A stretch of DNA of 64,000 nucleotides from a virus (taxonomy: Duplodnaviria; Caudoviricetes): positions 54,935-118,934 of IMG/VR virus record IMGVR_UViG_3300042358_000005; one strand, given 5' to 3'. Below, one piece after another: positions 1-64,000 of the stretch. Within the stretch, counting starts at the first letter, position 1. Every line of letters begins with the position of its first letter. The notes under the pieces were generated by a model. It searched no databases, was not told the DNA's origin, and was given only the letters and a program-made list of their open reading frames with translations. The position numbers were made by a program, and so were the translations under genes.

Positions 1-1
1 C

Positions 2-3000
2 AAAGAAATTAGTCAAAAAGAATTAGCTGATAAATTAAAAGTGTTATCAGTTAACTATATGATAGCTAATATTGAAATGCATAAACTTATTTATTCTGAT
101 CCTTATCAGTATTCAGATGAGTTGAAACGTATTAAAAACTTTAACTCTCCTAGACAAGCATTGTTATATGGATCTATTAAAGTTAATGCTGCATTGAATA
201 ATAAATACAATGAAGGATATGAAATAGATGATATAGGATATACAGACATGAACGTAGATCATTTTGTATCTACTGTAATGGAAGATGTGTTCTCTACAGA
301 TGAGCTTGATGAATATCTTAAACCATATGAAGAAACAGATGGTGGTGGATATATTACAGCAAAAGCTAATCGTGTATTTGCTCTTCGTTCTGGTCAATGG
401 AATGATAGTAAAGAACAACAATACAGATATGATGTTGCTTATGAAAAGACTGTAAAAGGAATTCCTCTTACAGCTGAAGAGAAAGCATTTGGTATTAAAA
501 AGGTTACTAGAGCATCTGGTGAAGAAGTTTATGTTGGAAAGAATCCTAACATGAAAAGTTTCTACACTCCTATTAAACCTATTGTATCAGGAAATAAAAA
601 TGATGGTAAAGATTACAATGATATTGTATTAGATAAGTTTGCATTAGTTCCACTTTCATTTAGAATACTACATGAAATGAATCCTGAGTCAAATGCTATC
701 AAGATGTATAATAAAATGCAAAGAGAGAATGTTGACTATGCTGTTTATGGAACAGGTAGAAAGGTAGGTACTGGTATAGCTACTCCTTTATATCTTCCTT
801 CAGGAGAATTTAACGAAGCTTCATTTGATGAATTAAATAATATTCCATTCTCTATAATGGGTGTACAAACTGAGGTGCCTTCTAAAGACACTCCATTAGT
901 AACACAAGGATCACAGATTACAAAACTTGCTACAATGGACTTCTTAGAAGCTGGTGTGCCAATTGATTTTGAAATTAAAGATGCTAAAGGAAATATTATT
1001 ACAGACTTCAATGAACGTTTTGCTAAATGGACTTCTTTTAAAACAGAAGCAGAAAAAGAGAAAGTTTCTCTATTATATAAAGAGATTGCTAACAATCAAA
1101 AATTATTAGAAGCTAAAATAGAACAAGGGTACAAAACTTTATTGAAGAAACTTGGTATTACACAAGGTGTTAATAAAAAAGGTGAACCTACTTTTACTAT
1201 ATTAAATAAAGACAAACTGGTTAATACATTAAGAGATGAAATCTTGAAGAGAGAAGTGAATGATAATATCATTGATGCTCTTGAAGGATTTAAAGATGGA
1301 GATGTTGTGCTAGAAGCTACACCTGCATATCAACAAATCAGAAACATTCTATATTCTATAGCTGATAAAAATGTTGTACGTCCTAAAATATCTGGTGGTC
1401 AAAAAGTACAGATTTCTTCCACATTATTTGAATCTACTCGTATTGAAGGAAAAGAATTTAAAGATAAGAATGGAGTTACTAAATACCGTTATTTATCTGA
1501 CATTCTTAACTTCTATAAGAATGAAGATGGTAAACGTGTATGTGAGATAATGGTAGCTAGATGGTTTGATAATGCTCAAACTAAAAAGATGACTGATACA
1601 GAGCTTCTTAATTATTTAAATAATACAAAAGAAGGAAAAAGTATATTAGCTGGTATTGGGTATCGTATCCCTACACAGAAACAAAACTCTATTGATAGCT
1701 TTGTTATCAAACAATTCTTACCAAAAGATTTTGGTGATAGTGTTGTTATTCCTTCAGCTCTTGTTAAAAAGGTTGGATCGGATTTTGATATTGATAAGTT
1801 GTCAATCTATTTAAAGAATACATTCACTAATAAACAAGGTGACCTTACAAATATTCCTTATTTTGGAATTGGACAACAAGCCATTGATAAGTTTATCAAA
1901 ATGTATGATGATGGTGAATTAAATGGTTACATTAATTCTAAAAAAGATGCTTTGCCAGTTGGAGAAGCTGAAGATAGATTAATGGAAAGTATGTTTGCTG
2001 AAAATTACTCTATTCAGAAAGATGATATTATAAATGAGTTATATCAAAAATCTCTTGAGAATGCATACATTCAATCATTGCAAAACTTAGTTAGTCATGA
2101 ATTAAACTTTGATAACTTAGTTAAGCCTAACTCTGCAGATGAGATGAAAGATCTTTCTATTGACATTAATAAAGAGATGGGTAATCCAGAGATTGACTAT
2201 GGTGCTGTAGGTAATATGTTAAGTAGAGGATTTATGTCTTCTCTAAGACAAGCATTTGTATCTGGTAAGTATGCAATTGGTATTGCTGCAACTGGTCAAA
2301 CTAACCATGCAGATAATCAACGTACTGCAACATATATTGACTTTGATAAATTAAAAGATGTAGATCCTGTAGATAGAGAAATCTTAGGAGGTAATCCAAA
2401 ATCAAATATATTTGCTAGAGATCCAAATGTTAATTTTGAAGCTTACAACTCTATTGTTATTGATGGTGTAAATAGACCTACATTAGCAATGGTTAAAAAC
2501 CAAGCTGGTAAATATATATCCGATATTATTGGACAATTCATTGATGGATATGTGGATATCTCTAAAGGTCCTTGGATCATGAGACTTGGTGCTACACCAA
2601 ATGTAACATCATCATGGTTATTCTTAATCAAATTAGGTGTACCTGCTGATACTGTTGCATATTTTATGAACCAACCTATTGTTAAAGATTACTTACGTAC
2701 ATTAGAGAACAAAGGATATACATGGTTATTCAATGATCGTATAATGATAGATACATTAGATGTATACTCTTCAGGTATTCCTTTGAATCAACAGCCTACT
2801 ATTTCTGGTATTCCTTCTGAAGAAGAGTTGTTCAAGATGCTTAAGTATAACAAAGTAGGTATAAAAACTCAAATGAGTGACATACAAAAACTTCAACAAC
2901 AATACATACTAAAAGAATTCATAAAGTATTCTAAAATGTCTTCTCAGTTGTTTGATGTAGTACAAGGTTCTAATATAGATACTGCTACAATCAATGATCC

Positions 3001-4447
3001 ATATTTAGTATTCAAAAAAATGCTTCAATTAGAGAAGGCTAGAAAGTCTATCATCTCTTCTGTGGATAATTTATTGAATAGTTCATTTAAAGGAGTTCTT
3101 AAGAATACTATATTCAATGTAAGAGATGCATTCGCTGAGATTCTTATATCTGATAAACCTAATGTAAGAACTGTAATGCAAGATGTCCTAACACCATATG
3201 TAAAATTAAGTGATAGAGACTTTGTTAAAGTGAGTCAGAAAGCAGTGAATGATCTATTTGATTGGGCTGTACAAACTAACACAGGAGTTAATGTTAATAT
3301 ATCAAATATATTATTGGGTAAAGATGATAAGAAAAGTGCTGCTCAACAAATTATAGATTTCAAAGATTCTATTCTAGGAAATAAATATAAAGGCATTAGT
3401 GCAAAACCTGAGCATCCATTATTTGATAATATCATTCTTAATTCAATCAAGATGGAAGCTGGTACCAAAGAAGGTAAAGCTGATAACTTATATATTGCAG
3501 GAAGAGATAACAAAGTGTATGATCAAAACTTAATCATATATGGATTTGATGAACTAAGAGCAAACTTAGGAAATGAAGGAAAAGATTTATATGGTAAACT
3601 TGTTAGACTTGCTGTATTACAATCAGGTGTTACTAATTCTCCAATAGCATTCACTAACCTTCTTCCTTATAATGATTTCAAAAATATCTATAATGAAACC
3701 TTGTCTGGTTTGGAAAATATGCCTAACTTAGCTGACTTCAATAAATTACATGTGTTTGAAAGAAACAACTGGAATAATTCTACTATTATGCCATTCATGA
3801 GAGTGAGGATGACGTTAGGTAAAAACTATGAAGGGAAAGCTAATCTATATGATGCTAATGCATATTTTACAGATGTGAATTTAAAGACAGCAATTAAAGA
3901 GGGAAGACTTCCTAAAGTTGTAGGTATAAGCCCTTATGGTGATGGAAGAAATGATTTTCTTACATATAGCTGGGAAGAGAGTATTCCTTATGCTGAAAGA
4001 GTTGCAAGAAAGAAAAGTGGAGATCGTTCTCATATACACAAAGTACTAATGCAAAAAGTATATACAACAGATGATAAAGGTAATCGTATACCATTAATTC
4101 AAGTATCTACAGGAAAAGACGGAAGAACTTATACAAAACATATATTTAAAGCTATCAATGCTTGGGGTGATTCATTCAGAGCTCAAGAGTTTTATGACTA
4201 TGAAAGATCTTCTGTATTAGATAATGATTACGATAAAGTACAAAAAGTAACAGATATACAAGGTAAACAAATTGAATCAGGAGAAGTGACAGATGATGAA
4301 GTGGTAAGAATCTTTAGAAACGAAGTTGCTGGAGAAACACAAGTTGCTCAACCTGAATTATCTGTAAGTGAAAAACCTGAAGAATTAACCCAAGAAGAAT
4401 GGGATGGTCTATCAGATGAAGAAAAAAATAAAATAAAAGAATGTTAA
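2..4447 (+). CDS. Virion (ejected) DNA-dependent RNA polymerase, crAss-like; 5'-truncated by window edge
   Basis: GYRIPTQ (~1660) and catalytic GSDFDIDK (DFDIDK at 1781-1798), typical of crAss-like/phi14:2 virion RNAPs. The frame is open from position 2, so the real start lies upstream of the window. Confidence 0.88.
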   Translation, partial: KEISQKELADKLKVLSVNYMIANIEMHKLIYSDPYQYSDELKRIKNFNSPRQALLYGSIKVNAALNNKYNEGYEIDDIGYTDMNVDHFVSTVMEDVFSTDELDEYLKPYEETDGGGYITAKANRVFALRSGQWNDSKEQQYRYDVAYEKTVKGIPLTAEEKAFGIKKVTRASGEEVYVGKNPNMKSFYTPIKPIVSGNKNDGKDYNDIVLDKFALVPLSFRILHEMNPESNAIKMYNKMQRENVDYAVYGTGRKVGTGIATPLYLPSGEFNEASFDELNNIPFSIMGVQTEVPSKDTPLVTQGSQITKLATMDFLEAGVPIDFEIKDAKGNIITDFNERFAKWTSFKTEAEKEKVSLLYKEIANNQKLLEAKIEQGYKTLLKKLGITQGVNKKGEPTFTILNKDKLVNTLRDEILKREVNDNIIDALEGFKDGDVVLEATPAYQQIRNILYSIADKNVVRPKISGGQKVQISSTLFESTRIEGKEFKDKNGVTKYRYLSDILNFYKNEDGKRVCEIMVARWFDNAQTKKMTDTELLNYLNNTKEGKSILAGIGYRIPTQKQNSIDSFVIKQFLPKDFGDSVVIPSALVKKVGSDFDIDKLSIYLKNTFTNKQGDLTNIPYFGIGQQAIDKFIKMYDDGELNGYINSKKDALPVGEAEDRLMESMFAENYSIQKDDIINELYQKSLENAYIQSLQNLVSHELNFDNLVKPNSADEMKDLSIDINKEMGNPEIDYGAVGNMLSRGFMSSLRQAFVSGKYAIGIAATGQTNHADNQRTATYIDFDKLKDVDPVDREILGGNPKSNIFARDPNVNFEAYNSIVIDGVNRPTLAMVKNQAGKYISDIIGQFIDGYVDISKGPWIMRLGATPNVTSSWLFLIKLGVPADTVAYFMNQPIVKDYLRTLENKGYTWLFNDRIMIDTLDVYSSGIPLNQQPTISGIPSEEELFKMLKYNKVGIKTQMSDIQKLQQQYILKEFIKYSKMSSQLFDVVQGSNIDTATINDPYLVFKKMLQLEKARKSIISSVDNLLNSSFKGVLKNTIFNVRDAFAEILISDKPNVRTVMQDVLTPYVKLSDRDFVKVSQKAVNDLFDWAVQTNTGVNVNISNILLGKDDKKSAAQQIIDFKDSILGNKYKGISAKPEHPLFDNIILNSIKMEAGTKEGKADNLYIAGRDNKVYDQNLIIYGFDELRANLGNEGKDLYGKLVRLAVLQSGVTNSPIAFTNLLPYNDFKNIYNETLSGLENMPNLADFNKLHVFERNNWNNSTIMPFMRVRMTLGKNYEGKANLYDANAYFTDVNLKTAIKEGRLPKVVGISPYGDGRNDFLTYSWEESIPYAERVARKKSGDRSHIHKVLMQKVYTTDDKGNRIPLIQVSTGKDGRTYTKHIFKAINAWGDSFRAQEFYDYERSSVLDNDYDKVQKVTDIQGKQIESGEVTDDEVVRIFRNEVAGETQVAQPELSVSEKPEELTQEEWDGLSDEEKNKIKEC

Positions 4448-4448
4448 T

Positions 4449-7400
4449 ATGGCACATTGTGTAAATAGAAGTTCTAAAGAGTTTAAAGCATTAGCTGAAC
4501 AATCTAACATCAATCCAATAGTTCTTGCTGCAAAGGTTTCTTTGTGGCAGGAAATTAATGGTTTAGATAACTTTCCAAAGATATCAGATATTGTTGTACC
4601 AAATGAAACTGCAAAACAAACTTTAGATATAATGAAAGTGGCTGCTACTAAAATGGGCATAGACTTTGTATCACTTGCAGATTATGCTAAAGCTAATCCA
4701 GCCATAGATATAACATCTGTAAATGGACTTGCGGATCTTCTTAAAGGAGTGATAGCTGTTGCACAAGGAATGGAAGAAGTTGCTACAACTGAAGAAATTG
4801 TTCACTTAGCTACAGCTATTCTTGAACAAACTAATCCACGACTTATAACACAACTTATTAGTAAGATAGATAGATTTAAAATCTACAATCGAACTTTTGA
4901 ATTATACAAGAACAATAAGGCCTATCAATTATCAAATGGTAAGCCAGACATTAGAAAGATTAAAAAGGAAGCTGTAGATAGACTTATAGCTGAGTTAATT
5001 GTATACAATACAGAAGGATCTACAGAGTTTCCTGAACTAATGGATGAAGAAACTCGGTCAATGATTAGACAATGGTGGGAAACTATTCTTGATTATATTA
5101 GAGGAGTGTATGGTAAATCTAATATTGATATATTCAAATCTACTGCTGCTCAAGTTGCAACAGGTGAAGTTGGAGGTACAGTTGCTGATATAAAACAAGC
5201 AGGTGTATTCTTTAATTTATCTGATGATGTTAAGACACAGATAGATAATTTCTATAACAATGTTGTAGAGCATAATGATAAACTTGAATTATTTCCTCAA
5301 ACAGTTGAGGATACAAGACATTATAAGTATGAAGGAGTTAGAGTGACTAAATCTGTAACAGAAAAAGTAAAAGAGAAGTTTGGTAAAATATTTACTAGAA
5401 CAGAAGCTCAGAAGCTTGTAGATGATCAAAAAAGAGACTGGGGATCTGAAGGACATAGATTTATAGAACAATATATTCTCAACAATCTTATAGATAAAGA
5501 TGGATATAAAAGAGCGGAGTTTGGTGTTGAACCAATCTCTTCTACACTTAATGGAGCATTACAAGTACAACTTGGAAAATTTGCACAAGGATTAATCAAT
5601 TCATATCCAGCAGGAACTAGATTCCTTATAGAAAAGAAAGTGGTTAATACTAAAGTGAAAGGAATGATTGCTTCTGCAGTGGATTTCAAAGCTATATATC
5701 CTATCAATAAGAAAGATGGTACCCAAGGCATGAAAATTGATAATCTTGACTGGAAGTTCACATCTATAGATAAAAACAAAGATGAAGATATTCCTTGGTA
5801 TAAAAGAAGAGAGTGGGTTCCTCAAATGGGTGAATACACACAAATAGATTATAATTATGGAGCTACAAGAGATCAGATAGGCAAAGCTAGGATGATTCCA
5901 TTCATAGTGAACTATGATAACACTGTACAATCAGATAAATCATCTCCTCTTATTCCAACAAGTCTTGAAATAGGTAAGCTTGATTCTTTAACAGAAACAA
6001 ACTTATACTTACTTCCTGTTCCTACATTAGCTGAATCTACAGGTAATCCACAAGTGGATGCTCTTATAACTTCATTACAGACACAGTATGAGAAAATGTT
6101 TAAGAAACATGGACCTGAAGAAACTGAGTTTGCTAGAAAACAACAATTGTCTCAACTTAGTAAAGCTATTCGTAACTTACATATCAAATTAAATTTTGAA
6201 CCATTATATAATGTTGCTAAAACCTTTTTAGAGAATGCTAAAACTGCAATTTCTGATTTCGAGAAATTAGATTATGCAAACTTAGATGAAGCAGAACTTA
6301 GTAAAGGATTAAAAGAATTATTAGAATACAGCAAGAGTGCTAATAAGTTTGCTTCTATGGATGAAGTATTTCTTTCTCAATACCCTAAAGCTGGTATGAC
6401 AGAAGAGAATAAAAGAACGCTTGATGGACTTGAAGATATTACTAAGAGTACACAAAGGATGCAAGATAAAATTCTTGACTTACAAAAAATATTTACAGCT
6501 AATATTGCTGTTAAACAAGGAATTGTTTCTGAAGAAAAGAAACTAACAGTAGTAGAAGCTGAAGCTGCTATAAATGGATTTGCTAAAACTTGGGCTGAGG
6601 GAACAAGACTGTCTGCTAAGATAGTTAAACTTGCTTCTAATTTAATTATGAATGCTAGCTCTATGGTTAATAGAGAAGCAGCTAAACAAATAAAACTATT
6701 TGGTAAGCTATTGATTCCATTAGAAGAATCAGCAAGTGCTCAAGGAAAGAATGCATTTGATTTAATAGCAACTATGACTCCATCTGGACCTGCATTAGTT
6801 AAGAAAATAGATAGAGAGTTCTTAGATAAATTAAAAGAAGCCAGAGAGAATAAGAATAAATCTTTTCTAATGGATAATATGAATATGACTGAGTTCAATG
6901 AACAAGCAAAAAGTTATATTGAAACTAATCTAAAAGTATTAGATAATACTAAGTATTCTTTAGATTTAGATGAGGATGCTCGCATGAGAGAACTTCAAAA
7001 GAAAAATCTTAGAAACTCTATTGATATTAATAAAGATTCATTTAATGGATACACTAATTATAACTTTATACAATTATCTAATCAAGCGATGATTGAAAAA
7101 GGTCATTATTCTAAAGAGTATCAACAAATGGCTAATAACCCAGCTGCATTAAATATGTGGGAGTTCTTAACAGCATTAAATCAAAAAGGTAAAGACTTAG
7201 GTTATCTTCAAAATAACTCTATATCATTCTTTCCATTGATAGAAGCTACTACATTAGAAAAGTTTGGAAAAACATCAGATGTTATTGCAGAAGCAGGAGA
7301 TTTCTTTAAAGGATTATATTCTACAAATATAAATGAAGAACAAAATCTTTCTAAAATAGATCCTGAAACAGGCAAGGTTAAGAAACAAATACCTAAATAT

Positions 7401-9185
7401 TTTACTAAGACTGATAAGACTTATAATCAATTGTCTACAGATCTTAATAAAGTGGGAAGTCTTTGGATCAAAGCATTATTAGATTATGAAAGTGCTATTA
7501 ATATGGAAGATACTCTTCAGACATTATTAGCTGTAGAGAACGCAAAAGGATCATTAACACTTGATGAAAATGGAACTGTTCAATTTGATTCTTCTAATGA
7601 ACCAATATTACAGAAAGAAAATAAAAATGCTGCTATCCTAGAAACTATTATTGATGATAGTTTATACAAACTAGAACAAGATCTTGGATCATTAGGTAAC
7701 ATTGGTATATCTACTATTACAGGAAAACTTAGTAAGACAGAAGAAGGTAAACAGAAAGCTGCTGTAAATATTAAAAAGACATTAAGAAATGCTGACACAT
7801 TAACAAGAGCACTTGCTGTAGGACTTAAACCTTTAATTTCTATAGCTAACTGGGCTGGTGGTCAGTTTCAATCTTATATCAACGCTGGTGGATTATATAC
7901 ATTCTGGGGAGATTTTGAAAAGAATAACCTAAAGGTATCAACTAATAAACTATCTCTTATAGAGAAAGGATTATTACATATGATGGTTCCGTTAACTGAA
8001 GATGTTGTTACAGAAGAAAGAAGAAAAATAGCTAAAGAACAAGGATTGATTAAATATCTTTCAACATGGTCATTCAGTGATATAATGATGTCAACCAATG
8101 CTTTCCCTGAGAAAAAATTACAACTTGCTAATGCATTAAGTATCATTGATAATTCAATGGTAATAAATGGTAAAGTGATAAATATAAGACAATATTTAGC
8201 TGCTCAAGATAGAGAAAGTAAATATGGTTTATCTGAATCAGAAAGAAAGAACTTAGAGGCTACATTTGAAGATAGAGTGAAAGCATTAAAAGAAACTTCT
8301 TCATTAACTAAGACAGCAATTGTAGAAGGTGATGAAATAGTTATTCCTGGAGTGAGTGATGAAGAGCTTGCTAAATTTAGAACTCAAATCATTGAATACG
8401 GCAGAAAGCTTAATGGTCAAATGAATCAAGATAATAAAGCTGGATATAGAAGAGATGCTATATTTAGTTCATTCATGATGTTTAAAACATGGATTCCTAA
8501 ATTAGTTGCTGAAAGAACTACAGACATTACAAAAAATGTTGAGGTTGGTAACTGGGAATATGGTAGAACAAGAGCATTCATTAAAACTTGGGCCCATTTA
8601 GGAACAAGAAACATAATGGCTATGCGAGATATAATCAATGGTACTGATGAAGGATTAAGAATTCTTGATGAAATGCTACAAGATAAAAGAGATGAGCATT
8701 ATAGAAAGACTGGTCAAGAGTTAGATATAACTAAAGAAGAATTCTATGATCTTATGAGAAGAGAATTAACTAATCAAATGAAAGAGTTAAAACTTTTAGT
8801 ATTAATTATGGCTACGTTGGTTGCTGCTAAAGCTGCTGAACCACCAGAAGATGCTACAGATCTTGAGAAGAATAGATATAAGTTATGGGCTAAGATGTTA
8901 AACAAAATATCTGATGAGGTAACCTTCTATTATAATCCTTTATCATTTGAAGCTATGACAAAAGGATCTATACTTCCATCATTAACATTAGTCACTAAAG
9001 TGGAGAGAGTGTTTATTCAATTTAATAAAGAATTTGGTGATGAACCAACTAAAGCATATCCTCAAAAAGCTATATTCAATTTAATTCCTGGTCTTTCTCA
9101 ATTCCAAACAGAAATTCTACCATATGTAGATCCTGAGTTAGCTAAATCGTGGGGAATAAGAGTTAGTGCTGAATCAAGAAGATAG
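4449..9185 (+). CDS. Large virion-internal/ejected protein with a PD-(D/E)XK-like domain and a degenerate zincin motif
   Basis: 1578 aa directly after the RNAP gene. Motifs GSEGH...IEKKV...AVD...LDWK...QMGEY, plus EEIVH at the position of a HExxH-like motif. Confidence 0.6.
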   Translation: MAHCVNRSSKEFKALAEQSNINPIVLAAKVSLWQEINGLDNFPKISDIVVPNETAKQTLDIMKVAATKMGIDFVSLADYAKANPAIDITSVNGLADLLKGVIAVAQGMEEVATTEEIVHLATAILEQTNPRLITQLISKIDRFKIYNRTFELYKNNKAYQLSNGKPDIRKIKKEAVDRLIAELIVYNTEGSTEFPELMDEETRSMIRQWWETILDYIRGVYGKSNIDIFKSTAAQVATGEVGGTVADIKQAGVFFNLSDDVKTQIDNFYNNVVEHNDKLELFPQTVEDTRHYKYEGVRVTKSVTEKVKEKFGKIFTRTEAQKLVDDQKRDWGSEGHRFIEQYILNNLIDKDGYKRAEFGVEPISSTLNGALQVQLGKFAQGLINSYPAGTRFLIEKKVVNTKVKGMIASAVDFKAIYPINKKDGTQGMKIDNLDWKFTSIDKNKDEDIPWYKRREWVPQMGEYTQIDYNYGATRDQIGKARMIPFIVNYDNTVQSDKSSPLIPTSLEIGKLDSLTETNLYLLPVPTLAESTGNPQVDALITSLQTQYEKMFKKHGPEETEFARKQQLSQLSKAIRNLHIKLNFEPLYNVAKTFLENAKTAISDFEKLDYANLDEAELSKGLKELLEYSKSANKFASMDEVFLSQYPKAGMTEENKRTLDGLEDITKSTQRMQDKILDLQKIFTANIAVKQGIVSEEKKLTVVEAEAAINGFAKTWAEGTRLSAKIVKLASNLIMNASSMVNREAAKQIKLFGKLLIPLEESASAQGKNAFDLIATMTPSGPALVKKIDREFLDKLKEARENKNKSFLMDNMNMTEFNEQAKSYIETNLKVLDNTKYSLDLDEDARMRELQKKNLRNSIDINKDSFNGYTNYNFIQLSNQAMIEKGHYSKEYQQMANNPAALNMWEFLTALNQKGKDLGYLQNNSISFFPLIEATTLEKFGKTSDVIAEAGDFFKGLYSTNINEEQNLSKIDPETGKVKKQIPKYFTKTDKTYNQLSTDLNKVGSLWIKALLDYESAINMEDTLQTLLAVENAKGSLTLDENGTVQFDSSNEPILQKENKNAAILETIIDDSLYKLEQDLGSLGNIGISTITGKLSKTEEGKQKAAVNIKKTLRNADTLTRALAVGLKPLISIANWAGGQFQSYINAGGLYTFWGDFEKNNLKVSTNKLSLIEKGLLHMMVPLTEDVVTEERRKIAKEQGLIKYLSTWSFSDIMMSTNAFPEKKLQLANALSIIDNSMVINGKVINIRQYLAAQDRESKYGLSESERKNLEATFEDRVKALKETSSLTKTAIVEGDEIVIPGVSDEELAKFRTQIIEYGRKLNGQMNQDNKAGYRRDAIFSSFMMFKTWIPKLVAERTTDITKNVEVGNWEYGRTRAFIKTWAHLGTRNIMAMRDIINGTDEGLRILDEMLQDKRDEHYRKTGQELDITKEEFYDLMRRELTNQMKELKLLVLIMATLVAAKAAEPPEDATDLEKNRYKLWAKMLNKISDEVTFYYNPLSFEAMTKGSILPSLTLVTKVERVFIQFNKEFGDEPTKAYPQKAIFNLIPGLSQFQTEILPYVDPELAKSWGIRVSAESRR

Positions 9186-9195
9186 TAGATAGAAC

Positions 9196-9260
9196 GCTAT
9201 ATTATACCAGTTATTTACCATACATCCTTTTAATATACATATTTAATAATTAACTTTGCT
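9196..9260 (+). promoter_or_regulatory. Putative late promoter: GCTATATTAT...TAACTTTG (Bacteroidota -7 element)
   Basis: TAACTTTG at 9251 just upstream of ATG 9264. The same architecture and spacing occur at 23236-23300. Confidence 0.5.
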
Positions 9261-9263
9261 TAC

Positions 9264-9656
9264 ATGAGAACAGCTGCAATTTGCCCAACATGTGCTGTGT
9301 ACGAGAATGCTAAATGCATTGTCTACAATGGCCCTTATCTTACTAATATAAAAGTGAATCCTTTAGAGGATCTTGAATCTATATTATCTAAGATAAATAC
9401 TAATTTAGTACCATTATCTGGTACAACTGCTCCTAGTAGCTCTGCTACATATTTAGGACAAACTTATTTGAATACAACAAGATATATGTTATACTTTGCT
9501 AAGTCTGTAGGGACTGGAGCAGCTGACTGGAGTCTTGTATTAACAACCCCTGCTACAGGTACACCTGAGTTAGCTAACAATGCTGCTGCTCTATTTGCTG
9601 GCTTAGTTGCTGGTCAGATCTACCGTACAGGAGATCTTCTTAAAATCGTTCACTAA
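9264..9656 (+). CDS. Small putative structural/fibre-associated protein
   Basis: The N-terminal Cys motif (ICPTC...AKCIVYNGPYL) resembles the N-terminus of the downstream fibre (ICAANPC...ASCVFYEGPNL). Confidence 0.55.
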   Translation: MRTAAICPTCAVYENAKCIVYNGPYLTNIKVNPLEDLESILSKINTNLVPLSGTTAPSSSATYLGQTYLNTTRYMLYFAKSVGTGAADWSLVLTTPATGTPELANNAAALFAGLVAGQIYRTGDLLKIVH

Positions 9657-9668
9657 TAATCCAATCCA

Positions 9669-12600
9669 ATGAGTGTAATTTGTGCTGCTAATCCTTGCCC
9701 AATATTATTAAGTGCATCCTGTGTATTCTACGAAGGACCTAACTTAATATGTACTGGTATAAATACTAACGAAACCCTTGAATCTGCATTAAAGAAAATT
9801 AATGATAGACTGTGTTCAGGTGCTGGTGCTGATGGAACTAGTGGTACTTCTGGTACCAGTGGAACGTCAGGTACCTCAGGCACTAGTGGAACATCCGCAA
9901 CTTCAGGCACTTCTGGTACCACTGGTACTAGTGGTAGTTCTGGTACTAGTGGTAGTTCTGGAACCTCAGGAACTACTGGAACCAGTGGTACATCTGCTAC
10001 ATCTGGAACTGCTGGAACTTCAGGAGTGCAAGGTGATAGATATAGAACAGTCTCTACAGATTGTTTTACATTAGGTAACTCAGGAACACTTATTGTTGAT
10101 ATAGGATTGTCATACACTCCTGGTCAATCAATTGTTATTGCATACAATGCATTTAATTATCAAGAATCTGTTGTTTTAACATACAATCCTTTTACAGGAG
10201 ATTTAACTTTCACTGCCCCTACATTAGTAGTTGGTGCTGGAAACTATTGTATATGGGATATAAACCTAGATGGAGCAACAGGAGGAGATGGATCTTCTGG
10301 TACTAGTGGAACAAGTGCTACAGCTGGTACAAGCGGTACAACAGGAACTAGTGGTACAACAGGAACTAGTGGTTCTAGTGGAACTTCTGGAAGCTCAGGT
10401 ACATCGGGTACTAGTGGCACATCTGGTAGTTCTGGTACTACTGGAACTTCAGGAACAACAGGAACAAGTGGCTCTGCAGGATCAAGTGGGTCAAGTGGAT
10501 TAAATGGATCTTCTGGAGCTGCTATAGCTAACTGGTTTGCAAGTTATTCTGATAATGGGAATCAACCTATAATAGCTGCAAATACACCTACACCAGTTAC
10601 ATACAATACAACAGAAATAGCAAATGGTATTATTCTAGATGTTAGTCAACAGATTAGATATCCACATGCTAACATATATGAATTTGGATATTCTCTACAA
10701 GTAGAAAAAACTGGTGGCCCAAGTACAGATATAGAGATATGGATTAGAAAGAATGGTAATAACATTGTTAGAACAGATTCTTATTTAAGTATTACAGCTG
10801 ATGGTGTAATACAACTACCATATGTATCTTTTATATTAGAACTATTAGCTAATGATTATTTAGAAATTATATTTTCTTCTACAAGTCAATATGTTCAATT
10901 AACAGCTAAGGCTGCTAAAACTTCTCCATACGCTGCACCAGCAGCACCTTCTGTTATTGTTAATACAAAACAAATAGGTGTAGGTGTAGGTAGTACATCA
11001 GGAACCTCTGGTACTAGTGCCACATCAGGTACTACAGGAACATCAGGTACCTCTGCAACATCAGGTACGTCTGCTACAAGTGGAACTGCTGGAACTAGTG
11101 GAACCTCTGCAACAAGTGGTACTTCAGGTACATCAGGAACTAATGGTTCTGCAGGAACTTCTGGTACTTCTGGAACGTCAGGTACTAGTGGTAGCTCAGG
11201 AACATCAGGAGTAGATGGTACATCAGGTACAAGTGGAATAGATGGATCTAATGGTACGTCAGGTACATCTGGTACAAGCGGTAGTTCTGGATCTTCATCA
11301 ACTAGTGGTACTAGTGGAACAAGTGGAACTACAGGTACATCAGGAAGTTCTGGAAGCTCAGGAAGTTCTGGAACAAGTGGAACTAGCGGTACTAATGGAT
11401 CAGCTGGAACCTCTGGTACATCTGCTACTAGTGGGACTTCTGGTACATCGGGTACCAGTGGGACTTCTGGAACATCAGCCACAAGTGGAACTAGTGGTAC
11501 TAGTGCAACTAGTGGGTCTTCAGGAAGCTCTGGATCCTCTGCTACATCTGGTACATCTGGATATTCTGGAGATAAATATGCTACATCATCTACTACATGT
11601 TACACTATACAAGCACCTCCTGGTACAGGTACTATTACTGTTGATACAGGGCTTGCTTATACATTAGGACAAAGTATAATTATAACTTATTCAGGTGATG
11701 CTTTACAACACAATGAAGCTATCGTTACAGGATATGATCCATTAACTGGTATATTAAACTTTCAAGTGACTGGTCAAACTGGTTCAGGATTATATTGCTC
11801 ATGGTTTGTTAATTTAGATGGTGCAACAGGTGGTGATGGATCAAATGGTACATCAGGTTCTAGTGGTTCTTCAGCTACAAGTGGCACATCTGGAACAACA
11901 GGAACCTCAGGTACTACAGGTACATCAGGATCTAGTGGAACAACTGGTACATCTGGAACAACTGGTACGTCTGGTACGTCTGGTACTAGTGGTACTACAG
12001 GTAGTTCTGGATCATCAGGTATTGATGGTACATCAGGAACTACAGGTACATCTGGTACATCTGCTACTAATGGTACAGGTGGAACTAGTGGAACAAGTGG
12101 AAGCTCTGGTTCTTCTTCTACATCTGGTACATCAGGATCTTCTTCTACGTCTGGTTCTTCAGGTTCTAGTGGAACAAATGGAACAGGTGGAACATCAGGA
12201 TCTAGTGGATCTTCTGGTAGTAGCGCAACTTCAGGTACATCAGGTACATCAGCAATTAATGGAACAGATGGAACTTCTGGAACATCAGGGTCTAGTGGTA
12301 CAGCTGGTACATCTGGAAGTACAGGAACAAGCGGAACTTCAGGAAGTAGTGGTTCTAGTGCAACATCAGGAACATCAGGTACCACAGGTACGTCTGGTTC
12401 AAGTGGAATTAATGGTTCTAATGGAACCTCTGGAACCTCTGGAACCTCTGGTGCAAGTGGTTTAGGATATACAAATCCTGTTGCTGGTCCAACATCTGGA
12501 ACTTGGGTAACAGATTGTTCTTTAGTAGGAACAAATATTTCTTTTTATATATCTGGATCAGAATTAGGTGCATACACTGTAGGTAATTTTGTAAATCTAA

Positions 12601-15600
12601 TTGATACTACATCAGGTAGTACATTCTATTATTATGGTAGAATAACTTTAATACAATTTGCTGGAGGATTTGGATGGGCAATATATGTTGATGTATTAGA
12701 TTGTGGTGGGGTACCAGTTGGATCTCCATCAGGAAATTGGCAAATGCTACTTACAGGAACTGAAGGTTCTTCAGGATCTAGTGGTACATCTGGATCTAGT
12801 GGTACATCTGGAACTAGTGGTATTAATGGTACTAATGGAAGTTCAGGAACTAGTGGTACAACTGGAACATCAGGGTCATCAGGTATCAATATAGGTTCTA
12901 GTGCGGTTATTATATTAGGTGCTGGTGTATGTTCTTCTGTAAGAGATGGAGTTGGTAATACTTCTACTGGTGCGTTTAGTGCTTCTTTAGGAGGTCAAAA
13001 TAATAATGCAACTAATAGTTGTGCGACAATAGCTGGTGGATGTACAAATAATGCAACTGGTCAAGTATCAACAATTGGTGGTGGTCAAAATAACACTGCT
13101 TCTAATTATCAATCAACAGTTGGAGGTGGTAAATCTAACATTGCTTCTGGAGAAAAATCAACAGTTAGTGGTGGTCAATCTAACACTGCTAATGGTAATT
13201 TTGCAACAGTAAGTGGAGGTTTAAGTAATGTAAGTTCTTATGTAGGTACTGTTAGTGGAGGTGTTAACAACAATTCTAGTGCTTATTCTTCAACAATTGG
13301 GGGTGGTAAACAAAACACTGCTTCTGGAGATACATCAATAATAGCTGGTGGTGGTTGTAATACTGCTTCTGGTGGTCGTTCAACAATTGGTGGTGGTTAT
13401 CGAAATGTCGCTTGTAATATTTATTCAACAGTTGCTGGTGGTAATAGTAACTTTGCTTCTGGTAGTCGTTCATTTATTGGTGGTGGTTTTTCAAATACTG
13501 CTTCTAATAGTTATTCAACAATTACTGGTGGTAATGGTAATATTGCTTCTGGTATTCGTGCAACAATTGGTGGAGGACAAGAAAATTCTGCTTCTAATTC
13601 TTGTTCAACAGTCAGTGGTGGTCTTTTTAACATTGCTTCTGGTTTTAATTCATTTGTAGGTGGTGGTAAAGGAAATGTTGCTTCTAGTGATTGTTCAACA
13701 GTTAGTGGTGGTTATAAAAACTGTGCAACTCAGAATTATTCAACAATTGGAGGTGGTAGATATAATTTTATTTCAACTCGTTTGTCAACAATTGGTGGTG
13801 GATGTTCTAATAGATTAGCTGGTAATCATTGTTTTGGTACTATCGGTGGTGGATATTGTAATTTTGTAAAAGGACAATATGGTAGTTATAATAGTAAAGC
13901 ATCAACTATTAGTGGAGGAAGAAATAATTATACCTGTGGTTCATATATTAGCATTAGTGGTGGATTACGAAATTGTGCAACTGGTGCTTGTTCAACTATT
14001 GGTGGTGGTAAATGTAATGTTACAAGTTACGCTGGTTCAACAATAAGTGGTGGTTCTTATAATATTGCTTCTAATAGTTATTCAACAGTTGGAGGAGGAT
14101 ATTGTAACACTGCATCTGGTAATGATTCAATAGTAGGAGGTGGTAATAGTAATACTGCTTCTGCTTGTAGTTCAACAATTGGTGGTGGTCGTAGCAATAC
14201 TGCTACTAATTATTTTGCCACAATTGGTGGTGGTCAACAAAACATTGCTTCTGGTCTTTATTCAGCAGTTGGTGGAGGTCAAGCTAATACTGCTTCTGGT
14301 TCTCGTTCAACAATTGGTGGTGGTGTTGCTAACACTGCTTCTGGTTATCGTTCAACAATAGGGGGTGGTTATAGTAATACTGCTTCTGCTTATCATTCAA
14401 CAATTGGTGGGGGTAAAACTAATACTGCTTCTGGCATCCGTTCAACAGTTAGTGGTGGATATAGTAATATTGCTTATAATTTTAGTTCAACAGTTGGAGG
14501 TGGTCAATATAATAATGCTTCTGGTATAGGTTCAACAGTAAGTGGTGGCGGAGTGAATTATTATAATTTTAGTTATTATAGTGCTGGTAATAGTGCTTTT
14601 GGAAATTCTTCAACAATTGGCGGTGGTCTTTTTAATATTGCTTCTGGATGTAGTTCTTTTATTGGTGGTGGTTGTAGCAACACTGCTTCTGCTAATAGTT
14701 CAACAATAAGTGGTGGTCAAAGCAACACTTCTTCTAGTAATTTTTCAACAGTTGGTGGTGGTGTAATTAACACTGCTTCTAATCCTTATTCAACAGTTAG
14801 TGGTGGTTTACAAAACACTGCTTCTGGTAATTCTTCAACAGTAGGTGGTGGTAGAAATAATATTGCATCTGGTATTCAATCAGCAATTGGTGGGGGTTGT
14901 CAAAATACTGCTTCTGCAACTTATTCAACTGTTGGTGGTGGTAAATATAATACTAACAATAGTCAGTATTCTACAATTTCTGGTGGTTGTGGTAATATAA
15001 TTCCAAATACACAAAATAATAGAAACACTATTGGTGGTGGAGTTTGTAATGTAATGATAGCTAATACAAGTGGTGCTACAATTAGTGGTGGTAGAGCTAA
15101 TACTATAAGTAGTGGTAGTGGTAGTTGTTATATGACTATTAGTGGTGGTTGTTGTAATACTATTACTTCTGGTACTGCATCAACTATTGGAGGTGGGAAA
15201 TGTAATACTACTTCGGCTTTTAGTGCAACAGTTAGTGGTGGATATAGTAATACTGCTTCTGCTGGTCGTGCAACAGTTGGAGGTGGTAGTAATAATGTTG
15301 CTTCTGTTTATTGGGCAACAGTTGGAGGTGGTAATGCAAACAATGCTTGTGGTCAATCTTCAACAATAGGCGGTGGAACTTCTAATATTGCTTCTAGTAA
15401 TTATTCAATAGTTGGTGGTGGTTATTCTAATGATGCTACTAATTCTTTTGCAATAGTTGGTGGTGGTAATGCAAACACTGCTTCTGGTAGTCGTTCTACA
15501 ATAAGTGGTGGTCAATCAAATACTGCTTCTTCTTCTTATTCAACAATAGGAGGTGGTTTAAATAATATTGGTTCTGGTTGTTTCTCAACAATTAGTGGAG

Positions 15601-16568
15601 GTCAAGGCAATACTGCTTCTGGTACTCTTTCAAATACTGGAGGTGGTTTTTGCAACATTGCTTCTGGTAGTCTTTCAACAATTGGTGGTGGTCAATGTAA
15701 CAGAAATTGTTCTGACTATTCAATAATTGGCGGTGGTGTAAGTAATTGTACAGATTACGGATGTTTGAATACCATTAGTGGTGGTATGACAAATAGAATG
15801 ATTCATAATACCAATAGTATTATTGGGGGAGGTCAGAATAACTCAATTTGTGGAAATATTGCTAATTCTTCTTATACTCGTGGTAATTCTATTTTGGGAG
15901 GTTATAATAACGCTATAAACAATATAAGTTACGCTACGGAATCTCAAAATAATACAATAACTGGCGGAATATCCAATAGTATATTTGCATATAATTCTGC
16001 ATATACCTGTTCTAATTTTATTGGTGGTGGTAAGAGTAATGCAATTTGTTCTTCAAGTAGTGATAAAGCCAGTTATAATTCTATTATAGGTGGTAGAAGT
16101 AATAATATAACTGGTTTTTGTAACTCACATATTATTGGTAGTTACCTTTCTGTAACTGCCAATGACACAACATTTGTTCAAGCATTATCAAAAACAAGTG
16201 GTACGTTTAGAATTAAGCACCCAGAACCTATAAAAAACAAAACGCATTACTTACAACACTCGTTTGTTGAATCGCCTACTGCTGGAGATAATATTTATAG
16301 ATATGTTGTTAAAGTAGTAGATGGTGTTGCTGAAATTGAATTGCCAGAGTATTTCAAATTCCTAAATGAAAACACTCAAATTTGGGTAACGCCCAAAGAA
16401 GGTTTTGGAATTGCTTATGGAAAAGTAGATGAAAATTTAAAAAAAGTAACTATATTTGCTAACGAGGATTTAGAATATAACGTTCTTATCATAGGAACAA
16501 GAAAAGATAAAGATGCTATTGAAAATTGGAATGGTATTGAAATATTACAAAATAAAATAAATAAATAA
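9669..16568 (+). CDS. Giant repetitive fibre/spike protein: Gly-X-Y (GTS/GSS) tracts, C1q/BclA-like domain, 15-aa beta-helix repeats, C-terminal fibre domain
   Basis: 2299 aa with long (GTS)n runs, dozens of GGGxxNxASGxxSTI repeats and a C-terminal KTSGTFRIKHP...LQHSFVESP domain; lies in the virion gene block. Confidence 0.8.
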   Translation: MSVICAANPCPILLSASCVFYEGPNLICTGINTNETLESALKKINDRLCSGAGADGTSGTSGTSGTSGTSGTSGTSATSGTSGTTGTSGSSGTSGSSGTSGTTGTSGTSATSGTAGTSGVQGDRYRTVSTDCFTLGNSGTLIVDIGLSYTPGQSIVIAYNAFNYQESVVLTYNPFTGDLTFTAPTLVVGAGNYCIWDINLDGATGGDGSSGTSGTSATAGTSGTTGTSGTTGTSGSSGTSGSSGTSGTSGTSGSSGTTGTSGTTGTSGSAGSSGSSGLNGSSGAAIANWFASYSDNGNQPIIAANTPTPVTYNTTEIANGIILDVSQQIRYPHANIYEFGYSLQVEKTGGPSTDIEIWIRKNGNNIVRTDSYLSITADGVIQLPYVSFILELLANDYLEIIFSSTSQYVQLTAKAAKTSPYAAPAAPSVIVNTKQIGVGVGSTSGTSGTSATSGTTGTSGTSATSGTSATSGTAGTSGTSATSGTSGTSGTNGSAGTSGTSGTSGTSGSSGTSGVDGTSGTSGIDGSNGTSGTSGTSGSSGSSSTSGTSGTSGTTGTSGSSGSSGSSGTSGTSGTNGSAGTSGTSATSGTSGTSGTSGTSGTSATSGTSGTSATSGSSGSSGSSATSGTSGYSGDKYATSSTTCYTIQAPPGTGTITVDTGLAYTLGQSIIITYSGDALQHNEAIVTGYDPLTGILNFQVTGQTGSGLYCSWFVNLDGATGGDGSNGTSGSSGSSATSGTSGTTGTSGTTGTSGSSGTTGTSGTTGTSGTSGTSGTTGSSGSSGIDGTSGTTGTSGTSATNGTGGTSGTSGSSGSSSTSGTSGSSSTSGSSGSSGTNGTGGTSGSSGSSGSSATSGTSGTSAINGTDGTSGTSGSSGTAGTSGSTGTSGTSGSSGSSATSGTSGTTGTSGSSGINGSNGTSGTSGTSGASGLGYTNPVAGPTSGTWVTDCSLVGTNISFYISGSELGAYTVGNFVNLIDTTSGSTFYYYGRITLIQFAGGFGWAIYVDVLDCGGVPVGSPSGNWQMLLTGTEGSSGSSGTSGSSGTSGTSGINGTNGSSGTSGTTGTSGSSGINIGSSAVIILGAGVCSSVRDGVGNTSTGAFSASLGGQNNNATNSCATIAGGCTNNATGQVSTIGGGQNNTASNYQSTVGGGKSNIASGEKSTVSGGQSNTANGNFATVSGGLSNVSSYVGTVSGGVNNNSSAYSSTIGGGKQNTASGDTSIIAGGGCNTASGGRSTIGGGYRNVACNIYSTVAGGNSNFASGSRSFIGGGFSNTASNSYSTITGGNGNIASGIRATIGGGQENSASNSCSTVSGGLFNIASGFNSFVGGGKGNVASSDCSTVSGGYKNCATQNYSTIGGGRYNFISTRLSTIGGGCSNRLAGNHCFGTIGGGYCNFVKGQYGSYNSKASTISGGRNNYTCGSYISISGGLRNCATGACSTIGGGKCNVTSYAGSTISGGSYNIASNSYSTVGGGYCNTASGNDSIVGGGNSNTASACSSTIGGGRSNTATNYFATIGGGQQNIASGLYSAVGGGQANTASGSRSTIGGGVANTASGYRSTIGGGYSNTASAYHSTIGGGKTNTASGIRSTVSGGYSNIAYNFSSTVGGGQYNNASGIGSTVSGGGVNYYNFSYYSAGNSAFGNSSTIGGGLFNIASGCSSFIGGGCSNTASANSSTISGGQSNTSSSNFSTVGGGVINTASNPYSTVSGGLQNTASGNSSTVGGGRNNIASGIQSAIGGGCQNTASATYSTVGGGKYNTNNSQYSTISGGCGNIIPNTQNNRNTIGGGVCNVMIANTSGATISGGRANTISSGSGSCYMTISGGCCNTITSGTASTIGGGKCNTTSAFSATVSGGYSNTASAGRATVGGGSNNVASVYWATVGGGNANNACGQSSTIGGGTSNIASSNYSIVGGGYSNDATNSFAIVGGGNANTASGSRSTISGGQSNTASSSYSTIGGGLNNIGSGCFSTISGGQGNTASGTLSNTGGGFCNIASGSLSTIGGGQCNRNCSDYSIIGGGVSNCTDYGCLNTISGGMTNRMIHNTNSIIGGGQNNSICGNIANSSYTRGNSILGGYNNAINNISYATESQNNTITGGISNSIFAYNSAYTCSNFIGGGKSNAICSSSSDKASYNSIIGGRSNNITGFCNSHIIGSYLSVTANDTTFVQALSKTSGTFRIKHPEPIKNKTHYLQHSFVESPTAGDNIYRYVVKVVDGVAEIELPEYFKFLNENTQIWVTPKEGFGIAYGKVDENLKKVTIFANEDLEYNVLIIGTRKDKDAIENWNGIEILQNKINK
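9831..12890 (+). repeat. Gly-Thr-Ser / Gly-Ser-Ser triplet repeat tracts, interrupted by globular domains
   Basis: Degenerate 9-nt coding repeats (ggtacttct/ggaacatca etc.) with Gly at every third codon. Confidence 0.9.
12960..16140 (+). repeat. ~45-nt (15-aa) coding repeat, consensus GGGxxNxASGxxSTI
   Basis: tcaacaattggtggtggt...aatactgcttctggt units recur throughout the C-terminal half of the fibre. Confidence 0.9.
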
Positions 16569-16573
16569 ATAAA

Positions 16574-16900
16574 ATGGAAAATTTCACAATTCACATCTTC
16601 GGTTACGGAGAAACACAAATCAATTCAAAAGATTTGTCAGTAAAAGTATCAACTGATACATTAACAACAGTAACGCCTTTAGTGGCTGGAATATTTGCTA
16701 AAAAACCAGCAGATAATCCAACTGTAATTACAGACTTTCACGCTATTAACCTATTTGGTTATAACGATGTTCGTTGGACTGCAAAAGATAGCTTTAACGT
16801 AAAAGATGATGCTGACTTAAAACCACTTATCGATGCTTTAATTGCTGAATTGCAAAAAGCAAAAGACACAACTACTACCACAACTACAATATTGGTATAG
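16574..16900 (+). CDS. Small hypothetical protein with C-terminal poly-Thr tail
   Basis: 108 aa ending KDTTTTTTTILV; follows the fibre gene. Confidence 0.75.
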   Translation: MENFTIHIFGYGETQINSKDLSVKVSTDTLTTVTPLVAGIFAKKPADNPTVITDFHAINLFGYNDVRWTAKDSFNVKDDADLKPLIDALIAELQKAKDTTTTTTTILV

Positions 16901-16917
16901 TGTTCTAGATTTATTAA

Positions 16918-16954
16918 GAAAAAGGTAAGATTTTTATTAGTCTTACCTTTTTTT
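16918..16954 (+). terminator. Rho-independent terminator
   Basis: AAAAGGTAAGA-loop-TCTTACCTTTT stem followed by a T run. Confidence 0.8.
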
Positions 16955-16957
16955 GTT

Positions 16958-16965
16958 TATCTTTG
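16958..16965 (+). promoter_or_regulatory. Bacteroidota sigma70-type -7 promoter element (TATCTTTG) for the sulfation operon
   Basis: TAnnTTTG about 20 nt upstream of ATG 16985. Confidence 0.55.
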
Positions 16966-16984
16966 TATATAAAATCAATTAGTT

Positions 16985-17806
16985 ATGAAGAAAAGAATTT
17001 TATTTAACTCCTCTCTTCCTAGAGCAGGATCAACTCTTCTGCAAAATATTATTGCAGATAACCCAGACTTTCATTGTACACCTACATCAGGATTCTTAGA
17101 TCTTATATTAGGTGCAAAGCAAAGTTATAATAACTCATCAGAAGTAAAAGCACAAGATGCTGAACTAATGAAGAATGCTTTTGTAGGGTTTTGTCATAAT
17201 GCTATGGATGGATATTTTAATGCTCTAACAGATAAACCTATTGTCTTAGATAAGAATAGAGGTTGGGGAATACATATTAATCTAGCTAGTGAGTTCATGG
17301 TGTCTCCTAAAGTGGTATGTATGATTAGAGATGTAAGAGCTGTATATTCTTCTATGGAGAAAAACTTTCGTAAGAATCCTACACAAGAGAATCATGTTCA
17401 AAATCCTAATCAATTAGTAGGTACTACTCTTCAAAAGAGAATTAACATATGGGCTGATGGACCACCAGTAGGTATATCTATGGATAGACTAAAAGATGTA
17501 TTTGATCAGGGAATAGATAAGAAGATATTATTTATTCGTTATGAAGATTTAATGGACTTTCCTGAACAAGAGATGAGACGCTTCTATGAGTATATGGAAC
17601 TTCCATATTATGAAGGACACAACTTTGAAACTGTTACACAGCATACACATGAAAATGATGCTATACATGGAATATATGGTGATCATAAACTAAGAACAAA
17701 GTTTGAAAGAAAGCCTGATGATTTTGAAGAAATCTTAGGATTTGAAATATGTCAATCAATTAAAAACACTTATCCTTGGTTCTTTACCAAATTTGGATAC
17801 GTATAA
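16985..17806 (+). CDS. PAPS-dependent sulfotransferase (Sulfotransfer_3-like)
   Basis: 5'-PSB motif SSLPRAGSTLLQN, 3'-PB motif IRDVRAVYSS, and RYEDL. Confidence 0.9.
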   Translation: MKKRILFNSSLPRAGSTLLQNIIADNPDFHCTPTSGFLDLILGAKQSYNNSSEVKAQDAELMKNAFVGFCHNAMDGYFNALTDKPIVLDKNRGWGIHINLASEFMVSPKVVCMIRDVRAVYSSMEKNFRKNPTQENHVQNPNQLVGTTLQKRINIWADGPPVGISMDRLKDVFDQGIDKKILFIRYEDLMDFPEQEMRRFYEYMELPYYEGHNFETVTQHTHENDAIHGIYGDHKLRTKFERKPDDFEEILGFEICQSIKNTYPWFFTKFGYV

Positions 17807-17816
17807 ATCAACCAAT

Positions 17817-18686
17817 ATGAATATAATATTTGATATATCAGGAGGCTTAGGAAAGAATGTTCTTTCTACAGCTGTATTAAAAGCTATTAAGACTAAACAT
17901 CCTAAAGCAAACGTAATTGTTCTTACATCTTATCCAGATGTGTTTATTGGTAATCCAAATGTAAACAAGGTGATAGTTCATGGAACCACATTAGGTCTTT
18001 ATAAAGATTACATAATGGGTAAGGACACAAAGATTTTTATTACAGATCCTTATACATGCTCTGATTACTTAACAGAATCAAAACATCTAATTGAAATATG
18101 GTGTAAACTATGTGAGGTGCCATATAATAATGAATTACCTGAGCTTTTTATATCTAAAACAGAAATAGAATACTTTGCTCCATTCTATAAATTAGATAAA
18201 CCTATTCTTGCTATACAACCTAATGGTGGTCCTCAAGATCAACCATTAAAATATAGTTGGACAAGAGACATTCCTTCTCCAGTAATTAATGATGTAATAC
18301 AACATTACAAAAAGAAATATACAATTGTACACATTAAACGTGATGATCAACCAATCTACGATGATACAGTAGGAGCTCTTGATTCATTTAGAAGTATAGC
18401 TGTTCTATTATCATTATCAGAAAGAAGACTTCTTATTGATTCATCAGCTATGCATATTGCTATAGCTCTAGGACTTCCAAGTGTTGTATGTTGGATAGGA
18501 ACAAATTCAAAGGTGTTTGGATATGAAATGAATACTAATATAGATGCTAATGCTCCAGACAAAGAATTAAACTTAGATCATCCATATTTACAAAGACTTC
18601 CATTGTTTGAAGATATCTCTAGATGTCCATATACAGAACTAGGAAGTATATTCAATAGCGAAGACATAATTAAAGCATTGAAATAA
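17817..18686 (+). CDS. GT-B glycosyltransferase, GT9 (ADP-heptose transferase-like)
   Basis: GGLGKNV N-terminal loop and IDSSAMHIAIALG motif. Start reassigned to ATG 17817 to avoid a long overlap. Confidence 0.8.
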   Translation: MNIIFDISGGLGKNVLSTAVLKAIKTKHPKANVIVLTSYPDVFIGNPNVNKVIVHGTTLGLYKDYIMGKDTKIFITDPYTCSDYLTESKHLIEIWCKLCEVPYNNELPELFISKTEIEYFAPFYKLDKPILAIQPNGGPQDQPLKYSWTRDIPSPVINDVIQHYKKKYTIVHIKRDDQPIYDDTVGALDSFRSIAVLLSLSERRLLIDSSAMHIAIALGLPSVVCWIGTNSKVFGYEMNTNIDANAPDKELNLDHPYLQRLPLFEDISRCPYTELGSIFNSEDIIKALK

Positions 18687-19126
18687 TGGCAGTATATTGG
18701 TTTACAGGACAGCCTTCACATGGTAAAACAGTTTTGGCTAAATTGCTAAAAGAAGAACTACAGAAATACGATAGAGTTTTTCATATAGATGGTGATGATC
18801 TTAGAGCTCTTACATTAAACAAAGACTTCTCTGAACAAGGAAGAATAGATAATGTCAAAGGTGCACAAAAAATAGCACATTATTTACATAATAAAGATTA
18901 TACAGTGGTAGTTTCACTCATTGCTCCATATAGATGGCAGAGAGAAGAACTAAAAACTATGCTTGGTGCAGATCTTGTAGAACTATATGTTCATACAACA
19001 GAACCAAGAGAAAGAGATCATTTTAGTGTAAAAGATTATGAAGCTCCCTTAGAGAACTTTATAGATGTAGACACTACAGATGATACACCAGAAGAATCAT
19101 TTGCTAAAATTTTAAAACTAATATAA
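18686..19126 (+). CDS. cysC: Adenylylsulfate (APS) kinase
   Basis: VYWFTGQPSHGKT P-loop, IDGDDLR, FSEQGRIDNV, LIAPY and YEAP motifs. Confidence 0.9.
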   Translation: MAVYWFTGQPSHGKTVLAKLLKEELQKYDRVFHIDGDDLRALTLNKDFSEQGRIDNVKGAQKIAHYLHNKDYTVVVSLIAPYRWQREELKTMLGADLVELYVHTTEPRERDHFSVKDYEAPLENFIDVDTTDDTPEESFAKILKLI

Positions 19127-19557
19127 TGGGATGGAGTAAAAAAGTGCATGTAGAATCTTCTATGCAACCAAAAGATTCACAATATGCAATGTTTGTAGGA
19201 AGATGGCAACCTTTACATGAAGGTCATGTAAAACTTTTTCAACAAGCAGTATTAGAGGGTAAAAATCTTTTAATATGTGTAAGAGATGGAGAGGTTAATG
19301 ATAAAAACCCTTATACGTCAAAACAAGTAAAAAAAGCAATAAAGGGCATGAGTAAAAATTGGTGGACAGAGGATATTTTACCTTTAATAGATAAATTAAA
19401 ACCAAAAGTAAAAGTAATAATAATACCTGATATTTGCTCGGTTGAATTTGGAAGAGGTGTTGGTTATGATATAATAGAGCATATACCGCCTACAGAGATA
19501 GCAGAGATATCAGCTACAAAGGTTAGAGAACAAATGCGTAAAGATGGTGAGTTATGA
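19126..19557 (+). CDS. HIGH-class (cytidylyltransferase-like) nucleotidyltransferase; possible ATP sulfurylase
   Basis: GRWQPLHEGH and C-terminal ISATKVR motifs; translationally coupled to cysC. Confidence 0.8.
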   Translation: MGWSKKVHVESSMQPKDSQYAMFVGRWQPLHEGHVKLFQQAVLEGKNLLICVRDGEVNDKNPYTSKQVKKAIKGMSKNWWTEDILPLIDKLKPKVKVIIIPDICSVEFGRGVGYDIIEHIPPTEIAEISATKVREQMRKDGEL

Positions 19558-19763
19558 ATGTAGAAAAGAAAAGACACATAGCAAAAACTGTAAGCTATAG
19601 ACTAATAAGTACATTGATTGGATTTGCACTTATGTTAGTTATAACAGGATCAGTAAAGATGGGAGCTGCATTTGGTGTAGCAGAATTACTCTACAAACCT
19701 ATACAATATTATATACATGAAAGAATATGGTATCGCTGGATTAAATATGGATTAATAAAATAA
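19554..19763 (+). CDS. DUF2061-like small membrane protein
   Basis: RHIAKTVSYR...YYIHERIW signature. Confidence 0.8.
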   Translation: MNVEKKRHIAKTVSYRLISTLIGFALMLVITGSVKMGAAFGVAELLYKPIQYYIHERIWYRWIKYGLIK

Positions 19764-19790
19764 AAAAAACCCTCTATATGAGGGTTTTTA
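19763..19790. terminator. Bidirectional terminator between convergent genes
   Basis: AAAAAACCCTC-TATAT-GAGGGTTTTTT. Confidence 0.8.
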
Positions 19791-22700
19791 TTTGGTCTAT
19801 CACCATTTGTGGTGTTATACTCTTCTGACATTCGAACTGTCTCTCTGTACCTTCATGCACTGGACACCAATTATAATTTCCTTTATCAAACTTATATTGT
19901 GGATCATTCCAACATCCATGACACACACTTGTATTCACTGGTCTTAAACATTCAAACTCGTGATGCTTATCAGTGAAGTTAGAGATCATTATCACTTCTT
20001 TACCAAGGCCCCAAGCTAACCAGCTAAGCCCACTAGATAGTCCTATAAAGAACTTGCTTTCATCAATAACACGCATAGTGTTAGTCATTGAGGTGTCAAG
20101 TAATCCTTGACAGTTGTCAAATGGATTCTTTTCTAATGATGTATTAATCACTTTATATCCTTGCTCATGCAAGTAGTTAATCACCTCTTGCCAAGCTTCT
20201 CTTGTCCAGAACTTACATCCTGCTGTACTATTAGTTGCAATAGTTATATACATACCTTGCTCATGTGATTTTTTATATGCAAGTCTTGGTTTGATTTCTT
20301 TATAAGGAAGACCTAGAATATTTGTAGCTGTCTGCTGTAATGGTATAGTGTTAGGAAGAACAGGTTCTTTGTTCTCATTATAGAACCAACCAATTTTGTA
20401 CATAGCATATATATTATTGACAGCTGTTCCTGGAGCTACAAACTCTAGCATTGGATATTCTTTTTCAAACAAGAAGTTTTTGAATGTACTAACAATCACT
20501 TCACAGTTGTGTAAACATCTAAACTCTTCTACATATGGTATCCAAGCTATTGTATCTCCTAAAGAAGAACTATCAAAAGCTATGTACACTCTTCTATTCT
20601 CTAGCTGTACGAACTTATCGTATACTTTCTCTCCATCTTTATACACAACGGTTCTCCACTTAGTATAATACTCTCTAGCAAGTTTTATCCAGTGGTTACA
20701 TTTGATTACATCGCTATGAACTAATTGCTCACCATCATAAAACTCTACACGAAAGTCACTAGTAGATGTACCAGTTATCTCTAAGAATGGTTGTCCAACA
20801 AAGTTTTGTGTTATATTATAATCTTTTATCTCATTTTTGTGTGGAATAACAGACATTACATTTTTATACAGGTTTGCATGAATTTTTCCGAAAACTTCAG
20901 ACGTATTATCTGTAGGAACATCATATTTCATTAGTAGTCCCAGTATTGGAGAGTTTAAATCTACACTCTCTGCTATATAATTAGTATACATATCTTTATA
21001 TTGTGGAAGATTTTTAGCTATTATAGGTAGGCCATAACTTACAGCTTCTTTAAGTACAATAGGATTACATTCCCATGTGCTGTTAAACATAAACACATCA
21101 GCAGCTAACATAAAATGATGAATATCATTTCGTTCTCCCCATATCTTTACATTAAAAGGTAGATCTTTCATAAGAGGTTCCCAGTAGTCTTTGAAGTTAC
21201 CAGCTTGGTTACCTATGAAGTGAAACATCACCTTAGGATATTTACGAGCAATAGCTAATCCTTCAGCTTGATTCTTACCAGGAGTCCAAAGTCCTACATT
21301 TATAACATGTCTACCACCAAGGCTCATACCTAAAAGTTCTTTATACTGTCTCTTTAATGTCTTAGATACTGGTTCTTTGTCTATAGGATATTCAATCACT
21401 TCTTTATATCCATCAAGACTGGCAAATGTATCTACATGATAGGGAGTACAGAATGCATATGCATCTGGTGTAAACATCTTAGTCTCTGGTACAAAAGATA
21501 CATCATGACATGTTTCTACTATTCTATACTTTCTACTAGGAGAATATAGTTTAGTGATCATCTCTCTATCCATTCTCTCAGACATTTCATCTATATGGAT
21601 AACATCTGGTTGCCATCCATCTATTATATCAAACAGTTTCATTTTATCTTCCCATAGTGTATGGAAGTGTGGATCTACAATATCCATGATTTGATTTCTT
21701 TGTACAACATAATCAATACCATGACATTGATATTCTACAACAAAAATCTCTATATCTGTATTAGCTTGTAATGCCTCTATTCTTTTAAGAAGAAACTGAG
21801 GCATACCACCTGTAGATAGATGAGGTGCAAGGAACATCACTCTCATAGGTTTAGACATCTTAGACATCATTTTAGACATTGCTATAGGATCTTTCTCTCC
21901 ATGTAAGAAGAATAAGTCTTGCTCACTAACTGGTAACTTAAACCATGATTCTATATACTTGCCCCAATTGTCTTCTTCATATATCTTATCTAACTTATCA
22001 AGGCCAGCATTAGTATATATATAAGGAAGACCTTCTAAGAATCTATGTTTCCATAATAATACATTCACTATTGTCTCTTCGTGATAAGGAGCATAATATT
22101 GAGGATTCTTTAACACCTCTGGGTGATTACACATCCAACTCCATTCATCTAAAAATGGTATACTGTTATGACCAGCTACAAAGTAACCAGTTTGTCTATA
22201 CTTATCTCTAATGTTTTGATGTACACCAAACAACTGGCATGCTGGATATTCTAATGTCTTAACTAGTTCAGTGCTTCCTCTTCCATTAATAAATAGATAG
22301 TCATATATACCCTCTGTGAAATACGGAAATTCCGAATTTATAGGATGATAGTTGAATATTCTATCTACATACTTAGTAGCTATAGAATCAGAATCTACAT
22401 AACATACTCTCTTAGCAAAGTTCTCAAGAGCATGTTTAACTACAAGAGGTCTTTGTATTAATAGATTGTATATTCTAGAATCAGTTCTATCTATATAAGT
22501 GTTCTTAGGTAAGTCTTCAATATCAGATTGCCAATATATAGTCTTTGCTCCAGGAACCTCACTGTGACAATCTAACATGTATACTAAAACAGGAATCTTA
22601 CTCATCTTGTTAAGACTTTCTACAGCAGCACATACAACACTGTAATAAGATGCATTTGCATATAATACGTACATTTTCTCCTCTTTTATACGTGTATGCG

Positions 22701-23187
22701 TATAATAGCCATAATATTGATTTCTATATATACAACTAAGTTCAGGATATCTTTCACCCATTATAGGATGTGTAAGGTCTGGTTGGTGATGAGTTTCATG
22801 TATATTCCCCTCATGTTCTCCTTGTTCCATTTCATATGGAATAGCCACCATACATTCTTTAGTGGATACAATGTTTCTGATTAACTTTACAGCATCATCT
22901 GTAGGAATATGTTCTAACACATCTCCCATGATTATAAAGTCATAATCACTAGTATCAAATGTGGTGATATCTCCTACATAAACATTATCATATTTAGCTC
23001 TAAGTCCATACTTTTCTATGTACGGTTCATAGATTTCTACAGCATCAATTCTATATCCTAATGAACGTAATAATTCTGAATAAGTCCCTATTCCAGGGCC
23101 TACATCTAGTATTCTTTTACTAGTTGGAACGTTTTGAATGAACCATTCTTTCACTTCTTCTTTGAAGTAGGTAAAACTGTAAGGCAT
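19774..23187 (-). CDS. Four-domain fusion: SAM methyltransferase + GT-A glycosyltransferase + GT4 glycosyltransferase + Aah/TibC-like autotransporter O-heptosyltransferase
   Basis: ILDVGPGIG...DVLEH; YVDSD; PHLSTGGMP...KNQ...ECNP...EAVSYG; SLGDTIAW...FIGLSSGLSWLAW...CHGCWN...WCP...FECQKSI (iron-finger Cys pattern). Confidence 0.85.
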   Translation of the reverse strand: MPYSFTYFKEEVKEWFIQNVPTSKRILDVGPGIGTYSELLRSLGYRIDAVEIYEPYIEKYGLRAKYDNVYVGDITTFDTSDYDFIIMGDVLEHIPTDDAVKLIRNIVSTKECMVAIPYEMEQGEHEGNIHETHHQPDLTHPIMGERYPELSCIYRNQYYGYYTHTRIKEEKMYVLYANASYYSVVCAAVESLNKMSKIPVLVYMLDCHSEVPGAKTIYWQSDIEDLPKNTYIDRTDSRIYNLLIQRPLVVKHALENFAKRVCYVDSDSIATKYVDRIFNYHPINSEFPYFTEGIYDYLFINGRGSTELVKTLEYPACQLFGVHQNIRDKYRQTGYFVAGHNSIPFLDEWSWMCNHPEVLKNPQYYAPYHEETIVNVLLWKHRFLEGLPYIYTNAGLDKLDKIYEEDNWGKYIESWFKLPVSEQDLFFLHGEKDPIAMSKMMSKMSKPMRVMFLAPHLSTGGMPQFLLKRIEALQANTDIEIFVVEYQCHGIDYVVQRNQIMDIVDPHFHTLWEDKMKLFDIIDGWQPDVIHIDEMSERMDREMITKLYSPSRKYRIVETCHDVSFVPETKMFTPDAYAFCTPYHVDTFASLDGYKEVIEYPIDKEPVSKTLKRQYKELLGMSLGGRHVINVGLWTPGKNQAEGLAIARKYPKVMFHFIGNQAGNFKDYWEPLMKDLPFNVKIWGERNDIHHFMLAADVFMFNSTWECNPIVLKEAVSYGLPIIAKNLPQYKDMYTNYIAESVDLNSPILGLLMKYDVPTDNTSEVFGKIHANLYKNVMSVIPHKNEIKDYNITQNFVGQPFLEITGTSTSDFRVEFYDGEQLVHSDVIKCNHWIKLAREYYTKWRTVVYKDGEKVYDKFVQLENRRVYIAFDSSSLGDTIAWIPYVEEFRCLHNCEVIVSTFKNFLFEKEYPMLEFVAPGTAVNNIYAMYKIGWFYNENKEPVLPNTIPLQQTATNILGLPYKEIKPRLAYKKSHEQGMYITIATNSTAGCKFWTREAWQEVINYLHEQGYKVINTSLEKNPFDNCQGLLDTSMTNTMRVIDESKFFIGLSSGLSWLAWGLGKEVIMISNFTDKHHEFECLRPVNTSVCHGCWNDPQYKFDKGNYNWCPVHEGTERQFECQKSITPQMVIDQIKTLI

Positions 23188-23206
23188 AGTGTTGATTTTA
23201 GAAATT

Positions 23207-23214
23207 CAAATGTA
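23207..23214 (-). promoter_or_regulatory. -7 promoter element TACATTTG for the inverted glycosyltransferase fusion
   Basis: caaatgta on the + strand, 20 nt upstream of the - strand ATG. Confidence 0.55.
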
Positions 23215-23235
23215 CAAAAAATATATTTATCTTAT

Positions 23236-23300
23236 GCTATATTATGATGAAAATCTATTTCATACCCTTCGTTATTCCAAATATAAATTTTATATTTGCT
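23236..23300 (+). promoter_or_regulatory. Putative late promoter for the lysis block (GCTATATTAT...TATATTTG)
   Basis: Same motif pair and 59-nt spacing as at 9196-9260. Confidence 0.5.
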
Positions 23301-23385
23301 ATATATAAAATGGTACAATCATTGCATCATTGCACTTACCATCTTAAAGTGTATAACTATGCTATAATAACACCCACACTCCCTT

Positions 23386-23706
23386 ATGGAAAACGCATTT
23401 GAACAACAAGTAGAAAAAGAATTAAAAAGCATGGATCAACGACTATATGATCTAGAGGAGAAGATGACTTCTATAGACACTAAACTAACACAAGTTGTAG
23501 ACGCTATCTTAGGTAATGCACTAACAAAAACAGGGGGATTTATTGCTGACTTAACTGAGCTAAAGGCCAAGATAAAAGATTTAGAAGATAAGATACAGAA
23601 ACAAGAAGAGTTCAAAAAGAAATTTACTTGGACCGTAGGTATCATATTAGGTATTGGTGTACTACTTCAATACCTATCTACACTTTATAGAAATATAACA
23701 ACATGA
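23386..23706 (+). CDS. Coiled-coil protein with C-terminal TM helix (holin/antiholin-like)
   Basis: Heptad-rich body, hydrophobic WTVGIILGIGVLL, and position in the lysis block. Confidence 0.55.
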   Translation: MENAFEQQVEKELKSMDQRLYDLEEKMTSIDTKLTQVVDAILGNALTKTGGFIADLTELKAKIKDLEDKIQKQEEFKKKFTWTVGIILGIGVLLQYLSTLYRNITT

Positions 23707-23906
23707 GTACAAAAGAGAAGGTTGATATTTTTTTAAACAAATGGGTAAGCAGAAAGCTTACAGTGTTTGCTGTAGGTTCTGTTGGCCTTTTCTCTGGAAA
23801 ATTAACATCATCTGATTGGGTTATAATTGCAGCAACATATATTGCTATTGAAGGAGCAACAACTATTGTAGAAAAATTAATGAAAGCTAGAGGAGGTATA
23901 TCATGA
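23703..23906 (+). CDS. Putative holin
   Basis: 67 aa, two hydrophobic segments, SRKL motif, coupled to the endolysin. Confidence 0.65.
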   Translation: MSTKEKVDIFLNKWVSRKLTVFAVGSVGLFSGKLTSSDWVIIAATYIAIEGATTIVEKLMKARGGIS

Positions 23907-24298
23907 TATTAGAACTTAAAAGAAAGATATTCACAGATGATTCCACAATAGGAGAAATATCTATTGATGGTGTATTTATATGTTATACATTAGAGGATAA
24001 AGTGAGAGAGACTAAGATAAAGAACATAACAGCTATCCCTTATGGAAAATATGAATTAGCAGTTACATTCTCTAATCGTTTTAAACAGTACATGCCTCTA
24101 TTACTTAATGTACCAGGATTTGAAGGTGTACGTATACACAGTGGTAATAAATCTACTGAAACAGAAGGATGTATTCTTGTAGGTGGTACTAGATCATTAA
24201 ACTTTATTGGCAAGTCTAGAGTGACATATAAAGCTTTATTTGATAAGATAAAGAGTGCAAAAAAAACAGAGAAGGTCTTTTTAAACATTACGCAATAA
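23903..24298 (+). CDS. Putative endolysin, DUF5675 (L,D-transpeptidase-like fold)
   Basis: STIGE...CYTLED...TAIPYGKY...IHSGN...TEGCILVG. Confidence 0.8.
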   Translation: MILELKRKIFTDDSTIGEISIDGVFICYTLEDKVRETKIKNITAIPYGKYELAVTFSNRFKQYMPLLLNVPGFEGVRIHSGNKSTETEGCILVGGTRSLNFIGKSRVTYKALFDKIKSAKKTEKVFLNITQ

Positions 24299-24612
24299 TG
24301 ATACAATATTTAAAAGATCAGTACTTGGCGGTGATCATCACCGTTATCTGGCTATTCTTTACACTACATACTCAACAAAAGACTGCTCTTCTATTAGAAC
24401 AAACTAAGAAATTAGAAGCTAAAATATTAGTTCTTGAAGAAAAAGATCATGAGTCTAGTATAATTATTGATAGCTTATCTAGAGTGGATACACTCATAGT
24501 TAATAGAATCAAAATCATCAAACAAAAAGAATATGTACAAATTAGGATTATTGATAGTTTGCCTGTTAGTGGGCTTCAAAAGTACTTCACAGATCGTTAC
24601 TCAGAAAAATGA
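24298..24612 (+). CDS. Putative inner-membrane spanin-like protein
   Basis: N-terminal TM segment plus coiled coil, immediately after the endolysin. Confidence 0.55.
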   Translation: MIQYLKDQYLAVIITVIWLFFTLHTQQKTALLLEQTKKLEAKILVLEEKDHESSIIIDSLSRVDTLIVNRIKIIKQKEYVQIRIIDSLPVSGLQKYFTDRYSEK

Positions 24613-25009
24613 TTCTATCGTTACCCTTAGTGAAACTGTTTCTAGGAAGGTTGTTTCTGATCTTGTACGTTATGATTTTGCTAAGAATATTATCAAAGAG
24701 CAAGAGATAAGAATAAAGAACTACCAGAACAAAGAGATTGAGTTTAAGAACAAACTAGATATAAAAGATTCCATCATATTCTATCAGAAGAGTATTATTG
24801 ATATTCATAAAGAGATTATCAAGAGTAAAAAACCTTTAGAGATACATGGATATGTAGGTGTACAATCAATTCAATTCAAATTGGTAGAACCTATATTATA
24901 TACAAACTTAATGTTTGAGTTTCCTAAGTTCAGTATAGGAGCTCAATACTACGTACAACCTAACAATCCTAGTGGATATGGGATTGTTCTAGAATATAAC
25001 TTATTTTAA
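24533..25009 (+). CDS. Putative outer-membrane spanin-like protein
   Basis: Signal peptide, coiled coil and C-terminal amphipathic beta strands ending in F; overlaps the previous gene. Confidence 0.5.
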   Translation: MYKLGLLIVCLLVGFKSTSQIVTQKNDSIVTLSETVSRKVVSDLVRYDFAKNIIKEQEIRIKNYQNKEIEFKNKLDIKDSIIFYQKSIIDIHKEIIKSKKPLEIHGYVGVQSIQFKLVEPILYTNLMFEFPKFSIGAQYYVQPNNPSGYGIVLEYNLF

Positions 25010-25010
25010 C

Positions 25011-25145
25011 ATGGCAAAACAAACCAACTCTTCAGAAAAAGAAGTAAAAATTAAAGTGAGCAGACCTGGTGTGCATGCTAAAGCTCAGACATCTAAACTT
25101 AAATCTTCTAAGAATTACAAGAAGCTTTATAATGGACAAGGATAA
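25011..25145 (+). CDS. Small basic protein (44 aa, ends KKLYNGQG); absent from ORF track
   Basis: MAKQTNSSEKEVKIKVSRPGVHAKAQTSKLKSSKNYKKLYNGQG fills the gap between neighbouring genes. Confidence 0.6.
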   Translation: MAKQTNSSEKEVKIKVSRPGVHAKAQTSKLKSSKNYKKLYNGQG

Positions 25146-25146
25146 A

Positions 25147-25296
25147 ATGGATTGGGAATTAACATTCGCTCTCTATTGGCCTCACGATAGATTTGCTATA
25201 GGATGGGATATCCTACATGCTGATGAAACATATAATTACAGCACATACATATTGTATTTAGGAATACTTACAATAACATTAGACATAAATAATTAA
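25147..25296 (+). CDS. Small hypothetical protein
   Basis: MDWELTFALYWPHDRF...; start reassigned to follow the previous stop. Confidence 0.5.
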   Translation: MDWELTFALYWPHDRFAIGWDILHADETYNYSTYILYLGILTITLDINN

Positions 25297-25404
25297 TCTA
25301 GTTAGACTTGCTCTAACTATTTTTGTTATTTTATTTTGGTGAAAATCAGATACTAATGGTGAAAAAAACTTATTTTTGTATATTAATTAATAAAATTTAA
25401 AATC

Positions 25405-25572
25405 ATGGCAATACCATCAAGAGGAATAGGCTGGAGTACTACAGATAACCTATTATGGCAGATATCTAAGCAATTAGAACGTCTTATTAGTGTTACAGGT
25501 GCTGGAAACACGTACACTACAACTACTACTACTACTGTAGCACCTACTACCACTACCACTACAACAGTGTAA
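25405..25572 (+). CDS. 55-aa protein with mucin-like poly-Thr tail; absent from ORF track
   Basis: MAIPSRGIGWSTTDNLLWQISKQLERLISVTGAGNTYTTTTTTTVAPTTTTTTTV, preceded by a TATTTTTG element at 25371. Confidence 0.8.
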   Translation: MAIPSRGIGWSTTDNLLWQISKQLERLISVTGAGNTYTTTTTTTVAPTTTTTTTV

Positions 25573-25598
25573 AGAATTAAAACAAAACCAACTACATT

Positions 25599-26615
25599 AT
25601 GAAAGATTTAAAATTTATCCAGGCTTGTCCTAGTGATATTTATTACACATGGCAAGTGCACATGTGGTTAGAGAGCTTAAGAGAGATAGGTCATTCTGAC
25701 AAAGCTATATCAGTAATCTTCACTCCTAAAGGGAGAGAGAATAAAGACAAGTGGAAACAGATAGAAGATCTATATCCAGAAGCAGAGTTTCATTACTATG
25801 CTGATGAGGATAATTTAAATCGATTGTTAGGAATTTATATTCCTGTACTTAGACCATATGTTCTTTGGAAACATTTTAAAGCACATCCAGAACTAAGTGA
25901 AAAAGCTATCTTCTATTGTGACTCTGATATTCTTTTCATGAAGGATTTCAATCTAGATAAGTTCTTAGAAGATGATGTTAACTACTTATCTGATACAAAC
26001 AGCTATATCAATGCTAAATATTTTGATAGCAAGGTGCACCAAGTGTTACCAGAGAAGCTAGAAGAATATAAGAATAGGGATATCCTTGCAGAGATTGCAA
26101 GTGTGGTAGGAATAAGTAGAGAAGTGTGCGAAGCTAATAATGATCATTCAGGAGGAGCTCAATATCTATTAAAAAATGTAGATGGTGACTTCTGGAGTAA
26201 GGTGATGAATGATTGTATTCTTATAAGAAGTTATTTACAAACTGTGAATAGAGAATTCTTTAAAGATGAGAACTCAGGGTTTCAAAGTTGGTGTGCAGAT
26301 ATGTGGGCTGTCTTATGGAACATCTGGTTAAGAGATCAAGAAACAAAAGTGGTGCCTGAATTAGCATTTGCTTGGGCTACAGATCCTCTTATTAAATTAG
26401 ATACACATACAATCTTTCATAATGCAGGAATAGTTTCTGAGACAGGAAATGGATACCCAGCTTTCTACAAAGGAAAGTATCACATGGGAACTGATCCAAC
26501 AAAAGATCCTAACTTAGATATGATTCTTAATGATGAGAATTCAAAAAAATATTGCACATGGTTCTATGCAAATAAATTAAATGAACTAAAACAAAAACAT
26601 AACCTAAACTATTAA
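25599..26615 (+). CDS. GT-A glycosyltransferase resembling peptidyl-Ser galactosyltransferase / Hyp arabinosyltransferase (GT96/GT95-like)
   Basis: YYTWQ...YIPVLRPY...IFYCDSDILF (DxD)...GGAQY...SWCADMWA...FHNAG motif order. Confidence 0.6.
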   Translation: MKDLKFIQACPSDIYYTWQVHMWLESLREIGHSDKAISVIFTPKGRENKDKWKQIEDLYPEAEFHYYADEDNLNRLLGIYIPVLRPYVLWKHFKAHPELSEKAIFYCDSDILFMKDFNLDKFLEDDVNYLSDTNSYINAKYFDSKVHQVLPEKLEEYKNRDILAEIASVVGISREVCEANNDHSGGAQYLLKNVDGDFWSKVMNDCILIRSYLQTVNREFFKDENSGFQSWCADMWAVLWNIWLRDQETKVVPELAFAWATDPLIKLDTHTIFHNAGIVSETGNGYPAFYKGKYHMGTDPTKDPNLDMILNDENSKKYCTWFYANKLNELKQKHNLNY

Positions 26616-26631
26616 CCCTAAATTTTAAACA

Positions 26632-26838
26632 ATGGGAAGCATTAATTCAAGACCTTTAAAGGCTTTTGTTAGATTCGATGGATCTGGCAGAATAGTTGCA
26701 GGAAGTTTGATTCTAAGAAAGAACAAACCTAAAGTTGGTAAATGGAAAGAGATTCCAGCATATGAGTGCTGTAATCCTACAACCACTTCAACCACCACTG
26801 CTGTATTAACAACAACAACAACCACCTCACCTAGATAA
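26632..26838 (+). CDS. Small protein with poly-Thr tail (paralog 1)
   Basis: LKAFVRFDGSGR...KPKVGKWKEI..ECCN followed by PTTTSTTTAVLTTTTTTSPR. Confidence 0.8.
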   Translation: MGSINSRPLKAFVRFDGSGRIVAGSLILRKNKPKVGKWKEIPAYECCNPTTTSTTTAVLTTTTTTSPR

Positions 26839-26840
26839 TC

Positions 26841-27062
26841 ATGGCAAGAAGTAATAACAATAATAAGCTTAAAGCTTTTGTACGTTTTGATGGTTCAGGA
26901 CGTGTAGTATCAAGTAGTTTAATTGTACAAGCATTTAAACCGAAGGTTGGTAATTGGAAAGAAATAGATGCTAAGGAATGTTGTAATTATGTTCCAACAA
27001 CAACAACTACCACTACAGTAGCACCAACAACTACAACCACCACTACAGTTACTCCAGGGTAA
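26841..27062 (+). CDS. Small protein with poly-Thr tail (paralog 2)
   Basis: Same head domain as paralog 1, followed by PTTTTTTTVAPTTTTTTTVTPG. Confidence 0.8.
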   Translation: MARSNNNNKLKAFVRFDGSGRVVSSSLIVQAFKPKVGNWKEIDAKECCNYVPTTTTTTTVAPTTTTTTTVTPG

Positions 27063-27079
27063 TTTAAAAACTAAATAAC

Positions 27080-27496
27080 ATGGCACTAAAATCACTATTT
27101 CCAGATGATATGATTAGCAAAGGGCCTAGTAGTGAGCTTTCATTAGATAGCATTGCTGCTAAGCTTACTTACTTTCATGAGCAACTACATTTGTTGCACT
27201 GGCAGACAAGCTCTTACGCAGAGCATATGGCACTAGGAGGATTGTACGATTATGTACATGATTTCAAAGATGGGTTGGTTGAGAAGATTATGGGATATAC
27301 AGGTAAAAGACCTGGAGCTTATAAGATAGAACCTCTTGGAGCAGCTAATGCTTCTTCTGTTGTTTCTGAGCTAATGAGCTTTGCTTCATCTCTAAAAGCA
27401 TATGGTGAGAAGAATAGCTTCCACGATGTATGTAATCTTGCAGACTCTCTATCAGGAGAAGCAGCTAAAACTAAATATCTTTTAACATTGTCATAA
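27080..27496 (+). CDS. Ferritin/Dps-like protein (DUF5856-like)
   Basis: QLHLLHWQT.SYAEH.ALG.LYD...D.LVE...KYLLTL. Confidence 0.75.
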   Translation: MALKSLFPDDMISKGPSSELSLDSIAAKLTYFHEQLHLLHWQTSSYAEHMALGGLYDYVHDFKDGLVEKIMGYTGKRPGAYKIEPLGAANASSVVSELMSFASSLKAYGEKNSFHDVCNLADSLSGEAAKTKYLLTLS

Positions 27497-27780
27497 TGGA
27501 GATAAACAGAAAACATTTTCCAAGAGTGATGCAAGATAATGATGAAACATTCCTTGCACATCTGGAAGGTGTTATTTCTTCTGTTGATGAACTTTGTAGC
27601 TTAGAGATAACAAAAAGTTTAGAATCATACAAATTTAGAATAGCTTGTAGCTTACCTAAATATAACAACATGTTAATAGAAGAGATTCTTAAGTTTTGTA
27701 ACATGTTTAGAATAAGACTTGACATGAGTAAGAGTATAAAAACATCAAGTGTAATAACATTTGAAATAAATCTAAATTAA
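27496..27780 (+). CDS. Hypothetical protein
   Basis: 94-aa ORF coupled to both neighbours. Confidence 0.65.
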   Translation: MEINRKHFPRVMQDNDETFLAHLEGVISSVDELCSLEITKSLESYKFRIACSLPKYNNMLIEEILKFCNMFRIRLDMSKSIKTSSVITFEINLN

Positions 27781-27781
27781 T

Positions 27782-29014
27782 ATGCCAACATTTATAAAAC
27801 CAGGATTCTGGAAAGAAACATGCAATCCTTGTAATGGTTACAAAGGATGGTTAAACCTTGATCAATTCTCTGGTCAATCAGGAACAAATGGAACAAGTGG
27901 TACTAGCGGTGTATCAGGTGAACAGGGTGTTCAAGGAATTCAAGGGATACAGGGAATACAGGGAATACAAGGAGTTACAGGTTCTAGTGGTACTAATGGT
28001 ACATCAGGACTAACTGGAGACAGATATCAAACTACATCTACAACAACTTTTGAATTAGGAGTGAGTACAACTCTTACTGTTGAAACAGGATTATCTTATT
28101 CAGTAGCACAAGATGTAATTATATCATTTAATGTTAATAATCATCAAGTGTGTTCTGTAGTTAGTTATGATCCTATAGTAGGGACATTGGTTATTGGACC
28201 TCCTATATCAGTAACTGGATCAGGTACATATAGTGTATGGGGAGTAAATCTAAATGGTGCAGCTGGAGGAGATGGTACAAACGGAACCTCTGGTACAAGT
28301 GGTCTTTCAGGATCTAATGGAACCAGTGGAACTAGTGGTATACAAGGAATACAAGGTGTACAAGGAATTCAAGGAATTCAAGGAGTTAATGGTACCAATG
28401 GTACTTCTGGCACTAGTGGATTAACTGGAACTAACGGAACATCTGGTATCAATGGTAGCAATGGTACAAGTGGATCTTCAGGAGTGAGTAATGCTACAGC
28501 ATCTTACGGTTTATTTGCTCAAACAGCTGATAGCACACCTGTAACTGCCACTGCAGTAGAAACAACAGTAATAGGATCAGGAGTTGGTACATTATCTGTT
28601 CCTGCAAATGCATTCTCTATTGGAGATTCTTTTCTTTGTTCTTTAGATGGTTTAATTTCTTGTACAAGTGCATCAACTGTACGCATTCGAGTAAAAACAG
28701 TAGGAGGAACACTTCTTGCAGATACTGGAATAATTGATTTGGCTGCTGCAACTAATAAAGCTTGGATAATGAACTTATATTTTACAGTAAGAACATTAGG
28801 AATAGCTACTGTTGCATCAATTTCATCTGGAGGATTGTTCTCTTATATTAGAAATGGGGGAACTCAATTTGAAGGATATAATTTAAGTACAGTTAATAGC
28901 ACTACATTTGATACCACTATTAACAATACATTAGTAATCACAGCACAGTGGGATACAGCTGATGTAGACAATTCAATATTGTCACGAAACTTCACACTAA
29001 CAAAAGTCTATTAA
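27782..29014 (+). CDS. Collagen-like fibre/decoration protein (GIQ and GTS triplets)
   Basis: Gly-X-Y tracts plus the GDRY...NLxGAxGGDG domain shared with the 2299-aa fibre. Confidence 0.75.
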   Translation: MPTFIKPGFWKETCNPCNGYKGWLNLDQFSGQSGTNGTSGTSGVSGEQGVQGIQGIQGIQGIQGVTGSSGTNGTSGLTGDRYQTTSTTTFELGVSTTLTVETGLSYSVAQDVIISFNVNNHQVCSVVSYDPIVGTLVIGPPISVTGSGTYSVWGVNLNGAAGGDGTNGTSGTSGLSGSNGTSGTSGIQGIQGVQGIQGIQGVNGTNGTSGTSGLTGTNGTSGINGSNGTSGSSGVSNATASYGLFAQTADSTPVTATAVETTVIGSGVGTLSVPANAFSIGDSFLCSLDGLISCTSASTVRIRVKTVGGTLLADTGIIDLAAATNKAWIMNLYFTVRTLGIATVASISSGGLFSYIRNGGTQFEGYNLSTVNSTTFDTTINNTLVITAQWDTADVDNSILSRNFTLTKVY

Positions 29015-29076
29015 ATTTGGATTTGTAACTTATTTAATCTACATTTGTTACATAAATCAATTAAATAATTTACATT

Positions 29077-29313
29077 ATGGCACAGTATGATCCTGCAAAA
29101 AGGTACACCTGGACTCCTGAAGACACATTTGAAATCTCAGGACAAGACTTCGGTCTAATTCTTAACACTGTTAGATCTTATCTATCATCAGAAGAAGCAG
29201 CACGTTTTCAATTGATGATGAAAGCTAACGAGGTTATTGAAAAATTAATGATAGCTGGCGTTGAAGCTGATATCATTAAAGAAGTTGAAGCAGAAGCTCC
29301 AGTAGCAGAATAA
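29077..29313 (+). CDS. Hypothetical acidic protein
   Basis: 78-aa ORF preceded by TACATTTG at 29040. Confidence 0.65.
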   Translation: MAQYDPAKRYTWTPEDTFEISGQDFGLILNTVRSYLSSEEAARFQLMMKANEVIEKLMIAGVEADIIKEVEAEAPVAE

Positions 29314-29368
29314 CAACATACCTGTTGGGAGACGAATAACAGGTGATTTCAAACAAAAGCTCTTCTCT

Positions 29369-29572
29369 ATGAGAATATATGAACCAAAGAATAGAATAGA
29401 TGTTACAACACCCAAGGGAGATGGGATAATTCTTTTTGTGACTGATTATGGTCATGAGACAGACACCATCTATACAATTATTATAAATGAAACAGGAGAA
29501 ATGTGGCAATACACCCATTCTCAATTAATAGTTAAACCCAATATAACATTTAAACGCTATGGCAACAATTAA
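29369..29572 (+). CDS. Hypothetical protein
   Basis: 67-aa ORF in the operon. Confidence 0.55.
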   Translation: MRIYEPKNRIDVTTPKGDGIILFVTDYGHETDTIYTIIINETGEMWQYTHSQLIVKPNITFKRYGNN

Positions 29573-29981
29573 AAAAGCACAAGGTGGTGTAACAGCTACA
29601 AAAGATAGTACAGCTTATTTTAGTAATAAAGCTGATAAGTTATCAGCTTCTATGAAAAAGAAAAATTTAAAGGGAGATTTTAGAGGAGGATCATCAGATT
29701 TAAAAGGTGCTCTTCAAGCTTTAAAAGATGAATATAGACAAGGTAATAAAGGAAAATCTGGTTATGATAAAAATGGCTATCGTTTGAAAAATGGTGGATC
29801 TTTATCTGGACTTAAAGCCTCCAACAAAAGAGTTGGTCCTGTAGATCCTAATGGAGCATTCACAAAGGTTCAAGAAAGAACATTAGCTGGTGCTAAAGGT
29901 AAAGCTAAGCTTGTAAAAGATAAACAACTTGGTGCTACAAAGATGACAGCTAAAGCTGGAAAGAAAATCTCTAAGAAATAA
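29559..29981 (+). CDS. Lys/Gly-rich basic protein (putative DNA-condensing core protein)
   Basis: MATIKKAQGG, KNGG and AKAGKK motifs; very basic. Confidence 0.65.
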   Translation: MATIKKAQGGVTATKDSTAYFSNKADKLSASMKKKNLKGDFRGGSSDLKGALQALKDEYRQGNKGKSGYDKNGYRLKNGGSLSGLKASNKRVGPVDPNGAFTKVQERTLAGAKGKAKLVKDKQLGATKMTAKAGKKISKK

Positions 29982-30145
29982 TGGCTACCACTGATAAAAA
30001 GTGGATGCAAAAAGTTTCAGCTTCTATCAAAAAACGTGGTACTGCTGGTAAATGTACACCAATCACTAAACCTGGTTGTACAGGAAAAGCTAAAGCTCTT
30101 GCTAAAACTTTTAAAAAGATTGCTAAATCTAATAAGAAGAAATAA
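29981..30145 (+). CDS. 54-aa basic protein; absent from ORF track
   Basis: MATTDKKWMQKVSASIKKRGTAGKCTPITKPGCTGKAKALAKTFKKIAKSNKKK; TAATG-coupled on both sides. Confidence 0.75.
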   Translation: MATTDKKWMQKVSASIKKRGTAGKCTPITKPGCTGKAKALAKTFKKIAKSNKKK

Positions 30146-30420
30146 TGTCTAAGCTAAATCCACAGAACGCTACAGCTTATGTAGGCCCTGGTGTTTTACG
30201 CAAAGGAGGAAAAATCACTCCTGTTCCAAATGGTCCTCTTATTAAGAAGAAAGGTCCATTTAAAGGAAGCACATTAAAATCTGGTGGTATGTTAAAACGT
30301 AAAGATGGATCTACATCTAGACGTGGTTTATGGGATAATATAAGAGCTAATAAAGGATCTGGAAAGAAACCTACAGCAGCTATGTTAAAACAAGAAAAGA
30401 AAATTAAAGCTAAGAAATAA
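30145..30420 (+). CDS. Lys-rich basic protein
   Basis: RKGG and KSGG motifs, GLWDNIRA. Confidence 0.65.
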   Translation: MSKLNPQNATAYVGPGVLRKGGKITPVPNGPLIKKKGPFKGSTLKSGGMLKRKDGSTSRRGLWDNIRANKGSGKKPTAAMLKQEKKIKAKK

Positions 30421-30698
30421 TGGCAACAGCAGCATGGACTAGAAAAGAAGGAAAGAATCCTTCTGGTGGTTTAAACAAAAAGGGAGTGGCTTCTTATAGA
30501 GCTGCTAATCCTGGTAGTAAACTAAAGACAGCTGTAACTACTAAACCTTCTAAACTTAAACCTGGAAGTAAAGCTGCAGGAAGACGTAAGTCATTTTGTA
30601 GTAGAATGTCAGGTATGAAAAAGAAGCTTACCAGTGCTAAGACAGCAAAAGACCCTCAATCAAGAATCAATAAGTCACTTCGTAAGTGGAATTGCTAA
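30420..30698 (+). CDS. Basic phage protein (DUF6321-like)
   Basis: WTRKEGKNPSGGLN.KG...RRKSFCSRM.G...SLRKWNC. Confidence 0.7.
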   Translation: MATAAWTRKEGKNPSGGLNKKGVASYRAANPGSKLKTAVTTKPSKLKPGSKAAGRRKSFCSRMSGMKKKLTSAKTAKDPQSRINKSLRKWNC

Positions 30699-30716
30699 CA
30701 ATCAAAATAATATATA

Positions 30717-31178
30717 ATGGCAACAATAAAAAAAGCTCAAGCAGGAATCACTGCTAAAAAACCTGTAGTTAAAGTGGTGGAAAAGAAAACCACTGTAACA
30801 GCAAAAAAACCTAAGACTGTTTCTGAGAGAATTGGAGATTTGACATTAAGAGATGTTAAAAATTCTGCTGAAGATGCTCTTAATCTTTCCACTCTTGGTG
30901 GATATGGAGTTGCAAAGAAAAAAGTTAAAGAATTAACTGGTATGAAATCTGGTGGTAAAATGAAAAAAGCTAAGTCTGGTGGTTCATTCCCTGATCTTAA
31001 TAAAGATGGAAAGATTACAAAAGCTGATGTTCTTAAAGGACGTGGTGTTATAGCTAAGAAAGGTGTTAAAATGAAAAAAGCTCAGACTGGTGATAAATTA
31101 TATCCTACATCTGGTATAGGTAAAAATGTACCAGCTAAGAGTGGTAAGTTAATGAAAAAGTGTAAAGGTGGCTGCTAG
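30717..31178 (+). CDS. Lys-rich basic protein with EF-hand/dockerin-like loop
   Basis: MATIKKAQAG start shared with the 29559 ORF, repeated AKxGG, and PDLNKDGKITKAD. Confidence 0.65.
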   Translation: MATIKKAQAGITAKKPVVKVVEKKTTVTAKKPKTVSERIGDLTLRDVKNSAEDALNLSTLGGYGVAKKKVKELTGMKSGGKMKKAKSGGSFPDLNKDGKITKADVLKGRGVIAKKGVKMKKAQTGDKLYPTSGIGKNVPAKSGKLMKKCKGGC

Positions 31179-31185
31179 TAAATCT

Positions 31186-31335
31186 ATGACAGCTGGTAAA
31201 GCTAAGAAGAGTGGTAAGCCTAGAATGGCTCCTAAGGTAGCTCCTCCTAACCCAATCAATGGGAATTACATGAAGGAAGCTGGAGATCAAGGTACAAAGA
31301 GACCTTTACTTAAGAAGAAGAAAATATCAAAATAA
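31186..31335 (+). CDS. 49-aa basic protein; absent from ORF track
   Basis: MTAGKAKKSGKPRMAPKVAPPNPINGNYMKEAGDQGTKRPLLKKKKISK, ending at the terminator. Confidence 0.65.
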   Translation: MTAGKAKKSGKPRMAPKVAPPNPINGNYMKEAGDQGTKRPLLKKKKISK

Positions 31336-31363
31336 AGAAAGCCCCTTAATTGGGGCTTTTTTT
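31336..31363. terminator. Bidirectional terminator at the convergence of the two genome arms
   Basis: AAAGCCCC-TTAATT-GGGGCTTT with flanking A and T runs; the coding strand switches here. Confidence 0.9.
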
Positions 31364-32012
31364 ATCTAACTGTGTATTGATTTGAGTAAACATTACCTTC
31401 TAATAACTTGTATCTTGTACCAAACTTATGTAATAGATATGGAAGACTGAGTTGATCTTGAACAGACCATATGCAATTGTGATAGAACCACTCTTTCATT
31501 AAATTGTATTGTCTGTTAGCTATAACATTCTTAGAATATATGAATGTTCCACATTCAAAAAGAACATTATCTATCCAGTGTACATTTTTAGAATAGTGCT
31601 CTACTTGCTCTTTCATTCTTTCTCCATCATACCTATCAATAAGATATTGATTATCTGTAGCAATTAAACTAATGACATGGTCTAGCTCTTGTTTAACAGA
31701 ACTTCTTCCTGAATGTTTAAAGAAACATGCATCTGTGTCAATACATACATCTACCATTCTCTCTATAGCTGATTCATCTGATATTGAAAAACCAGCATCC
31801 ATCCATATGTAATAGTCATAACTTGGATGATCTTCCCAAACTATCATTTTAGGTATTTTACCACGTAATCTGGGAAACATAGCTTTTTGTCTTGGAGATT
31901 CTATTTGATCATCTATTCTATTAAATACTATTTCATACTTATCAGATTTTTGATCTACCCATCTAGAATATAATCCACTTCCAAATGAAGCTGTTGTTAC
32001 TAATACTCTCAT
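31362..32012 (-). CDS. Glycosyltransferase, DUF616/TOD1-MUCI70-like
   Basis: YIWMDA...FKHSGR...SVQDQLSLPYLL. Confidence 0.7.
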   Translation of the reverse strand: MRVLVTTASFGSGLYSRWVDQKSDKYEIVFNRIDDQIESPRQKAMFPRLRGKIPKMIVWEDHPSYDYYIWMDAGFSISDESAIERMVDVCIDTDACFFKHSGRSSVKQELDHVISLIATDNQYLIDRYDGERMKEQVEHYSKNVHWIDNVLFECGTFIYSKNVIANRQYNLMKEWFYHNCIWSVQDQLSLPYLLHKFGTRYKLLEGNVYSNQYTVR

Positions 32013-32761
32013 TGTTTATTTATAAAATCTTTTAACATTTGCGCATAGTCTTTGTTCCAATGAGGATTCAAATGAACATCTCCTGTAGGGATAAGATTTT
32101 TTTGTCTTAAGCTTTCTATATATTCACTATGTCTTTGTATTATGTTAGGCTTATCTGCAGTGTCTGTACCTTGTCCAGATTGATGATAACCACGTCCACC
32201 CCACATATAGAACCAAGAACATTCTTCATTAGGAGGAGCAGCTAAAACCATTCCTTGTCTTCCTAGATTCTGTAGAGATATAGCTAATGTCATATCTCCT
32301 CCAGCATTCTGTATTGGACTTTTACCTATTTTTTCCCAAGCTTTCTTGCTATATACAATACCTGAATTACCAAGGCCCATTATTTTGGTTATATTAGGTT
32401 CATTATAGAACACACCTCTTTCCCAATGTAATATATTAGCATCAGGTCTCCAAAACTTAGCTATGTTAGAGAGGTGATTGCTTAGTGCTACATCATCATC
32501 ATCCCATACAGCAATAAGATCTCCAGAACAATGCTCTATAGCATAGTTTTCTTTATCCCCAATTGTAGGGAATGTTTCATCCATATTATAAATTTTTATT
32601 TCTGGATGATCATATACTAACTTTTGTAGAGGGTAGTCATTAACTATAATAAGTTCTTTCTTACCTGGATACTCTTGTAGGAGGAAACTTTGTATAGCTT
32701 CCTCCAGAGTATCTACTCTTCCATAAGTGATGCATTTGCAACTAATGAAAGGATATTCCAT
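32009..32761 (-). CDS. GT2-family glycosyltransferase
   Basis: ISCKCITYGR...SFLLQEY...ELIIVND...WDDDD; start reassigned to MEYPF. Confidence 0.85.
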   Translation of the reverse strand: MEYPFISCKCITYGRVDTLEEAIQSFLLQEYPGKKELIIVNDYPLQKLVYDHPEIKIYNMDETFPTIGDKENYAIEHCSGDLIAVWDDDDVALSNHLSNIAKFWRPDANILHWERGVFYNEPNITKIMGLGNSGIVYSKKAWEKIGKSPIQNAGGDMTLAISLQNLGRQGMVLAAPPNEECSWFYMWGGRGYHQSGQGTDTADKPNIIQRHSEYIESLRQKNLIPTGDVHLNPHWNKDYAQMLKDFINKQ

Positions 32762-32762
32762 A

Positions 32763-33044
32763 TTACCAGATTTGAATAATGTCAAATGGAGAAACTAACA
32801 ATACAGTTTCTTCTTCTGATAGAGGGATTAATGGAGCTTTTGATAAAGCTGCTGGATCTACAAGAACAAAATCACCCACCTTCACTTCCATGTTAGCTGT
32901 ACCAACACTATGAACTTTAAGTTTGTTCATCTTCTTCAACATTTCTTTCTCTAAAGATTCTTTTGTATTCTCATCTACGATAAGTTTGCTTTCTTCTTTC
33001 TTTGGTATCTCTAAGTAGATACGGTTTCCTAATAATCTTGCCAT
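32763..33044 (-). CDS. groES: GroES-like co-chaperonin
   Basis: LLGNRIYL...VHSVG...VKVGDFVLV...DII pattern; 93 aa. Confidence 0.65.
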   Translation of the reverse strand: MARLLGNRIYLEIPKKEESKLIVDENTKESLEKEMLKKMNKLKVHSVGTANMEVKVGDFVLVDPAALSKAPLIPLSEEETVLLVSPFDIIQIW

Positions 33045-33046
33045 GG

Positions 33047-33322
33047 CTATTTGTATTCTGTTAAGTTAAAAAATCTTGCTGCGTCCTCTACATTCAATAG
33101 AATTTCTGATTGAACTGTTTCTCTAACACTCTTATATCCCTTCATCTTGTTAGTCCTGATGTCGATATCTGGTTGTTGTGTTACTCTCTCATTGAAATCA
33201 TCTAAGATTACAATTAGACTCTCATCTTCATTAGTTAAGGTTCTAATAACCTTATTAAGATTTAAAGAAGCTTTGAACTCCTTCTCAGCTATTACAGCTG
33301 TGTAAATAAATTGATTGTTCAT
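33047..33322 (-). CDS. Hypothetical protein
   Basis: 91-aa ORF in the operon. Confidence 0.65.
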   Translation of the reverse strand: MNNQFIYTAVIAEKEFKASLNLNKVIRTLTNEDESLIVILDDFNERVTQQPDIDIRTNKMKGYKSVRETVQSEILLNVEDAARFFNLTEYK

Positions 33323-33339
33323 ATTGGTTGTTTTAATTA

Positions 33340-33600
33340 TTAAATTTCTTTTGAGAACTTTAGATCAGTAAGAATATCTTCATACATCTTCAATGGCATA
33401 TTACCAGATTGTCTATGTACTTCTTTACCATCTTTTAGAAACACCATAGTAGGAACACTTCTGATTCCATACTTTCTAGCTGTTTCTTGATCTTTCTCTA
33501 TATCAATGTTGGTTATTCCTTCAACATCTTTTAGTGTGTTTGCTAACACTCTACAAGGCCCACACCATGAGGCACTAAATTTTAATACTTCTACATTCAT
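33340..33600 (-). CDS. trxA: Thioredoxin
   Basis: WCGPC active site and cis-Pro motif SVPT. Confidence 0.95.
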   Translation of the reverse strand: MNVEVLKFSASWCGPCRVLANTLKDVEGITNIDIEKDQETARKYGIRSVPTMVFLKDGKEVHRQSGNMPLKMYEDILTDLKFSKEI

Positions 33601-33705
33601 TTTTTAAATTTAAAATATTTACTATGTTCTTTTTTTCTGGATTTGTATTTTATTACATTTCCTTTACTATCTTTTGTAAATTGATCTATCACTTTATTGA
33701 GACCA

Positions 33706-34101
33706 TCAAAGTATAGAATACTTATTTTTGAGACTATCACGTCTTTTATTAACTTCATCATATCTATACATATCATTTTCTACGTTAGAATGTTCTTCAA
33801 GTGTCAAAAGTATAATATTTTCTTCATCTAAACAAGCTTCAGGATATTTTTCTTTAGCTAGTATATGATGAAAGTATGTACTCATAGGTTCAGATCCTAG
33901 ATAGTCACCACTCACTTCTGAATGGTGACTTCTCTTTTTCCATATGTCAAGAAACATCTCTCTTTGTATGATATATCCATCACTAACCACCTTTTTGGTA
34001 GTTAATGATGGTTTTATACCACTTTGTTGTAGTTGTTTTCTTGGTTTATGTTGGAAACAATATTCCTTATCAGAATTCTTTCCACATGTCTTACACTTCA
34101 T
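33706..34101 (-). CDS. HNH-like nuclease with N-terminal CxxC...CxxH motif
   Basis: SEVSG...FHHIL.K..YPE...ENIILLT.EEH. Confidence 0.55.
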   Translation of the reverse strand: MKCKTCGKNSDKEYCFQHKPRKQLQQSGIKPSLTTKKVVSDGYIIQREMFLDIWKKRSHHSEVSGDYLGSEPMSTYFHHILAKEKYPEACLDEENIILLTLEEHSNVENDMYRYDEVNKRRDSLKNKYSIL

Positions 34102-34421
34102 TACTTATCTGTAAAGTTTTTATTTAAATCATGTGATGATGATCTATCTCCTGGTGGATCATTAAGAATAAAATTGAAAGGATTAACACCTCCTACATAA
34201 GATGATTCAGATGTAGGTGTCCAATTTAACTTAGAAGGTGTACAATCACAACTTCCTCTCCATGGAGCATTTATCTTCTTACATCTAGTACATTCCCAAG
34301 CTAAAGAGACTGGACTTATACATGTACACATCTTTGGTGCAGCTGTACTATTCCAACTGAAAGGATGTGATTTATATCCTTGGCACTTGGTGCATAACTG
34401 AGGGTAGTCAAAACTAAGCAT
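34101..34421 (-). CDS. Cys-rich hypothetical protein
   Basis: CTKC...CTC and WECTRC...CDC. Confidence 0.55.
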   Translation of the reverse strand: MLSFDYPQLCTKCQGYKSHPFSWNSTAAPKMCTCISPVSLAWECTRCKKINAPWRGSCDCTPSKLNWTPTSESSYVGGVNPFNFILNDPPGDRSSSHDLNKNFTDK

Positions 34422-34722
34422 TGTCTTTCACAAATTGACCATCTACCATCTTACCTGTACGCTTAGATATTACATTGTATGCACTATTCAAACATTCTGT
34501 CAAGCTTAATCCTTGCATCTCTGCTTGTATAATGATTGTAACTAGTATATCACCCAGAGCATCAATTATCTCTTCTCTATCATCATTTTCGATAGCTGTG
34601 ATTAATTCATCTGTTTCTTCCCAAGTCTTCATTGCTTGTGCTCTTGGTGTTCCATTCTCTAGGATACCTTTCTGTGTTGCCCATGCTATAACAAGAGCTT
34701 CTAATTCATTGTAACTTTTCAT
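34414..34722 (-). CDS. MazG-like nucleotide pyrophosphohydrolase
   Basis: WA...EETDEL...DALGDILV...AYNVISKRTGK. Confidence 0.85.
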   Translation of the reverse strand: MKSYNELEALVIAWATQKGILENGTPRAQAMKTWEETDELITAIENDDREEIIDALGDILVTIIIQAEMQGLSLTECLNSAYNVISKRTGKMVDGQFVKDNA

Positions 34723-35033
34723 AATCTGTCTTTTAAACTTGCTTCACATAAAATCAAGTAGTTAATTAAATCTCCTATTTTTTCGTTAATATGTTCTTCT
34801 TTAGGAAAACTTCCTTTCTCTACATCATTAAGCATGTCCATGAAGGATACATAATGTTTAAGAGCAAATCCCCATAAAGCTTTTTCTCTAGTAGTATTAC
34901 CTAATCTAGCTGCTACATTGAAGTTGTGAAGAGGGTCATTCCCTCTTCTATACTCCTTACCTTTTTCAATTAATGTTTGTTGTATCTTCTGCACACGCTG
35001 TTGCACTAAGATGTCAAAATCTTGTTCTGTCAT
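34719..35033 (-). CDS. Nucleotide-modification-associated all-alpha protein (DUF1599/DUF6378-like)
   Basis: KGKEY...DPLHNF...IGDLINYLIL. Confidence 0.6.
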   Translation of the reverse strand: MTEQDFDILVQQRVQKIQQTLIEKGKEYRRGNDPLHNFNVAARLGNTTREKALWGFALKHYVSFMDMLNDVEKGSFPKEEHINEKIGDLINYLILCEASLKDRL

Positions 35034-35042
35034 TATATATAT

Positions 35043-36128
35043 TTAAAGTTGTGATTTATCAAATAAGTTAACTTGTTCTGGTTCAGAAACTACATCCTCT
35101 TCCACTTCTATTTCTTCTATAGGAAGATCAGACTCATTGATCTTAGCAATAATCTTTTCTCTTAGCTCATCATAGAACTCTGGATTATCAACCACCAACT
35201 GTTTGAATTCTTCTAAATCATACTTAGTTCCATCTACAGTCATAGTTTTACCATACTTACGTCCTAGTTCAAACTCATTAAGAAGAGCCATCATCTCATC
35301 AAGTTTATCAATACCTTTACCATACACTATCTCAAATTCCGATTTGCGATATGGAGGAGACATTTTATTCTTAATAGCTTTCAACTTAGTAATATTACCA
35401 TAAGTTACATCACCATCTTTAGCTAAGCTTCTAGACACTTCTATTCTTACATCACTATAGAATTTCAAAGCATGACCACCTTGAGTTGTTGTTGGATTAC
35501 CAAACATAACACCAATCTTCTCTCTATACTGACTAATAACAATTACACATACATTATGTTGCGATAGAGCCCCTTTAAGCTTTGGATAAGCATTACTATT
35601 CAATAAAGCCTTTCTACCGATTGTAGAGTCTCCTACATCACCATCAAGCATCTTTTTAGGAATAAGAGATGAATCTGAATCTATGATAACAAGATCAATC
35701 TCTCCAGTGTTAATCATTTCCATTGCAATGTTGAATCCTTCTTCACCACATGATGGTTGAGAGATTAACATTTTAGTTGTATCTACACCTAATTTCTTGA
35801 AATAGCTCTTATCAACAGCATGCTCACCATCTATATATAGAACAGTTCCACCTGCTTTCTGGCATTCAGCTGCAGCATGTCCACATATTGTAGATTTACC
35901 TGTACCCTCCCAGCCCATAAGTTCATAGAGTTTCCCCTTTACAAATCCTCCTACACCAAGAGTGATGTGATCAAAACCAATACTTCCTGTACTGATTACA
36001 TCATAATCTCCTCCTGCTTTAGAATCTAATGCTAAAATTGAACCAACACCATACTTTTTATTTAGGTTGTCGATTGCTGTTAGAAACTTGCTATCAGTTT
36101 CTTTTGTCACTGCTTTTTTTACTGCCAT
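35043..36128 (-). CDS. recA: RecA/UvsX recombinase
   Basis: ISTGS, GWEGTGKST, IDGEHA, SQYREKIGVMFGNP, GGHALKFYSDVR. Confidence 0.95.
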   Translation of the reverse strand: MAVKKAVTKETDSKFLTAIDNLNKKYGVGSILALDSKAGGDYDVISTGSIGFDHITLGVGGFVKGKLYELMGWEGTGKSTICGHAAAECQKAGGTVLYIDGEHAVDKSYFKKLGVDTTKMLISQPSCGEEGFNIAMEMINTGEIDLVIIDSDSSLIPKKMLDGDVGDSTIGRKALLNSNAYPKLKGALSQHNVCVIVISQYREKIGVMFGNPTTTQGGHALKFYSDVRIEVSRSLAKDGDVTYGNITKLKAIKNKMSPPYRKSEFEIVYGKGIDKLDEMMALLNEFELGRKYGKTMTVDGTKYDLEEFKQLVVDNPEFYDELREKIIAKINESDLPIEEIEVEEDVVSEPEQVNLFDKSQL

Positions 36129-36348
36129 TTTTATTGATTTTTAATTGTTTAAAGATAGTTAATTTTTTTGTAAATGTCAAGTTTTTTCCATCATTTACTG
36201 GACAAAATGTTGTCTAATTATGTCATATATAGCACATTATAGCTAATATGTTATACAGTGTGTAAGAAATCCTTACATACCATAATAGGTATTCTTGGTG
36301 AAAAATAGGTATTTCTAATCTGTTTTGGTGAAAAATGAGTTGAGGATA

Positions 36349-36379
36349 AAAAAGCCCCAGATTTCTCTAGGGCCTTCTC
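36349..36379 (-). terminator. Putative terminator
   Basis: Minus strand GGCCCTAG...CTGGGGC followed by TTTTT. Confidence 0.55.
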
Positions 36380-36464
36380 AACAATTAAAAAACAGAACAG
36401 AACTTTTTATTCACTTGTTCTAAGTGATGTATTTCCTTTTTCATTTTTATCATAAGGACAATGT

Positions 36465-36761
36465 CTACATTGACTTCCGCAACATGGGCCTCTTTTTTCC
36501 AGATATTCTTTTGTGAAATGGACTCTCCCATCTTCTAAGTAATAATCCCTGTCTATTGTAAATTTTCTTTTTTCTTCGTCCATCTTCTTTATTCATTTTA
36601 GAGGGAACATCTATTTCTCCCTCGTTAAATAATTTTATTACACTTGGTAGCTCTATATGAAATAGCTCTGATATGAACTCAGCTGATAGTTCTGGATACT
36701 TCTCTTTATATTCGTATATTAAGAGTTTAGTCTTTAGTGTCAACTTTCTTATATAAGGCAT
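36465..36761 (-). CDS. Hypothetical, possibly HTH-type protein
   Basis: YPELSAEFISELFHI..PSV segment; 98 aa. Confidence 0.45.
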   Translation of the reverse strand: MPYIRKLTLKTKLLIYEYKEKYPELSAEFISELFHIELPSVIKLFNEGEIDVPSKMNKEDGRRKKKIYNRQGLLLRRWESPFHKRISGKKRPMLRKSM

Positions 36762-36987
36762 TGGTGAATTGTTTTAAAAGTTCTCTCTCATCCTCAAAGA
36801 CATATCTGTATTTTATATCCTTGTACTCCTCCATAATAAAAGGATTCTGTAACTTTCTCCAGAAGTTCTTAGTATCATCAGTTTCTACAGCTAAAATAAT
36901 ATGAGCATCAGTGTATCCACAAACACGTCCTTGATACTTTGGATGTACAATTAACATGTTCTTATACTTATTAAATACTGTTTCCAT
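36727..36987 (-). CDS. Hypothetical protein
   Basis: ORF in a tightly packed operon. Confidence 0.6.
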   Translation of the reverse strand: METVFNKYKNMLIVHPKYQGRVCGYTDAHIILAVETDDTKNFWRKLQNPFIMEEYKDIKYRYVFEDERELLKQFTNALYKKVDTKD

Positions 36988-37297
36988 TCTTATCTAGGTT
37001 TAAACTTAATAATCTATTCTCTACCTCGTATTCCACTTTTAGAATGAAGTTGATCTTCTCTTCAAGTTCTTGCTCTAGAATTCTTCCTGCAAATGGCATA
37101 AGCTCTTGGAGATTTGTTCTCACTCTTGTTAATCCATGTTGTGTAGTGATTTCACTATATAGGAATCCAGGAATCTGTGTAAGGTCATTGAATATCTCAT
37201 CAACATATGCAATTACAGATGGAATCTCTAATAACATACCAGATTCATGATCTTGATAGTCTTTATATTTTTCATTAAATTCTTTTGTTGTTCTCAT
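36971..37297 (-). CDS. Hypothetical protein
   Basis: ORF in the operon. Confidence 0.6.
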   Translation of the reverse strand: MRTTKEFNEKYKDYQDHESGMLLEIPSVIAYVDEIFNDLTQIPGFLYSEITTQHGLTRVRTNLQELMPFAGRILEQELEEKINFILKVEYEVENRLLSLNLDKNGNSI

Positions 37298-37346
37298 GGT
37301 TTTATAATTTTAGGGAGACAAATATACATCATCTCCCTGGTTATTC

Positions 37347-37730
37347 CTAATTAATTTCTTCTTCTTTTAGAGATAGTTTATTCTCTAATATTTCAAATGC
37401 AGCTTCTATAGCAAATAGCTCTGACTCTTTTCTTGTCTTCCAAGAATTAGTTGTTGCTTGTCTACCAATTATAACTGTAAATTCTTTACTAGGATATAAT
37501 AAAGTTTCTATCACTATATCATTCTCATCAAATACATCAAATAGCATTCTTGGATTGGCATCTATTAGTATTGCCATTTTCTCATTTTCTAACCCTTGTT
37601 TAAGTATATAGTCTTTGAAGTCTTGATCTATTGATTCATCATTCAATGAAGTGATCATTCTTTCTAAAAACCAATCTTTCATCACCTTAGCAGCAAATGG
37701 GTATTTTTCTAAAAGAGTTATTCCTTCCAT
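37347..37730 (-). CDS. Hypothetical protein
   Basis: ORF in the operon. Confidence 0.6.
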   Translation of the reverse strand: MEGITLLEKYPFAAKVMKDWFLERMITSLNDESIDQDFKDYILKQGLENEKMAILIDANPRMLFDVFDENDIVIETLLYPSKEFTVIIGRQATTNSWKTRKESELFAIEAAFEILENKLSLKEEEIN

Positions 37731-37731
37731 A

Positions 37732-37935
37732 TTATTTTATTGTTAATTGTTTATTCAAAGCTACTCCTGCATCTAACCACCAGATTCTTTCAAAATCATA
37801 TTCAGTTAGTGGTTCTTTGTCTTTACATGCTTGATATTTGATATCATACATTAAACTGGCTAAATGACAAAACTCTGCAGCTTTATCACTTCCTACTTCT
37901 TCTATAATCGCTTCTAAGATGTCTCTATTGCACAT
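37732..37935 (-). CDS. Hypothetical protein
   Basis: ORF in the operon. Confidence 0.55.
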   Translation of the reverse strand: MCNRDILEAIIEEVGSDKAAEFCHLASLMYDIKYQACKDKEPLTEYDFERIWWLDAGVALNKQLTIK

Positions 37936-38495
37936 TGTTCTTTTATTTTATTAAGTTCTAAAATTTCTTTTTGTTCACTCCAACCTTCCCACACTTCAAA
38001 ATCTTGTCCAACTGTATCTTCAAGGTGTATTCCAAGTTTTTCTTCCCAGAAGTCTACAAGATCTTCAGCTTTGTTAAAGATTCTGTATTGTAAAGATATC
38101 TCATCCTTGTGTAGTCCATTTCTAACTATCTTTATTATTTTTGGGAATAATTTTTGAAAATCTGTAGATGTCTTAGAATATTTACCTTGTTTGATTAGTT
38201 GAAAATCCTTCTTATATTTTTCATTAAGTTGATAAACCACTACAACAAATCCATCTTCATAATCATAATCTTCTATAATTGTTTTGGTTCTTTCATATTC
38301 ATTATCTAAAAACTCTCTAAATTTATTTAGATCAGTAGGTTTAAATAACAAATATATAGAGTCTTTGTAATCATCTCCCTCTTTTCTTGCATCTTTAATA
38401 TATGCATTAATGAATCCATTTCCTCTAAGAGCATCTTTAGGTACCTTGAGGGTAGGTACCATAAAAATGCTAGTTATATTCTTTTTTATTTCCAT
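37914..38495 (-). CDS. Hypothetical protein adjacent to the exonuclease
   Basis: 193-aa ORF coupled to the nuclease gene. Confidence 0.65.
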   Translation of the reverse strand: MEIKKNITSIFMVPTLKVPKDALRGNGFINAYIKDARKEGDDYKDSIYLLFKPTDLNKFREFLDNEYERTKTIIEDYDYEDGFVVVVYQLNEKYKKDFQLIKQGKYSKTSTDFQKLFPKIIKIVRNGLHKDEISLQYRIFNKAEDLVDFWEEKLGIHLEDTVGQDFEVWEGWSEQKEILELNKIKEQCAIETS

Positions 38496-38496
38496 G

Positions 38497-39549
38497 TTAG
38501 CCTTTAATGTTTACTACTCCGTTAGATAAATAATTCTTGTGGCTTATGTTCCATGTGTTTGTAGATACACACCATTTCAATGCTGCAATCAAACTTCCTA
38601 CACCAGGATAAGTTCTTCCTTTGTGTACAAATCCGTGATATGCATCTTCCATATCATCAATATCTAATATATAGATCAATGGTTGATAGTAATTGGTGCT
38701 GTCACACACAATGAATTGTAAATAGTTTACTTGATATCCATAATAAGGACTATCTGGATTATTTGCTAGATGTATCATTGCATGAAAATACAAATAAGCT
38801 TGGATGTACGCTCTTCTGTACAAGTAATATTCTTCATAGAAGTTTTCTACAGACCATGTGCATTTAAGATCATATGGTTGAATAGTCTTTTCTTTGTGAT
38901 CTATCACCACTTTATCAAGCATAGATTTAAATGGATGTCCATCTATCTCATATCCTTCCACTTGCATCTGATCTATAATTTCATATCTAGAACTATTTAC
39001 AAGATTAACAATTGGTGCTGTTGTACTATTGATTCTAAGTTGTTCTACAATTTTCTCAGCAATAGATATCTCCATTGTATTCACTACAGTTAGATTTTGA
39101 GTTCTAACCTTCCTGATTTCATTATAATAGATTTCTGCATCACTTCCTATAAACTTACTTACAACTGCTTCATACTTAATCTTGAATCCAGAATCTCTAT
39201 ATGCAGCTTCTAACAATTCATTCATAGGTGTTTTAACTATACCAGATTCATCTGTAGCATCTCTTGTATTTCTATACAATGCTTCAACAAAATCTAACAT
39301 AAGTCCTGTTGGTGTAGATGCACAAGATGACATATAGAACTTCTCATCAAATAAATGAGGTTCCATAAGTAGGGTTTCAACTATTCTACCCATATTAGCT
39401 GCTGAGCTATCTTTATCTTCTACTTTCTCTTTGAGGAAATATTTCTTATAATACTTTTTTCTATCTTGAGAAAAATCTTTTAGGCTACTGGATGAATCCA
39501 TAAGCACTGCTCTGTATTGAGCTTCTGTTTTTGCTGTTCCTTTTATCAT
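38497..39549 (-). CDS. PD-(D/E)XK exonuclease (RecE/DUF3799-like)
   Basis: SSSSLK...GRIVE...FKSMLD...PYDLK...YIQAYLY. Confidence 0.8.
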   Translation of the reverse strand: MIKGTAKTEAQYRAVLMDSSSSLKDFSQDRKKYYKKYFLKEKVEDKDSSAANMGRIVETLLMEPHLFDEKFYMSSCASTPTGLMLDFVEALYRNTRDATDESGIVKTPMNELLEAAYRDSGFKIKYEAVVSKFIGSDAEIYYNEIRKVRTQNLTVVNTMEISIAEKIVEQLRINSTTAPIVNLVNSSRYEIIDQMQVEGYEIDGHPFKSMLDKVVIDHKEKTIQPYDLKCTWSVENFYEEYYLYRRAYIQAYLYFHAMIHLANNPDSPYYGYQVNYLQFIVCDSTNYYQPLIYILDIDDMEDAYHGFVHKGRTYPGVGSLIAALKWCVSTNTWNISHKNYLSNGVVNIKG

Positions 39550-39711
39550 ATTATTTATAGATTAATATTGCACTATATTTGTAAATCTCTTTTGGATGAG
39601 GTACATGTACTAAAGACATTGATACAACTGTCTTCACTATCTTCTTATCTATTAGTTGCTGTAACTCTTTATTTATATTGAAGAGTTTCTCATCTTCCCA
39701 TGTCCATGTAT

Positions 39712-39942
39712 TCATAATGTTTGTTTAAATGCTTCAATTATTTGTGGATACAAAGCTCGTATCTCCCTTGGTACTCTAGCAAAGAACCATCTCACCTCTA
39801 GTTCATATTCTTCTCCTCCATTATCTAATCCTTGAGGATGTATTAACCAGAAGTAATGAAACTTACCATTGTGTTCTATGTGCCCTTCATGCCACACCTC
39901 ACTAAATGCAGGTGTCTTATTGATTGTGATTGCGTTAGTCAT
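39712..39942 (-). CDS. Hypothetical protein
   Basis: 76-aa ORF. Confidence 0.55.
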   Translation of the reverse strand: MTNAITINKTPAFSEVWHEGHIEHNGKFHYFWLIHPQGLDNGGEEYELEVRWFFARVPREIRALYPQIIEAFKQTL

Positions 39943-40342
39943 TTATTGTTATTTTATTTTTTATACGATGTAATACTTCTTTATCTAATATGTCTTCCAT
40001 CCATGGTTCAATTCTTCCTCCCATGTCTATAAGAATATTAATGATGTGATCATTTGACATATCTGCCACTGATTTATATGATAAAGGGCTTCTGCCATCT
40101 TTACCTCTACCACCCCAATGTGCAGCACTTCTATTCATCATATGATCATCTGATAGATATATTGTAGAACTATTATCTACTAATGAAAGATCTTTTCCTC
40201 CATATCGTTGATAAGCTGTTCCACCATCTATCATTGTTTCATTTTCACATCCACATGTTTTATAATCATGTCTGTTATATGATGTAAGAACATCTCCACA
40301 GCTTTTACACTGTACCCTATTCAGTATTATTTGTTTTTCCAT
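39935..40342 (-). CDS. Zinc-ribbon phage protein
   Basis: NRVQCKSCGD..S...HDY..CGC....IDGG. Confidence 0.65.
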   Translation of the reverse strand: MEKQIILNRVQCKSCGDVLTSYNRHDYKTCGCENETMIDGGTAYQRYGGKDLSLVDNSSTIYLSDDHMMNRSAAHWGGRGKDGRSPLSYKSVADMSNDHIINILIDMGGRIEPWMEDILDKEVLHRIKNKITIND

Positions 40343-40462
40343 TTATCATTCTTTTTAAATGTTTATACATTCTATTTCCAAAACAATAAGGACATGGTCC
40401 ATTGTTTCTACATTGATGACTAACAGCTTTAGCTCCTGTCTTCTTCTGTTTTATTGTTCTGC

Positions 40463-40885
40463 TCATCGATCACATTCTACTTGTGCCTCAGGAAATTCCT
40501 TTAATGTCTTAAGGTATTCTTCTATCCAAGGTACAAAGTTATGATACATTCCCCAACCATTTGGGCTGTTAAACTTCTCATAATGTTTTGGTCTAGCCTT
40601 CATATCTTTGAGTCCTTTTTCGATTATTTCGATTATTTCATTTGCTTTTACTGGATTAGCTTCTTCAAATGCATATTCTGCATCATAATCATCTTCAGGA
40701 ATGTTATATCCTTCTTTTAATTGATAAGGTCTCCACAGTGCTTCATATATTCCTGCTTCTGCTGCCATCTCTCCAAGATTATGTGTAATGTTTGCACTAT
40801 ACACTTCTTCTTGTTTTGGTTCTAATGTTTCACCACCATCATAACTTACATGATAGTTTCTATATAATGTTACATCTAAGCTCAT
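40463..40885 (-). CDS. Hypothetical phage protein
   Basis: MSLDV...NITHNL..MA...PNGWG. Confidence 0.65.
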   Translation of the reverse strand: MSLDVTLYRNYHVSYDGGETLEPKQEEVYSANITHNLGEMAAEAGIYEALWRPYQLKEGYNIPEDDYDAEYAFEEANPVKANEIIEIIEKGLKDMKARPKHYEKFNSPNGWGMYHNFVPWIEEYLKTLKEFPEAQVECDR

Positions 40886-41042
40886 GATTAATATAATTTA
40901 ATCCTAAAGCCCCATCTTGATGAAGCCATATATTGTTCAAAATAATAATCTTGCCAGTAATATACCATTTTACCTGCTACTTTATCATAGAATGGTGTTC
41001 TTGTTAATTTGACCATAGTCCATCTACTTATAAGATTTTTTA

Positions 41043-41429
41043 TCATAGTTTCTTTTTAGATTGTTTTTCTTTTAATGTTTTCTTATCATGACATGTAGTA
41101 CATAACACCTGAAGGTTATCTTGTTCACAGAACAATCTCTCCACAAATCCTGGTAGGTCTTGTGCAGAATTAAGACTTCCTGCTGGGCAAATATGATCTA
41201 CATTGATATTCTTTTCAGTAGTCCAAGTTTTGCACTTCTTACATTGGTATTCGTATTTTTGTCTTCTACTAACACCTTTGTAATCTCTACGTGCATTTAG
41301 TTTACACACTGATATAGGCTTCCACCATCTACTCTTCTGTCTCAAAGCACTTCTTATGAAGCTCCAGAAGGCTGCCTCACTCATTGTACCACTACATCTT
41401 GTCTTTGGGACTAACACTCTCTTTGCCAT
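41043..41429 (-). CDS. HNH endonuclease
   Basis: YQCKKC...VDHICP...NLQVLCTTCHDKK. Confidence 0.85.
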   Translation of the reverse strand: MAKRVLVPKTRCSGTMSEAAFWSFIRSALRQKSRWWKPISVCKLNARRDYKGVSRRQKYEYQCKKCKTWTTEKNINVDHICPAGSLNSAQDLPGFVERLFCEQDNLQVLCTTCHDKKTLKEKQSKKKL

Positions 41430-41491
41430 ACGTTTATAATTAAGTTATGTCGCAAATATAGGAAATACTTGCGACAAAACTATATTAATTA

Positions 41492-43006
41492 TTACTTAAT
41501 TGTAACTACACGATCAACAATTTTAGCTTTCATATCATTAAGATTGCTAACAATTGTGTTAATCTCTGAAGCTGAAATAGCTGGCATGTTGAATTCATAC
41601 TTCTTAGACTCAGTAGCAAATCCTTCTTTAGCTTTCTCTGCAAGAGATTCTAATTCACGAATAGCATAGTCTTCATCTAATTGTAATGTATCAAACATTC
41701 CATCATGTAAGATTCTTGTAGCTTCTTCTCTTGGAACAGTCATAATTGGAAGATATTCATAACATCTACCCTTATGTTGACCAATACCAACCACCTTCAT
41801 AGGATTGATAAGAACAATAACAGATTGATCTCCACAACCTACATAGTGAATCTGATCAGCAGTGAAGTGTAATCCTGCAGCAGCACAATCTTGTGTACTC
41901 CAGTTACATTTCTCCATAGGCATGCTAGTCACTTGTCCAATTCTAATGTCAAATGTTTTGGTCCAATCATCAGTGAATCTATTCTCTTCTCTATTAGGAA
42001 GATCTAAATACAATTCTGTTAATCCACCAATTTTTTGACCATGGTCTACAGGAACTTCTACAGTGTATTCATATTCCTCTACTTCTCCTGATCCACCACA
42101 TACATCACAATCTTCCCATTCATCTTCCCAATCATACCAACCGCCTGCACCATTACACTCTTCACAATCATTAGATGTATGAGTTTCAGTTGTTGTAAGA
42201 GCAGAATCATGTACAAGTTTGTACTCTCCATCTTGTAAGAAAATAGTGTAGTTGTCTGGATTCTTCTTCCATACAGCTTTCACTTTGTTATATGCATTAC
42301 TAATGAAATGTACAAGCTCTGGTGATCCATGTAATGTTACAACATTTCTCAATGCTACAACAAATCCTTGTTTAGTGATTCTAAAGCTATTCTCATTCAA
42401 GAATCTGTATAGCTCATGTGCCACTTCAGCTCTTGGGTTTAAACAACACCACATGAAGAAGTTCTTCAATGCTACATAGGTATCATTTTGATTTAAATAT
42501 TCCTGAAATGGAACATCAGATGGTTCATTAGCTGCTATATCTACCACTTCAATAAACTTCTCAACTAACAATTGAGGAAGACTTCTAGATGTACCAGTTA
42601 GGTAAACTGTTGTGCCCTCTACAGTAAAATCAGGAAGAACAGAAAGTGATTCTATTCCCTGTTGTAAAGCTTTAATTCTAGCTGCTTCAGCTTCTATTGC
42701 TTTTTGATCAGCTACCACTTGATGAGAAGCCATTACAGCAAGAATCTCATATTCATCTCTTGCATGAAGTATAGCATAATAATCTTCTTCTGTAGCAGAA
42801 GGCTTACTTAATACAGATCCATCAGTTAACACTACAGTTAATGTGTCATTTACCAGTTTAATACCAATATATGGTTTTTCATATATCTTCTGTTCTTTAA
42901 CAGCTGGCTCTTCTATAAGATTCTCTATCTTATTAGCAATCACTCTGTCTATTGAATTCTCTACTCTGTTCTTGAACCAGTCAAGACTTAAAAATTTGTG
43001 TTCCAT
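41492..43006 (-). CDS. rIIB: rIIB-like protein with an inserted CxxCxGxG zinc finger
   Basis: NP.......LYRFL...IT..G...CAAAGLH...INPMKVV...KGRCYEY; directly downstream of rIIA. Confidence 0.7.
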   Translation of the reverse strand: MEHKFLSLDWFKNRVENSIDRVIANKIENLIEEPAVKEQKIYEKPYIGIKLVNDTLTVVLTDGSVLSKPSATEEDYYAILHARDEYEILAVMASHQVVADQKAIEAEAARIKALQQGIESLSVLPDFTVEGTTVYLTGTSRSLPQLLVEKFIEVVDIAANEPSDVPFQEYLNQNDTYVALKNFFMWCCLNPRAEVAHELYRFLNENSFRITKQGFVVALRNVVTLHGSPELVHFISNAYNKVKAVWKKNPDNYTIFLQDGEYKLVHDSALTTTETHTSNDCEECNGAGGWYDWEDEWEDCDVCGGSGEVEEYEYTVEVPVDHGQKIGGLTELYLDLPNREENRFTDDWTKTFDIRIGQVTSMPMEKCNWSTQDCAAAGLHFTADQIHYVGCGDQSVIVLINPMKVVGIGQHKGRCYEYLPIMTVPREEATRILHDGMFDTLQLDEDYAIRELESLAEKAKEGFATESKKYEFNMPAISASEINTIVSNLNDMKAKIVDRVVTIK

Positions 43007-43039
43007 TTTTATTTATTTAATTAATTGTTACTTGTTAAA

Positions 43040-43061
43040 GAGAGGGACACGAATGTCCCTC
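43040..43061 (-). terminator. Intergenic hairpin (terminator/processing site) between rIIA and rIIB
   Basis: AGAGGGACA-CGAA-TGTCCCTCT. Confidence 0.55.
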
Positions 43062-43068
43062 TGTTAAA

Positions 43069-45366
43069 TTATGCTAATTGCTCTATTGTTTCTTCTGTAA
43101 GTACTTCATCGTTAATTCTGATGTTATAGTGCTTTAAATCCACTCTATGCTTGTAATATTTGAATAAATCAATCATCACATTGATCATTGGATCTTCAGA
43201 ACTAGTGTAACCCAATCTTCCACATACAGGATTCAAGAATGTAAGCTTTTCAAATATAGCTAACATCTCTAAATACTCTGCATGAATCTGTGGATCAAAC
43301 AATCTGTGTTCTAATGCCACTTCTAACATTGCTTTTCTTAACTCAGTATTTGTCTCCACATAGTTTGTTGTTCTATATGTAGATAATCTCTGAAGCTTAT
43401 CAGCTAAATCAGAAGATACATGTCTTACAGCATCGATCTTGTCAAATGTGCTTCTATAAAGACAAATCATCTCATTGATCAGTATTGATGTGATTATTCT
43501 CTTGAATGGTGCTGTTTTCCCCTCCATAAATTTCTCGTATGATATTAAATTGTGTATGTCTAATTGCTCAACCACTTTAAGTTCTCTATCAGAAAATGTA
43601 ATCACTTCCATCTTCTGTTTTTGCATTATTCCATATAAAGGATCAAGTTTTAAGAAGTCTTCATGCTTAGCATAAACTTTTAATCCTTTACCCTTATGAA
43701 GATCTTCTAACTTATAGATTTGAGAATCAAACTTACACTTTCTTCCATCATTCCATCTAGATAGGTCAACACCTTTCTTACATATCACTTCTCCTTGAAG
43801 CTTCAGTCTCTTAGTACTAGCTAGGCCAGCTTTAGCCACCTTTGCTTTCTTCTTACTATCAATGAATGCTTGAGGAACTTCAAGAGCATCAAGATCATTG
43901 AAGTTTTCTTCAATCATAGACATAATGTATTGATACTCTTTAATAGCATCTCTCCATTTAGATTTTGGAAGATTCTTAAGATTTAGTAAATGATAGTAAG
44001 TCTTAAGATCAAACTTAGAAGGAATTCCTAATGTCATAGGTTTTGCTCTCTTCACCATAAAGTTATAATCACTCTCTTTACATGTAGCTCTCAAATAATC
44101 CTTCTTGATTTGAGGAATTCTATCATTATACACCCACACATTAGCTTGTCCATTACATACACTTTCTAAGTTATATCCATAAACATAATGCTTGTCTACA
44201 TCCTGCATTCTCTTATATCTCAAAGCGAATTTATTAGGAAATGCATCTACAAGAATGTTCTGCTTGTATGTTTTATACAAAGAAGGAAAGTTTATTATTT
44301 TTACTCCTTCTATTTCTGGTATAATTGGTTTAACAGTGGCATATTTAATGAATTCATCAATTTTACGTCTGGTTCCTCCAGACATTTCAATGAAGTGACC
44401 ATTCTTTTCAAGATGATTGATAATAGATTTGATATCATTACCATCAGTTAAAGCTTTGTTATAAGTCTCAACATAATAGTCTGCCACTTGACTAAGCTTT
44501 TTCATAATGATAACCTTGGCCTCCTGTGTATATCTCAATGATTCTCTATTTGGTGTTGGATATAATCCATCACTCAATGAAAATCTAAGACCTATAGGAA
44601 AACTAATTCTATCAATAGCAAGTTTCTCAAAGTCTAAAGGATAATACACATTGTCTAAACATATGTGTAAGTTTTGATCTGTAGACAATTCAGAGAACTG
44701 AAAATGTGGATGTCTACTAATAACAAAATCATTACTGATAGATTTATCTTCTGGTACATCAAAGTATACACTTTCAAAATAACAAAGTTGTTCTTTGATT
44801 TTCTTCTTGAACTGCCATACATCATTATACTTAACAGGAATAATGATTTTTACACCATTAGCCTCTGTTGTTTCTTTCTCATATAAAAGATCGATAGTGT
44901 TAGTATCTTCTCCTTCATACATCATGTACTTACGTTCCATTCCATCTTTTCTACATACAAAATAGAAACTAGAGCTATAGGCAAGAGGAGCTTTGAAACC
45001 AAGGCCCATCATTCCTAACTCTGTTGTAGATTCTCTCTTGGTAGACTTACCATACTTACTAATAATGTTACGTACATCATCAGCATCTAGGCCTATACCA
45101 AAATCTTCTACACAGAACTCATAGTTGTTTGCTGCAGATGCTTTCAATGAAACTACAATTGGTGTGTCCACACCAGCTCTTCTATGGCTATCTAATGCAT
45201 TACTTGCACATTCTCTGATAGCAGAGCCTATATCATCAGAATATAAATTCTTACTTAACATCTGCATCAATATCTGAGCAGAATCTAAGTCTAGGGACAT
45301 TCCAATTGACTCTTGTGTTTGTCCTTCTGTTAGGACGTGTGCTTCTGTCTGTTTTTCTAATATCAT
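43069..45366 (-). CDS. rIIA: rIIA-like protein (GHKL ATPase N-terminus)
   Basis: LYSD....IRE..SNALDSH, EDFGIGL, YGKSTK, GMMGLGFKAP.AY, TPNRESL; start reassigned to MILEK. Confidence 0.85.
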   Translation of the reverse strand: MILEKQTEAHVLTEGQTQESIGMSLDLDSAQILMQMLSKNLYSDDIGSAIRECASNALDSHRRAGVDTPIVVSLKASAANNYEFCVEDFGIGLDADDVRNIISKYGKSTKRESTTELGMMGLGFKAPLAYSSSFYFVCRKDGMERKYMMYEGEDTNTIDLLYEKETTEANGVKIIIPVKYNDVWQFKKKIKEQLCYFESVYFDVPEDKSISNDFVISRHPHFQFSELSTDQNLHICLDNVYYPLDFEKLAIDRISFPIGLRFSLSDGLYPTPNRESLRYTQEAKVIIMKKLSQVADYYVETYNKALTDGNDIKSIINHLEKNGHFIEMSGGTRRKIDEFIKYATVKPIIPEIEGVKIINFPSLYKTYKQNILVDAFPNKFALRYKRMQDVDKHYVYGYNLESVCNGQANVWVYNDRIPQIKKDYLRATCKESDYNFMVKRAKPMTLGIPSKFDLKTYYHLLNLKNLPKSKWRDAIKEYQYIMSMIEENFNDLDALEVPQAFIDSKKKAKVAKAGLASTKRLKLQGEVICKKGVDLSRWNDGRKCKFDSQIYKLEDLHKGKGLKVYAKHEDFLKLDPLYGIMQKQKMEVITFSDRELKVVEQLDIHNLISYEKFMEGKTAPFKRIITSILINEMICLYRSTFDKIDAVRHVSSDLADKLQRLSTYRTTNYVETNTELRKAMLEVALEHRLFDPQIHAEYLEMLAIFEKLTFLNPVCGRLGYTSSEDPMINVMIDLFKYYKHRVDLKHYNIRINDEVLTEETIEQLA

Positions 45367-45377
45367 TTTTTCTAGTT

Positions 45378-45635
45378 TTAAATTGCTGTTCTTTTTATCA
45401 ACCAAAGACCTCTATAATTAAGATCTAGGTATATTGTTCTTATCACTGCATTGTCATTTAAATCATATGTATTTAAGACTTCCACTTTAGTACTACTAAA
45501 ATGTCCACCCCAACTTCTATTCTTAGCTGCAACAAGAGGTCTTATAATTCTTATTCTTCTAAGATCACTACCACATCCATAAATAACTTCATCACCTACA
45601 AGTAGGTTGTCAACTTTAATAATTTGATTTTCCAT
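45378..45635 (-). CDS. Hypothetical protein
   Basis: 85-aa ORF. Confidence 0.55.
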   Translation of the reverse strand: MENQIIKVDNLLVGDEVIYGCGSDLRRIRIIRPLVAAKNRSWGGHFSSTKVEVLNTYDLNDNAVIRTIYLDLNYRGLWLIKRTAI

Positions 45636-45647
45636 AATTTTAATTGT

Positions 45648-46367
45648 TTAAAAGGGCACGTCAACATCTATCCATTGAACGCTAAACCCATTGTTTTCTT
45701 CTAATAATCTATTCACCTTTACAAATACACCTTCTGTATCCCATTCTGCTCCTTTATAAGCTGCAGATGCTGGATGACTAAGCTCAAATACATGAGCAAA
45801 TATACCTGTGTATTTTTTATACTTAGCTGCATCTTTACCTAAGAAGATAAATGGAACACCAAGATCATTAAGCACCTCTTCAAAGAGATATTTAATAAAT
45901 GGTTCCCATATATCCATATGAGATCCTGCTTTGTTAATCTCTACAGTTAGAGATGCATTCAACATTAACACTCCTTGGTGTGCTAGATAACTTACATCTG
46001 GATGTTTTATTATACTTAGATTCAATCCATCATAAAACTCTCTTTCAATAGCTCCATAATATTGATCTAGTGAAGGTTGTAATTGTTCTGTAATAGAACA
46101 TCCCATAAGTAATCCATCTGCAACAGGAGCATCATTCTTAAGTGTGTGATATGGGGCCATGCCCACCATCACTGCTTTTAGTTCACTCAATGGTGTCTCA
46201 AAGAAACATCTCCAAACATGCATAGATAAAGGAGCAACTCTTTTGCCTCTCTTACTCTCTGCTTTTAGATATGCATATATCTTATCACACTCTTCACTCT
46301 CAATAAATGGCTTAAGCTTAGCATGCCAAGATGGGTGAAACTGATGTTTAAAATTTTGCCAATTCAT
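45648..46367 (-). CDS. ung: Uracil-DNA glycosylase (family 1)
   Basis: VGMAPYH, ADGL, QGVLMLNASLT, GSH, SHPAS. Confidence 0.9.
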   Translation of the reverse strand: MNWQNFKHQFHPSWHAKLKPFIESEECDKIYAYLKAESKRGKRVAPLSMHVWRCFFETPLSELKAVMVGMAPYHTLKNDAPVADGLLMGCSITEQLQPSLDQYYGAIEREFYDGLNLSIIKHPDVSYLAHQGVLMLNASLTVEINKAGSHMDIWEPFIKYLFEEVLNDLGVPFIFLGKDAAKYKKYTGIFAHVFELSHPASAAYKGAEWDTEGVFVKVNRLLEENNGFSVQWIDVDVPF

Positions 46368-46530
46368 AATGTTAATGATATTTTTCTGTGAAAGAATCTT
46401 GTAAGAATAGCTTCTAAGTTCTCTACACTGATTACTTCTAATTCTTGATTACGTGTTGTGGTTAACCATTCAACATTTTCCATAATCTCTTCTTCTAGTG
46501 TCTCTAATTCTTTGTCTGAACATCTCATAA

Positions 46531-46926
46531 TTAATAGTCTAAAATTCCTGAATCTCTAATTGCTTCATAAAGCTCTTCTTTCTGTGCTGGGAACAATGCT
46601 GTTGTGTCTATAAAATCTTTCAACCATTTCTTTCTTGTAGAAATGTCTAAAATATTTGCACCACTCAATGCTTTTTCCACTCTTCCAGATAGCTCTGCTA
46701 TCACTGTAGCCCCTTTCTTAAAATGCTCTTCCTCATCTTCATGTCTCACAGCAATTAATTTATTAGTATAAGCTTCAATGTGTGGAAGTGTTGATCTAAG
46801 AGATTGTTTAGCTCTTTGTGTAAACAAACCATTCTGATCCATTGTCTCAAACCTCTCTAGTAGTGTAACAGAGAGCACTAAGCTCTCTATCACTACATCA
46901 CTAAGTTGTTCTGATGTTAATTTCAT
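46531..46926 (-). CDS. Hypothetical protein
   Basis: 131-aa ORF. Confidence 0.6.
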   Translation of the reverse strand: MKLTSEQLSDVVIESLVLSVTLLERFETMDQNGLFTQRAKQSLRSTLPHIEAYTNKLIAVRHEDEEEHFKKGATVIAELSGRVEKALSGANILDISTRKKWLKDFIDTTALFPAQKEELYEAIRDSGILDY

Positions 46927-47927
46927 ATTAATTCTCTTTGTGTTAAATATTTCTCTATTGTCTTTAATCCATGTATGCGTGCTAAATCAGCCCAATCTTT
47001 AATTCCTTCTCCTAGATAGATTCTGGGAACATTACAATACTCAAATCCAAACTTATCAGTTATTATTTGAGAATTCTTTACACCAGTCTCATCACTATCG
47101 AAACTTAAGATTTGTCTTTCAGAATTTTCTTTCAGATATTCAACATTCTCCTCAGAGAAGCATCCACTTCCTTCATTCTGCACTGCACAGCAACACGGAA
47201 ATACTTTTTTCATCACCATGTAATCCTTCTTACTCTTATTGATGAATGCTACATCACAATCTTTGATGTCATCTAATCCATCCATCATGGTAATAGGTAC
47301 ATTATTAGGCATCCACTTATTCTTTTTATCTGCAAATGGTCTATATATCTTCCAATGTCCTTCATATAGATAACCAAATCTCAACTCTGTATCCTTTAAA
47401 GGAAACTTTTGTTTGTTGAGAAATACAGTGTCTATAGAATATACATTATTAGCTCTAAGATCATCTATGTCTTGATAATACCCATTCCAATATGCTAACT
47501 CTTCGTGTGTAAATTTTCTTGTCTTCACTTGAATGAAGAACTCACGTTTAGATGTAGATGTTGGTTGAGCATAATTAGCAACAATCCTCTCATAATTCTT
47601 TGTAGAGGATACAGATACAATCCCTAGATCAAAATCTCTATCAATCATTAACAATGCTTCACGCAATGATGGTAGGTTGAACATAGCTATAACAAAATCA
47701 AAGCAGCCACCTCTTCTGGTGGAATCTGCAAAATCATGATATCTCAATATTCCTCCTTGATATCCTATAATGAATGATGGATTCTTTTCATTTCTAAAGG
47801 GCGAATAAGTAACAACATTTATTTTCCAATTCTGATGTGGCATATACATCTTATAGACATCATAATCAGATATCTTATCCAGTATACTATCAGGTGTTAA
47901 GTGTATTCTTTTTTTCCCTTGTATCAT
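46923..47927 (-). CDS. DNA primase (Zn-finger-like N-terminus + TOPRIM)
   Basis: SPFRNEKNPSF...DF....GGCFDFV, SKKD, FDSDETG, KDWAD; start reassigned to MIQGK. Confidence 0.85.
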   Translation of the reverse strand: MIQGKKRIHLTPDSILDKISDYDVYKMYMPHQNWKINVVTYSPFRNEKNPSFIIGYQGGILRYHDFADSTRRGGCFDFVIAMFNLPSLREALLMIDRDFDLGIVSVSSTKNYERIVANYAQPTSTSKREFFIQVKTRKFTHEELAYWNGYYQDIDDLRANNVYSIDTVFLNKQKFPLKDTELRFGYLYEGHWKIYRPFADKKNKWMPNNVPITMMDGLDDIKDCDVAFINKSKKDYMVMKKVFPCCCAVQNEGSGCFSEENVEYLKENSERQILSFDSDETGVKNSQIITDKFGFEYCNVPRIYLGEGIKDWADLARIHGLKTIEKYLTQRELI

Positions 47928-47988
47928 AGCTCTAAAATAAAAAACCCTCACCATTTCTGATGAGGGCTCTTATCAACAATTAATTGAA

Positions 47989-48861
47989 TTAATAATCGTC
48001 CCCATCATCAGAAATAAATGCATCAGAGGCAACTAGGTTGTCATCAGCATTATAATCCTGCAGGTCCTTTAAGATGTAATAGTCTTTACAACCATATTCA
48101 CCTATAACATTTACAACAAATTTCTCATGTGCTTTCAAGTCACGAGGTTTCTTATTCTTAAGAGATTCTTGTATTCTTCTGTCTCCATAATCAACAAGTC
48201 TAAATTGTTTCAATGCATATCCACCTAAGAAAGCCTTATTGTAAATACCTTGATATTCTTTAGATTCTCCATCTCTTTCTTTAACAATCACTGTTGCTAA
48301 AGCAAGGATAGATTTACACCATTCTCCATCAATTTGGTCTTTAAGATCTTTTACATTACCTCTCATCAACTTCTTCCATTCTAATTGTAGAACAGTTTCA
48401 GCATCACGATAATCTAATTCAGATAACCAAGTTCTCATGAAGTTATAAAGATCTTCTTCACCTGTATATGCCACTCTGAAATCTCTTCCTTTTGTGAACC
48501 ATTCAGCTAAGTCATTCTCATCTGCAGCCCAAGAACACATACCAATAGAATTGATATATTGTTTCTTAGTTTGGTCTTTATTCTCACGTTCTTTATCCTC
48601 TAAGAAGAATGAAGTTTTAAACTTATCTTCAGAGTTAACTTTTTGCAACCAGATATCAACACGAACATAACTGTTCCCATCTTTAGTCTCACCTAAATAC
48701 TCAGCAGCTTTGCTGTCTTCTTTAAGCTCCATTCCAAGTTTGTCTTTAAACTCTTCTAATGTTGGATTGATTGCAATCACGTTTGCTTCAAACAAACCTA
48801 CTTTTTTACTGAAATCTCCACCACCTGTGTTTTCTCTTTTCTTTCCTCCGATACTACTCAT
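47989..48861 (-). CDS. Putative single-stranded DNA-binding protein
   Basis: VIAINPT.EE motif, acidic C-terminal tail DDGDDY, between ATPase and primase as in crAss-like genomes. Confidence 0.6.
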   Translation of the reverse strand: MSSIGGKKRENTGGGDFSKKVGLFEANVIAINPTLEEFKDKLGMELKEDSKAAEYLGETKDGNSYVRVDIWLQKVNSEDKFKTSFFLEDKERENKDQTKKQYINSIGMCSWAADENDLAEWFTKGRDFRVAYTGEEDLYNFMRTWLSELDYRDAETVLQLEWKKLMRGNVKDLKDQIDGEWCKSILALATVIVKERDGESKEYQGIYNKAFLGGYALKQFRLVDYGDRRIQESLKNKKPRDLKAHEKFVVNVIGEYGCKDYYILKDLQDYNADDNLVASDAFISDDGDDY

Positions 48862-48879
48862 AATTTTAATTTAATTTAG

Positions 48880-49554
48880 TTAAGCGTTATAATAATTTGT
48901 TAAACTGTTTGCTACCAATTGAAGATCATTTGGTATTTTAATCTCTGGGAACATTCCATCAGGACTTTTAGCTGGATACTTTCTGTAACGATTGGTTACA
49001 AATTGATAATTAGCTGTTCCATCTTTGTTCTCTTCTACAAGTGTGTATAAACACACAGTTAATAATCCTTCAAGCAAGACTTGATTGTCAATTAACTTAC
49101 CTGCAGTTTTGATCTTATATCCTATAACATCTGATCCATCCATTATTTCTTCTGGGTGAGTTAGATAGAATACAGTGACATCATCTCTCAATTGTCTAGC
49201 AGTTCTGAATAAATCCACCATGTCTTTAGCCATAATGCTAAATTTGGTAAATCCTACCTCTGTAGCTTTTGCCACCATATTGAATCCCATAATGTAATTA
49301 GAGTCTTCAATGATGATGTTCTTAATGTGAGGAGCTTTCTCTGAAATAGTTCTTAGCAATCGAGATATCTCATTTGCATCTTCTACTTCTTTGTAATTTT
49401 TGTTTTCAACATTGTAAATCTTTTCACTTCCCTTGAAAGGAAGCTCTTTCTTTGCAACATTGATAATGTACGTTTCTTCTGGATTCAGGTGCTTAATTGC
49501 TGTACTCTTTCCAGTACCAGTTGCACCAACAATCCCAACTAATTTGCTTGCCAT
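48880..49554 (-). CDS. AAA_24 / Sak4-like ATPase
   Basis: GATGTGKST, IIIED, KTAGKLID, AKSP.GMF. Confidence 0.85.
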   Translation of the reverse strand: MASKLVGIVGATGTGKSTAIKHLNPEETYIINVAKKELPFKGSEKIYNVENKNYKEVEDANEISRLLRTISEKAPHIKNIIIEDSNYIMGFNMVAKATEVGFTKFSIMAKDMVDLFRTARQLRDDVTVFYLTHPEEIMDGSDVIGYKIKTAGKLIDNQVLLEGLLTVCLYTLVEENKDGTANYQFVTNRYRKYPAKSPDGMFPEIKIPNDLQLVANSLTNYYNA

Positions 49555-49628
49555 TGTTTTTTTGATTTAATTATTAATATTTAGTTTTATTGTATAAAGA
49601 TACAACATATTCTCAACAAAGTCAAGCA

Positions 49629-50705
49629 TTATATGTATTTTATTTTGTTTTTATCGAAGAATTCTAATGCTTTCGATAACCATTTAAGCTCTACAAGTTC
49701 ATTGCTACTGATAATATATATATGAGCCTTTTTATCTGGTGTAGCATACTCCATAGCCATACATCTATTTATCTTTTGAGCTAAGTTTTCAGCATTACTA
49801 TCAAAATAGTTAATGATCACCTTGTCAAGAGGTTTGTATGTAACACCTGTATTACCAATCTTTACAACAGCTAGATGATTACCTGCTCCTTCAGCAAAGT
49901 CTTCAAAGATTTGTTTCTCTTTAGACTTATTGTGATAGGAAGGAATTCCTAGATTATCTGCTACAGCAGTGGTACCACAGAATACTAACACTCTCTCATC
50001 TTTATGTGCAGCCAAAAGTTGCTTTGTAGCATTAGTTTTGGCTAAGGATGATTGAATAAGTCTCATTCTAGCAAGACGCATAAACATTGTATCTGATCCA
50101 CTGTTCTGAAGCTTATTAATTACCCATGATAGTGCATCATATTGCTTCTTTTCAGTCTTTTGTTTAGTCTTATACTGATTATATACAACATTGTCTAAGG
50201 GCACTCTGATAACATGTATCTCATAATCTACAATAACTCCCTCTTCAATTGCTTTTTCAATTGGGTATGTAGCTATTACATGTAGATCAAGTTCTTCCTC
50301 TATAGTTCGTTCTGTCCAACTGGATAATGTACCAGTAAGACCAAGAATCTGCCCATTAACATCAAACAGGTCCTTACACACTTCTATCTGAGCAGCACTC
50401 AGTAGATGTATCTCATCAATGATAACAACATCAAAGCTTAATTCAGAATACTTCTTTAGTGATAGATGGGTGGTATATGTGACAATGCTGTCATCAAACC
50501 CAAGATCAGCAAAATCAGCTTGCCAAGAATCTTTAATCTTATTATCTGGATAGGCAATCAATATGCTCTCAGGTTTTAGTTTCTCTAGAGCTATAATACT
50601 AGTTCTAATCTTTCCAAACCTTGGACACAAATTCAATATACCAAACTTCCCATGCTTCAGCCATACATCAGCAAACTCTTTCTGCCTTTTGTCTCTTATT
50701 GTCAT
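49629..50705 (-). CDS. SF2 helicase
   Basis: PRFGK, IIDEIH, GLTGT, QKINR. Confidence 0.85.
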   Translation of the reverse strand: MTIRDKRQKEFADVWLKHGKFGILNLCPRFGKIRTSIIALEKLKPESILIAYPDNKIKDSWQADFADLGFDDSIVTYTTHLSLKKYSELSFDVVIIDEIHLLSAAQIEVCKDLFDVNGQILGLTGTLSSWTERTIEEELDLHVIATYPIEKAIEEGVIVDYEIHVIRVPLDNVVYNQYKTKQKTEKKQYDALSWVINKLQNSGSDTMFMRLARMRLIQSSLAKTNATKQLLAAHKDERVLVFCGTTAVADNLGIPSYHNKSKEKQIFEDFAEGAGNHLAVVKIGNTGVTYKPLDKVIINYFDSNAENLAQKINRCMAMEYATPDKKAHIYIISSNELVELKWLSKALEFFDKNKIKYI

Positions 50706-51769
50706 TCTCTTAGGAAATATGATTTGTTAGTAATTGATTCATAGTCTGAATCTGTGATATCTTTCTTTCTAGGCAGCTCCTTAAATAAACCTAGTTCACC
50801 TAGGAATGCTAGTCCAATTCTCACATCATCTTCACCATATGAATTCTTGATTAGTCTCAAGCTTCTGAAATATTTAGCACCAAATTGATCTTTTAATTTA
50901 TCTAGGTCATATCCACTTGGATCTGCCACTTTATATCTCATAGGATCAAATAAGGCCATAACTACATCAGCATCATTCTGTGTGCTTGAGCTATCTGCAA
51001 AATCTTCTAGCTGAGGTTCTACATCACCATTCTTTAATCTTGATGGATTAGAAATAGATCTATTGAACTGACTGACCACCACTGGTGAATAACCATAGAA
51101 ATCTCTGGCATATCTCAATTCATCACTCATCTTATCAATAGCATCTTTCTTAGTTGGTTGAGCTGTTGTTGTTTTAAGAAGACCAATGTGATCTACTACC
51201 ACCATGGTGATTTGTGTTGGATCATTAGGAACATATATTTTATTCCATTTGTCCAACTGTTCTATTCTACCATTAGCTTCAGCATAAGTCTTTAGCTCTT
51301 TAGCTATACCTACAGGATTCTCTGGACCATCAATGATTGTAACTATTTCACTTAGCTGATCTACATAGTCTTTATAATATAAAAACAAATCATGCTCATC
51401 TTTAGTCATTTTCTCATTCCAACCCAGAATTTTACCTACAGGAATAATGATTCCCTGGTCTAGAAATATCTTACGAGATACCCACTTGGCCATCTTGTAA
51501 GTTCTACTTCTCTCCATGGACCTATACCACACCTTCACCTTGATACCTGAAGCTATTCCTTCTTTGGACATAGCCCAATCAACAGGATTAAGCACAAATG
51601 CATCATCAATGAAAGATGTCTTACCAGAACCAGTGTTACCACCTATCAAATAATACATCCCCTTACGAATACCTACATATCTAGTCAACCTATCAAAGCC
51701 CATTGGTATCCCTCTATTGAAGTCACCTAGGCCCTTGTTAACTTCTGCATTTAATAATTCAAAACTCAT
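50702..51769 (-). CDS. dnaB: DnaB-like replicative helicase
   Basis: GNTGSGKT, SME, VVDHIGL, SQFNR, DADVV, IKNSYG. Confidence 0.9.
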   Translation of the reverse strand: MSFELLNAEVNKGLGDFNRGIPMGFDRLTRYVGIRKGMYYLIGGNTGSGKTSFIDDAFVLNPVDWAMSKEGIASGIKVKVWYRSMERSRTYKMAKWVSRKIFLDQGIIIPVGKILGWNEKMTKDEHDLFLYYKDYVDQLSEIVTIIDGPENPVGIAKELKTYAEANGRIEQLDKWNKIYVPNDPTQITMVVVDHIGLLKTTTAQPTKKDAIDKMSDELRYARDFYGYSPVVVSQFNRSISNPSRLKNGDVEPQLEDFADSSSTQNDADVVMALFDPMRYKVADPSGYDLDKLKDQFGAKYFRSLRLIKNSYGEDDVRIGLAFLGELGLFKELPRKKDITDSDYESITNKSYFLRE

Positions 51770-51932
51770 GATCTGTATTTTTAGTTGGGTAACGATGTAT
51801 TTTTGATCTAGGACTATCCTTGATAGCTTCTTTTAAAGAATCATATTCCTTGAATCCTCCTTTTGGCTCATAACCACATTCATCCTCATAGAGATAGATA
51901 TCTGGTACGTCATTAAATATAATAACTCTCAT
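51759..51932 (-). CDS. Small hypothetical protein (57 aa); absent from ORF track
   Basis: MRVIIFNDVPDIYLYEDECG... fills the gap and overlaps both neighbours. Confidence 0.5.
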   Translation of the reverse strand: MRVIIFNDVPDIYLYEDECGYEPKGGFKEYDSLKEAIKDSPRSKIHRYPTKNTDHEF

Positions 51933-52558
51933 ATATCTGTACCTCCTTGTGGTTTATCTGGAGCAATGTCCACTTTAGTTCCTTCATTGATTAATTCAAT
52001 ATAAGCATCAAATCCTCTTTGATGTAAATAAGGTTCACTGCCCTGCATGTATGTAAGTGCATTTCTATTACCAGCTATAGAGCTTTCTTTCTTTTGTAAG
52101 ATTTCGAAATTGAGAGCAGCTAACAATTGTGCAGCTGTATATTCTCCTTCAAGGATGATTTTGTCAAACTTAAGTCTACACTCATCTTTATTCTTACGTA
52201 AAGCTCTAGTACCTTTGAAAGATTTTCCCTTATACTCAAAGGAATCAGTTCCTGGGTATGTCTTCCACCATTCTTCAAAGTCTGTAGTGGCAGGCTTTCT
52301 CTTTATAATTCTAGCACCAGTCTTACTGTCTATAAATGTCAAAAGATCTTTACCTATTGTTGTGAGCTTGTCATCATTCTCTGTTATCAGCCCTTTTCTT
52401 ATTAAAGACTGATAGACAGAAGCAATCTTCATACTGTCCTTATACAAGGGAGATATGTCATATTGTTCGTCTATCAGCTTTAGTAGATATATTATATCAA
52501 GATTGTAACTTCGTTTGATGAGCTCCTCGAACTGTTGAGGATTTATATTTAGCTTCAT
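51929..52558 (-). CDS. Putative replication initiator/helicase-loader-associated protein
   Basis: wHTH-like N-terminus and FEEWWKTYP motif; upstream of dnaB. Confidence 0.5.
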   Translation of the reverse strand: MKLNINPQQFEELIKRSYNLDIIYLLKLIDEQYDISPLYKDSMKIASVYQSLIRKGLITENDDKLTTIGKDLLTFIDSKTGARIIKRKPATTDFEEWWKTYPGTDSFEYKGKSFKGTRALRKNKDECRLKFDKIILEGEYTAAQLLAALNFEILQKKESSIAGNRNALTYMQGSEPYLHQRGFDAYIELINEGTKVDIAPDKPQGGTDI

Positions 52559-52715
52559 CTGTTATTATTGGTTTTACGATTTTAATTATTGCAGGCTTTC
52601 TATTTTTAGAACTCTGCTCTTCTTCCCATTTTTGCCATGAAGCTTCAATATCTTTTTCTCTCTCCATGGCATAAATGTGATCGTTAGGATACTCATAATC
52701 CTCAGACCAATTCAT
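52497..52715 (-). CDS. Hypothetical protein
   Basis: 72-aa ORF. Confidence 0.5.
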   Translation of the reverse strand: MNWSEDYEYPNDHIYAMEREKDIEASWQKWEEEQSSKNRKPAIIKIVKPIITDEAKYKSSTVRGAHQTKLQS

Positions 52716-52978
52716 TACTCAGTAACTTTTCTTGGTCTTCCAACAGGTCTTTTTTCAGTTGGTGCATTTTCTGAGACAACTGGTTTCTTTTTCTTGTTAT
52801 AATACTTTTTCTTTTTTCTTTTAGGTTTCTCTGTATCAGCAACAACAAATGTTATCTTTCTGGGTTGAAAAGTAGAAGGTTGTTCTTCTTTAATTTCTTG
52901 TGCATTTCTAGTTGCATAAATAATCACTGCTATTGATATAATAGCTACTACTGGTAAAATAATAAATAATTCGTTCAT
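52715..52978 (-). CDS. Membrane-anchored basic protein with AT-hook-like motif
   Basis: N-terminal TM segment; C-terminal KRPVGRPRK. Confidence 0.55.
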   Translation of the reverse strand: MNELFIILPVVAIISIAVIIYATRNAQEIKEEQPSTFQPRKITFVVADTEKPKRKKKKYYNKKKKPVVSENAPTEKRPVGRPRKVTE

Positions 52979-52997
52979 AATTGTTAAGTTTTAATTG

Positions 52998-53690
52998 TTA
53001 ATTAATTAAGTATTGGTGACCTTCTTCATTGACAAGAAGAAGTTTATCACCTTTGTTTACATTTCCTATATACTCAACTCCTTCTATTGTTTGTGTAAAA
53101 GCAAACAGTGGTTGTAAATTGGTATAATGAAAACATTTCTTTTGTTCCTCATTATCAAGTAGATTAAAAGAAGAGCAAGGAATAGCATGATCTATGTGCC
53201 AATATTCTCCATAGTTATCCCAATTCATTGTAGGAAGAAACTTAGATTCCAAATAACTTTTTAGCTCTATGATAGAACAACCTAATAAATCTAAAGTTTT
53301 TTTACTTTTGATTGTTCCTTTAGAAGTAACAGCTATGTATAATCTATTTCTAAGTCTTTTTTTAATTTTAAAGTGTATATCATTATTAATTCTAATTTTT
53401 TCTTTTTCACTTAGAATCTTTCTATTTTTTGTATGATACTCTTTAGACTTAGCGTACTGTTTTTCTTTATTATCATCTTTTTCAATCCATTTTTTACCAT
53501 ACGATTTAGCTTTTTCTGGATTATTTTTATACCAGTTTTTATTTCTTTCGTTAAGTATTTCTTTATTAGCTTGATAATGATTTTTAGAAAATTCTTTTAA
53601 ATATGCTTTCCTACATTCTTTACATTTACTACGTGATCTAAACTCCGTAGATGGTTTTGTTAAACCACAAATATTACAAGTACAATCCAT
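52998..53690 (-). CDS. HNH/EndoVII-type homing-like endonuclease
   Basis: CNIC...CKEC N-terminus and MNWDNYGEYWHIDH..PC.SF...CFHYTNLQPL. Confidence 0.8.
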   Translation of the reverse strand: MDCTCNICGLTKPSTEFRSRSKCKECRKAYLKEFSKNHYQANKEILNERNKNWYKNNPEKAKSYGKKWIEKDDNKEKQYAKSKEYHTKNRKILSEKEKIRINNDIHFKIKKRLRNRLYIAVTSKGTIKSKKTLDLLGCSIIELKSYLESKFLPTMNWDNYGEYWHIDHAIPCSSFNLLDNEEQKKCFHYTNLQPLFAFTQTIEGVEYIGNVNKGDKLLLVNEEGHQYLIN

Positions 53691-53752
53691 TATATTATAT
53701 TTTGTTTATTAAAAAACAAAGATACAATAAAATAATCAAACCAACTAATTAT

Positions 53753-54010
53753 TTATGTTTTAATTCTTAAACCGAACTGAAGGTCAAACCATCCAAATGT
53801 TTGTTCAGCTCTTGATTTGTTAAATTTAAAGATTTTTTTTAATAGAGGAATAGCATATGCTTTGAATTCCTCATGTTGTTCTGGTGTCATGGTATTGGTA
53901 TGATACCACATTGGATCACCACTCACGTCTAGTACTGTCTTACCAATCATGTTTAGCTGATATTCAACTAGATGATTAGAGATGTTCGTACGATTGATTT
54001 TAGCTTTCAT
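53753..54010 (-). CDS. Hypothetical protein
   Basis: 85-aa ORF coupled to polB. Confidence 0.6.
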   Translation of the reverse strand: MKAKINRTNISNHLVEYQLNMIGKTVLDVSGDPMWYHTNTMTPEQHEEFKAYAIPLLKKIFKFNKSRAEQTFGWFDLQFGLRIKT

Positions 54011-55968
54011 TAGAAAAGATTTAATTGATTAGGGATGTACACTGTTTTGATTCTTCTACCTTCAGTAGCTATTTTTGTTACTAACCTATTGGCTTTCTCA
54101 ATGTAATACTCATAGTTTACATTATCAACTTTACTACCTTTTGGTAAGAAATTACAAACTTTACACACCCATTCACCTGCTTCTATCTGACTTACTGCAG
54201 CAGCTCTGGTTTGACACTCTGGATTCTTAATCTTAAAGATCTTGTCTCCAGTATTAGACACATAATAGCGTATGAGTTTATCATACACTGTTTTTTCACC
54301 TGTGGATCTATTGGTTCCTTCATAATGAAAGCTCCTACTTGCTTTCTGTCTTATACAGAAATCATACAAATTAGTATGTGCACGAATAGTTTCCTCTACA
54401 GGTGTACCATCAACAAAATAACGTTCAAGAGCTATAGGGACAACCCTTGCACTCTTGTTCTTATGGAGCTCAAAGTCAGTAAGGAAATCACCTTTCTTCT
54501 TAATCTCTCCATTGGTCATAATTGCTAAATAGTCATTCACTGTACTAAAGATAATCTTTGAATAATCAGTTCTCTCTAACTCATATTGAGTGAGGTTACT
54601 CCATGCTTCATTAAGACTATGCATTAATGGAATTAGGTCTTTCTTAATTCTGATAGTTACACCATCTGTATTAGCAGAGATCACATGTATGCCATTCAAT
54701 TCATATTGTTCAATAAGCATCATTAGACTAAGTTCACCAGTTATTGTGGTGAACATAGTTAACTGCCTATCAAATATCCATGATTGCATATCAGATGACT
54801 TACCATATACAGAGTTAACTGCAAGTTTAAGTGCTCCAACAATTCCTTTAATCTTCTTGTCCTTCTTAGCGAATGGTTTAAGCTCCAATCTCTTCTCAAA
54901 CATCTGTTTGTATCCCCTAAGGAATTCTTTACCTAAATGAGCAGGAAACTGCCCATTATTGATGATGATAGCAGGATAATAAGAACTAACATCCCAATCG
55001 ATTATCTCGTACTCTTCATCAGCCTCAAACACTTTAGGTTTGTTCTCGGTGTGAAGACCACCTTTCATAAAAGAATATATATTTCCATGGAAATCTATAT
55101 GCTCTTTGAAATCATCTTGAAGACCTAGTACGGTCTTCTTCATTTTCTTTAAGAACTCAGTTAGCTGAGGTGTCTCAAACACAACATACTTAGCAATGCA
55201 ATTCTTAAGATCTATATTCTTTCTGAAATATCCTTTTCTAGGAAGTTCTCTATACTCAATTCCTTTCTCTGAGCAATAATACTTCTTGATCATTTCATCC
55301 CCTATCTTACTATCTGAATAGTTCATACATGGAATACCAAACTCAGCTTCAATATCTTGTCTCAGCTCAACTTGGTTGTTTCCTTTGTACAATGGATGAT
55401 CACAATCACCCAGGGTTATCTTATAGAATTCATAAGTTGCATCCACATCATTATAACAATAGTCAATGGTCATTTCAACCTCTTCTTTTGTCATATCAAC
55501 CTTAGTATGGTGTATAGGCATCTCTTCAATGTTCTCAAGATCCATCTCAAACTCTAATCTCTTTAAGCTTACCATACGATTCTTATTGTTGTAGTGCATC
55601 AAAGCAAATAAGTCTATTATTTTAAAACTTAAATCACTTTCTCTATATTTTGGAAAAACTTCATAATTAGCATCATGTATTGTATCTTGAGCAACTTGTG
55701 AAATTCTTGCACATATTTCAAGACCAGATAATTCATGCCATTTATCATAATTCCTAAGAATATGCTCAATCACTTGACTATCGAATCTTAATCCATTATA
55801 TGTTACAAAATAATGATCGTTCTTTTCTTCAAAGTATCCTGCCATACGATCTATTGTGTTTTTCCATCTACTAACTTCAAACTTACGATACTTGTTAGTT
55901 TGAGGATCATAACAAACACATAAAAAGTATTCTGCCATTGTTTCTATATCTGTTACTATAACATTCAT
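54010..55968 (-). CDS. polB: Family B DNA polymerase
   Basis: Exonuclease motifs DIE / YNGLRFD / YCYND; polymerase motifs DVSSYYP, KLAVNSVYGK, NTDG. Confidence 0.95.
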   Translation of the reverse strand: MNVIVTDIETMAEYFLCVCYDPQTNKYRKFEVSRWKNTIDRMAGYFEEKNDHYFVTYNGLRFDSQVIEHILRNYDKWHELSGLEICARISQVAQDTIHDANYEVFPKYRESDLSFKIIDLFALMHYNNKNRMVSLKRLEFEMDLENIEEMPIHHTKVDMTKEEVEMTIDYCYNDVDATYEFYKITLGDCDHPLYKGNNQVELRQDIEAEFGIPCMNYSDSKIGDEMIKKYYCSEKGIEYRELPRKGYFRKNIDLKNCIAKYVVFETPQLTEFLKKMKKTVLGLQDDFKEHIDFHGNIYSFMKGGLHTENKPKVFEADEEYEIIDWDVSSYYPAIIINNGQFPAHLGKEFLRGYKQMFEKRLELKPFAKKDKKIKGIVGALKLAVNSVYGKSSDMQSWIFDRQLTMFTTITGELSLMMLIEQYELNGIHVISANTDGVTIRIKKDLIPLMHSLNEAWSNLTQYELERTDYSKIIFSTVNDYLAIMTNGEIKKKGDFLTDFELHKNKSARVVPIALERYFVDGTPVEETIRAHTNLYDFCIRQKASRSFHYEGTNRSTGEKTVYDKLIRYYVSNTGDKIFKIKNPECQTRAAAVSQIEAGEWVCKVCNFLPKGSKVDNVNYEYYIEKANRLVTKIATEGRRIKTVYIPNQLNLF

Positions 55969-56714
55969 TTTTGTATTTTTAATGTTCTTAAATATGTACT
56001 TCTTCCTATAGAAGTTGTAATTGATGCAATGTTAACGTTTAATATATCTGTCAAAGGTCTAGAATCTATTGTTCCAATTAATCTATTAAAACAATCATAA
56101 ACTTTATATTTACCATTGCTTAGTTTGATTTGATCAAATATATTATTCCAATAAGCTTTTACATCTTCTACTGATTCATCTTCATCAAGAAATATAAACT
56201 TACTAGATTCTGAATCAATTAAGTTCTTTTTAAAAAACTTCACGTTCATCTTTCTATGAATGTTAGGAGCTACAGTATTGAAATGTTCAGCACACTTATA
56301 TAAATCAGTAAAGCTTTGATAAAACTCTCCATAAATAGTATAAACCATCACTTTTCTTTTAGGTGCAGAATTACTCATTCTTATTTTAGTTTCATTTGAA
56401 ACTGCACGCTTTCCTTCAGGACATGTAGGGTCAATGTTATAGCCATGATTTCTGTTGTGAGTGTCTAATAGATTACACCAATAGTTTTCTTGTGAATAAA
56501 TATGTTCAGGGTTACACTCTTCGAGTGTTTCAAATATAAAGTTATGTTCTCCATGTTTATTAAAAGAACTTTGTAGATGGGTATTATGATGTATACCTGC
56601 TCTAAGTTTCCATTTATGCATACATAATCTATTATATAGATCTATAGTTGCACCAATGTAACTTTTATTTGTAACTAAGTTTTGAATAATGTAAACTCCT
56701 GAACTCTTTCTCAT
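55965..56714 (-). CDS. GIY-YIG homing endonuclease
   Basis: SGVYII.N....YIG...R...H.N..LQ...E...GYN plus a NUMOD-like tail. Confidence 0.88.
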   Translation of the reverse strand: MRKSSGVYIIQNLVTNKSYIGATIDLYNRLCMHKWKLRAGIHHNTHLQSSFNKHGEHNFIFETLEECNPEHIYSQENYWCNLLDTHNRNHGYNIDPTCPEGKRAVSNETKIRMSNSAPKRKVMVYTIYGEFYQSFTDLYKCAEHFNTVAPNIHRKMNVKFFKKNLIDSESSKFIFLDEDESVEDVKAYWNNIFDQIKLSNGKYKVYDCFNRLIGTIDSRPLTDILNVNIASITTSIGRSTYLRTLKIQK

Positions 56715-56786
56715 AATGATATTATCTTAATGATGTAAATGTACACAACATATTTGAAACTACCAAATAAACTTATTAACAATCTT

Positions 56787-57122
56787 TTATATCTTATTTT
56801 TTAAAAAGTTATTTATTTGGTCAAACAACCAACCTGTTAAATATGCCTCAGGTTCATCATTGTATCTATCTACCTCCATTGCGCAGTCTATGTATATAGA
56901 GTTCTTTAAATGCACTATTTCGTGTGCTATATTACTTAGATGAGTTGCGTCTGTAAACCCTATGATATAATGTCTATACTTACTTTCGTCTTTTAATGTA
57001 ACTGCTCCAAAATTAGATAGAGACTTTGTCTTATATTTTTTCTCAACATAAGACAAGTCTTTATCCAATATGATGGTTAACTTACAACAGTATATTGGTA
57101 TATTTATTGTGGTCTTTTCCAT
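56787..57122 (-). CDS. Small zincin-like metallopeptidase
   Basis: AHEIVH...DEPEAY; start set at the junction-repeat ATG (MEKTT). Confidence 0.7.
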   Translation of the reverse strand: MEKTTINIPIYCCKLTIILDKDLSYVEKKYKTKSLSNFGAVTLKDESKYRHYIIGFTDATHLSNIAHEIVHLKNSIYIDCAMEVDRYNDEPEAYLTGWLFDQINNFLKNKI

Positions 57123-57136
57123 AATCTTATTTGTTT

Positions 57137-57265
57137 TTAAATTAAAAATATTAAAAAAATTGTAAACCAAATAATCATTGGTTCTAATAACCCACCAAAC
57201 CAAAACCTATCGTAATATTCATAAAACTCATTTAACTGGTTTTTGATTTTTTTTAATGTTTTCAT
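57137..57265 (-). CDS. 42-aa peptide with C-terminal TM; absent from ORF track
   Basis: MKTLKKIKNQLNEFYEYYDRFWFGGLLEPMIIWFTIFLIFLI; starts and stops within junction repeats. Confidence 0.65.
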   Translation of the reverse strand: MKTLKKIKNQLNEFYEYYDRFWFGGLLEPMIIWFTIFLIFLI

Positions 57266-57269
57266 AATC

Positions 57270-57878
57270 TTATTTGTTTTTAAATTTAACAAACCAATCA
57301 TTAAAAGTAACTTCTATTCCATATTTATTTTCACAACAATAACCATAATAAAATGCTTTTTTCATATCTTGCTCACTATAACTTCTTTGTTTTTCTATAT
57401 CTAACTCATTAGCTATAAAATCAATTTCATCTTGTTTAGGTTCTTCTTTTGTAGGAATTTGTCTGTTATTTAATTTACAATAAATTAAATTCCACTCATC
57501 AATCATTTGTTTAGTTGCCTTTAAAAGATGAATTTCGTAATGTGAAAACATCAATGCAGTACTTCCTCTCGTAATAGGATTATCTTGGTTTACTTGTTTA
57601 CATTGTTTTATAATATAAACTTCTTCATAAGTAGGATTTTTCACAAACCATTCTAAAAACTCATCATCAATAGCTTGTACACCATCATCGATTAAGTCTT
57701 GGTCTGTTGTTAGGATGATTTTTTTATCAGTTTTAAAACTATTTGCTAACATACCATAAAGTTTTGTTTTAGTTTTAGTAATTGAATTATCTTCTTTGAA
57801 ATAACACCAATCTCCTTCTTTAATTTCTTCATCAGAAGTGATGTAGATTTTTTCTTGTAATACGTGTACGTTTTTCAT
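57270..57878 (-). CDS. Mosaic hypothetical protein (cassette)
   Basis: IYITSDEEIKEGDW...KIILTTD.DL..DGVQ.I.DEFLEWF...EEPKQ...RSYSEQD...FKNK. Confidence 0.75.
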   Translation of the reverse strand: MKNVHVLQEKIYITSDEEIKEGDWCYFKEDNSITKTKTKLYGMLANSFKTDKKIILTTDQDLIDDGVQAIDDEFLEWFVKNPTYEEVYIIKQCKQVNQDNPITRGSTALMFSHYEIHLLKATKQMIDEWNLIYCKLNNRQIPTKEEPKQDEIDFIANELDIEKQRSYSEQDMKKAFYYGYCCENKYGIEVTFNDWFVKFKNK

Positions 57879-57882
57879 AATC

Positions 57883-58086
57883 TTATTTGTTTTTAAATTG
57901 TTCGTTGTAGTATTGTTCTGCTTCTAACCATTCTGATTCAAGTGGTTTTTTAACTCTTGCATCAATAATCTGTTGCTTTTCCATTTCTTTGGCTTCTATT
58001 AGAATAGCTCTAATTAGAATTTGATTTCCGCTTGGAATTAAGTTTGCCAATCTATTTACTGCAAACTCTACTGCTGATTGTTTCAT
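57883..58086 (-). CDS. MKQxAVE / AKEMEKQQ family cassette protein
   Basis: MKQSAVEF...AKEMEKQQIIDA...AEQYYNEQFKNK; start set at the repeat ATG. Confidence 0.75.
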   Translation of the reverse strand: MKQSAVEFAVNRLANLIPSGNQILIRAILIEAKEMEKQQIIDARVKKPLESEWLEAEQYYNEQFKNK

Positions 58087-58119
58087 AATCTTATTTCTTT
58101 TTATATGTTTTATCAAATA

Positions 58120-58698
58120 GTTACTGGCTATGTTGCGAAACCTGATACCAAGTTTGAAAAATATTATCCGAAAAGATATTTATTTCAATTCCTAGTAATT
58201 TTAATCGTTTCACGCATTCCATTAAATGATTCCAGTCAGCATGAAAGTTTGGGAAATATTCTCTTTTTATAACTTGATTTCCTTCTTTCAAAACCCATCC
58301 ATTTGGGTATTTTTCTTTTTGTTCATTAAGCCATTTTTCTGCAATTACTTTTTGGCTTACAGTATCGTTATATCCGCAAGATTTAGGATGAAAACAAGAG
58401 CTTTCATCAGTTCCTACCATCCATTCAATTTCAGGTTCAAATCCTAAAAATTTTCCAATTTGGATATTTTTATCAATAATAGTTTTATAGCCATTTGATT
58501 CTTCAAATTCTCTAATAATTTTGTGGTCTAAATACATATTTTGTTTGTGGATTAAAAAACACAGCCAGTAACATATGCTACACAATAGCTGGGTTTAGGT
58601 TTAAATTTAAAGTTGGTTTTGCACCTTTTTAATATGTCATTATCCGAAGTCTGGGTGTGTGCTTGCCACAGCCATCGTGTAGCATCCGCCGTTATAGC
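58120..58698. mobile_element. Integron-like gene cassette with attC-like site
   Basis: GTTACTGGCTATGTT (58120-58134) is inverted relative to AACACAGCCAGTAAC (58558-58572). It is followed by a 17-bp inner IR (58575-58591 / 58669-58685) and GTTATAGC (58691-58698). Confidence 0.6.
58121..58537 (-). CDS. Hypothetical protein carried on the attC-like cassette
   Basis: MYLDHK...IGKFLG...FHADWNHLMEC; the stop TAA lies in GTAAC of the terminal IR. Confidence 0.7.
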   Translation of the reverse strand: MYLDHKIIREFEESNGYKTIIDKNIQIGKFLGFEPEIEWMVGTDESSCFHPKSCGYNDTVSQKVIAEKWLNEQKEKYPNGWVLKEGNQVIKREYFPNFHADWNHLMECVKRLKLLGIEINIFSDNIFQTWYQVSQHSQ

Positions 58699-58704
58699 TT
58701 ATGG

Positions 58705-59088
58705 CTATATTTCGTTTTCATCAGGAACTAATCTCAAATCAGAATCTAAAAACCACCATTTTTTCTGACTATAAATATCATTCATTTTAGAAACAAATTC
58801 TTCAATAATATCTGTTTTTTCTTTAAAACATAATTCCATATCGTGAGTATCATCATCAGGGTTTCCTTCTGTATCGTAATATCTATCAATAAGCCATTCA
58901 ATTACTTCTTCAGATGATATTGAAGCGGAATTAGATTCTTTGTTTGCTACACATAAATAACCGTGATGCGGTTCAAAATCTTCTTCCTCTAAATTGTCAA
59001 TGTTTTTTAATCCTTGCATTTCTAAATCTTCATATCCACAAAAAGTATAACCTTGTTTTAATGCTTCTTTTACTGTGATTGTATTCAT
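58705..59088 (-). CDS. Acidic hypothetical cassette protein
   Basis: Starts at the repeat ATG and ends next to the attC-like site. Confidence 0.7.
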   Translation of the reverse strand: MNTITVKEALKQGYTFCGYEDLEMQGLKNIDNLEEEDFEPHHGYLCVANKESNSASISSEEVIEWLIDRYYDTEGNPDDDTHDMELCFKEKTDIIEEFVSKMNDIYSQKKWWFLDSDLRLVPDENEI

Positions 59089-59102
59089 AATCTTATTTGT
59101 TT

Positions 59103-59231
59103 TTAAATTCTACAATCATTACATTCATCATTATCATCTAAGTCTGTATGAATATTACAATAACTTCCACAAGAAGGACATCTATCTTTGTGTTCAAACT
59201 CTGAACTCGGTTGACTATTTTTTGTTTTCAT
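59103..59231 (-). CDS. 42-aa CxxC...CxxC zinc-ribbon peptide; absent from ORF track
   Basis: MKTKNSQPSSEFEHKDRCPSCGSYCNIHTDLDDNDECNDCRI; stop lies inside the junction repeat. Confidence 0.6.
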   Translation of the reverse strand: MKTKNSQPSSEFEHKDRCPSCGSYCNIHTDLDDNDECNDCRI

Positions 59232-59676
59232 CTTTTACTATTATAAAGTTATTTATTTTCATCCATTTTAAAAACTGTGATACAGTCCAATCATCATTTG
59301 ATAGTTCTTGATGCTCTCCTTCTTCTTCAAACTGATTTATAAATCCTTGCAGATAATTGTACTTTTCAAGTGTTTCTTGTTTAGGTTCTTGTGGTCCACA
59401 GTCACAATATGTTGTATGACCACAATAGCATTTTGTTTGTTCTTCCATAACTTTTTTATTATTTAATCCTTTTATAAATGTATAACCTGTAGCAGTTGGT
59501 TTAAATCTTCTTTTATTCCATCCTTCAAAAATAGTTTCTACTAATGGATTCCATTGGCTTTCCCATACATTACCTGTTGTATTTTTAAGATGATTATATA
59601 TTTCTAAACAATCTTCTGCATCTTGTTTATATTCTGTTTTTAATTGCACTTGCAATCTATCCATTAATTTACCCAT
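59215..59676 (-). CDS. Mosaic hypothetical cassette protein (possibly two fused units)
   Basis: Internal MEEQTKCYCGHTTYCDCGP and EPKQE modules. Confidence 0.65.
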   Translation of the reverse strand: MGKLMDRLQVQLKTEYKQDAEDCLEIYNHLKNTTGNVWESQWNPLVETIFEGWNKRRFKPTATGYTFIKGLNNKKVMEEQTKCYCGHTTYCDCGPQEPKQETLEKYNYLQGFINQFEEEGEHQELSNDDWTVSQFLKWMKINNFIIVKDENKK

Positions 59677-59708
59677 AATTCTTATTTGTTTTTAAATTAT
59701 TACGTCTT

Positions 59709-59906
59709 TCATTGTCTTGTTGTGTTTTTATGATCTCTCCAATCTAACCAAAATCCTATTCCTACAATAATGTTCATACCAAATGAGGCAATAATTTCTG
59801 TTATGTCTTCATAGATATTAATAGATAGGTGGATATGTCCTACCATCCAAAAAGGCATAGCAAGATTATTTGATATCCACCTAACTAAATAATTTATAAA
59901 TTTCAT
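59709..59906 (-). CDS. Small membrane protein
   Basis: Two hydrophobic segments; TATCTTTG element at 59913-59920 upstream. Confidence 0.55.
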   Translation of the reverse strand: MKFINYLVRWISNNLAMPFWMVGHIHLSINIYEDITEIIASFGMNIIVGIGFWLDWRDHKNTTRQ

Positions 59907-59960
59907 AGCCTGCAAAGATAAGCAAAAATGTTAGAGATGCAAAATACACCTCTAACTTTT

Positions 59961-60431
59961 TTAGTTATTATAATAATATCTAACGTGATCAGAATATATT
60001 ACCACTCTACTTGGTGTACCAATGAATGATATATTTCCTGTAGGCACCTCAATACATATTTCAGCAGGTTCTTGTTGTGGTCCATCCCATATTTTTGAGA
60101 ATTCTTCTATTGTTAATTCTTCTTTACCAACAATAACATCATCTTGTTTTGCAAGAATAACTTCTTCCTTATCATTCACATCCCATAACTGTGGAGGAAT
60201 AACAGCAGTGTTTTCTTTCTTAGCTTTCTTAACACGAGGTCTCTTTGTTGGACCAACATAATCATTCTTGATTTTTCTTGTCTGTTTGGCTAGTTGAATA
60301 GCTTTGTAATAAATACCTGAAGGTGGTCTTCCCCATGTCTTAGATAACTCATCAGCAATAATGATAGCTGGTTTACCTGTTCTAATTTCTTGCTTGATCT
60401 CATTGATCTGCTTAGGTGTGTAATGTTTCAT
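59961..60431 (-). CDS. Hypothetical protein with N-terminal HTH/SANT-like segment
   Basis: HYTPKQI...IADELS...GRP.SGI. Confidence 0.55.
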   Translation of the reverse strand: MKHYTPKQINEIKQEIRTGKPAIIIADELSKTWGRPPSGIYYKAIQLAKQTRKIKNDYVGPTKRPRVKKAKKENTAVIPPQLWDVNDKEEVILAKQDDVIVGKEELTIEEFSKIWDGPQQEPAEICIEVPTGNISFIGTPSRVVIYSDHVRYYYNN

Positions 60432-60676
60432 AACTTTTTCAATTTGGTTTCTATAAATGTTCTAATTAACTCTCGGTTCATGTGCTTAGCACATTTTTTA
60501 TTAAATTCATCCTTAAGTATATCTTCGTACTTAGTCTTAGATATTTTATACTTAACTCCATTCTTGTGTTTTGGATCATTAGATTCCATTGTAATAGCTC
60601 TAGTCTTGATTGTTTCAATCACTGAATAAGCTATACATCTTTCATCTTTGAACCTTTTCTCTGTTAATACTTCCAT
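60428..60676 (-). CDS. Hypothetical protein
   Basis: Start set at MEVLTE. Confidence 0.55.
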   Translation of the reverse strand: MEVLTEKRFKDERCIAYSVIETIKTRAITMESNDPKHKNGVKYKISKTKYEDILKDEFNKKCAKHMNRELIRTFIETKLKKL

Positions 60677-60678
60677 AG

Positions 60679-61128
60679 TTAGTCTTCTTCTAATCCATCG
60701 TTTAATGTTACATCCCAATCATTAATATCTTCTTGATCAAGACTTAATACCACTTTATCCTCCATTATTACAGGAGTTTCTGTTTCTTCATCTATTTCTA
60801 TTGCTAGATAACCTTCCCATGCTCTTAGCACTAGATTAATATCATCTAGTGTGATGTCTCTTAGTTCATCTGTGTCTTCTCCTTCATCCCACCATCCAAT
60901 CTCTTCATCTGTAGCAAGAACATTACCATCTTCATCAATAATTAATAGTTCTACTGGTGCACCATGTTTAGCCATAAATTCATCTATGTCTTCAGGAATC
61001 TCTTCAAGTTGCCATAGTTCAACATATGGTTCAACAACACCAATAAATATCCTATTGACAAAGAGCATACCCTCCTCTAATTCAAGAGGAAGATAGCTTT
61101 TTAATACAATTTCTGCTGATGACCACAT
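60679..61128 (-). CDS. Highly acidic hypothetical protein
   Basis: 149 aa, Asp/Glu-rich. Confidence 0.65.
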   Translation of the reverse strand: MWSSAEIVLKSYLPLELEEGMLFVNRIFIGVVEPYVELWQLEEIPEDIDEFMAKHGAPVELLIIDEDGNVLATDEEIGWWDEGEDTDELRDITLDDINLVLRAWEGYLAIEIDEETETPVIMEDKVVLSLDQEDINDWDVTLNDGLEED

Positions 61129-61484
61129 TAGAAATCTCTTTTAGGTGCTGGTTCAGTGATTTGATACACACTATGTCCACTAGATAGTCTCAATAATATA
61201 TGAAGCTGTTCAGCTTCTAAATAGTCTATCTCTTTCTTTGAGTTAACACCAATGATTTCTATACCACTACCAGTATCTACTAGTTGCATAGCAACTGTCT
61301 TTCTAACATTATCAGCCCATTCAAAATCATCACTATAATATAGTGTATGAACTGTAGCTTCTTTTGTAGCTTCTAGTTTATGATAATCATATTCATGTGT
61401 ACCATTAATATACACTTCTTCTCTGTATAACACATCACTTGTGTTATCAATTACATCTTGTATTTCTTTCTTTAATGTTGCCAT
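61128..61484 (-). CDS. Hypothetical protein
   Basis: 118-aa ORF. Confidence 0.65.
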   Translation of the reverse strand: MATLKKEIQDVIDNTSDVLYREEVYINGTHEYDYHKLEATKEATVHTLYYSDDFEWADNVRKTVAMQLVDTGSGIEIIGVNSKKEIDYLEAEQLHILLRLSSGHSVYQITEPAPKRDF

Positions 61485-61489
61485 GTTAT

Positions 61490-61927
61490 TTATTTTTTAC
61501 GATTATTACGCATTAGTTCTCCCTTTGAATGTACACCTCTACTATATTTATTTACAATTATCTTATTAGTACCACTAGTGAAATTCTTTTCTTTTTTATC
61601 TAATCCTGTTAGTCTCTTTCTTTCAACTTCAGATAGTTCATTGTACTGATAGCTATCTAATAAATTCATTTGACCGTTTATATCTTTCCATTCTTCAGAT
61701 GTAACTTTTCCTGGCTTAGCTATTCTAAACTCAGAAGGTATGTTTAATTCATCAAGAAGATCATCAATAAAAGATATTCTATCACTATTGAAATAATAAT
61801 ACCTCAATAGTGATTTACCTCTACTGTGCTGAGAGTCTAATACATTCTGCACTGTAAGATCATGATACTGTCCAAACTTAAGAGTTGACTTTCTAGTCAA
61901 GGTTCTTAGTAGAGTTACATCAGACAT
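61490..61927 (-). CDS. Hypothetical protein
   Basis: LRTLTRKSTLKFGQY motif. Confidence 0.65.
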   Translation of the reverse strand: MSDVTLLRTLTRKSTLKFGQYHDLTVQNVLDSQHSRGKSLLRYYYFNSDRISFIDDLLDELNIPSEFRIAKPGKVTSEEWKDINGQMNLLDSYQYNELSEVERKRLTGLDKKEKNFTSGTNKIIVNKYSRGVHSKGELMRNNRKK

Positions 61928-61929
61928 TG

Positions 61930-62163
61930 TTAATAACCTGCTAGTTTAGATATTGCACCCTCTTGACTTAATACATAAGCAAGATCTGATTCTTGTTTAG
62001 GTGTAAGAGTTTTGATTGTAGATATCAAATTGATTCTACTGTATGTAATGTCTTCACCATAGATGTTTGTAACATTACTTCCAATCTCTTTTATTTTATT
62101 GTAATTAAACACTGTTACAGGTTCACCATCTGTGTCCTGCCATTTTCCATTTACTATTTTCAT
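61930..62163 (-). CDS. Hypothetical protein
   Basis: 77-aa ORF. Confidence 0.6.
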   Translation of the reverse strand: MKIVNGKWQDTDGEPVTVFNYNKIKEIGSNVTNIYGEDITYSRINLISTIKTLTPKQESDLAYVLSQEGAISKLAGY

Positions 62164-62168
62164 AACTT

Positions 62169-62408
62169 TTAGTCTTTTTGATTTTCTATAACTTTCTCTA
62201 TAATTTCATCATATATGGCATCACTAATCAAATCAATGATTTCATTACCATCTACTTGTACTGATTCTAATTCAAACTCAGCATAACTTCCTGGATATCC
62301 TTCCATGTTACCATCATACATTTCTCTTGGTTCTTCTGGATGATATGTACCACTCACTGTTAGATATACACCACCTACGGTGATACCTATTTCTATTTCT
62401 TTACCCAT
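62169..62408 (-). CDS. Acidic hypothetical protein
   Basis: 79 aa; starts at a junction-repeat ATG. Confidence 0.65.
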   Translation of the reverse strand: MGKEIEIGITVGGVYLTVSGTYHPEEPREMYDGNMEGYPGSYAEFELESVQVDGNEIIDLISDAIYDEIIEKVIENQKD

Positions 62409-62413
62409 AATTC

Positions 62414-62713
62414 TTATTTCTTTTTAAATTGTTCAAACCATTCTTTAGGGCTTAACGATTTTTTAATTAATAAACGATAGTTTGCATAATCATTCATATC
62501 CTCCTCACTATAACTTCTTTCTTGTTGCTTATTTTTGTAAATAGCTTTTAAAATATCTCTAACATCATCTGGACTAAAGTTATTCTTGTCTTGTTCTTGT
62601 TGTTGAAGTTCTCTCCCACTTATAAAGTCAGTAAGCCATCTTACTTTATCATTACCATTAATATCTGTTCTTGATATAAGTTGGGCTAATTTTTCAATAT
62701 CTACTGTTGTCAT
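62414..62713 (-). CDS. Mosaic cassette protein
   Basis: MTTVDIE...ERSYSEED...EWFEQFKKK; start set at the repeat ATG. Confidence 0.7.
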   Translation of the reverse strand: MTTVDIEKLAQLISRTDINGNDKVRWLTDFISGRELQQQEQDKNNFSPDDVRDILKAIYKNKQQERSYSEEDMNDYANYRLLIKKSLSPKEWFEQFKKK

Positions 62714-62717
62714 AATC

Positions 62718-62945
62718 TTATTTGTTTTTAAATTGTTGTAAAACACTATTCTGTTTTTGTTCATAATCAATTCCTTCAAAAATTCCTTTAAGTCTTGCAT
62801 CAAAAATATGTTGCTTTTCCATTTCTTTTGCTTGTTCACATATTTCAAATCTTTGAAAATGAAATTCTGCTTTTGATATTTCATCATTAAAAAGTTTTGA
62901 TACTAATATTCCAATTTGTTCTGTTTGAAATTCTACTGCTGTCAT
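62718..62945 (-). CDS. TAVE / AKEMEKQ family cassette protein
   Basis: MTAVEF...EQAKEMEKQHIFDA...QQFKNK. Confidence 0.75.
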   Translation of the reverse strand: MTAVEFQTEQIGILVSKLFNDEISKAEFHFQRFEICEQAKEMEKQHIFDARLKGIFEGIDYEQKQNSVLQQFKNK

Positions 62946-62959
62946 AATCTTATTTGTTT

Positions 62960-63061
62960 TTAAATTATACCTTTATTAAAAAGTATTGTAATGATAATAC
63001 AAATTAAAATTCCAATAGAAACCCCATAAAAAAATGTACTAATTTTTTGTATTTTATTCAT
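62960..63061 (-). CDS. 33-aa single-TM peptide; absent from ORF track
   Basis: MNKIQKISTFFYGVSIGILICIIITILFNKGII, bounded by two repeats. Confidence 0.6.
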   Translation of the reverse strand: MNKIQKISTFFYGVSIGILICIIITILFNKGII

Positions 63062-63065
63062 AATC

Positions 63066-63290
63066 TTATTTGTTTTTAAATTGTTCGTTGTAGTATTGTT
63101 CTGCATAAAATCTATCAGACATAACTATTTTATCGCTTTCATATTTTCCATTTTTATAAGCATCAATTATCTGTTGCTTTTCCATTTCTTTGGCTTGTTC
63201 AAAACTAAATTGAACTACTTCAAGTAAATCTCCATCGTGTTCAAAATGTGATTTTAAATTGTTGTATAACCATTCTACTGCTGTTTTCAT
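63066..63290 (-). CDS. MKTAVEW / AKEMEKQQ family cassette protein
   Basis: MKTAVEWL...EQAKEMEKQQIIDA...AEQYYNEQFKNK. Confidence 0.75.
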   Translation of the reverse strand: MKTAVEWLYNNLKSHFEHDGDLLEVVQFSFEQAKEMEKQQIIDAYKNGKYESDKIVMSDRFYAEQYYNEQFKNK

Positions 63291-63301
63291 ATTATTTGTT
63301 T

Positions 63302-63442
63302 TTAAGTTTTTTTGCCTTTAACTCCAATCATCCATCCAAATACTATTGGAGCAAATCTTCCTAATGGTATGTGTAAAATTTCACTTGTATTCCAAATACA
63401 ACTACCTATAAACTGTAATAGTGTTTCTTCTTTCCAAATCAT
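63302..63442 (-). CDS. 46-aa hydrophobic peptide; absent from ORF track
   Basis: MIWKEETLLQFIGSCIWNTSEILHIPLGRFAPIVFGWMIGVKGKKT, bounded by two repeats. Confidence 0.6.
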   Translation of the reverse strand: MIWKEETLLQFIGSCIWNTSEILHIPLGRFAPIVFGWMIGVKGKKT

Positions 63443-63576
63443 ATCTTATTTGTTTTAAAATTAATTTTCATCTTTAAAAAACATTAATATTTTATTTGTT
63501 ATGGCACAATAAATGTAAGTTCCAAAACCTTTAATTCCGAAACCATAGTCAAAATATACTCTTTGTCCTTTCATAA

Positions 63577-63660
63577 CTAATCCTTATTCCAATACCAAGC
63601 AAACCAAACTATAAATAATATAATTCCTATTGCTATTCCAATAATAATACCTAATACCAT
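63577..63660 (-). CDS. 27-aa single-TM peptide; absent from ORF track
   Basis: MVLGIIIGIAIGIIIFIVWFAWYWNKD; starts at the repeat ATG. Confidence 0.55.
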   Translation of the reverse strand: MVLGIIIGIAIGIILFIVWFAWYWNKD

Positions 63661-63663
63661 ATC

Positions 63664-63891
63664 TTATTTGTTTTTAAATATTTCTAATAATTCAGAATAA
63701 CTACATTCATCATTTTTTGAATAAAAATCTTCTGTTAAGTTTTCTAACCATTTGCCAAACTCAATAGCAAATTTATCTTGTTGTTGCTTTTCCATTTCTT
63801 TGGCTTGTTCAATAATTTCACCGTAAGTTAATTTAGATGATAAGATGTTTCTAAGTTGTTCTTCTAACCATTCTACTGCTGTTTGTTTCAT
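63664..63891 (-). CDS. MKQTAVEW / AKEMEKQQ family cassette protein
   Basis: MKQTAVEWL...EQAKEMEKQQ...IFKNK. Confidence 0.75.
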   Translation of the reverse strand: MKQTAVEWLEEQLRNILSSKLTYGEIIEQAKEMEKQQQDKFAIEFGKWLENLTEDFYSKNDECSYSELLEIFKNK

Positions 63892-63902
63892 AATCTTATT
63901 TT

Positions 63903-63986
63903 TTATTTTAAAAGGTTTACTAAAATCATTACTACTAAAGATGTTAAAAGTCCAAGTATGTAACCATAGATTAATTTATTTTCCAT
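63903..63986 (-). CDS. 27-aa single-TM peptide; absent from ORF track
   Basis: MENKLIYGYILGLLTSLVVMILVNLLK, bounded by two repeats. Confidence 0.55.
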   Translation of the reverse strand: MENKLIYGYILGLLTSLVVMILVNLLK

Positions 63987-64000
63987 AATCTTATTTGTTT

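Follow-up and report, generated by a model that had tools for sequence, protein, structure and literature searches.

A probable integron-like gene cassette with an asymmetric hairpin site in the genome of a large phage

The locus described here raises a question: is the 126-nt hairpin between two small genes of a Caudoviricetes genome an attC site from a host integron, a recombination site of another kind, or a structure that acts in RNA, and how did it and the gene behind it come to be there? The window is a 64,000-nucleotide stretch, positions 54,935 to 118,934 of the IMG/VR record IMGVR_UViG_3300042358_000005. Genes around the element all lie on the minus strand, and a 167-nt gap (58538-58704) separates gene A from gene B (Table 1). 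An initial annotation read the element as an attC-like cassette site. We consider it likely that 58121-58691 is one gene cassette of an integron-like recombination system, working through single-strand hairpins and found in Flavobacterium chromosomes, prophages and phages. The direct support for such a system consists of sequence patterns, from which we infer the recombination itself.

The sequence features on which that annotation was built are all present. They comprise GCCAGTAAC at 58564-58572, GTTATAGC at 58691-58698, an inner inverted repeat (58575-58591 with 58669-58685) paired at 15 of 17 positions, and a 15-nt stretch at 58120-58134 that is complementary to 58558-58572 at 14 of 15. The L stem, 17 bp long, has two G.T pairs and no bulge, and all three mismatches of the inverted repeat and the 15-nt complement are G.T wobbles on the minus (gene-sense) strand, whose plus-strand counterparts are A.C mismatches. 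Extrahelical bases, which the annotation had proposed to seek by folding, are absent from the 17-bp stem. Compared with the attC consensus RYYYAAC (R'') / GTTRRRY (R'), the plus-strand boxes CAGTAAC / GTTATAG fit only at the triplets and at one or two further positions. The crossover point would lie within or adjoining the TAAC of the 5' half of the R box. The hairpin (58569-58694) is the sole site of its kind in the 118,934-bp genome, where a scan for the pattern TAACG-spacer-stem (at least 9 bp)...TGTTA returned one site, against a mean of 0.37 per shuffle in a control of 30 shuffles.

Table 1. Coordinates of the hairpin element, the two genes beside it and their boxes, numbered within the window.
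Feature	Position	Strand	Remark
Gene A leader, 15 nt	59089-59103	-	Arrived with captured block; left edge of homology (comparison with relatives)
Gene A, cassette gene, 127 aa	58705-59088	-	Without its own hairpin here
Far box of gene A	58695-58710	-	Includes TAG stop, 58705-58707; also in other phages
R box, 5' half	58690-58694	-	TAACG on minus strand
Spacer, 5' side	58686-58689	-	4 nt, unpaired
L stem, 5' arm	58669-58685	-	
Terminal loop, 77 nt	58592-58668	-	Motifs CTTCGG, A-rich run, TTTAAATTAA
L stem, 3' arm	58575-58591	-	17-bp stem
Spacer, 3' side	58574	-	1 nt
R box, 3' half	58569-58573	-	TGTTA on minus strand
Near box, 11 nt	58558-58568	-	Partner of far box
A-rich leader	58538-58557	-	Near box to gene B start codon; unlike the window's own junction repeat
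Gene B, cassette cargo, 138 aa	58121-58537	-	
Far box, 11 nt	58124-58134	-	Pairs with near box: 10 Watson-Crick pairs and 1 G.T
TAAC at downstream cassette boundary	58120-58123	-	Folding strand; in related loci homology breaks right after TAAC

ARAGORN detects no tRNA and no tmRNA, and inspection by eye saw no Bacteroidota-type promoter (TTTG / TAnnTTTG) within the element. A small ORF within the hairpin was ruled out, as no start codon stands there in other families. As a separate observation, about 10 of 27 loci (L001, L005, L007, L009, L011, L017, L020, L022, L028 and L030) have an ATG in the 3' foot of the hairpin (CATATGTTAC) that shares the reading frame of the gene downstream and would give that gene a leader of the MLPVV- or MLLAV-type. 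In the window this ATG is out of frame, and the open frame extends to a TTG at 58585 inside the stem (58121-58585).

The annotation had suggested a search of Bacteroidota genomes and phages; searches of phages and Flavobacterium genomes do find the element elsewhere, and with 80-94% identity in many other phages and a Flavobacterium chromosome a chance match is excluded. A 19-mer of the element occurs once each in 27 IMG/VR contigs, and the element is present in Flavobacterium genomes too. The F. psychrophilum phages FPSV-D15 (MK764437), D35 and D17 have intergenic DNA 80% identical to it, in flanks that do not match. The best match, 94% over 145 nt, lies in the chromosome of Flavobacterium caseinilyticum and spans exactly 58696-58552; conservation ends abruptly at GTTA on one side.

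Where the relatives are temperate phage loci, and in one prophage, the hairpins stand in one-way arrays of 3-8, alternating with small ORFs that encode unrelated small proteins. General alignment with MAFFT lost the stem register between families, and in place of a general covariance model we used our own scan for pattern plus pairing, which collected 76 unique sites in 42 sequence families. Since the scan required TAACG and TGTTA, the constancy of these boxes is better judged from an alignment of 32 sites, in which both are invariant. Most of the 76 sites have a spacer of 3-4 nt on one side and of 0-1 nt on the other, and the sites fall into length classes of 71-73, 83-86 and 116-131 nt. The stems (9-21 bp) covary, and in most families they run uninterrupted for 17-21 bp. 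With one representative per family, stems are 92% paired, with 71 G.T against 13 A.C oppositions, a count biased within the seed stem because the scan accepted G.T as a pair. Pairing is good on one strand only, and this asymmetry comes from the G.T pairs, not from extrahelical bases. The loop motifs of the window's hairpin (CTTCGG, the A-rich run and TTTAAATTAA) are common to otherwise unrelated families and persist above entirely different stems, a conservation that points to a further function for the loop, perhaps protein binding or a role in RNA.

Variants of this grammar occur. The R box is sometimes CAAC/GTTG in place of TAAC/GTTA, a compensatory change found at both ends of the same cassette (G002 37035-37400, L150:11992-12118, L015 and L018). 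The virulent, published Polaribacter phage P12002L (L152) brackets DNA methyltransferase and Mom-like genes with the same grammar; its hairpins lie at 30005-30060, 32224-32280, 32798-32924, 38036-38089, 38880-38935 and 39119-39244, and include a short class of 54-57 nt. One cassette protein (L021:942-1253) has a sub-threshold match to an Acb2/Tad1 hairpin domain (23.3 bits, cut-off 27), a hint that some cassettes may carry anti-defence genes.

A second layer of pairing ties each hairpin to the end of the gene that follows it. The near box, directly behind the hairpin on the gene-sense strand, is complementary to a far box at the stop of the next gene, 233-964 nt away, in nearly every locus, and the two boxes vary between loci yet covary. 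Across the sites, 37 of 76 near boxes pair 10/10 with the box at a downstream TAAC, against 4.6% for permuted boxes, and pairing with the adjacent upstream box is typically 3-6/10. The complementarity that the annotation saw between the start of the cassette and the box beside the hairpin is found again, and covaries, in almost all related loci. Far boxes follow one set format, TAR-YAT-6 nt-TAAC, with the stop codon as part of it (all arrays, e.g. L021:756-4638); in the window the TAA stop of gene B (58121-58123) lies inside the boundary TAAC, and the last four codons of gene B are readthrough of a mutated first stop of the usual format. A G.T wobble also recurs at a fixed near/far position, the 11th pair when numbering starts at the G of GTTA, while the rest covaries. 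One nested case was noticed (L035:4128-5863), in which a near box finds its partner in the far box lying two cassettes further downstream, and the boxes on either side of the enclosed hairpin are complementary to one another; simple one-cassette moves do not explain this arrangement.

Comparison of loci shows what moves. The same gene and hairpin appear in three to four different flanks, with the break at TAAC on both sides. Gene A, traced by protein similarity alone, has one upstream hairpin family in three loci where both flanks differ; since it keeps this hairpin while its surroundings change, the mobile unit is a hairpin with the gene behind it. The unit comprises hairpin, near box, gene and far box, and breaks at the TAAC of the folding strand, the G/TTA of the plus strand. 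The limits first proposed for the cassette, from about 58120 to G/TTA at 58691, coincide with this unit moving between genomes. FPSV-D15 and a provirus hold blocks that are 98-100% identical in permuted order, A-B-C-D-x-E in one and A-D-y-C-B-E in the other (block letters, not the genes of the window). Nine of the ten array breakpoints between these two genomes lie at TAAC(G), whereas 7.7% of random positions lie that close, and the joints share just 5-6 nt. The annotation had looked to G/TT for breakpoints, and between near-identical phages the block boundaries do fall at TAAC|G, resolved to 4-6 nt. The permutation pattern indicates an exchange that would be site-specific and not homologous.

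In the window, the cassette is preceded by a piece of a second one. Relatives of gene A are 93-94% identical, and they are homologous to the window between 59103 and 58691 but no further. Gene A comes in those relatives with a hairpin and a near box of its own, both missing from the window, so that the block here consists of gene A with its far box and then the complete cassette of gene B. The left edge of the block lies in an A-rich leader that resembles the junction repeat of the window; on sequence grounds, therefore, the captured block has one junction or more, that at about 59103, which did not arise at a recombination site. The captured block also interrupts the junction-repeat pattern, because the leader of gene B differs from it. 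Gene A matches no family. Gene B has no match in Pfam or PHROGs and no relatives in IMG/VR. An empty site was sought through gene D in close relatives of the window phage, and nothing above 57% identity was found. Public lake-water metagenome reads contain the window phage, and pieces of contigs break off at 58567-58598 and at 58691, which is what a repeat that branches the assembly would cause; the reads yield no clean joint across the cassette, hence no empty site. One metagenome joint, from 57995 to 59085, was set aside with just 25 nt on one side.

The array in which the block sits has its own organization. From 57114 to 59701 it uses a stop/start junction repeat, with the TAA of the previous gene 4 nt before the next ATG, and copies of the repeat lie at 57114, 57257, 57870, 58078, 59080 and 59680. 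Gene C (57883-58086), directly after the cassette, has three paralogues of 38-46% identity elsewhere in the window's array, with copies near 60720-61290 and 61780-61890.

Because the phage hairpins fold on the gene-sense strand, a reading in RNA must be weighed against one in DNA. The hairpin and the near/far helices might act mainly in RNA, for instance by flanking every cistron of a polycistronic early transcript, where they would be sites of RNase III processing or would stabilise the message, with the shuffling a by-product. We regard this as improbable. It would account well for the phages, where the folding strand is the mRNA strand and the mismatches become G.U, for RNA folds whose z-score is -2.8 on the minus strand and -0.5 on the plus strand, for conserved loop motifs that include CUUCGG, and for helices that bracket whole genes in the manner of rRNA processing stems. 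It fares poorly with the two chromosomal arrays of Flavobacterium, in which these asymmetric hairpins fold on the strand that does not carry the ORFs, each ORF followed by its hairpin as in classical integrons. Since the hairpins there are antisense, the asymmetry tracks the DNA site and not the transcript, and this favours what would be a DNA-level site over an RNA element in a test of strand independence that comprises two chromosomal loci. Also against a primary RNA role are the exchange breakpoints, nearly all at TAAC with 5-6 nt shared, the tyrosine recombinase that adjoins arrays, and Rfam, which at gathering and E-value thresholds gave no credible match to any family in the window or in four array loci. 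A fold of the excised circle, in which the window's far box is joined to its hairpin, stacks an R helix of 15-16 bp under the L stem and reaches -26.9 kcal/mol, against -18.8 in situ (minus strand, DNA parameters); the complementary strand is weaker. An added RNA role alongside the preferred DNA site is possible.

In three phages (G001, G002 and L007) the folding strand carries a gene for a Xer-like recombinase of 266-276 aa, which begins about 65 nt beyond the last TAAC. We take this to be the position that intI occupies relative to the bottom strand of attC. The stretch of about 65 nt from that TAAC to the start codon, where an integron would have its attI, is conserved between G001 and G002. 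A 347-aa homologue (38% identity, E = 2e-50) adjoins the chromosomal arrays, which lie downstream of it in two Flavobacterium genomes (L149:9735-16795 and L150:9732-13137); in the second of these, a near-palindrome was seen after the recombinase-proximal TAAC (about 10840-10880). Against the integron integrase model TIGR02249, every protein of the phages and of three Flavobacterium genomes scores below the cut-off. The best hits have nothing at model positions 180-238 and stand nearer to the archaeal XerA, their closest solved relative; the roughly 40 missing positions are presumably where the IntI-specific domain lies. The link with a recombinase is not universal. The only integrase of FPSV-D15 and of the phage G004 is one of 400 aa, which in FPSV-D15 lies about 7 kb away from the array; the phage G003 has no recombinase, and no protein family is common to all five array-bearing phages. 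The annotation had recommended looking for a tyrosine recombinase elsewhere on the contig; none was found in the genome of the window phage, nor was a second hairpin site, and with neither in the genome the window copy may be inert.

These results bear on two further alternatives. It is improbable that the element is a canonical attC site, recognised by a classical IntI of the host and left as a stray piece of an integron or CALIN. Its AAC/GTT triplets, R and L boxes, unpaired spacer, variable loop and 126-nt length all suit such a site, as does the complementarity of the cassette's own start to the box on the hairpin side, and HattCI predicted a hairpin of the same grammar in Polaribacter phage P12002L as attC (PMC9892861). 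Of six sites tested, however, that P12002L site alone yielded no verified IntI1 recombinants (PMC9892861), and IntegronFinder surveys find almost no integrons in Bacteroidetes (PMC9024848). The stem without extrahelical bases also speaks against a canonical site, as do phages and three Flavobacterium genomes in which no protein reaches the integron-integrase cut-off and the best hits stand nearer to XerA. The host integron or CALIN origin that the annotation had proposed stands as to an integron-like cassette, and gives way as to IntI, to extrahelical bases and to the gene, which lies on the folding strand. Its view of the host as source of the gene needs widening, since temperate phages or prophages are as likely to be the donors as host chromosomes are. 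An IS200/IS605-type single-strand transposon, or another HUH-enzyme element like it that targets TTAC, is very unlikely. Such an element would explain why the hairpin adjoins a constant tetranucleotide (GTTAC / TAAC), why folding is strand-specific and why insertion takes place at a short motif; yet the Y1 HUH transposase (PF01797) is absent from the five array-bearing phages, each unit has a single hairpin and not two subterminal ones, and the arrays are ordered, one-way and adjoined by a tyrosine recombinase.

The first reading is probably right in substance: the element is an integron-like cassette of a non-canonical kind, which the phage probably picked up along with the gene before it. 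As to how the preferred system might work, a tyrosine recombinase would cut the folded strand in the AAC triplet and release a circle, in which the far box would meet the hairpin and pair with the near box in an R helix of 15-16 bp; the circle would then insert at the TAAC of another hairpin. The best candidate for the enzyme is the short Xer-like recombinase that adjoins arrays. The window copy is most likely a captured passenger, taken together with gene A from the array of a temperate phage or prophage, the left edge of the block having been joined in the A-rich leader by recombination that was not site-specific. With an enzyme provided by the host or by a prophage in the same cell, the site in the window could still serve as a point of entry.

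More broadly, we lean slightly towards the view that Flavobacteriia and their viruses run a parallel, IntI-free integron-like system, in which short Xer-like recombinases shuffle cassettes through folded hairpins. With the same modest preference, the system would extend over chromosomes, prophages and virulent phages, the phage hairpin would also be part of the mRNA, and the cassettes would make up a common stock of accessory genes, possibly with anti-defence genes among them. Integrons are regarded as mainly proteobacterial and are defined by IntI. If the proposal is true, it widens the known range of single-strand, structure-specific recombination, accounts for the build-up of hypervariable early regions in Flavobacterium phages, and marks a pool of small unknown genes moving between viruses and hosts. 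Phages of the fish pathogen F. psychrophilum, in biocontrol trials, would draw on that pool. What the window adds is a large phage without a recombinase that has picked up a piece of such an array.

The system is largely undescribed, and the cassette in the window is a non-canonical integron-like one; none of the papers searched treats the near/far boxes, the Flavobacterium phage arrays or the Xer-like recombinase. A close precedent is the set of phage CALINs of Qi et al. 2023, attC-like sites without an integrase in virulent phages, of which 17 were found in 10,705 phage genomes, with Flavobacterium phages unmentioned (PMC9892861). One site of that survey, P12002L_attC1, has exactly the grammar of the window, on the sense strand between two methyltransferase genes, although the near/far boxes and the Xer-like recombinase do not figure there (PMC9892861). 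Unlike a CALIN, with two or more clustered attC sites and no integrase, the window genome has one site.

Two other systems share single traits with the proposed one. In the window phage and its relatives, as with PeSL cassettes and morons, small accessory genes with flanking signals of their own are inserted between phage genes and shuffled among phages. The PeSL cassettes of T4-type phages and the lambdoid "morons" rely on homologous recombination between conserved regulatory repeats, whereas the repeats here differ in sequence and the joints share 5-6 nt. XerCD, in phages of the CTX type, integrates a whole phage at dif from folded single-stranded DNA. The action of a Xer-family recombinase on a hairpin from one DNA strand, proposed here, is like that process, which, in contrast to this one, builds no gene-cassette arrays.

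A close comparison is also to be made with integrons themselves. An attC site has R and L boxes, unpaired spacers, extrahelical bases, a variable loop of 20-100 nt and AAC/GTT triplets (Cury et al., PMC4889954), and almost no integrons are found in Bacteroidetes with IntegronFinder 2 (PMC9024848). Like integron cassettes with their attC sites, the cassettes described here fold on one strand into a hairpin that shows conserved AAC/GTT triplets, R and L boxes, an unpaired spacer and a variable loop (the 126 nt of the window's site falling within the attC range of about 57-141 bp), have complementary ends of their own, and are exchanged at a conserved triplet. As in integrons, sedentary chromosomal ones included, they form one-way arrays of small, mostly unknown genes, and in three phages the folding strand carries a recombinase gene where the array ends. 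There are differences too. The recombinase is short and Xer-like and lacks the IntI-specific insert; the stems are long (9-21 bp) and mostly without extrahelical bases; the near and far boxes lengthen the pairing of the R box to 15-16 bp; part of the loop is conserved from family to family; and in the phages the cassette gene stands on the folding strand, behind its hairpin.
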